This document shows positions 1 to 26,722 of a stretch of 26,722 nucleotides of DNA, piece after piece. The translations under genes were made by a program, and so were the position numbers. The first letter of the stretch is position 1; each line of letters starts with the position of its first letter. Under the pieces are notes generated by a model. That model worked only from the letters and a program-made list of their open reading frames with translations, did not search any database and was not told where the DNA came from. This stretch comes from Armatimonadota bacterium. Its GTDB lineage: Bacteria > Armatimonadota > UBA5829 > DTLH01. The DNA is taken from positions 1 through 26,722 of the forward strand of contig JBBRAE010000033.1 of NCBI GenBank assembly GCA_038207085.1. Direction: 5' to 3'.

Positions 1-530
1 GAACCCGACATTATGAAGGTCGAGTATGAACGACCCGCAGCAAGGTCTTGCTGTAAATAGGTAAGTACATCGAACGATTTGTTACCGGTTGTGTCGGGGG
101 AATCGCTGTTGTAGATTGTAAATCCGCCGGGTCGGCCCATACTCGCGGGTCCCATTCCATCGGCAACAACATTACCGGTTAGTACGGATGATCCTGTATC
201 GAGCCATCCGATGGACGCCGAACCGTAGTAGTAATTGGTACCGAATCCTAGAGAATCTACCTCAAGCATAGCGCTAGTCAGACTCATACCTGCAAGTTCA
301 GCTATCGGAACCTCGAAGATCGATATGGTATAGTCATTGCCCCATTGCCCACCCATACTTAAGGATACGCCCATGGTGGTCTCGCCGGTGGTGTATCCGG
401 TAGAACCGTACTTGGAATTCCATGCGTAGGAAGCATCTCCGGCAGAAGGAGTATACAGAGTGATACTTGCCTGTGCCGAGATTACGAGTACAATCAGCAG
501 CAAAGCTGCCAAAACAACCGTTTTCTTCAT
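1..530 (-). CDS. Secreted protein with an N-terminal signal peptide, 3' end outside the window (possibly PEP-CTERM-type)
   Basis: Not in the ORF track. Manual translation from ATG at 530 gives MKKTVVLAALLLIVLVISAQASITLYTPSAGDASYAWNSKYGSTGY..., open to the window edge. AGGA RBS upstream; the signal peptide ends in A-Q-A. Confidence 0.8.
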   Translation of the reverse strand, partial: MKKTVVLAALLLIVLVISAQASITLYTPSAGDASYAWNSKYGSTGYTTGETTMGVSLSMGGQWGNDYTISIFEVPIAELAGMSLTSAMLEVDSLGFGTNYYYGSASIGWLDTGSSVLTGNVVADGMGPASMGRPGGFTIYNSDSPDTTGNKSFDVLTYLQQDLAAGRSYSTFIMSG

Positions 531-587
531 AATACAAATTATCCTTTCTTGCTTTTCGAATGGACTATTTATCCGTAGTAGTCTTGG

Positions 588-603
588 TGCAATATCAATG
601 CCA
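588..603 (-). promoter_or_regulatory. sigma54 (-24/-12) promoter of the secreted-protein gene
   Basis: Minus strand reads TGGCAT-TGATA-TTGCA, matching TGGCAC-N5-TTGCW with exact GG-N10-GC spacing, about 60 nt upstream of the ATG. Confidence 0.7.
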
Positions 604-877
604 AATCGGCCAATATTTGGAAAACAGGTAGTATTGCCGGGATTGTTTTTTTCTACCCTCTCCTAAACCTAACTTAACACGGAGCCTCCTATAGCATTAA
701 ATTAGGTTTTTACCATGGATGAGCGAACCATCGGAACCTGACTCGTTACGAAATATTCCTTATAGTAGCAAGTCAGGTTGTGTTTGTCTATCAAAAAGTT
801 TAGCATTGGGGCGCGTAAAAGTTGTGCACCTGCCAGCACCTAATTCGTGAATAATTATTTCCGCTCTGGGCCCCAGT

Positions 878-1019
878 GGGGAAATAAGGGGACTGAGCCC
901 TTTGTTAAGCCTTTCGCGGTCGGCCTCTTCAACTACCGATCGCGCTACTCTTAGCATGGCAGCAGTATACAATCTGCTGGATATTTTGCCAATAAAGGGC
1001 TCAGTCCCTTTATTTCCCC
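878..1019 (-). mobile_element. Mini-RAYT / REP-flanked non-autonomous element, copy 1
   Basis: Terminal inverted repeats AATAAGGGGACTGAGCCCTTT...AAAGGGCTCAGTCCCTTTATT. Near-identical reverse complement of 26582-26720. The interior encodes MLRVARSVVE fused out of frame to RGRPRKA*. Confidence 0.75.
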
Positions 1020-1028
1020 TTTATTTCC

Positions 1029-1199
1029 GACATCCAGAGCGCGAACAATACCCTGGGGACAGGCGAGTATCCGCTTGTGAAGTACTCCTATGACTCCTTT
1101 GGTCGGAAAGACAAGGTTACCACTTACTCGTCTGCCTCTGAGACGGCGGCACGTGAGACCAAGTACGCCTACGACAAGGCGAACCGGGATAAAAGGTGA
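1029..1199 (+). pseudogene. Rhs/YD-repeat protein fragment
   Basis: Frame reads DIQSANNTLGTGEYPLVKYSYDSFGRKDKVTTYSSASETAARETKYAYDKANR, with two YxYD-xx-(G/N)R motifs. No start codon; bounded on both sides by palindromic repeats. Confidence 0.7.
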
Positions 1200-1211
1200 C
1201 AGGCACCTTTT
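1191..1211. repeat. REP-like palindrome
   Basis: AAAAGGTG-ACAGG-CACCTTTT inverted repeat directly after the YD fragment. Confidence 0.65.
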
Positions 1212-1571
1212 GCATTAGGGCGCGCTGTTGGCTCTTGGATCGCGGAGGGGCGGAAGCTTTGACACGTGACGCTAAAGCATCACTATCGCGGCTCTAATAT
1301 ATACTGAATTCTTTGAGATTCCGTGGCTGTCTCTGACACGGTCTTGGTATGCTTCGGGACAGGTTTTTCGTCCCGAAGCCGCCGGGTGTAATGTGCGTCC
1401 GCCTGGTTGGTCTGTTGGTCTTGTTTGAATCGCAATTTGCGCGAAATGGTGGAGATTGGGGAGGTGGACGGCGGGTCGCAGACCCGCAAAGACAGGCCCG
1501 GGATTTCAAATCCCGAACCATCAAGGCTGCGCCAGAAAAGAAATAGGACAACAGTCCCGCCATAGTCTGAG

Positions 1572-1627
1572 ATTTGGGGACGAATGTCCCCCACACGTGC
1601 GACGGGGAGCAATCTCCCCGTCGATCA
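1572..1627. repeat. Double-hairpin intergenic repeat, copy 1
   Basis: TTTGGGGACGAATGTCCC...CGACGGGGAGCAATCTCCCCGTCGATCA; a similar copy lies at 2438-2492. Confidence 0.7.
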
Positions 1628-1638
1628 AGATCGGGCCC

Positions 1639-2403
1639 TTACTCTATCTTGCCAACAGGCGCGGCGTAGATTGTGAACTCCTCTTCGCCGTCGACGCCCA
1701 GGAGCGCGTCCATTTGGTCCTGGAAATAGGCGCCGATGGCGCAGGTGCCGGCGTCTATCGACTCGGCGGCCAGGTACAGGTTCTGGCAGAGGTGTCCGGC
1801 GTCTAGGGCGATGATCTTGGGGGAAAGGATCGAGTAGCGCCACTCCGTGCGGTAAGGGACGGCGGTCCATACGAAAAGCGCGGCTGCCTCGGCTGCGAAG
1901 GGCTGGCCGCAGCAGGCCTCGACTGCCCTTTGCCCGAGGTCCGGGTCATCGCCAAGAAATAGAAGTTTGTGTTCTAGTGGGAGGTATCGATACAGCCCGG
2001 TGGACACGTCGTTCACTCGGTTGATGAAGATATAGGTCTCGAAGGGATGGCGAGCGCCGCCCGAGGGCGCGGTGCGCAGGGCCATAAGGCCTCCCTGGGC
2101 CGGGATGACCTTGGAGACACCCTGGGTCGCCCAGAGAAGATAAGACAGCTCTTCGAGGCTGAGAGCCTGCGAAGTGAACGACCGTCTGCTCCTGCGGCGC
2201 GCGAGGGTTTCCCTTACCGATGCCTCTCCCACGGTCAGCTTGTCGGCCGGGACGAGGTCGACGAGCACCGAGTCCTCGGGATAGGGTTTCTCCTGTGAGG
2301 GTCTCGGCTCGCCTTTTTTCTGGTCTGTATCGTATTTGCCACGGGCCCAGTCGACCCAGTCGTCGTTTCTTAGAAGAGTTCGATCGGGTTTGATATCGTC
2401 CAC
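1639..2403 (-). CDS. SagB/ThcOx-family nitroreductase (FMN dehydrogenase)
   Basis: RRRSRRSF, LSYLLWATQG, RTAPSGGARHPFETY and DAGHLCQNLYLAAE motifs. Start reassigned to GTG at 2403 behind an AAGGAG RBS. Confidence 0.88.
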   Translation of the reverse strand: MDDIKPDRTLLRNDDWVDWARGKYDTDQKKGEPRPSQEKPYPEDSVLVDLVPADKLTVGEASVRETLARRRSRRSFTSQALSLEELSYLLWATQGVSKVIPAQGGLMALRTAPSGGARHPFETYIFINRVNDVSTGLYRYLPLEHKLLFLGDDPDLGQRAVEACCGQPFAAEAAALFVWTAVPYRTEWRYSILSPKIIALDAGHLCQNLYLAAESIDAGTCAIGAYFQDQMDALLGVDGEEEFTIYAAPVGKIE

Positions 2404-2437
2404 GCTTGTGTGCTCCTTTGTAATATAACCGATGAGT

Positions 2438-2492
2438 ATTTGGGGACGAATGTCCCTGGGACCTGCGCCGGGAGGAATCTCCCCGGCGATCA
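2438..2492. repeat. Double-hairpin intergenic repeat, copy 2
   Basis: TTTGGGGACGAATGTCCC...CGCCGGGAGGAATCTCCCCGGCGATCA; direct repeat of 1572-1627. Confidence 0.7.
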
Positions 2493-2499
2493 TGGCCGA

Positions 2500-3252
2500 T
2501 TATCCACCCGTCTGCCGCACTGCCCCGCCGCAGACTGGGATGTAGGCTCCGGTGACGAAGGCGGCGAGGTCGGACATCAGGAATGCGCAGACTTTGCCGA
2601 TCTCCTCGGCGTCGCCCTGGCGGCCGAGTGGGACGCCGGAGACATAGCCCGTGGTGTCGACGTCCGGGGTGACTTTTTCTGTGCGCATCCAGCCGGGGGC
2701 GATCATGTTAACGGTGATGTTCTCGGGGCCTAGCTCGGCGCTCATTACCCGCGAGAGGCCGACCATCGCACCTTTGCCTGCTAGGTAGACGGACCAACCG
2801 GCTGCGCCGAAGTTCCACTGCTCGGTCACGATGTTGACGATCCTGCCGCCGCCGCAGGCTCGCATGATCGGGCGGACGGCGTTTACGGTGTTCAAAACAG
2901 CCTTTGCGCCGTAGTCGAAGGCGTTTGTGTAGTCCTCCCAGGCGACGTTTTCCAGCAGACCCTGCTGCACACCGGCGATCGCGTTGTTGACTACGCCGTC
3001 GACACGTCCGAACTCGTCGTGTATCTCGCCAACCATCGCGCGGACGGCGTCGGGGTCGGTGATGTCGGCGCACCAGGCTCTTGCGCGGCCACCCTGATCG
3101 GTGATGGAACGCGCGAGCTCGTCGGCGAGGTCACGGCTGGTGCTGCAGTTGATCGCTACCGCCGCGCCCTCGCGCGCGAGCACTCGCACGATCGAAGCGC
3201 CGATGCCGCGCGCGCCGCCGGTCACTATTACTACTCTGTCTTTAATGAGCAT
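2500..3252 (-). CDS. Short-chain dehydrogenase/reductase (FabG-like)
   Basis: TGGARGIG Rossmann motif, VNNA, YxxxK (YLAGK), and ITVNMIAPG. Confidence 0.9.
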   Translation of the reverse strand: MLIKDRVVIVTGGARGIGASIVRVLAREGAAVAINCSTSRDLADELARSITDQGGRARAWCADITDPDAVRAMVGEIHDEFGRVDGVVNNAIAGVQQGLLENVAWEDYTNAFDYGAKAVLNTVNAVRPIMRACGGGRIVNIVTEQWNFGAAGWSVYLAGKGAMVGLSRVMSAELGPENITVNMIAPGWMRTEKVTPDVDTTGYVSGVPLGRQGDAEEIGKVCAFLMSDLAAFVTGAYIPVCGGAVRQTGG

Positions 3253-3380
3253 GAAACTCTGGACCTCCGGTGGGGGTTATCAGGTGATTGTTAGGCGAAT
3301 GGGGGTGAAAATCCTTCGGGGGAACAAATGGGACGTCGCGGGCCCGGAGACCCGCGACGATCACTTCACTGTTACATCGG

Positions 3381-3674
3381 CTACTGGACTTCTCTTGATG
3401 GTCTGAGAAGTTTGTAGAAAATGCCCATCAATAGGAATGTGGGCGCCCACTGCCCGACAAAAAGCGACCAGTCCCGGTTCTTGCGGCCAAACAGGATTGC
3501 GGATGCGATGATAGAGCCTCCCGCGGCGATCGCATACGCCACGGTCGGAACCTTCTCCTGCGCCTCCATCATAGCCTGGGCAGGCTCGCCCTGCTGAAGC
3601 CGCTCAACACCCTTTTTGACTGCCTGGCCAGTCTCCTTGACAGCCTGCTGCTCCTTGATCATTGCCTCGGCCAT
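3381..3674 (-). CDS. Small membrane protein of unknown function
   Basis: GGAGGAG RBS; two hydrophobic segments, the second SLFVGQWAPTFLLMGIFYKL. Confidence 0.8.
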   Translation of the reverse strand: MAEAMIKEQQAVKETGQAVKKGVERLQQGEPAQAMMEAQEKVPTVAYAIAAGGSIIASAILFGRKNRDWSLFVGQWAPTFLLMGIFYKLLRPSREVQ

Positions 3675-3754
3675 AGTTCATACTCCTCCCGTCTAGACGG
3701 TTTATATCTCAAGCATGAACCAATTACCCCGTGAGCACTGGGGTGAAACTAGAG

Positions 3755-5047
3755 CTAGCTGCCCAAAAGATCCGGTCGAAGGACGATGGTCTGATCGCGG
3801 CGTCGACCGACTGATACTACAGCAACCGTCGTGCCTACGATCTTTTCGATCCGGCGCACGTAGTTCTGAGCGGCCTCGGGGAGGTCGCTGAAGCTCTTTG
3901 CAGCGGTGATGTCCTCGCTCCAGCCCGGCATCGCCTCGTAGACCGGCTTGCACTTCTCAAGGGTCGCAACGTCGGTCGGGAACTCGTTGACGATGCGACC
4001 GTCGACCTCGTAGGCCGAGCATATCTGAAGCGTATCGAACCCTGAAAGCACGTCGAGCGAGATCAGGCAGAGCGCCGTGGCTGAGTTGACTCTTGTGGAA
4101 AGCCGCACAGCAACCGCGTCGAACCAGCCGCATCTGCGGGGCCGACCGGTCGTCGTGCCGTATTCCTTGCCGCGCTCACGGATGGAGCTTCCGGTCTCGT
4201 CAAGCAGTTCGCTTGGGAACGGGCCCTCACCCACGCGGGTGGTGTAGGACTTTGCGACGCCGACGACATGGTCGATCATCGTCGGGCCGATCCCGGTGCC
4301 AGTGCATGCGCCGCCTGCGACGACGTGTGAGCTCGTAACAAAGGGATAGGTGCCGTGGTCTATGTCGAGTAGCGTCCCGTGCGCGCCTTCAAAGACGATC
4401 TTCTTGCCGGATTTTGCGGCCTGGTAGATCTCACAGGCGGTGTCGGTGACAAGCGGAGCGATACGGCGGGCGTAGGCGCTGTAATCTTCGAATATTACGT
4501 CTGCGTCGAGCGGTTCGGCGTCGTAGACGTTGGTCAGGAACTTGTTTTTGATGGAAAGCACATCATCAAGCCTTGCGCGGAAGAGCTCTGGGTCGATCAT
4601 CTCCGAGATACGGATGCCGATGCGCGAGACCTTGTCCGCGTAGCAGGGCCCGATGCCGCGACCGGTGGTGCCGATCTTGCGGTCGCCTTTGCGCTCCTCT
4701 TCAAGCCTGTCGAAGAGCTTGTGCCAGGGCATAATCACATGCGCGCTGCCACTTATCTTCAGGGTTTTCACCTTGAAGCCACGCTCCTCAAGGGTGTCGA
4801 GCTCGCCTGTCAGGACCGACGGGTCGATGACCACGCCATCCGCGATGTAGCTCGTAACCCCGGGGTTCATCGCACCGACCGGGAGTGTATGGAACTTATA
4901 AAGCTGATCGCCGACGACAACGGTGTGCCCGGCGTTATTGCCTCCGTTGAATCGAACGACGACGTCAGCGGTCTGGGAGACGTAGTCGACAATCTTACCT
5001 TTGGCCTCATCGCCCCACTGCAACCCAACAACTATGATACTAGGCAT
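3755..5047 (-). CDS. purA: Adenylosuccinate synthetase
   Basis: GLQWGDEAKGKIVD, GGNNAGHT and EYGTTTGRPRRCGWFD motifs. Start at ATG 5047 with an AGGAG RBS. Confidence 0.97.
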   Translation of the reverse strand: MPSIIVVGLQWGDEAKGKIVDYVSQTADVVVRFNGGNNAGHTVVVGDQLYKFHTLPVGAMNPGVTSYIADGVVIDPSVLTGELDTLEERGFKVKTLKISGSAHVIMPWHKLFDRLEEERKGDRKIGTTGRGIGPCYADKVSRIGIRISEMIDPELFRARLDDVLSIKNKFLTNVYDAEPLDADVIFEDYSAYARRIAPLVTDTACEIYQAAKSGKKIVFEGAHGTLLDIDHGTYPFVTSSHVVAGGACTGTGIGPTMIDHVVGVAKSYTTRVGEGPFPSELLDETGSSIRERGKEYGTTTGRPRRCGWFDAVAVRLSTRVNSATALCLISLDVLSGFDTLQICSAYEVDGRIVNEFPTDVATLEKCKPVYEAMPGWSEDITAAKSFSDLPEAAQNYVRRIEKIVGTTVAVVSVGRRRDQTIVLRPDLLGS

Positions 5048-5150
5048 CAAGAACTCCTGACAAAAATGCATTGGCCCCAGAAACTAACCCAAGGGCCATC
5101 GGCAAGTATATCAAAACGCCAGCCCGTATGTCAAATTTTCCGAAGCGCAA

Positions 5151-5314
5151 GGGTGAATGTAAAGATTGTCGGCAGCGGCCAAGCAGTCACCGATATTTTG
5201 ACTTACGACAATATGGCGCTCGCGCGCCTTGTGGCCGCCGAAAGGGAAAAGCGGTGCTTGCACACCGCAGTCCACATAGAGGCTGCCGGGCACCGACGAT
5301 TCCTGCATGCACCC
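5151..5314 (+). mobile_element. Degenerate MITE (same family as 13421-13613)
   Basis: Begins GGGTGAATGTAAAGATTGTCGGCAGC and ends TGCATGCACCC; the interior aligns by eye with the reverse complement of 13421-13613. Confidence 0.65.
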
Positions 5315-5390
5315 TTGCAAAAGTGGGCTCTTGCTGATAATGTGCTTGTACCTTACAATATGTTTAGTAAAATATTTGTTGGAGGCAGCC

Positions 5391-5732
5391 GTGGGAAAAC
5401 AACTCATTGGAGCCTGCGGGCTTAGTTGCACGGAGTGTGAAGGGTATAAAGCTACCCAGGCAAACGACGCAGTGGCCGTGACGCGTGTCGCGGAAGCATG
5501 GAGCAAGCAGTTTGGCGGCGACATCAAGCCAGAGCACGTGTGGTGCGACGGCTGCACGAGCGATGGCCCTAAGAAGTGCGCGCACACCGGCGAGTGTGAG
5601 ATTCGCTCGTGTGCTACAGGCAAGGGTTACTCGACCTGCGCGGAGTGTTCCGACTTTGCATGCGACAAGCTAAATGGGTTCTTCGGGACCGTCCCGTGCG
5701 CACAGGAGAGACTGACCAAGCTTCGAGGGTGA
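5391..5732 (+). CDS. DUF3795-like Cys-rich protein
   Basis: ACGLSCTEC...CDGC...CEIRSC...TCAEC...C pattern; GTG start at 5391 after GGAGG. Confidence 0.8.
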   Translation: MGKQLIGACGLSCTECEGYKATQANDAVAVTRVAEAWSKQFGGDIKPEHVWCDGCTSDGPKKCAHTGECEIRSCATGKGYSTCAECSDFACDKLNGFFGTVPCAQERLTKLRG

Positions 5733-5825
5733 GCCCGACGAATACAGCGACGCGGTCGAAAGAGGCGTGAGGGTTCAGTAGCTCCCACGCGTTTTACAAG
5801 ATACTAACGAAAGGTGTGGCCGGAG

Positions 5826-5874
5826 GCTGACAGCTGATTGCTGGTGGCTGAAAGCTAATAGCTAATGGCTGAAA
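5826..5874 (+). repeat. Heptamer tandem array (GCTRNNN x7) running through the argH start
   Basis: GCTGACA GCTGATT GCTGGTG GCTGAAA GCTAATA GCTAATG GCTGAAA. Confidence 0.75.
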
Positions 5875-7244
5875 AGAAACTCTGGGGCGGAAGATTTAGA
5901 AAGCCTATGGACAAGGCCGTGGAGGAGTTCACGGCTTCGGTGCATTATGACTCAAGGCTTTTTGAGCAGGACGTGCGCGGCTCGATCGCCCACGCGAAGA
6001 TGCTTGGGCGGCAGGGGATTATCTCTGTCGACGACTCTGAAATAATCGTCGAGGGGCTGATATCTGTCCTTGAGGACTACCGGGCGGGGAAAGTTGAGTT
6101 TGATCCGGCGGCGGAAGACGTGCATATGAACGTCGAGCGGATGCTTTCGGCTCGGATCGGCGAGCCCGCGGGCAGGCTGCACACCGCGCGGAGCAGAAAC
6201 GACCAGGTCTGCACCGATATCAGGCTTTGGCTTAAGGACGAGATCGATTCGCTTCGCGCTTTGATTAGAGAGCTTCAAGGGGCGCTTGTGGACTCGTCCG
6301 GGGAGCACCTGGACACACTTATGCCGGGGTACACCCATTTGCAGCACGCTCAGCCCGTGCTTCTGGCACACCACCTGCTCGCCTACTTCTGGATGCTCGA
6401 TCGCGACTCCCAGCGACTCGGGGACTGCCGCGGGCGGGTCGACGTGATGCCGCTTGGCTCGGGGGCGCTTGCGGGGACGGGGTTTCCGATCGACCGGGAG
6501 TTTGTCGCGGCCGAGCTTGGGTTTGCCTCCATCTCACAAAACAGCCTGGACGCCGTCGCGGACCGGGACTTTGTCTCGGAGTTCCTGGCGGCGGTCGCGA
6601 TATCTATGACGCACCTTTCGAGGTTTGCCGAGGAGCTTGTGCTCTGGTCTAGCCCGGAATACGGCTACGTGGAGCTCGATGACTCGGTGACGACGGGGTC
6701 CAGCATCATGCCCCAGAAAAAGAACCCGGACGCAGCCGAACTCACCCGTGGCAAGACCGGACGGGTGTTTGGCGACCTTGTGGCGATCCTCACACTTCAA
6801 AAGGGCCTCCCACTTTCCTACAACAGGGACCTTCAAGAGGACAAGGAGCCGATCTTTGACGCCGCAGACACGCTTCGGGGGGCGCTTCGGGTGTTTATCA
6901 AGATGATCCAGACCGCCGAGTTCAAGCGCGAGCGGATGCGTCAGTCGCTGCGGGGTGACTTCTCCACCGCAACCGACCTCGCGGACTTTCTGGTGCAGAC
7001 AGGCGTCCCATTCAGGCGGGCGCACGAGATCGTCGGGGAGCTTGTCGCCGAGTGCATCGCAGGGGGCAAGGGGCTTGAAGAAATTACGCTCGGGGAGCTA
7101 AAGGAGATCGCGCCTGAGGCCGGAGAGGACGCGCTTCGGGTGCTCCAGCCCGAAGGAAGCGCGGCGGCTCGGACTGTCCCCGGCGGGACGGCGCGCCCGG
7201 CAGTCGAGGCGCAGCTTGCGCAGGCGCGGGAGAGGCTCGCGTAG
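5865..7244 (+). CDS. argH: Argininosuccinate lyase
   Basis: KLWGGRF, LHTARSRNDQ, GSSIMPQKKNPD and YNRDLQEDKE motifs. Confidence 0.97.
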   Translation: MAEKKLWGGRFRKPMDKAVEEFTASVHYDSRLFEQDVRGSIAHAKMLGRQGIISVDDSEIIVEGLISVLEDYRAGKVEFDPAAEDVHMNVERMLSARIGEPAGRLHTARSRNDQVCTDIRLWLKDEIDSLRALIRELQGALVDSSGEHLDTLMPGYTHLQHAQPVLLAHHLLAYFWMLDRDSQRLGDCRGRVDVMPLGSGALAGTGFPIDREFVAAELGFASISQNSLDAVADRDFVSEFLAAVAISMTHLSRFAEELVLWSSPEYGYVELDDSVTTGSSIMPQKKNPDAAELTRGKTGRVFGDLVAILTLQKGLPLSYNRDLQEDKEPIFDAADTLRGALRVFIKMIQTAEFKRERMRQSLRGDFSTATDLADFLVQTGVPFRRAHEIVGELVAECIAGGKGLEEITLGELKEIAPEAGEDALRVLQPEGSAAARTVPGGTARPAVEAQLAQARERLA

Positions 7245-7274
7245 ACCCATAAATTAACTTAAACCAGCAGAAGC

Positions 7275-7376
7275 TAAGTTGGCCCAGATTTACCTAAGTT
7301 GTAAGTTAGCCCGGATTGAGCCGATGTTGGCCCGGATTTACCTAAGTTGGCCCGGATTTGCAATCCGGGCCAACTT
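7275..7376. repeat. REP-like palindrome with tandem half-copies
   Basis: Three degenerate AAGTTGGCCCGGATT half-sites, then the full palindrome AAGTTGGCCCGGATT-TGC-AATCCGGGCCAACTT (7344-7376). Confidence 0.8.
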
Positions 7377-7563
7377 GGCAGTCAAGGGATCTGTGATCCC
7401 GTTCTTTCGACCGTGCCCAACCTACCGGCATCACAGATGCCTATTCTGCCTGATCGTCCCGGATCACAGTTCCGGACGAACGAGAGGTGCGCCTCCTCGC
7501 CTGTTTAGCCTCGTCCAAAACGGGATACTCTGGGGTTAGTTTTGCACTATGGAGAGGCGACAC

Positions 7564-8046
7564 ATGGACCAGAGTATCACGATCAGACCAGCCACTGAGT
7601 CGGATGTTGCGGCGACGATTCCGCTTTGGGCTGAGTTTCTGGACTTTCACAGCACTCGGGACAGCTGGTTTACCCGATCGGACCGGGGCGGGGAATACTG
7701 GGCGGCTTTCGTGCGTGAGCGGGTGTTTGACCCCAAAAGCATCGTGCTTGTAGCTGAGTGCGAGGGGGAAATGCTCGGCTACTCGATCGGCACGATCAAC
7801 TCCCGCCCGCCAACCTACGCGGAGCTTCAATATGCGACGATAACCGACCTTGCCGTCTCTACCGCAGCCCGCAGGCTGGGGGTCGGCGCGGGACTCGCGA
7901 GCGAAATGATCCACCTGCTAAGGAGCCGCGGAATCAATAGAATAGAGATCGGCGTCGCGACCACAAACGAGATATCCATGGCATTTTGGCGCAAAATGGG
8001 GTTTCTGCCGTTTATGGAAAAGTGCGTGTCCTGCACCGATAAATAA
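7564..8046 (+). CDS. GNAT family N-acetyltransferase
   Basis: IRPATESD N-terminus, DLAVSTAARRLGVG motif A, and NEISMAFWRKMGF motif B. Confidence 0.9.
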   Translation: MDQSITIRPATESDVAATIPLWAEFLDFHSTRDSWFTRSDRGGEYWAAFVRERVFDPKSIVLVAECEGEMLGYSIGTINSRPPTYAELQYATITDLAVSTAARRLGVGAGLASEMIHLLRSRGINRIEIGVATTNEISMAFWRKMGFLPFMEKCVSCTDK

Positions 8047-8051
8047 CAGGC

Positions 8052-8079
8052 TGGACAAACCCGGCAGGCGTGCTATAAT
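8052..8079 (+). promoter_or_regulatory. sigma70-type promoter with extended -10
   Basis: TGGACA-N16-TATAAT with a TGn extension, upstream of 8125. Confidence 0.5.
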
Positions 8080-8124
8080 GACCCCGATCGACAATCACAC
8101 AAGTGAAATCGAAAGGGTTTTGTT

Positions 8125-9018
8125 ATGATAGAGCACGAGATTCGCATAGGCACGCTTGTTCCCTCCAAAGGGGCGGCGGGCTACATCAGTCAGATCCTGC
8201 CCCACGGGTTTGAGTCGTTTGGACTTAGCTTCTGGGGGAGTCTGGACGGGGTCGACCTGGAGAAGACCGCCATTGAGACCAAAGGGATCCTCGCGGGAAG
8301 CGGCGCTGTGATCAGCAACCTCGGAGCGTTTGGCAACCCGCTTCTTCAGGACGAGGCCGGGGAGCTTGCCCGTGAGCTTATTGAGAAGTGCATCGACGCG
8401 GCGCACCTGTTTGGCTGCGATCTCGTAAGTGGCTTCACGGGGCGGCTGACCGACGTTCCTATCAATGAGAACCTGCCACGGTTCAAAGAGGTCTGGGAGC
8501 CGCTGGTCAAGCGCGCCGCCGACCGTGGCGTGAGAATCGCCTGGGAAAACTGCGACATGGGCGGCGACTGGCAGCGCGGCAGCTGGAATATCGCCCACAA
8601 CCCGACCGCATGGCAGATGATGTTTGACGCGATCCCCGCAGAGAACATTGGACTTCAGTGGGAGCCCTGCCACCAGATGGTGAGTCTGATCGACCCCCTG
8701 CCCCAGCTCAGGAAATGGGTCGGCAAGATGTTCAGCGTCCACGGCAAAGACGCGACGGTCCTCTGGGACGTCGTAAAAGAGCACGGCTGCGACGGCCCAC
8801 ACCAGTTCGCCTTCCACCGCACGCCGGGGTTCGGCGACAGCAACTGGACCGACATCATAACCGAGCTCAGGCGCGGAGGGTTCGTCGGGAGCATCGACAT
8901 CGAAGGCTGGCATGACCCCGTCTACAAGGGCGACCTTGAGATGACCGGACAGGTACATGCTCTAAACTACCTCAAGCAGTGCCGGGGTGGCGCATTCGTG
9001 GCGAACCCGATTCAGTAG
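8125..9018 (+). CDS. Sugar phosphate isomerase/epimerase (xylose-isomerase-like TIM barrel)
   Basis: RIAWENC, VHGKD, TPGFGDSNW and IDIEGWHD metal-binding pattern. Confidence 0.88.
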   Translation: MIEHEIRIGTLVPSKGAAGYISQILPHGFESFGLSFWGSLDGVDLEKTAIETKGILAGSGAVISNLGAFGNPLLQDEAGELARELIEKCIDAAHLFGCDLVSGFTGRLTDVPINENLPRFKEVWEPLVKRAADRGVRIAWENCDMGGDWQRGSWNIAHNPTAWQMMFDAIPAENIGLQWEPCHQMVSLIDPLPQLRKWVGKMFSVHGKDATVLWDVVKEHGCDGPHQFAFHRTPGFGDSNWTDIITELRRGGFVGSIDIEGWHDPVYKGDLEMTGQVHALNYLKQCRGGAFVANPIQ

Positions 9019-9021
9019 TTA

Positions 9022-9058
9022 CCAGCAATCAGCCGTCAGCACTCGAGTGCTGGCGGCT
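9022..9058. terminator. Heptamer-derived hairpin between convergent genes
   Basis: AGCCGTCAGCAC-TCGA-GTGCTGGCGGCT between the isomerase and selB stop codons; no U-tract. Confidence 0.45.
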
Positions 9059-10925
9059 ATCTCAATATTCGCTCATCTCCCGCTCGACGGGTCACGCGTT
9101 TCGCGTCGAAATACTCAAGAAGCGGTACAACGAACTTGCGGCTTGAGCCCGTGAGGTCGCGAAAGGCGCTTACGGTGATCCCCCCACCCCCGGAAAGCGC
9201 CGATCGAAGAAGCGACTCGGCCTGTGCGACGGCGTCGCGGCTTATGAAAAGCCCCTCGTCGAGCTTGACAATCGCCCCCGTGTCGACCAGATACTGGAAG
9301 ACCTGCCCATCCCACCCCTCAGGCGACGGCGGGTTTAGCCCGGCGTCACGATAGGCCTGCTCTATCTGATCTGCCGCCCGTTTCTGCTCGCTTGAGAGGC
9401 TGGGAGCCCAGCCTGCAAACCTCGTGACCGACTCGCTCGACTCCACTCGGCCTAGCCGTTCAATTTCTGCGAGAACCGCAGCGAAGCCCTTGGTGTCGAT
9501 GCTCCGCGCACTTGCGGCACGAAGCTCCTCCTTGGGCATGCCTGCCTTCAAAGAGTGCGCCGCGTGGTAGGACTCAAGGGCGGACGTGACCCGCGACGAG
9601 ATCGATTCAAAAGTAGCCGGATGCATCAGGCGGTCACCGGCGAGTTGGAGTGAACCGATTCGCTGGGCCGCCGCCCGAACATCTCCTTCAGGCTCACCGA
9701 CCCGCGCGGCTAGCTCGCGGAGCGCGACCGGCCCCGGCGCACGGAGCAGCGCGTCTTCGACCAGGTCTGAAAGCTCTCCGCGGCGGCGAGCGTCGAGGGT
9801 TGCGATCAAGCCCGAGTCGCTTTTTCTGTGCCGCACAGCCGAAGGGTCGAGGACCGCGCCGCCGCCGATCGTTCTCACGGGCGAGTAGGAGCGCAGGACG
9901 AACCTGTCGCCGCGAGCGGCAACGATCGGCGTCTCTGAAACAAACTGGATGTAGCCCTCGCCGCCGGGAGTGATCTCAGTGCCACCTATCACGCTCACCC
10001 GCCCGATGTGCTCGGATGTCCCGATGTGCAGGCGCGCGCGTTCGCGGCTTTTCACAGGTCTGGCAGCGCCGGGGAGCACTCGCAAAAGGGCGTCGATTCG
10101 AGCCGAGGGCGCGAGGTATCCGGGGGGAACAAGCACACTTCCGCGCCCGACATCTGAGACCTCTACCCCCACAAGGTTCACTGCGACGCGGCTTCCGGCG
10201 ACTGCCTCCTCGACTATTCCCCCGTGGACCTGAAGCCCCCGCACGCGCGTGTCGATTCCCTCTGGGAGCACCCGCACAGTGTCGCCGACTCGGACCGCCC
10301 CGGAGGCGAGCGTGCCTGTGACGACAGTGCCGAACCCCGTCATCGTAAAGACCCGGTCGACCGGCAGACGGAACGGACCCCCTGGGGTCTTTCCCTCGAC
10401 CGAGCCTGCGAGCTTTGCAAGCTCTGCCTTTAGCGCGTCGACACCTTCGCCCGTCACTCCTGAGACGGGGATGATGGCCGCTCGGGCAAGAAACGTCCCA
10501 TCAAGCGCCCGGCGAACGTCGCTCTCGACCATCTCCAGCCACTCGGGCTCGACCGCGTCACTTTTGGTCAGCGCGACTACCCCATTTTCCGCCTCAAGGA
10601 TCTCCAAAATCTCCAGGTGCTCAAGCGTCTGGGGCATCACGCCCTCGTCGGCTGCAACAACCAGAAGCGCCACATCTACGCCCGTAGCCCCGGCGAGCAT
10701 GTTCTTTAGGAAGCGCTCATGCCCCGGCACATCGACTATTCCGGCGACCTCTCCCCCAGGCAGGCGAAGCGAAGCGAAGCCGAGATCGATAGTCATCCCG
10801 CGCTCTTTTTCTTCTTTTAGCCGATCGGTGTCGACTCCGGTAAGCGCCCGGATGAGCGTGGTCTTGCCGTGATCGACGTGCCCGGCGGTGCCGATGATTG
10901 TGTGGCGAACAGAGTCTTGTGTCAA
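9057..10925 (-). CDS. selB: Selenocysteine-specific translation elongation factor
   Basis: [20 protein letters not shown] and a C-terminal winged-helix ([20 protein letters not shown]). Start reassigned to TTG 10925 (MTQDSVRHT) after a GGGGG RBS. Confidence 0.95.
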
Positions 10926-10948
10926 AGCTGACCCCCATTTGCACAAGA

Positions 10949-10977
10949 TTACCACATATCGCCCCTCATGGTATAAT
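10949..10977 (+). promoter_or_regulatory. Promoter for the fluoride riboswitch/crcB
   Basis: TTACCA-N17-TATAAT with a TG extension. Confidence 0.55.
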
Positions 10978-11013
10978 GTACCCGGTCGCGACGCAGATTC
11001 GAACAATCCGCGC

Positions 11014-11070
11014 CACGGTGATGGAGTCCGCCGCATAACCGCCCGGACGGGATGATGACTCCTACGTTGG
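11014..11070 (+). ncRNA. Fluoride riboswitch (crcB motif)
   Basis: GGTGATGGAGTCCGCC...AACCGC...TGATGACTCCTAC matches the crcB-motif consensus and lies directly upstream of crcB. Confidence 0.92.
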
Positions 11071-11096
11071 ATTTTTTACGTCGGAGGTATCGTCTT

Positions 11097-11474
11097 ATGC
11101 TACAGAAAGTGCTGTGGTTATCCCTTGCGGGGGCTTGCGGGACCGTGAGCCGGTTTGCGTGCTGTGAACTCGCCGCAAAGACCAGGCTTGGACACTTGCC
11201 GATCGGGACGTTCTCGGTCAACATCATCGGAAGCTTCCTCTTTGGCCTGGTCTACTCGCTTGCGGAGCGACGGGTTCTGATTAGCCCCGAGACTCGGGTG
11301 ATTTTGCTCGTGGGATTTATGGGGGCGTTTACTACTTTCTCCACCTTCGCATTCGACACCGCCAAGATGCTGCGGGCGTCGCAGTGGGCGCTTGCGTTCG
11401 GCAACGTCTTTGCTCAGACCGCGCTTGGCATCCTCGCGCTCGGCGTGGGAGTAATCGTCGGTCGGCAAGGGTAA
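11097..11474 (+). CDS. crcB: Fluoride efflux channel Fluc/CrcB
   Basis: GACGTVSRF, GTFSVNIIGSF and GFMGAFTTFSTF motifs; ATG 11097 after GGAGG. Confidence 0.95.
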   Translation: MLQKVLWLSLAGACGTVSRFACCELAAKTRLGHLPIGTFSVNIIGSFLFGLVYSLAERRVLISPETRVILLVGFMGAFTTFSTFAFDTAKMLRASQWALAFGNVFAQTALGILALGVGVIVGRQG

Positions 11475-11572
11475 CGTCGTCTAGACCGAAACCCGCCGAC
11501 ATGCTACAATGTATTGTACGCATAGTGCGTTTTTGTCGCGTACGGCAGTAGGGACAGGACTTTCCCCAAAGT

Positions 11573-13378
11573 ATGAAGAAAAACCAGAACAACATTCGCA
11601 ATTTTTGTATAATCGCTCACATCGACCACGGCAAGTCGACACTCGCAGACCGGATCCTTGAGATCACCGGCGCGATAGACCCACGTAAGATGCAGGCGCA
11701 GATGCTTGACCAGATGGATATCGAGCGCGAGCGCGGCATCACCATCAAGATGACAGCCGTGCGACTCGAATACACCGCCAAGAACGGCGAAACCTATGAG
11801 CTGAACCTGATCGACACGCCCGGGCACGTGGACTTCAACTATGAAGTCAGCCGTTCGCTCGCCGCGTGCGAAGGGGCGCTCCTGGTCGTCGACGCGATCC
11901 AGGGGGTCGAAGCCCAGACGCTTGCCAATACCAACCTCGCAATGGCGGCGAACCTGGAGATCGTGCCGGTCATCAACAAGATCGACCTGCCGACCGCCGA
12001 CCCGGACAAGGCCAAAGAGGAGATCGAACAGGTGCTTGCGATAGACGCAGCTGACGCGATCCTCGCGAGCGCCCGCAACGGCATCGGCGTCGAAGACATC
12101 CTTGAGGCAATAGTCCACCGCATCCCGCCGCCTTCAGGGGACCTTGAGGCCCCGCTTCGCGCGCTCATATTCGACTCGCACTTCGATCAGTATCTTGGAG
12201 CGGTCGCATATATCAGAGTGGTCGACGGAGTGATGCGCCCGGGGATGAAGATCCGGATGATGTTTTCGGGCAAGGAATTTGAGGTTACAGGCGTCGGAGT
12301 CTTCAGGCCTCAGATGATCGCGGTTGACGAACTGAAGGCCGGTGAAGTCGGCTACATCACAGCAGGGATGAAAAACGTCGGAGACACCGAAGTCGGCGAC
12401 ACTGTGACCGAGGCCGAAAACTTGGCTACAGAGCCGCTTCCGGGTTATCGCAAGGTCCAACCGATGGTCTTCTGCGGGCTTTACCCGATCGATTCCTCGC
12501 AGTACCCGGAGCTTCGAGATGCGCTTGATAAGCTTGTTTTGAACGACGCCGCGCTTCAGTATGAGCCGGAAAGCTCCGCCGCGCTTGGGTTTGGCTACAG
12601 GTGCGGGTTCCTTGGGCTTCTGCACATGGAGATCATCCAGGAGCGCCTTGAACGCGAGTTCGGGCTTTCGATGATCGCGACGGCGCCGAGCGTCGTTTAC
12701 AGAATTACCAAGACCGACGGCGAGGTGGTTTTGGTCGACAACCCCGCGAACCTGCCTGACCCGGCCTCGACTGAGAAGATGGAGGAGCCCTACGTCAACG
12801 CGACGGTGATCGTCCCATCCGACTACGTCGGCCAGGTGCTCGACCTTGCCCGGGAGCGGCGGGGAATCGTCGACAAGATGGACTACTCCGGCGGCCACGT
12901 GGTTTTGGTGACCTACAAGCTGCCGCTTGCTGAGATTCTGATGGACTTTTTCGACCAGCTTAAGAGCCGCACCAAGGGTTACGCGTCGTTTGACTACGAG
13001 CTCGCGGGCTACAAGGAGTCGAGCCTTTCCAAGCTAGATATTCTCCTGAACGGCAAGCCGGTCGACGCGCTTTCGTTTATCACCCACAAGGACCGGGCCT
13101 ACGGCCGGGGCCGGATGCTCGTTGATAAGCTGCGCACGCTCCTTCCGCGCCAGCAGTTCGAAGTAAGAATCCAGGCCTCGATCGGCGCAAAAGTCATAGC
13201 CGCCGCCTCGATCTCGGCGCTTCGCAAGAACGTAACGGCGAAGTGCTACGGCGGAGACATCACCCGAAAACGCAAGCTGCTTGAAAAGCAGAAAGAGGGA
13301 AAGAAACGCATGAAGTCGATCGGCAGCGTGGAGATTCCTCAGGAAGCGTTTATGAGTGTGCTTAAGCTCGGGGACTAA
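11573..13378 (+). CDS. lepA: Elongation factor 4
   Basis: [21 protein letters not shown]-terminus and [26 protein letters not shown]-terminus. Confidence 0.98.
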
Positions 13379-13420
13379 AGCTTTTGGCTATCAGTCGTCG
13401 GCTCTCATCTGACGGCTGAT

Positions 13421-13613
13421 GGTTGCATGTATAGTTTGTCGGCAGCGGCCAGCCTTTATGGGGAATGCGGCGCGCGAACGCCGCTTTGTTCTCGGGCGAC
13501 AGCAAGGCGCACAAGCGCTGACTTATCGGCAGTCGGAAGATTTGTGAAAGCGCGGCTTGCACCGCGCACTCCAAAGTCAGCTTGCCTGCTGCCGACAATC
13601 TTTACCTGCACCC
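13421..13613. mobile_element. MITE with terminal inverted repeats and a 9-bp target-site duplication
   Basis: TIRs GGTTGCATGTATAGTTTGTCGGCAGC / GCTGCCGACAATCTTTACCTGCACCC, flanked by ACGGCTGAT at 13412-13420 and 13614-13622. Confidence 0.8.
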
Positions 13614-13637
13614 ACGGCTGATAGCAGTGTTGACACA

Positions 13638-13716
13638 TAGCCCGCTTTATTCGTGAAGCGAATAAAGCTCTTGCTAAGAGAGCATCATTCACGCTTCTCG
13701 TGAATAATGCGGGATA
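13638..13716. repeat. REP doublet (REPIN/BIME-like), copy 1
   Basis: Two hairpins, GCTTTATTCG-TGAAG-CGAATAAAGC and GCATCATTCACG-CTTCT-CGTGAATAATGC; inverted copy at 22556-22636. Confidence 0.8.
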
Positions 13717-13776
13717 GTAGTCTTTGCAGTAGACTGTTGACGCAATCAAACCTACTGTTAAGAAGGGGTGTTGACG

Positions 13777-14955
13777 ATGTCCAAACGCAGTGCAATTGCC
13801 CTCAGTGTTTTGATCACAGCCGCAGCGGCTGTCGCCTTCTGGCTGGCCAAGCCGACCACTACTTCCGCCGACAAACGCCCAAACGTACCTCGCCTGAAGT
13901 CGTATCACGCCAATATGAAGTCAACCATTCATCAGAGTGATGGAACCACAACCATGAAACTGATGGAAGATTGGTACCAGTACCCGGGGAAGAAGCGGTC
14001 GGACATCAGCTCGGACAAGACGATATTGGGCGCGATTGTCAACGGAGACCAGACCGTGACTTACAACACCATTACCGGTTACGCGGTCATCGAACCGGCA
14101 AGTGAGGGTGCTGCTACGCTGGTCGACCGCGAGGCCTCAAAGATGGTCCCCACGTCCGATCTTCCCCAAACCGTGGGCATGCACAGAGTTGCAGGAGAGG
14201 AAAAAATAGCCGGTAGGACATGCGATAAACTCCAGTGGGAGCAGCAAGGCTCAACTTACACGATGTGCTTGGACAAGGAAACCGGATACCCGCTTCGCAT
14301 GACTGGCGTTGGCCCTGGGAAACGGCAGACTGATATGGTGGTCACTTCACTTGATACGGAGCAACCCGTTCCCGACTCAGTGTTCGATGCAGGACAGATC
14401 TGCGGAGTTCGAATCGTCCGCAACCCGATTGCCGATAGTCTGCTCACACAAGCTTTCGTGATAGGCGCGGCACCGTTCGCTCCCCCAAACGGCATGACTT
14501 TCGAGAATCTTCGTCCTGCTTCAGTCACCATCCCGCAACTCACCACTTCGATGAGCACCGCCGGACGCAGACAGATAGGCGACATCTTCGCACCATCCTA
14601 CGTCCCGGTCAGATTCAAACTTGCCGTAGCCGCACCTCGTCCCATTAAGACCGGAACACACAACCGGTCTTCGGTTTCCTATGGCAAACAGTTCAACAGC
14701 ATAGAAATTGACTACGTGGACCCCAAGACTGGCGATGCACTTGTCTTGCTAGAAAGCGCGGGAAAGCCTACGCCTGGTGAGAAACCACTTCAGGCAAATG
14801 GATTCTCAGGCAATGTCACCCGCAGGTCAAGCCCATTTAGCTACACGATACTTACGTGGAAGAAAAGTGGGACTTACGTGCAGCTTGGTGGAGCAAACGT
14901 TGCCGAAGACGAACTGCTCAAAGTGGCCAAGTCGCTGCGAGTGCTTACCAAGTAA
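13777..14955 (+). CDS. Membrane-anchored LolA/RseB-like fold protein with a C-terminal DUF4367-like region
   Basis: N-terminal hydrophobic anchor; EDWYQYPGKKR, GEEKIAGRTC, LDKETGYPLR and PVPDSVF motifs typical of LolA-like proteins; ends EDELLKVAKSL. Confidence 0.7.
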   Translation: MSKRSAIALSVLITAAAAVAFWLAKPTTTSADKRPNVPRLKSYHANMKSTIHQSDGTTTMKLMEDWYQYPGKKRSDISSDKTILGAIVNGDQTVTYNTITGYAVIEPASEGAATLVDREASKMVPTSDLPQTVGMHRVAGEEKIAGRTCDKLQWEQQGSTYTMCLDKETGYPLRMTGVGPGKRQTDMVVTSLDTEQPVPDSVFDAGQICGVRIVRNPIADSLLTQAFVIGAAPFAPPNGMTFENLRPASVTIPQLTTSMSTAGRRQIGDIFAPSYVPVRFKLAVAAPRPIKTGTHNRSSVSYGKQFNSIEIDYVDPKTGDALVLLESAGKPTPGEKPLQANGFSGNVTRRSSPFSYTILTWKKSGTYVQLGGANVAEDELLKVAKSLRVLTK

Positions 14956-14963
14956 AAACGTAT

Positions 14964-14992
14964 GGCCCGGGCTCATTGCCCGGGCCGTTTAT
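14964..14992. terminator. Probable bidirectional terminator
   Basis: GGCCCGGGC-TCATT-GCCCGGGCC between convergent genes, with an A-run before and GTTTAT after. Confidence 0.6.
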
Positions 14993-14999
14993 CGTCGCG

Positions 15000-15413
15000 T
15001 TAGAACGCCGCTCGAATTGGTTCGCGCTGTTCCTGCTTCTTTTCAACATACTCATGCATCCGGGTGAGCTCGTTCTTGAACTGCTCGAAGTCAAGATCGA
15101 TGCCACTGAGGAACGCACTCCAGCCGGTGGTGTCCATCACAAAGCGGAGCGCTTCGGATATCTCTTGATCGCTCGCACCGCTCATCCTGGCCGCCTGGGT
15201 GTGGTAGTAAACGCAGTAATGGCACTTGATCGCCGCGGCGACACCGAGGCCGATCAGGCTCTTGGTCTTCATCCCAAGAACACCATCCTCCATCTCCATC
15301 GCCTTGAACGAGTTCCAGTCATGCTCTATCACACCGTCAGGAAGCGCCTTGAAGAAGCTGGGAACCAAGCCGAGCTTGTCTTCCATATCCCGGTAGATTT
15401 CTTCTCTCGTCAT
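15000..15413 (-). CDS. Carboxymuconolactone decarboxylase/AhpD family protein
   Basis: KTKSLIGLGVAAAIKCHYCVYYHTQAARMSGASDQEI contains the CxxCxxxH motif. The start could be 15413 or 15419. Confidence 0.9.
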   Translation of the reverse strand: MTREEIYRDMEDKLGLVPSFFKALPDGVIEHDWNSFKAMEMEDGVLGMKTKSLIGLGVAAAIKCHYCVYYHTQAARMSGASDQEISEALRFVMDTTGWSAFLSGIDLDFEQFKNELTRMHEYVEKKQEQREPIRAAF

Positions 15414-15500
15414 GATCATCACCCCTGTTCAGTTTTCCCCTCGCGTTGCAGTTATATGAGCGACAGCCGTGAATTCTTCCGACACATGAAAAGTGCCAAT

Positions 15501-15525
15501 GGCGGGCGCGGCGACCCGCCACTAC
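15501..15525 (-). repeat. GTAG-type REP palindrome
   Basis: Minus strand reads GTAG-T-GGCGGG-TCGCCGCG-CCCGCC. Confidence 0.55.
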
Positions 15526-15626
15526 GGGCTAAGACGCGTTCGCCCTGAACTTACGTTGACCTGTGGCCCAGACCTCAGCTATACTGCTCATAAAGAGATT
15601 AATTCACCATACAAGGAGACTACTGG

Positions 15627-17870
15627 ATGAGCGACGGTTGGAAGATCAGGGAGGCCTCTTATTCGGCCGAAACTGCAAAGGCCTACGAAGGGCTGTTTAC
15701 TCAAGGGAGCGGGTACCTGCACGTGCGAGGGTCGATCGAGGAACACTTCAGCGACACCCCACAGAATGTCACCTACACCCGAATGCCCGCAAACGTCACC
15801 TCCGAGAAGTTTCCTGAGACCAAGGCCAAATGGGGCACCTATGTCCCCGGCGTCTACGGCAAGCACCCGCTGCTGAACTGGGAGCTCATCAACCTGCCCT
15901 GGTTCCTTGAGATCGGCCCCACAGTCGCCGGTGAGCGCCTGGATATGGAAAAAAGCCGCATCGAGGGCTACACCCGCGAGCTCGATCTTGCCTCAGGGAC
16001 TCTGCGGCGCTCGTTAGTTTGGCAGACCGAGTCCGGGGAGATCGAGGTCACCTTTGAGCGCTTCGCAAGCGCCGAGCGTAAGCACGTTTTTGTCCAGAGG
16101 GTGACTCTTTCGTCCAAAAGTGCGATTGAGGTTGTGATATCGGGTGGAATCGACTCGGATGTGCGCACCAACGGCTATGACCACTTCACGGCAGTCGAGC
16201 TAAGGGAGTTCGAGGGCTCGGGCGTCGAGTGCTCTGTGACGACCGACGGCGGCGACACCGTGCGCACCGTTTCCCGGTTCACTGCGCCAGATGCGGACTG
16301 GAAGGCGACGATCGAACCTCGTCGGGCGACGCTTTCGTCCTGTTTGCTGATACCTGCGGGCGGCACGCTCACAGTCGAAAAGCGGACGGCTGTTACAACC
16401 AGCCGCGATATCGACCTCGTCGACGCCGGTGACGTGCTTCGTGAAGTGGCTGGGATGAGCTTTGAACAGCTTGCTGATGAGAATCAGCTGGTCTGGGACG
16501 AACGCTGGCGGAACTCCGACGTGCGGATCGACGGCGACCCCGAAGGGCAACTCGCCATGCGGACGTCGCTCTTCCACCTCCACCGCTGCCACGTGCCCGA
16601 CGACGACCGGGTGGCGATCGACGCCAAGGGCTACGCAGGTGACGCCTACTTCGGGCGGTTCTTCTGGGACACGGAGATATATCTGCTCCCGTTTTTCCTC
16701 TACACCGACCCTGACAGGGCGCGCACGCTCGTTGATTTTCGCGTGAGGACGCTCCCCGGAGCAAGAGACAACGCCGCAGACTACGGCTACCCCGGCGCGC
16801 GATTCCCTTGGGAGTCTGACTCCTTTGGGCGCGAAAGCTGTTCGCTTTGGCAGTACCGCGACCACGAAATCCACGTCACGGCAGACGTGGTCTACGGGAT
16901 GGTTCACTACGCCGTCGCGACCCAAACCCCCGGGTTTTTGGTTGGTGACGCCGCCGATGTGATAACCGATACCGCCCGCTACTGGATCGCCCGGATGGAC
17001 CGCAGGCCCGACGAGGAGCATCCAAGCATCCTCGGTGTGATGGGACCCGACGAGTACTCGCCGATCACCAGCAACAACTCCTACACCAACCGCATCGTCT
17101 CGCTGAACCTCGCGATCGCCGCACAGGTCGGTCAGGCGACAGGCGTCGCCGAAGAGGAGTGCGCCGCCTGGGCCGAGGCCGCGCGCGCGCTTCCCGTGCT
17201 GCAGGACGAAAACGGACTCACTATGCAGTGCGAGGAGTGGGAGCACTTCGCAGAGCCCGATTTTGAGAGGTTCTGGCTGGATCGCTCCAAAACATTCGCC
17301 GCGCAGGTGAGCCAGGAGCGGCTCTACCGCACCAAGTGCCTGAAGCAGGGCGACGTGACGATGATGATGGTGCTTTTTCCGCGCGATTTCACCGACGAAG
17401 AAGCAAAAATAGCCTGGGACTACTATCTGCCGTATACGACGCACGACTCGTCGCTTTCGGCGGGCACCCACGCGATCCTCGCCTGTCGCTTGGGTCTTTC
17501 AGAAGAGGCCTGGAAGTTCTGGCGGATGTCCTCGGGGATCGATCTTGATATCAAGCACGGGGCGGTCGCCGAAGGGATCCACATCGCCTCATCGGGGGCG
17601 AACTGGCAGATAGCCGTCAACGGATTCGCCGGGATGGCGAGCGCGATGGAGACGACGACGCTCACTTTCAACCCGAAGCTCCCCGCCGCCTGGACACGCC
17701 TCGCGTTTCCCGTGGTCTGGAACGGCTGCCGGGTGCAGGTGGATTTGAACCACACCGAGCTCACCCTGACCAACTACGGCGAGTGCGAGCTTCCCGTGGT
17801 CGTCGCAGGCAGGGAAGCCACGCTGTTCCCGACCGGCATACTGACGTTTTCGTATAAGAAAGAAGGATAG
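15627..17870 (+). CDS. Glycoside hydrolase family 65 phosphorylase (kojibiose/maltose/trehalose phosphorylase-like)
   Basis: FWDTEIY, GARFPWES, EIHVTADV, VMGPDEY (catalytic Glu), KQGDV and HDSSLS motifs; AAGGAG RBS. Confidence 0.93.
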   Translation: MSDGWKIREASYSAETAKAYEGLFTQGSGYLHVRGSIEEHFSDTPQNVTYTRMPANVTSEKFPETKAKWGTYVPGVYGKHPLLNWELINLPWFLEIGPTVAGERLDMEKSRIEGYTRELDLASGTLRRSLVWQTESGEIEVTFERFASAERKHVFVQRVTLSSKSAIEVVISGGIDSDVRTNGYDHFTAVELREFEGSGVECSVTTDGGDTVRTVSRFTAPDADWKATIEPRRATLSSCLLIPAGGTLTVEKRTAVTTSRDIDLVDAGDVLREVAGMSFEQLADENQLVWDERWRNSDVRIDGDPEGQLAMRTSLFHLHRCHVPDDDRVAIDAKGYAGDAYFGRFFWDTEIYLLPFFLYTDPDRARTLVDFRVRTLPGARDNAADYGYPGARFPWESDSFGRESCSLWQYRDHEIHVTADVVYGMVHYAVATQTPGFLVGDAADVITDTARYWIARMDRRPDEEHPSILGVMGPDEYSPITSNNSYTNRIVSLNLAIAAQVGQATGVAEEECAAWAEAARALPVLQDENGLTMQCEEWEHFAEPDFERFWLDRSKTFAAQVSQERLYRTKCLKQGDVTMMMVLFPRDFTDEEAKIAWDYYLPYTTHDSSLSAGTHAILACRLGLSEEAWKFWRMSSGIDLDIKHGAVAEGIHIASSGANWQIAVNGFAGMASAMETTTLTFNPKLPAAWTRLAFPVVWNGCRVQVDLNHTELTLTNYGECELPVVVAGREATLFPTGILTFSYKKEG

Positions 17871-18518
17871 ATGAAGTCTGCTGTAATATTCGACCTCGAC
17901 GGCGTCTTGGTCACAACCGATGAAATGCACTATCGGGGCTGGAAGAAGCTCGCCGAGGAGGAGGGAATTCCCTTCGACCGCTCGGTGAACAGCCGCCAGC
18001 GGGGAGTGAGCCGTATGGAGAGTCTTGAGGTGATGCTCGAGCGCGCGCCCAAGAGCTACACCACCGAAGAGAAGCTTGAGATGGCGGAGCGCAAGAACAA
18101 CTACTACCGCGAGTTTCTTGCAACGCTCACGCCCGGAAGCGTCCTCCCCGGTGCGCGCGAGATGCTCCTGCGCCTGCGCGAGATGGGGATCAAAACCGCG
18201 ATCGGAAGTTCGAGCAGAAACGCGCCGACGATTATGAAGCAGGTCGGAATCGAGGGCCTGGTCGACGCGGTTGTCGACGGCAACGGCATTAGGGCAAGCA
18301 AGCCGGACCCCGAGGTGTTCTTGCTCGCGGCAGAGGCTGTCGGCTGCACGCCCGAGCAGTGCGTGGTGGTTGAGGACGCGACCGCCGGAGTCGAGGCTGG
18401 ACGCCGGGCTGGAATGGCGGTGTTTGGAATCGGGACCCCTGAGTCGCTTCCGGGGGTTGAGCACCTCGCGGTGAACCTCGCTGGGGTTACTGCTGAGAAT
18501 TTGCTGAAAATTCATTGA
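17871..18518 (+). CDS. pgmB: Beta-phosphoglucomutase
   Basis: HAD motifs FDLDGV, SSSRNA, KPDPEVF and VEDA; abuts the GH65 gene. Confidence 0.9.
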   Translation: MKSAVIFDLDGVLVTTDEMHYRGWKKLAEEEGIPFDRSVNSRQRGVSRMESLEVMLERAPKSYTTEEKLEMAERKNNYYREFLATLTPGSVLPGAREMLLRLREMGIKTAIGSSSRNAPTIMKQVGIEGLVDAVVDGNGIRASKPDPEVFLLAAEAVGCTPEQCVVVEDATAGVEAGRRAGMAVFGIGTPESLPGVEHLAVNLAGVTAENLLKIH

Positions 18519-18567
18519 CACCTGTATCGCTCGCCTGCTATACTCGTGCTATACAAACACACGTTCG
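18515..18567 (+). promoter_or_regulatory. sigma70 promoter plus LexA-like SOS box
   Basis: TTGACA-N18-TATACT, then CAAACACACGTTCG at 18554-18567, one mismatch to CGAAC-N4-GTTCG. Confidence 0.6.
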
Positions 18568-18581
18568 ATGGAGGGATAGAG

Positions 18582-19034
18582 TTGGAACCTAAGATCGTCG
18601 AAAAGGCAAGCTTTAACATCGTGGGGATGCAGTATGTGGGGGAGAACAAAAGCGGGGAAATCCCGGCGCTTTGGGGGATGATGATGCCCGTCGCGAGCAA
18701 GCACGTCAGGGTGGAGGGGACCTGTTGGTACGGGGTTTGCGAGTGCATCGGGCATGAGTCGGCTTTTTCGTATGTTGCGGGCTACGAGGTTCCTGATCTT
18801 GGGATGATACCCCCGGGGCTTATCGGCAAGAGCGTTGCGGCGGGGAAGTTTGCGGTGTTTACCCATCGCGGGCTGCTTTCGGAGCTTCAGGCGACTTGGG
18901 GAAAGATCTACTCAGAATGGCTCCCGGCCTCAGGGCTTGAGAGAGCCGACGGGCCGGACTTGGAGCTGTACGACGAGCGATTCAAGCACGACAGCGCTGA
19001 CTCCGAGCTCGATATCTACATACCGGTCAAATAG
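18582..19034 (+). CDS. GyrI-like effector-binding domain protein
   Basis: PKIVEK...GEIPALW...GKFAVFTHRG...IYSEWLPASG...DLELYDERF...DIYIPVK; TTG start after GGAGGG. Confidence 0.9.
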   Translation: MEPKIVEKASFNIVGMQYVGENKSGEIPALWGMMMPVASKHVRVEGTCWYGVCECIGHESAFSYVAGYEVPDLGMIPPGLIGKSVAAGKFAVFTHRGLLSELQATWGKIYSEWLPASGLERADGPDLELYDERFKHDSADSELDIYIPVK

Positions 19035-19043
19035 GACTCGCCC

Positions 19044-19074
19044 AAAAGGGGCCGGAGGCTTCACCTTCGGCCCC
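19044..19074 (-). terminator. Rho-independent terminator of the small ORF
   Basis: Minus strand GGGGCCGAAGG-TGAAG-CCTCCGGCCCC-TTTT, just after the TAG at 19082. Confidence 0.7.
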
Positions 19075-19081
19075 GAGTTCA

Positions 19082-19213
19082 CTACCTCGCCCAAAGCGCG
19101 CTCACCAAAAGGCCCAACAGGCCGACCAAGCCAATCGCAAGCACCACTGAACACGGCAGACAGCAGCAGAACACGTGCGGCCCACCGCCGGGGTTTTGTC
19201 TGAAGATTACCAC
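19082..19213 (-). CDS. Unannotated 43-aa single-TM peptide with a CCCLPC cluster
   Basis: GAGGAGG RBS 6 nt before GTG; MVIFRQNPGGGPHVFCCCLPCSVVLAIGLVGLLGLLVSALWAR*; followed by a terminator. Confidence 0.7.
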   Translation of the reverse strand: MVIFRQNPGGGPHVFCCCLPCSVVLAIGLVGLLGLLVSALWAR

Positions 19214-19564
19214 AGCTCGCCTCCTCGCCTAAACTCCTCTATGGCTGTCTATTACCCCCAATCGCCCAAGAACCCTCACAATGTACGTGAGAACGGACGC
19301 CCGGGGTGGAAGTGGGCGTCCGTTCTCTAGTCGGCACCGGATATTTAGTTGTAGATTTCCAGGTTTATCGCATCCGCAGGTCAGAAGCGCACCTCCTTTC
19401 CGCTCAAACAAACGCAAAAACGGACCGGCGGGTACAAACAATGATTGCCAGCGCTGCCAAGAAAAGTCCGCGCCATCGTCAAGGCGTGGTGGGTCCTGAG
19501 AGCCCCCGTCAAACCAGTGCGCGACTTCGTCTCGCCGCGCCCTGATGATGAGGCGGACCTCTAC

Positions 19565-19648
19565 TTTCGGCAGCCTGGCAACCATAGGATTCTCCCGTAG
19601 GCCCGTTGGCTTTGCGTCCCCGCCTTTCGACGGGTTTGCCATTTATCG
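19565..19648 (-). ncRNA. Cyclic-di-GMP-I (GEMM) riboswitch
   Basis: Minus strand GGCAAACCCGTC-GAAA-GGCGGGGACGCAAAGCCAACGGGCCTAC...ATGGTTGCCAGGCTGCCGAA matches the GEMM-I consensus. Confidence 0.9.
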
Positions 19649-19770
19649 TTGTAGTTGGTTCTTACAATAGAGTTATGCCTCGTATGGAAGAGTTGCTGAG
19701 CTGGGAGTAATGCGGGAATTTGTTGGGGAGTGCACGGCAGATATTTTCGGCTCACGGGAACAATCACCAA

Positions 19771-19811
19771 GCCTCGGCAGTCTATGCAGGTAGAACATAG
19801 ACATTCGAGGT
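19771..19811. promoter_or_regulatory. Candidate PadR operator pair
   Basis: CCTCG-N3-GTCTATG-like site and its inverted copy CATAGAC-ATT-CGAGG directly upstream of padR. Confidence 0.5.
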
Positions 19812-19830
19812 AATACCAAGAGGTGACACT

Positions 19831-20166
19831 ATGGCGTTTAACACGGAACTTGTCGGAAGCACAGTCGAGATGCTGGTGATGAAGCTTTTATCGGAGCGGG
19901 CGATGTATGGCTATGAGATCATCCAGGTCGTCAACCAGCGCACGGAGGGAGCGTTCAACTGGAAGGAAGGGACTCTCTACCCCGTGCTCCACAGGCTGGA
20001 GGGCGATGGGCTGCTCGCCAGCGAATGGCAGACCGGGGACACGGGCAAGAAGCGCAAGTACTACAAGCTCACAAGCCGGGGGCTCGCCCACGCGGAGGAG
20101 AAAGCTTCGCAGTGGCGCGTGTTCTCCCGATCGGTAAACTCGGTGCTCTGCGAGACTGCGGGTTAG
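19831..20166 (+). CDS. PadR family transcriptional regulator
   Basis: MYGYEIIQ, KEGTLYPVLHRLE and RKYYKLTSRG motifs. Confidence 0.93.
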   Translation: MAFNTELVGSTVEMLVMKLLSERAMYGYEIIQVVNQRTEGAFNWKEGTLYPVLHRLEGDGLLASEWQTGDTGKKRKYYKLTSRGLAHAEEKASQWRVFSRSVNSVLCETAG

Positions 20167-20181
20167 AAAGGTCGGGGACTT

Positions 20182-22338
20182 ATGGAAGACCGAAACTTTG
20201 AGAAACTGGCCTCTGAGGCAGCGGCGGGGCTTGCCAAGGACCCGGAGCTGTATCTGGACGTAAAGCAGGAGCTTGAATCCCATCTGGAGGAGACCGCGGA
20301 TCGCTTCCTGGGGGCTGGCAACGACACGGAGGCCAGCGCCGAGCTTGCAGAAAAGGCCTTTGGCTCACCGCTCGACGTCGCAGCCGAACTGCTTGCGGCA
20401 AACAAGCGCAGGATGAGGCTTCGCGCGCTCATTCGGCTCGCGCTTGGGGCGCTGGTGATCCCGGTCGCGGTGCTCCTGGCGGTCTATATGGGCTACGGCA
20501 GAATGGCGCGGGCGCAGTCGAACCTGGCGACGATGACGGCACTGATTGGTGCAGGTGAACCCCGGGTGAAGCTGCCGGAGCCACCTTTTGCTTCCAGGTT
20601 GTTTGCTCGTCCTGGGGCTTCAGACCCAGTTCTGAAGGTGTTTACCGATGGGATTGACAAGCCTGAAAGGATACGGGCGTACTGGCTGGCGCACCAAGAT
20701 GAACGGGGTTCGGAGATGTTCTACGCCTACTACACGGTTACGCTCTGCCATCACTATCAAAACAAGGACAAAGGCGAATATCCCGAATACGTCCGGGGGC
20801 TTCGGGATGGTGAGAAAGTCGAGCCGCAGAACGCACTCTACAACGTGCTCCTTGCAGACTATTACCTCATGCGCGGGCTTCGCGAGATGCCTGCGAACGT
20901 CAAAAAACAGTAGGCTTACAAATTGGCAGACCGCCGCATGTTCGACCTCGGAGTCGCCGAAGTGCTGAAGACCTCGAAAAAGCCGTACATTCGGACTTAT
21001 CAGCCGGAGATTATGAGGATCAAGCTGAACGCGCTGCCTCCCCCGGTGCTAATGGAGGACTACATTCAGCGAATAGCAGTAACGGCCGTTGAGCTCTTCC
21101 CACAGCTTTCCAGGTATCGCGACGTAGCGCGCAGAACGGTTGGAAGCGCAAAACTACTGCACTCTGAAGGTCGAAACGCCGAGGCTGAAGCGGTGCTGGA
21201 CACGTGGAGGCCGTATGCCAAGCAACTTGCAGGGACTAACAAGACCTATTTAATCCACCAACTGGTAGCTTTGATGGCCACGAAGATACTGACCAAAGAA
21301 GGCGTCGCAGTCTACAACGATCTGGGGGCCCACGACAAAGCCATGGACGCAGATGCGACCTATAAACAGCTTATGGCGATCAAAGACTACCTAGAGGCGC
21401 GCAAACGCAACCCAGGGACCGACACTGTCCTGCGCAACAACTCGTCCGCACTTTCGTCAATACTCGTGCCGATATTCCCGGGCGTCAAGCCGCCGACGAT
21501 AGAGGAACTGAAGCCCGGACGGATGCAGGAGCATGTGATAGCCGAAGAAGTCGCTGTACAGGGGCTTATCATCGTCCTGATGCTTGCTCTTTTGGGCACG
21601 GTGTTTCAGGGGACGGTGTGGTCCTTCCGGCTGCGGCGCGCTGGGTCCGCATCGATCCTGCTGCTGCCCCCCACAAAGGTCGTGGCAAAGTCCATCCTGC
21701 TCGGCGCAGTGCTTCCGATGCTTATCTATTGGGTTTACTCAAGAATTCCCATCGTTGGCGGGAGAGAGTTTGGTTTGAGTAGCTATATGTCGCCGAGGTT
21801 CATGACTGAGATGCTCGTGACCGCGTTTGTCGCGCTGTGGCTCCCCTCACATATCATCCGGGGATACATCCGAAGGCGTTGCTCGGAGCTAGATATCCCA
21901 ATGCCCGACGCGCGCCGTGAGCGGACGATCAGTCGGCGGGTCCGAGGCGCGGTGATCGCGGGGATTGTGCTTGTGGCGGCTGTGTTCTTTGTGCCAACAC
22001 TCACTTCGCCAATCGTTACCACCGCGGGAGTGCTGCTTGCTGTTCTACTTGTGGCGGCTGCTGTTGGGCATGCCGGGCGCATGCGCCGAGACTACGGGCT
22101 TTACTTCGGCACGCTCGCGCGGTCGAGCGCCCCTGTCTATGCATTTTTGATCATCCTGTTTTCCGTAGTGGTGCAGCCGCTCCAGATGCAGAGCGAAGCG
22201 ATCTGGCTGAGGCGGGACACGGTCATGTTCGGTCAATTGCTCGATCGCTCAAGCAAGACAGCGGGATACACCAGGATCGAAAATGAGGCATCAGAGATGT
22301 ATCAGAGGATGATTCTCAATGCGCTGAAACACGACTGA
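20182..22338 (+). pseudogene. Permease-prefix-domain membrane protein interrupted by one in-frame TAG (20911-20913)
   Basis: ORFs 20182-20913 and 20923-22338 are in the same frame, joined as KQ*AYKLADRR. N-terminal ELESHLEE...AFGSP...ELLAA permease-prefix motif; several C-terminal TM helices. Confidence 0.7.
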
Positions 22339-22555
22339 CAAGCGACAACAAGATGCTTCGGTCCAAGACTACTGGGCCGAAGCATCTGGTATGTTCACTT
22401 GTTACTTTGCACTTTCGACTCGAAACACATCCACCTCGTGCCCGCCAGAAGTCGCCTGGTAGGGAGCGATCCACTGCCGTGCCATCTCCTGAAACTCGGG
22501 TGCGAGGCTTCGTAGAATTCTCTACTCAAGCCACAATATTCAGGTTAATCCGACA

Positions 22556-22636
22556 CTAGCCTGCATTATTCACGAGGAGCGTGAATAATGCTTTGCTAGC
22601 GAGAGCTTTATTCGCTTCACGAATAAAGCGGGCTAG
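22556..22636. repeat. REP doublet (REPIN/BIME-like), copy 2
   Basis: Reverse complement of 13638-13716 with few differences; its end overlaps the lpdA stop codon. Confidence 0.8.
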
Positions 22637-24051
22637 GGTTTGTGAAGCGCCATATCGACCGTGTCGAGCATCGCCTCATGCACGACCTCGGAGAGCGTCG
22701 GGTGCGGGTGGATGCACGCGGCGAGGTCGTCTACCGTAAGCTCGCTCTGGATCGCGACTACCGCTTCGGCGATCATATCGGTCGCATGCGGGCCGATGAT
22801 GTGGACGCCGAGGATCTCGCCGTACTTGGTGTCGGTGATAACTTTCGCGAACCCCTCGCGCTCACCCATCCCCATCGCCTTGCCGTTGATGTTGAAGGGG
22901 AACTTGCCGATTCTGATGTTGTCGCCAAACTTCTCTCTCGCCTGCTCTTCGGTGAGCCCGACCGAGCCGACTTCGGGGTGGGTGAACACCACTCCAGGGA
23001 ACGCCTTGTAGTCGACCCGCTCGTCGTGCCCGAGGATGTTCGAGACCGCGACGATCGCCTCGTGGAAGGCGGTGTGGGCGAGCATCGGGTCGCCGATGCA
23101 GTCGCCGATCGCGTAGATGCCGGGGACGTTTGTCCGCATGTGGTCGTCAACGAGGACTCTGCCGCGCTCGGTCGCGACGCCGACATCCTCAAGGCCGATG
23201 CCCGAAGTAAATGGACGCCTGCCTACAGCGACGAGGATCTTTTCGAACTCAAGCTTCTCAAAGCTTCCGTCGGCGTTTTTGATCGTGACAAGCTTGCCTG
23301 CGGCGGTGTCCTCAGCGGCTGTTACGGAGGTATTGGTCCGAATCTTCAGGCCGGACTTCTTCAGGCTCTTTTCAAGCTCGCCCGCGATCTCCCGGTCCAT
23401 CGTGCCTGCGATGTTTGGAAGCATCTCAACGACCGTCACGTCCGAGCCAAGCCGGGCGAACGTGTAGCCGAACTCAAGGCCGACGTATCCGCCGCCGACT
23501 ACCAAAAGACTCTTGGGAACGCTTGTTGCCGCGAGCACCTCGGTGTTGGTCCAGACCTTCTCACCGACTTCAAAACCGGGCATCGGCAGAAGCGCGGGGA
23601 CTGAACCCGTGGCGATGATGATGTTTTTCGCGGTGATTCGCTCGGTTTTCCCGGAGTCGGTCGTGACTTCGACGGTGTGGGCATCGACGAGCTTGCCGGT
23701 CCCCTGGATTTGGCGCACACCAGAGCCCTTCAGAAGCGAGCCGACGCCGTTTCGAAGCTGGGTGACTATCTTGTCCTTGCGGGAGACGATCTTGGGGTAG
23801 TCGACCGAGTAATCACTGACGCTTATGCCGAAATCGGCCGCGCGCTTGATGTTGTCGATGATCTCCACCGTCGAAAGAAGCGCCTTTGTAGGGATGCACC
23901 CGACGTTAAGGCATGTGCCGCCGATGTGGTTTTTCTCGACGATAACCGTGCGGGCGCCGAGCCGTCCCGCCCTGATAGCTCCGACGTATCCGCCGGGGCC
24001 CGCGCCGATAAACAGAATATCCGCGTCATAATTTCCGCTGCCAGCCAACAT
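22633..24051 (-). CDS. lpdA: Dihydrolipoyl dehydrogenase
   Basis: GAGPGGY, GGTCLNVGCIPTK redox disulfide and HPHPTLSE motifs. Start reassigned to ATG 24051 after GAGG. Confidence 0.95.
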   Translation of the reverse strand: MLAGSGNYDADILFIGAGPGGYVGAIRAGRLGARTVIVEKNHIGGTCLNVGCIPTKALLSTVEIIDNIKRAADFGISVSDYSVDYPKIVSRKDKIVTQLRNGVGSLLKGSGVRQIQGTGKLVDAHTVEVTTDSGKTERITAKNIIIATGSVPALLPMPGFEVGEKVWTNTEVLAATSVPKSLLVVGGGYVGLEFGYTFARLGSDVTVVEMLPNIAGTMDREIAGELEKSLKKSGLKIRTNTSVTAAEDTAAGKLVTIKNADGSFEKLEFEKILVAVGRRPFTSGIGLEDVGVATERGRVLVDDHMRTNVPGIYAIGDCIGDPMLAHTAFHEAIVAVSNILGHDERVDYKAFPGVVFTHPEVGSVGLTEEQAREKFGDNIRIGKFPFNINGKAMGMGEREGFAKVITDTKYGEILGVHIIGPHATDMIAEAVVAIQSELTVDDLAACIHPHPTLSEVVHEAMLDTVDMALHKP

Positions 24052-24754
24052 TTCCAGAACCTCACTTTGTAGACGATCGCCTGGCTCCAAGCCAAGCCTT
24101 GTTATTGAATCCAGAAGCGACGAGGACACCTCGAAGCCAGCGGGCAACACAGCGCCGATACTTCTGGTAAGTCTATAACTCAAAATACCATCTCCCCCGA
24201 ACAAAACTATGGGTGCGCTCCTCAAAAGCCAGCGCACACTCACTTCATTATATATCACAACGCGCATGCACTGTCAAACCGCGCCGACTATTTTCACGCT
24301 CACACGCGCCTACCGGCAGCACACGCTCGATAGAATCGCCAGCAAGGGCTTTGGGGCGCCGGTGAGTATCAAACCCAGGACAACTTTATGGGGTGGCAGC
24401 GCACTCAGTTCGACAGCTTCATCTATGAACAGTAGACAGTGGACTTGGACGGCAGACGCCGGTCCGATAGGAAGCAACCCGGAGTACGTTCGTAAAGTGA
24501 ACGTGAGCGTGGCGATGTACTACACTGCGGTCCCGGTGCCGGCCTGACGGCATAGCACTGATCCTCAGCATCATCAAGCAGTAGCCGTTCTTATCCCTGT
24601 GGCCGGGATGGTAGGTTCCGGCCACAGGGGACCGAGTGCAACCTCGTCTATTTCCTTGACATCAGCGGCGGTGTGGTCTACTATTTAAGGAGCCCAAGCC
24701 TGAGGATGGGCATAACTCTCCAGCAGAACACAAAGTTTCAGGGAAGGGACTACG

Positions 24755-25117
24755 ATGGCAGGACGACTGAGGCCCAAAGAGCGCAGGCGGCGCAGGAAAA
24801 AGTCTGCGATTCTGGCAAAGCTCGCAGTAATCGTTGCACTGTCGTGCGCGGCGTTGGTGGTGTTCGCCATCGGAAACAAGATCGTGCGTCCGTTCCGGCT
24901 GTGGTTTGTCGAAAAGCAGTCCGTGAACCAACTGCAGACCAAGCTCGCCGAGCTCAAGCACGAGAACATCGAGCTGCAGGCCAAGCGCGAGTATCTAAAA
25001 AGCGCCGCCGGTGCGGAAAACGAAGCCCGACGCCTGGGTTACGTAAGCCCGGGTGAGGTCGCTGTGGTAATCGAGACGTCAAAACCCAAAGCTCCCGCGC
25101 AAAAGCCCCGAAATTAG
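24755..25117 (+). CDS. Septum formation initiator (FtsB/DivIC family)
   Basis: Basic N-terminus, single TM, coiled coil, and ENEARRLGYVSPGEV motif. Confidence 0.85.
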   Translation: MAGRLRPKERRRRRKKSAILAKLAVIVALSCAALVVFAIGNKIVRPFRLWFVEKQSVNQLQTKLAELKHENIELQAKREYLKSAAGAENEARRLGYVSPGEVAVVIETSKPKAPAQKPRN

Positions 25118-25139
25118 CTACCAAAGGCAGAAACCCCGC

Positions 25140-25168
25140 TTGCGAACGGCCTTGGATTGTGGTATATT
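25140..25168 (+). promoter_or_regulatory. tRNA promoter
   Basis: TTGCGA-N17-TATATT with a TG extension, 12 nt before the tRNA. Confidence 0.65.
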
Positions 25169-25180
25169 TTGTAGTGATGC

Positions 25181-25255
25181 GGGCCCATAGCTCAGCGGTA
25201 GAGCGGGCGGCTCATAACCGCTTGGTCCCTGGTTCGAATCCGGGTGGGCCCACCA
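25181..25255 (+). tRNA. tRNA with CAT anticodon, most likely tRNA-Ile2 (lysidine)
   Basis: GGGCCCA acceptor stem, AGCTCAG D-arm, CTCATAA anticodon loop, GGTTCGAATCC T-arm and encoded CCA. Resembles ileX-type tRNAs rather than initiator Met. Confidence 0.93.
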
Positions 25256-25739
25256 TCAACTAGAGGAAACCTTTTTTCTATGCAAATCGACCCTGCCGGA
25301 CTTCCGGCGGGGTTCTCGCGCATTTACGAGAGGGAATCTGGCTCTTATCGGGTGTTATCGGCAGTCTATCTTGTGGCCGAGGTTTGCCCTGAGAACCCAC
25401 ATTGGGGGACATTTTCTCTCTGTTTGGCGGGTTTTCTCTGAATCTTGTGGTCGAAGGGCAAGTTCGACCACAAGACCACCAGCGACTGATCTCGTCGGGC
25501 CAAGCTTATGTGCTCGCCAGACTGGAGGCTCGTATGGATCGGCGTTCTGTCGAGTGATAGGGTGCGACTGCGGGAACTCAGTCCGGTGATAAGCGTAAGA
25601 CTTATCGAAACCGGCGTTCCCGCAGAATGCAAACCCTGGGTTTTTCGTCGTTTTGAGCGTGGAGTTCGTGCTCAGCAGGATAAGAACGGTCACTTGCCGA
25701 ACACTGTAGTGACGGCGGATGTTGCATTGTTTTTGGAGT

Positions 25740-25760
25740 AAAAAGGGCTCCGTCCCCTTT
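25740..25760 (+). repeat. Solo REP end of the mini-RAYT family
   Basis: AAAGGGCTCCGTCCCCTTT versus AAAGGGCTCAGTCCCCTTA at the element ends. Confidence 0.7.
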
Positions 25761-25766
25761 CTCCCT

Positions 25767-26033
25767 CAGAAGATGCTCGACCAGGCAAAGAGGACTTATA
25801 AGGAATGTTTGAAGGATGCCGGTAAGGATGCACAAGCTTGCTTCGACAAGTGCGATCTGATGGCTTGGGTTCCGGGGTTTGCACCTCTTGGATATGCTGC
25901 CTGTTATGAAGGGTGTTCCTACGCCTTCACATACAGGTGGAATGTATGCACCAACTCGTGGAACAAGAGCATGAAGAACGCCGACGAGTGGCTCGACTGG
26001 TGTCTGAAGAAATGCAAGAAAAAGAAGAGGTAA
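25767..26033 (+). pseudogene. N-terminally truncated Cys-rich helical-hairpin domain; candidate orphan Rhs toxin tip
   Basis: Begins right after the REP with no RBS; has 8 Cys, six of them mirror-symmetric; tightly followed by a small membrane gene. Confidence 0.5.
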
Positions 26034-26037
26034 GCCG

Positions 26038-26511
26038 ATGGATTCAAGAGTTCTCTACCCACCTAGAGATTTTATGCCAACATCAGCAGTATGGGGTTTC
26101 TGGGTTGCAGCGTGGATGGCTTCAAGGAACTGGGCAATGATGGGGCAGCAAACACGTGGCCGTCGGCTGCTATTCACCGCAGTTGTCGCCCAGATGGTCC
26201 TCTGGTTGTTGTTTATCACTGGTATACACCTCGCCTGCTCGATCTTCGGAGGTGCTTCCGGTGAGGTGATCTGGACATGGCCCCCAATTGCTACAAGAAT
26301 GCTAATAGCAGGCTTGATGATGATTGTCAATGGGGCAGTTGGCTATGGGTTGTACAGGAGTCAGTCGGAAGCAGTATCGGCTTGGACATCAACTCAACCC
26401 ACGCCATCGGTATCCAGCCCTTATGTTTCATGGCAGTTCTCAATAATGGTCATCTCTGCCACTTTGATAATCGCTCTTGTCTTCTTGGCTTTGGTATTGA
26501 GTGTCCGTTAG
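26038..26511 (+). CDS. Multi-pass membrane protein; candidate immunity protein
   Basis: 3-4 hydrophobic segments; GAGG RBS overlapping the end of the upstream ORF; AT-richer than the core genes. Confidence 0.65.
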   Translation: MDSRVLYPPRDFMPTSAVWGFWVAAWMASRNWAMMGQQTRGRRLLFTAVVAQMVLWLLFITGIHLACSIFGGASGEVIWTWPPIATRMLIAGLMMIVNGAVGYGLYRSQSEAVSAWTSTQPTPSVSSPYVSWQFSIMVISATLIIALVFLALVLSVR

Positions 26512-26581
26512 GTATTGATGATGCAAGATTATACCTGTAGCTTGTAAGAACCACATCCGGGCCAGTAATAGCCCATCTATT

Positions 26582-26720
26582 GGGGAATAAAGGGACTGAG
26601 CCCTTTATTGGCAAAAGATCCAGCAGATTGTATACTGCTGCCATGCTAAGAGTAGCGCGATCGGTAGTTGAAGAGGCCGACCGCGAAAGGCTTAACAAAG
26701 GGCTCAGTCCCCTTATTTTC
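26582..26720 (+). mobile_element. Mini-RAYT / REP-flanked non-autonomous element, copy 2
   Basis: Same TIRs as copy 1. TTGGCA-N17-TATACT promoter; ATG at 26643 (MLRVARSVVE); RGRPRKA* at 26672-26695. Confidence 0.75.
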
Positions 26721-26722
26721 AG

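Follow-up and report, generated by a model that had tools for sequence, protein, structure and literature searches.

Orphan Rhs-CT/RhsI pairs, as the main accounts describe them, retain a piece of the core, variable in length, and are located downstream of an intact rhs (Jackson 2009, PMC2935791; Starsta 2020, PMC7043789). Displacement of one tip by another is described there as requiring core homology and a circular intermediate (PMC2935791), and internal starts are described as allowing orphan pairs to work as toxin-antitoxin modules (PMC7043789). HUH/Y1 enzymes, in turn, nick and rejoin single-stranded DNA at their own ends, according to the main descriptions (PMC6006769, PMC8266576). TIRYT/TIRtrons, the TnpA-Y1 subclass 2.1, are reported to carry a GGGGWSAS motif in their repeats (Di Nocera 2013, PMC3733652; Quentin 2018, PMC6006769), and RAYTs are characterized as typically single-copy and non-duplicating (Bertels 2017, PMC5581495). 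For TnpA-REP beside prochlorosin genes it was proposed that the RAYT diversifies a neighbouring antagonistic gene family, and the authors of this proposal, who withdrew the causal claim, themselves state in the main account that there is no strong evidence for or against causation (10.1101/2020.03.09.984088). How new Rhs tips arrive and why orphan arrays grow are open questions, as the standard model depends on circular intermediates without specifying an enzyme that makes them. The use of RAYT-type transposases to their host is likewise an open question.

The window analysed here is the whole contig C33 (26,722 nt) of genome G000, an assembly of 3.35 Mb in 83 contigs; in the following, G numbers denote genomes, L numbers extracted loci, C numbers contigs of G000 and P numbers proteins. 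At its right end a DivIC-family gene is followed by a tRNA(CAT), a remnant of about 230 nt, a hairpin dimer, a repeat of about 135 nt, a Cys-rich frame, a membrane gene and a 137-nt element at the contig end. The frame and the membrane gene are a piece of an Rhs polymorphic-toxin locus, a tip with its likely immunity gene, and both edges of this cassette face TIRYT ends. The features to which we refer are the following.

25181..25255, + strand: tRNA with CAT anticodon, most likely Ile2, the anchor of the variable site (ARAGORN; comparison of the three CAT tRNAs of the genome)
25256..25485, + strand: conserved non-coding remnant (four further copies in the genome at 70-75%; matches in relatives)
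25563..25630, no strand assigned: hairpin dimer (65 nt) of a third repeat family, GCGGGAAC...GTTCCCGC (29 motif matches in the genome; fold z -5.4)
25631..25765, + strand: repeat of about 135 nt, element B, ending in the TIRYT terminal repeat (copies on C21, C30 and C72 at 95-96%, partial copy on C43)
25740..25765, + strand: TIRYT terminal inverted repeat, facing outward into the tip (the same repeat flanks full 220-aa Y1 genes in genomes of the same order)
25767..26033, + strand: Rhs C-terminal toxin tip of 88 codons with 8 Cys, without core and lacking about the first 12 tip codons (phmmer matches P0001 and P0002; alignment; structure model)
26038..26511, + strand: hydrophobic membrane protein of 157 aa, likely the cognate immunity gene (homology to a G383 gene; hydropathy)
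26582..26718, + strand: mini-TIRYT of 137 nt with left repeat, promoter, about the first 9 and the last 8 transposase codons, and right repeat (copies; alignment to full TIRYT; promoter scan)
882..1018, - strand: second mini-TIRYT copy, at the other contig end (99% inverted match to 26582-26718)
1020..1190, + strand: scrap of YD repeats from an Rhs gene (Rhs of relatives matched by tblastn with a best E of 5e-8; PF05593 at E 0.01 does not reach the cut-off)
1191..1211, no strand assigned: terminal repeat of a second TIRYT family, AAAAGGTGACAGGCACCTTTT (19 motif matches; flanks other mini-TIRYTs on C41 and C43)

An earlier note on this DNA had called 25767-26033 a start-less Cys-rich frame and taken it for an orphan Rhs tip. 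An open frame with eight cysteines indeed runs from the repeat to the TAA at 26031-26033, but it is not strictly start-less, as in-frame ATGs lie at 25719, within the repeat, and at 25773, neither with an obvious ribosome-binding site. Its nature as an orphan Rhs tip is confirmed by the comparison with Rhs C-termini, since its homologs follow an Rhs core. Searching 1.84 billion representative proteins with the tip (phmmer) gave three matches, two of which, P0001 (42% identity, E 1e-11) and P0002 (43%, E 4e-8), are Rhs proteins scoring above the cut-off of TIGR03696, with the match beginning past the DPxG motif of the core; the third, P0003 (E 2.5e-4), is repetitive and was set aside as chance. 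A homologous tip after the DPxG of an Rhs core is also present in L127. When 400 other genomes of the phylum were searched in six frames, two further matches appeared: in G383 an orphan Rhs core is followed by the same tip, and the match in G324, a frame opposite a secDF-like gene, was set aside as chance. The alternative that homologs of the domain are standalone proteins never fused to YD repeats is thus contradicted, as the homologs are fused to YD/Rhs cores. Alignment with them places the start of the window frame about 12 codons inside the tip, with loss of the first conserved Cys. No core fragment is kept by the tip and no Rhs core was found anywhere in this assembly; four of five genomes of the same family carry three to four cores. 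Within the contig no intact rhs lies 5' of the tip, where instead repeats, the tRNA and the DivIC-family gene are located, and nothing Rhs-like was found upstream of element B. The proposal that the 5' boundary of the cassette is set by the REP and not by Rhs core homology is supported, the boundary being the element end.

The second gene of the cassette had been described as translationally coupled to the first. The membrane gene is there, but it does not overlap the frame before it; it starts after a gap of 4 nt behind the tip stop, and its AGAGG ribosome-binding site sits within the last codons of the tip. Over 154 aa its product shares 40% identity (E 6e-26) with that of the gene directly after the homologous tip in G383, so that the two genes are kept together at one independent locus, in agreement with the immunity-like role assigned to the partner earlier. 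Immunity genes are usually recognised by their conserved linkage behind a tip, and the linkage in G383 makes 26038-26511 a likely cognate immunity gene as judged from sequence comparison. A word-index search with the partner returned the partner itself only, and a complex prediction of tip and partner (score 0.01) speaks neither way.

Pfam and NCBIfam profiles assigned no family to the tip or to its partner. The tip was modelled as a two-helix hairpin (pLDDT 78), for which a fold search gave no solved-fold match at E 0.001; a word-index homolog search found nothing, an ESM Atlas search gave no match, and no catalytic motif is evident in the tip. With neither a profile family nor a solved fold, tip and partner appear to represent an uncharacterised toxin-immunity family. 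The modelled disulfide-rich helical hairpin, its hydrophobic turn and the membrane-bound partner suggest, at slightly better than even odds, that the tip would act on membranes from outside the cytoplasm. Moreover, the ATG at 25773 may allow use of the pair as a toxin-antitoxin module from an internal start.

What bounds the cassette had been described as a solo REP (25740-25760) on one side and a mini-RAYT on the other. The repeat is real, with AAAGGGCTCCGTCCC beginning at 25742 within a weak hairpin (z -1.9), but it is not solo, being the right end of element B with the hairpin dimer just before it. Three further full copies and one partial copy of element B occur in the genome, each with a different outer flank. 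The 137-nt element on the other side is present as well; it is, however, an internally deleted element of the TIRYT type and not a classical GTAG-REP RAYT. Eight near-full copies exist in the genome, and the element aligns with both ends of a full 220-aa TIRYT gene in L030 (G023) and contains a sigma-70-type promoter, TTGGCA-17-TATACT, at 26608-26636. As regards the definition of a MITE, it is non-autonomous and multi-copy, and its terminal inverted repeats match those of the parent TIRYT; no target-site duplication is visible by eye in the aligned flanks of copies with both sides. The terminal repeats flank a Y1 transposase gene as inverted repeats in L030, L130, L131 and L134 (PF01797 58 bits, cut-off 23). 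Within the order 4 of 36 genomes, and within the phylum 32 of 401, have full TIRYT genes of the cognate type, and none was found in this assembly; two Y1 genes of this genome detected with Pfam and two more detected by tblastn have other flanking repeats and were rejected as the cognate enzyme. The assignment to TIRYT is based on length, end structure and published descriptions. Compared with GGGGWSAS, the window repeats read GGGGACGG or GGGGACTG (7 of 8) and the second family has GGGGACAG in many copies; the GTAG tetranucleotide is absent from the hairpin foot at 25740 and at 26582, and the TIRYT enzyme scores 68 bits against NF047646, under the cut-off of 80. At the other end of the contig, the YD scrap of 170 nt is flanked by the second mini-TIRYT copy and the terminal repeat of the second TIRYT family.

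Outer ends of TIRYT elements often stutter, repeating the terminal 8-12 bases in two to four partial copies arranged in tandem (G000 C9:412 and C40:22833, L027, L121, L209, L222, L250), and such ends may record repeated joining at one end. In addition, hybrid elements are found in G000, in which the end of one repeat family is fused to that of another (C9:386-426, C49:22-50, C56:11399-11450, C72:2397-2526), indicating that the repeat families recombine with or target each other. In G019, dimers of the window repeat lie inside reading frames that are open on both sides (L144:2093-2120, L145:2016-2040, L146:2082-2130), apparently as in-frame insertions; the interrupted genes are presumably housekeeping genes resembling mfd, dnaE and mnmA.

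The site itself is a hotspot at which several small elements are stacked, with four repeat families at the tRNA(CAT). The tRNA had been called tRNA-Ile2, a call that stands by elimination, the other two of the three CAT tRNAs in the genome being of the Met types; these we take to show initiator and elongator Met features. The remnant 25256-25485, directly adjoined by a tRNA in six of nine loci of relatives that were read, probably represents the terminus of an integrative island whose target is the 3' end of tRNAs. Non-coding sequence of this type, about 200 nt long, lies 3' of tRNAs in many relatives, and G000 itself has copies on C70, C48, C39 and C78; the C70 copy adjoins what are presumably recombinase-like island genes, and the C48 copy a frame that we take to be reverse-transcriptase-like. 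The cassette is AT-rich as had been stated, with 49.5% G+C against 57.0% for the genome, and only 0.8% of 820-nt windows of the genome are as low. Small intergenic repeat families also occur in the window at 13638-13718 and 22555-22635, and at 7274-7481.

Are element ends associated with Rhs DNA elsewhere in this genome? All three YD scraps outside C66, namely those on C17 and C28 and 1020-1190 of C33, lie within 1 kb of a TIRYT end, a distance that covers 1.7% of the genome, 5.4% of low-GC DNA and 8% of DNA near contig ends (5-10% allowing for both). The 44 TIRYT ends form 27 loci, most of which adjoin other truncated genes or non-coding DNA. TIRYT ends thus cut whatever is dispensable, and Rhs is over-represented without being the sole victim. 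Enrichment of the repeats next to Rhs, toxin or immunity fragments had been suggested as a check, and for this genome the ends are indeed over-represented beside Rhs scraps; most of the 27 loci are nevertheless non-Rhs, and elsewhere the family is seldom near cores. C66 itself (7.1 kb, 53.6% G+C) encodes an open YD-repeat protein of 2031 aa that is cut at the contig end, with no element end nearby and an N-terminal part in which we assume a transglutaminase-like motif; unlike the Rhs type of the relatives, it may be foreign or mis-binned. On C30 a stack (L157:1-3350) opens with a mini-TIRYT, behind which lie a start-less frame (weak PPPDE-like motif), a membrane gene, the truncated gene of an ankyrin-like lipoprotein and another mini-TIRYT; next come a gene of 376 aa and a 244-aa frame, likewise start-less, with element B as its boundary. 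This stack possibly holds more toxin-immunity pieces. Its start-less frame and membrane gene were considered as a second tip-immunity pair and not counted, the frame being found in 0 of 300 other genomes and matching PF05903 with E 0.03 only; a word-index search with it found nothing among longer proteins. The idea that C33 and C30 form one array is not supported, as the two element copies differ and the loose end of the run contigs was not found in the assembly.

For the TIRYT family at large, flanks were scanned with the core profile and by tblastn, a survey that detects cores and YD repeats and is blind to core-less tips. Rhs was near 1 of 115 loci with the window-type motif (71 of them at least 5 kb long), near none of 19 repeat loci of relatives (which overlap with the 115), near none of 40 TIRYT loci of the phylum (G023 not among them) and near 7 of 80 metagenome TIRYT loci, 6 of which are independent. 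In Phycisphaerae, 1 of 38 TIRYT loci and 0 of 40 other Y1 genes had Rhs nearby (p 0.49). There is thus at most a modest excess and no obligate link. Where TIRYT and Rhs meet, the element often cuts Rhs DNA: in L222 a TIRYT lies inside an Rhs tip, in L310 one truncates an orphan core, and in L030 the left end of a TIRYT is joined to a 50-nt copy of neighbouring Rhs-locus DNA.

It had further been proposed that RAYT/REPs form a system that excises, captures or shuffles toxin and immunity modules. A coupling of REPs and Rhs is strong in relatives, for another RAYT family than that of the window, whereas a dedicated system is not established. G383, the genome with the homologous tip-partner pair, has 53-55 Rhs cores and no copy of the terminal repeat of the window; it carries 59 Pfam Y1 matches, at least 97 matches to a single RAYT of 177 aa and another REP motif in 359 exact copies, a motif without any exact copy in G000, all in an assembly that is 68% complete, rich in indels and has many frameshifts. 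The RAYT passes NF047646 (83.6 bits, cut-off 80) and has inverted hairpin repeats on both sides. Among 36 genomes of the order, G383 leads in Rhs cores (others at most 13) as well as in RAYT copies (others at most 11). These copies, full or partial and often nested or in tandem (L395-L398, L380), differ by up to about 15%, carry different tips and have sharp REP ends with unrelated flanks; copy number, sharp ends and unrelated flanks together make the RAYT look actively transposing. Within 5 kb of a core lie 17 of the 59 Y1 matches (11 of 32 by clusters), compared with 5.4% of the genome, and 42 of 59 lie farther away. In 21 stretches of G383, picked because they hold cores or RAYTs, a REP end lies within 170 nt of the start of 31 of 55 5'-truncated Rhs pieces (9.5% for random positions in these stretches), and a REP marks the end of 14 of 24 3'-truncated pieces (against 1.5%). 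One core position is the start of 12 pieces, with a REP detected 141-150 nt upstream in 10 of them; nine of the pieces sharing this junction reach the end of the core, and they carry nine different tips. A second shared junction accounts for seven more pieces, and the orphan with the homolog of the window tip starts 2 nt from a REP end. Furthermore, each of the 29 RAYT pieces that lie within 3 kb of Rhs DNA in G383 is on the Rhs strand. Next to the shared junction the cores that follow it have about 90% of their sequence in common, a value that drops to about 70-75% at greater distance; they are no closer to each other than to other cores, a pattern that suggests recombination within the core after the junction arose. 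Twenty array stretches from 15 further genomes of the order, in which no Y1 gene was found, contain related REP-ended elements before orphan cores in G013 and G010 only and not clearly in the other 13. Rhs DNA lies within 1.5 kb of 8 of 17 REP matches in the single-contig G013 and of 4 of 12 in G010, two genomes that belong to one genus, share a junction and are not independent. At two recurring REP-core junctions (L402, L403, L404, L380) the element provides an ATG in frame with the orphan core. In a few relatives, element ends edge many toxin cassettes, which suggests that they help to copy and reshuffle toxin arsenals.

How could such junctions arise? In the reading that we prefer, with a probability of about 0.5, ends of HUH/Y1 elements cut and move Rhs pieces in the course of their own spread, and the cassette on C33 is a dead-end relic. 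A transposase supplied in trans would nick single-stranded DNA at the element end, and the nicked end would be joined to new DNA, whereby neighbouring genes would be cut and a flanking stretch sometimes carried along or copied. At C33 the element end would have been joined about 12 codons inside the tip, leaving tip and immunity gene at the tRNA hotspot among repeats. As no core is left, the tip could not recombine onto a full Rhs protein and would be a relic, of which the intact immunity gene may still be useful. In the relatives, events of this kind, there caused by another RAYT family, would fall inside the core and create units of REP, core, tip and immunity gene that could multiply and swap tips by homologous recombination. 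Cuts in the core would thus yield recombinable units and cuts in the tip relics. Reshuffling would be a side effect of the spreading elements, one that the host may put up with or benefit from, and the piling-up of most G383 RAYT matches away from Rhs fits such selfish spread. Against this reading, neither a circle nor a joint or an empty site was detected in the contigs, no full TIRYT gene was found in this assembly, and the link of the window's own element family to Rhs cores is weak outside this genome; the strongest evidence stems from a single assembly, that of G383, and from another RAYT family.

Alternatively, small elements might insert anywhere and persist mainly where DNA is dispensable and AT-rich, as in Rhs arrays and tRNA islands, with ordinary deletions next to them removing the core and nothing being captured or moved. 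The neighbours of most element ends in this genome, truncated non-Rhs genes (presumably an AbiEii-like fragment, an IS66 tnpB, an oxidoreductase and an ankyrin-like lipoprotein) or non-coding DNA, are what such passive survival would predict, as are the stack of four repeat families at the tRNA and the lack of enrichment in Phycisphaerae. Random insertion would, however, not be expected to give 29 of 29 co-oriented pieces, for part of which a replication-strand bias could account, nor an identical REP-core junction with nine different tips, nor short Rhs copies fenced by element ends, and we regard this explanation as rather unlikely. An assembly artefact in which repeats joined unrelated contig pieces is very improbable. 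Contigs of this genome do often end at these repeats, and G383 has its many frameshifts, but one independently assembled contig spans 25731-26507 without differences, from 35 nt before the junction (its run may be the source sample), and the G383 RAYT copies differ in sequence and in the tips they carry. Contig depth over the cassette is 7 against 14.5 and a second run has no cover; neither was used as evidence.

RAYT/TIRYT enzymes and their repeats could also be a dedicated, host-selected system, the recombinase and the cassette ends of a tip library, which would supply the circular intermediates of the displacement model. The joint lead of G383 in cores and RAYT copies, the REP matches beside Rhs DNA in G013 and G010 and the in-frame ATG at two recurring junctions could be read in this way. 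It is at odds with the absence of these repeats from most Rhs arrays of the order, with the location of most RAYT copies, not near Rhs and nested in each other, with the many junctions that destroy tips or cores, as at C33, and with the non-independence of G010 and G013, which are of one genus and have a junction in common; we consider a dedicated system distinctly unlikely. An order-wide version, only marginally less doubtful, pictures a host-selected Rhs shuffling machine of HUH (RAYT/TIRYT) transposases and repeats that would peel off single-stranded circles of repeat end, core, tip and immunity gene, which re-insert or recombine into arrays, with the C33 cassette as a mis-cut product. If true, this machine would be where the circular intermediates of tip displacement, so far lacking a source, come from. 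Under the by-product reading, the C33 cassette alone is a relic of modest interest, and the relatives provide a strong lead towards remodelling of Rhs arrays by RAYT/REP elements. With element ends at the boundaries of orphans, RAYTs strictly co-oriented with Rhs and both expanded together in G383, the origin of tips and arrays as well as the host role of the transposase become testable with one enzyme and defined junctions.

One-ended transposition of IS91/ISCR and peel-and-paste of IS200/IS605 offer HUH chemistry, single-stranded intermediates, one-end capture of flanking DNA and no target duplication. These elements have other transposase families and end structures, and we know of no demonstration of such capture for TIRYT or RAYT. 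Unlike in an integron cassette array, which has a fixed insertion site and whole-gene cassettes, the junctions described here lie at many positions inside genes. The G383 enzyme resembles RAYT/TnpA-REP as described in the main accounts (PMC5581495; Corneloup 2021, PMC8266576) in passing NF047646 and in its inverted hairpin repeats at both sides, and differs from typical RAYTs as portrayed there in having at least 97 matches interleaved with Rhs arrays. TnpA-REP at prochlorosin genes has another cargo than Rhs, and the caution on causation in the main account of it applies equally to the RAYT-Rhs association (10.1101/2020.03.09.984088). The element family of the window shares with TIRYT/TIRtrons an HUH/Y1 transposase of about 220 aa, flanking terminal inverted repeats, possibly with a counterpart of GGGGWSAS, and solo and dimeric repeat families; the main descriptions in these accounts make no mention of internally deleted mini-elements, hybrid ends or Rhs junctions, and the term rhs occurs 0 times in their main texts (PMC3733652, PMC6006769). 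In the literature searched, main texts mostly outside subscription journals, no link of RAYT/TIRYT to Rhs orphans was found, and one paper with both RAYT and Rhs treats them separately in its main part. With the orphan Rhs-CT/RhsI pairs of the main accounts the C33 cassette shares the low-GC tip with its linked partner, detached from the delivery part, and a tip that elsewhere occurs on full and orphan Rhs, but unlike those pairs it has no core and starts at a transposon end. Both components are of known kinds, and the coupling of RAYT/TIRYT with Rhs appears to be the new part.

Follow-up and report, generated by a model that had tools for sequence, protein, structure and literature searches.

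The stretch of DNA analyzed here (the window, 26,722 nucleotides) is the entire contig C33 of an 83-contig genome assembly (G000), and it holds two copies of a miniature element that is well supported, on sequence comparison, as an internal-deletion derivative of a full-length Y1/HUH transposase element, since the same TIRs, promoter, ATG spacing, and coding ends are found in full genes of related genomes. Judged by these relatives, the parent type is a TIRtron (TIRYT) and not a classical RAYT with GTAG-type REPs, and the miniature is a new family within this known kind. We consider it probable, at roughly 70%, that the miniature was itself copied in trans by a cognate Y1 enzyme that would cut between C and W and produce no target duplication. 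TIRtrons have hardly been followed up since they were named in 2013, and the G000 set combines a marked miniature, eight copies in sub-lineages, a second miniature family, and a likely parent in the same sample.

The two window copies lie in inverted orientation and are 98.5% identical over 137 nt (26582-26718 and 882-1018), in agreement with a sequence-only reading of this DNA that had described an inverted, near-identical pair of about 140 bp. That reading saw one internal mismatch, which lies at 26617; a further difference falls in a G/A run at the outer left end. The 26582 copy reaches to 3 nt from the contig end, and its right flank is off the contig. The TIRs (26586-26609 and 26694-26717) are 24 nt long and 92% complementary, and the entire miniature folds through its ends (z -5.6). 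Two promoter-like sites were found, compared with a mean of 0.2 in shuffled sequences. The promoter, its spacing to the ATG, and the N- and C-terminal peptides in different frames were all present as originally described (Table 1). The miniature carries only short read-through frames, and no Rfam family matched over either window copy.

Table 1. Coordinates of the miniature element, its parts, and solo TIRs in the window.
Feature	Position	Strand	Basis or remark
Complete miniature element, at contig end	26582..26720	+	Sequence comparison; length 138 bp
Second window copy of the miniature	879..1018	-	Sequence comparison
Left TIR	26582..26609	+	26586-26609 folds on itself, perfect 9-bp stem and 6-nt loop, z -3.3
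Predicted sigma-70-like promoter TTGGCA-N17-TATACT, inward-pointing	26608..26636	+	Spacing as in full elements
Leaderless ATG and transposase codons 1-10 (MLRVARSVVE)	26643..26672	+	ATG 6 nt after the -10
Putative deletion junction	26670..26674	+	About 600 nt of the gene gone; 2-3 nt overlap (GA/AGA) possible
Last 7 transposase codons and stop (RGRPRKA-stop)	26672..26695	+	Stop at 26693-26695; frame differs from start
Right TIR	26694..26720	+	Forms a weaker hairpin than the left TIR
Stutter: outer left TIR partly repeated in tandem	1019..1029	-	Adjoins the second window copy
Second-family solo TIR (GGGGACAGACACC type)	1191..1213	+	Motif search of G000
Solo TIR, related GGGGACGGAGCCC type	25742..25765	-	End of one-sided composite repeat

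BLAST of the assembly returned eight near-complete copies of the miniature, not just the two in the window (two each on C33 and C30 and one each on C40, C22, C8, and C2; 93-100% identity), together with three 3' fragments (C9, C49, and C56) and several solo ends. The internal junction is identical in all eight, which differ at 0 to 13 positions and whose 300-nt flanks have no matches to one another. Both C33 copies and those on C40 and C22 are 0 to 2 nt apart and carry TTGGCA; the -35 reads as the consensus TTGACA in four of the eight copies, and the peptide MPKVVRSVVE replaces MLRVARSVVE in two. By eye, each of the four possible combinations at two variant sites is represented among the copies on C8, C2, and C30 (C30a and C30b), which points to sequence exchange between copies or to a repeated mutation. 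Contig depth summed over the element was 241 versus 13-15, a figure not taken as copy number. The two-ended miniature pattern was found in 1 of 401 genomes of the phylum, which is G000 itself, and in none of the other genomes searched, and a DNA search of 60 relatives gave TIR-sized matches only.

Full-length counterparts are present in three genomes of the same order as G000 (G018, G023, and G019). The G018 element, found via a weak match, consists of a TIR, TTGACA, TATAAT, an ATG six bases on, 220 codons beginning with MPRVARAVVDG and ending with RGRGRPRKQ-stop, and an inverted TIR; the layout is as in G018 in the other two, all three proteins start with MPRVAR and end with RG-RP-R(K/R)x-stop, and 728 nt separate the TIR cores of full elements. 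A Y1/HUH protein of this type was detected at E 1e-20 or better in 35 of the 401 phylum genomes, G000 being absent from these, and the named relatives of the transposase among the matches listed are from Armatimonadota. Thirty full-element loci were considered, of which 22 were parsed for HMM and motifs and 20 for TIRs, with the non-parsing rest left out: an inverted repeat surrounds the gene in all but one of the 20, and the H-x-H and Y-x-x-x-NP motifs, seen as HVH and YVERNP in the relatives, occur in 21/22 and 22/22 loci, respectively. Two tested relatives scored 62.6 and 58 bits on Y1_Tnp (PF01797, cut-off 23). TIRs of the GGGGACGGAGCCC type, 16-19 nt long, enclose the full genes of G018, G019, G023, and G308, and the TIR of the miniature differs from these by one base, a T for G in the core that is present at both miniature ends.

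Both coding ends can be followed into these genes. The first 10 codons match G018, G023, and G019 at 7/10, 6/10, and 7/10 residues (22, 19, and 23 of 30 nt), and for each genome none of 500 shuffles aligned as well as the inner 5' part of the miniature. Anchored at the stop, the tail is identical at 7/8, 5/8, and 7/8 positions, stop included; in free local alignment to the three closest genes, the 3' remnant of 22 nt gave no significant score by itself, a stretch of this length being too short to score. Of the 193,969 six-frame stops in G000, nine have before them a 6-of-7 match with a full-length relative's tail, and because eight of these nine are miniature copies, the RGRPRKA tail match is not due to chance. 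The earlier proposal that the unit derives by internal deletion from a RAYT-like Y1 element thus gained full-length counterparts in G018, G023, and G019; a full-length Y1_Tnp gene with the same ends, expected in that proposal, exists in these same-order relatives and was not found in the assembly.

Searches of the G000 assembly for the cognate parent by Pfam, tblastn, six-frame HMM, and tblastn of contig ends did not find it and returned only other RAYT types and the second miniature family. The HMM also hit C32 and C35 weakly at their ends, and these two hits were rejected as an antisense frame of another IS-like gene. The intact RAYTs of G000, on C5, C18, and C23, belong to different types and do not carry the miniature's ends. 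The C5 and C23 proteins score 103 and 100 bits on NF047646 (cut-off 80) and the end-sharing relatives fall below it (73.9 and 68); no Group 2/3 RAYT flanked by the miniature's repeats was found. A first pattern scan of public genome contigs yielded 0 loci and a second yielded 10; two of these (L038 and L043) are full elements, and 5 of the other 8 were examined and are chance matches. Metagenome contigs gave two loci, both chance, viral contigs gave none, and plasmids yielded nothing at E 1e-40. The best 120 of 1697 protein hits include neither the parent protein nor any protein that ends in PRKA. A 739-nt contig of sequencing run X1 deserves mention, as its terminal 83 letters match window positions 926-1008 with 7 differences, spanning the left TIR, the promoter, and ten codons and running to two bases past codon 10, which is the junction, whereas the other 656 letters are unlike the miniature. 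Its depth is 18.5, compared with 12-15 for long single-copy contigs, and no joint or second piece for its 3' end was present among the matches listed. This contig is a likely parent, which assembly or binning would have dropped from G000, although its source could be a different organism.

The insertion sites suggest an untidy process. The flank at window position 878 continues into different, element-free sequence in contigs of X1, X2, and X3; by eye, a GC hairpin is completed in this allele and T residues come next, and thus the element at 879 appears to have arrived within a terminator-like hairpin. The other half of the site was absent both from the sequence beyond the element and from the rest of the assembly, so the event would not be a clean insertion and apparently marks a replacement point. 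Comparison with empty sites, as the sequence-only reading had suggested, therefore supplied an element-free allele and not a clean pre-insertion site, and among five same-family genomes none covers this flank. No regular target duplication was seen when flanks were inspected by eye (two copies have one flank missing), and TA on both sides of the element occurs only for C22. Tandem partial repeats, or stutter, mark 4 of the 23 listed outer ends and also C40, and relatives show the same. For the 20 ends that finish in a C-run (three ends were left out), the next base is T in 11, A in 8, and G in 1, that is, T or A at 19/20 ends versus 56% expected with a background of 44% G (nominal p 2e-4, post hoc, with some ends non-independent), and this T or A could be the element's own and not the target's. 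TnpA-REP enzymes have been described to cut between C and T and, for one of them, also between C and A (PMC8266576). The resemblance of the boundary to such cuts is a lead, not proof.

The ends themselves had been likened to REPs. They are instead self-complementary TIRs of the TIRtron type, and GTAG occurs at the outer edge of only four ends (C7, C22, C40, and C72) among the 23 listed and the flanks examined. Two further boundaries were observed. The left flank of the C30 copy at 1045-1086 (L024) is an 8-nt inverted copy of the element interior that lengthens the terminal hairpin, as if a nicked end had been extended by fold-back synthesis. In the window, the flank at 855-887 has an 8-9 nt inverted match to the outer TIR end with which it can pair (z -3.0), possibly a single case of target choice by complementarity.

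Mobility is seen for the parent type as well. Six relatives with several genes were compared, and duplicates with element-sized boundaries were present in three: full TIRtrons are duplicated in G039 (91% over 790 nt) and G308 (95.8% over 760 nt), and G007 has two contig-end halves of a full TIRtron that are 99% alike, whereas the element pairs of G092, G104, and G389 are only 65-70% alike. In print, 6.3% of Group 1 RAYTs are recent duplicates and 1.2% are on plasmids, and of the true RAYT groups Group 1 alone has plasmid-borne members (PMC5581495). The premise that RAYT genes are immobile, which had made the unit seem striking, does not fit this group. With duplicates both in print and in relatives, the surprise of a mobile RAYT fades. 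In addition, the G023 locus C1:4741650-4743060 (L125) comprises a TIRtron, a tandem partial duplicate (TIR, promoter, and 139 codons), and a solo TIR.

The following course of events is proposed. In a first, well-supported step, an element of about 730 bp (TIR, promoter, leaderless 220-aa Y1/HUH gene, TIR) lost approximately 600 internal bases once, probably at a microhomology of 2-3 nt and with both ends kept intact. The shortened unit itself would then have been copied to new sites, as its distribution supports, giving at least eight copies in sub-lineages, through the presumed action of the cognate transposase in trans on single-stranded DNA; this enzyme may bind the hairpin-forming TIRs and nick just outside them, between C and T or C and A. 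Strand transfer would be imprecise and without regular target duplication, leaving stuttered or one-sided ends and adjacent deletion or replacement. Patches would later have been swapped between copies by recombination or gene conversion, and the kept promoter and codons are most likely passengers. Among the points against this course, the mosaic variants show recombination to be at work on the copies too. Spread of the miniature is favored because eight copies share one junction within unrelated flanks and four sites differ by 0 to 2 nt. Accordingly, the view that the unit has itself been copied holds for its multiplication as a unit, and copying in trans is what we infer as the means; no published experimental demonstration of TIRYT transposition was found in the literature searched. 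The end signatures (stutter, a C-T or C-A boundary, and no regular duplication) predict the cut site of the enzyme.

Alternatively, full-length TIRtrons may have spread first and been shortened in place, either because the same hotspot was deleted repeatedly or because one deleted copy converted the others, such that the miniature had no mobility of its own. Duplication of full elements is seen in relatives, the mosaic copies reflect real sequence exchange between copies, and a short microhomology at the junction is possible. However, no full-length or differently deleted copy of the family is left in the assembly, one junction occurs in 8/8 copies, and four of them are 0-2 nt apart across the whole unit, and we regard this history as unlikely. 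An ordinary MITE moved by a DDE transposase, or a classical REPIN moved by another RAYT of G000, is highly improbable: G000 does have intact RAYTs on C5, C23, and C18 and many other repeats, but these genes are not flanked by the miniature's ends, there is no constant target duplication, GTAG is confined to four ends, and the TIR matches the ends of TIRYT genes, with the part of this explanation that concerns origin already largely refuted. A collapsed or mis-joined repeat could be suspected in a fragmented, 83-contig assembly in which several copies lie at contig ends, yet copy-specific variants of the assembly recur in independently assembled contigs of X1, and run X2, from another study, contains 882-963, spanning the junction, with 0 differences. 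X1 may be the source sample of G000 and hence not independent, whereas X2 is independent, and the probability of an artefact is negligible.

Another explanation casts the TIRs as working sites at which a domesticated transposase recombines and shuffles accessory and Rhs toxin-immunity cassettes, with miniatures as scars or portable promoters whose spread is a by-product. The TIRYT would then be a loose single-strand recombinase that cuts between C and W by hairpin TIRs and truncates, captures, and reshuffles Rhs toxin-immunity and further accessory cassettes, and the miniature would be a portable expression or recombination site, its intact outward-reading promoter and leaderless start serving cassette borders. 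Gene fragments do directly adjoin TIRs at several sites: the YD-like remnant at 1020-1196 has a different TIR type on each side (RHS_repeat E 0.009, short of the cut-off), an RHS_repeat match on C17 is about 130 nt from a second-family TIR, and in G023 (the one complete genome, 8.2 Mb, three Rhs cores) an Rhs gene and its small partner are followed, at 40 nt, by a TIRtron; one interior sequence bears different TIR types on C7 and C72, and the copy at 879 marks a replacement point. No Rhs core was found in G000, where tblastn with the C66 Rhs protein gave no match beyond its own contig, and the fragments beside TIRs at 25761-26030, on C30, and on C2 have no above-cut-off family and no longer homolog, that on C30 matching nameless protein clusters only. 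Moreover, no listed Rhs core shares a contig with a listed transposase gene in the fragmented genomes G018, G019, G007, and G308, and other copies adjoin a tRNA-Ala gene, an IMP-dehydrogenase-like gene, or PEP-CTERM-like genes (the latter two named from translations). The miniature's ATG was not found fused in frame to a neighboring gene at any G000 copy, variable regions gather mobile DNA of every kind, and nothing relevant to a TIRYT-Rhs link was present in the literature searched. We consider this role doubtful, with only a small chance of being correct, and copying of the miniature in trans remains the preferred reading.

Shrinking of TIRtrons appears, from comparison of repeats, to be recurrent, given a second miniature family and plain TIR doublets elsewhere. 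The second miniature (C41:20035-20195 and C43:10050-10210) has GGGGACAGACACC-type TIRs, TTGACA, TATACT, and 24 codons beginning MPRTARVVIE, and besides these two copies its family includes a short doublet on C28 and about a dozen solo ends. In G019 and G035 (L082, L083, L088, L096, L099, L104, and L107) there are plain TIR doublets, 45-65 nt in length, whose spacers vary; G035, which is 60% complete, had no TIRYT hit at E 1e-20. The sequences at C7:119034-119200 and C72:5697-5860 share an interior of about 160 nt that is bounded by first-family TIRs on C7 and second-family TIRs on C72, which may reflect TIR swap or capture.

Several other repeats and genes were noted in the window and its genome. 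A composite repeat of about 130 nt (window 25632-25765, C21, C30, and C72, and in part C43; 94-96% identical) has a TIRtron-type TIR at one end and a GTTCCCGCAG-type motif at the other. The inverted pair CTGCGGGAAC ... GTTCCCGCAG, which we take to be reminiscent of the replication-origin end of IS91-like elements, is located at window 25568-25625 and 11 other G000 places with a mostly copy-specific spacer of 37-39 nt; the motif totals 12 pairs and 58 singles in G000, and the pair truncates the miniature on C9, C49, and C56 and adjoins it on C40. Between the left TIR of the 879 copy and the second-family TIR lies a 59-codon YD/Rhs-like remnant (1020-1196; RHS_repeat below cut-off), with a similar case at C17:4931-5117. 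Following the solo TIR at the other end of the window, 25761-26511 contains a Cys-rich 90-residue frame and a 157-aa membrane-like gene, then the miniature; this gene pair looks like an orphan toxin-immunity pair and had no database match. An approximately 80-nt double-hairpin repeat at 13638-13718 and 22555-22635 has well over 100 hits in G000, and a palindromic repeat of 32-36 nt at 1348-1384 is found on at least 7 other contigs. The window also contains a c-di-GMP-I riboswitch (19566-19650, minus strand), a fluoride riboswitch (11008-11071, plus strand), and a tRNA (25181-25252, plus strand).

Units of a tyrosine transposase flanked by TIRs were named TIRtrons by Di Nocera, De Gregorio and Rocco in 2013, with TIRs that are self-complementary, contain a GGGGWSAS motif in some cases, and occur as single, dimeric, and grouped repeats (PMC3733652). 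Our elements resemble these in that the relatives' tyrosine (HUH) transposase gene lies between TIRs and not GTAG REPs, in the G-rich core and self-complementarity of the TIRs, and in the moderate number of dispersed single, paired, and clustered TIRs in G000. They differ in that the miniature core, GGGGACTG on the right and AGGGACTG on the left, is at best one base off GGGGWSAS, which it does not match; the relatives read GGGGACGG, and the second-family TIR GGGGACAG fits exactly. Since the motif was published for some TIRs only, this mismatch does not exclude membership. Quentin et al. (2018) placed most TIRYTs and Bertels' Group 1 in TnpA-Y1 subclass 2.1, which has a C-terminal extension, with a helix-turn-helix in 2.1.2, and all 20 TIRYTs placed in 2.1 have the helix-turn-helix (PMC6006769); in contrast, our 220-aa relatives have no helix-turn-helix domain by Pfam. 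The parent type is probably Bertels' Group 1, an assignment inferred from the TIRs. TIR dimers have been described, none of which, in the portion of that account available, keeps a promoter and both coding ends (PMC3733652). A preprint proposed TnpA-REP-driven diversification of lanthipeptide genes, a causal claim that was later withdrawn (10.1101/2020.03.09.984088). PATEs are gene-less derivatives of IS200/IS605 (PMC10055086). The two ends of the miniature are inverted copies of each other and not different left and right hairpins as in PATEs, and its parent is not an IS200/IS605 TnpA, as on NF033573 the relatives reach 32 and 29.5 bits, below the cut-off of 55.

By the definition quoted in PMC3733652, MITEs are 70-300 bp long, non-coding, bounded by TIRs of 15-30 bp, and cut from an autonomous element. 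The miniature has 138 bp, 24-nt TIRs, eight copies, and no coding capacity. DDE MITEs have a regular target duplication, which the miniature lacks. REPINs were reportedly described by Bertels and Rainey in 2011, with Group 2/3 RAYTs. Like them, the miniature is a non-autonomous unit of two inverted hairpin-forming repeats, of a kind whose movement is attributed to a Y1 transposase acting in trans (PMC5581495). In contrast to REPINs, it has no conserved GTAG foot and eight copies instead of tens to hundreds, its spacer is a recognizable piece of a transposase gene, and its parent type itself duplicates; the early distinction of this unit from classical REPIN doublets was therefore sound, as it lacks the GTAG foot and derives from a TIRtron. 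In sum, the comparison suggests that the miniature functions like a REPIN or a MITE and is by membership a TIRtron derivative, not a REPIN, and what is known of classical RAYTs is unchanged by it.
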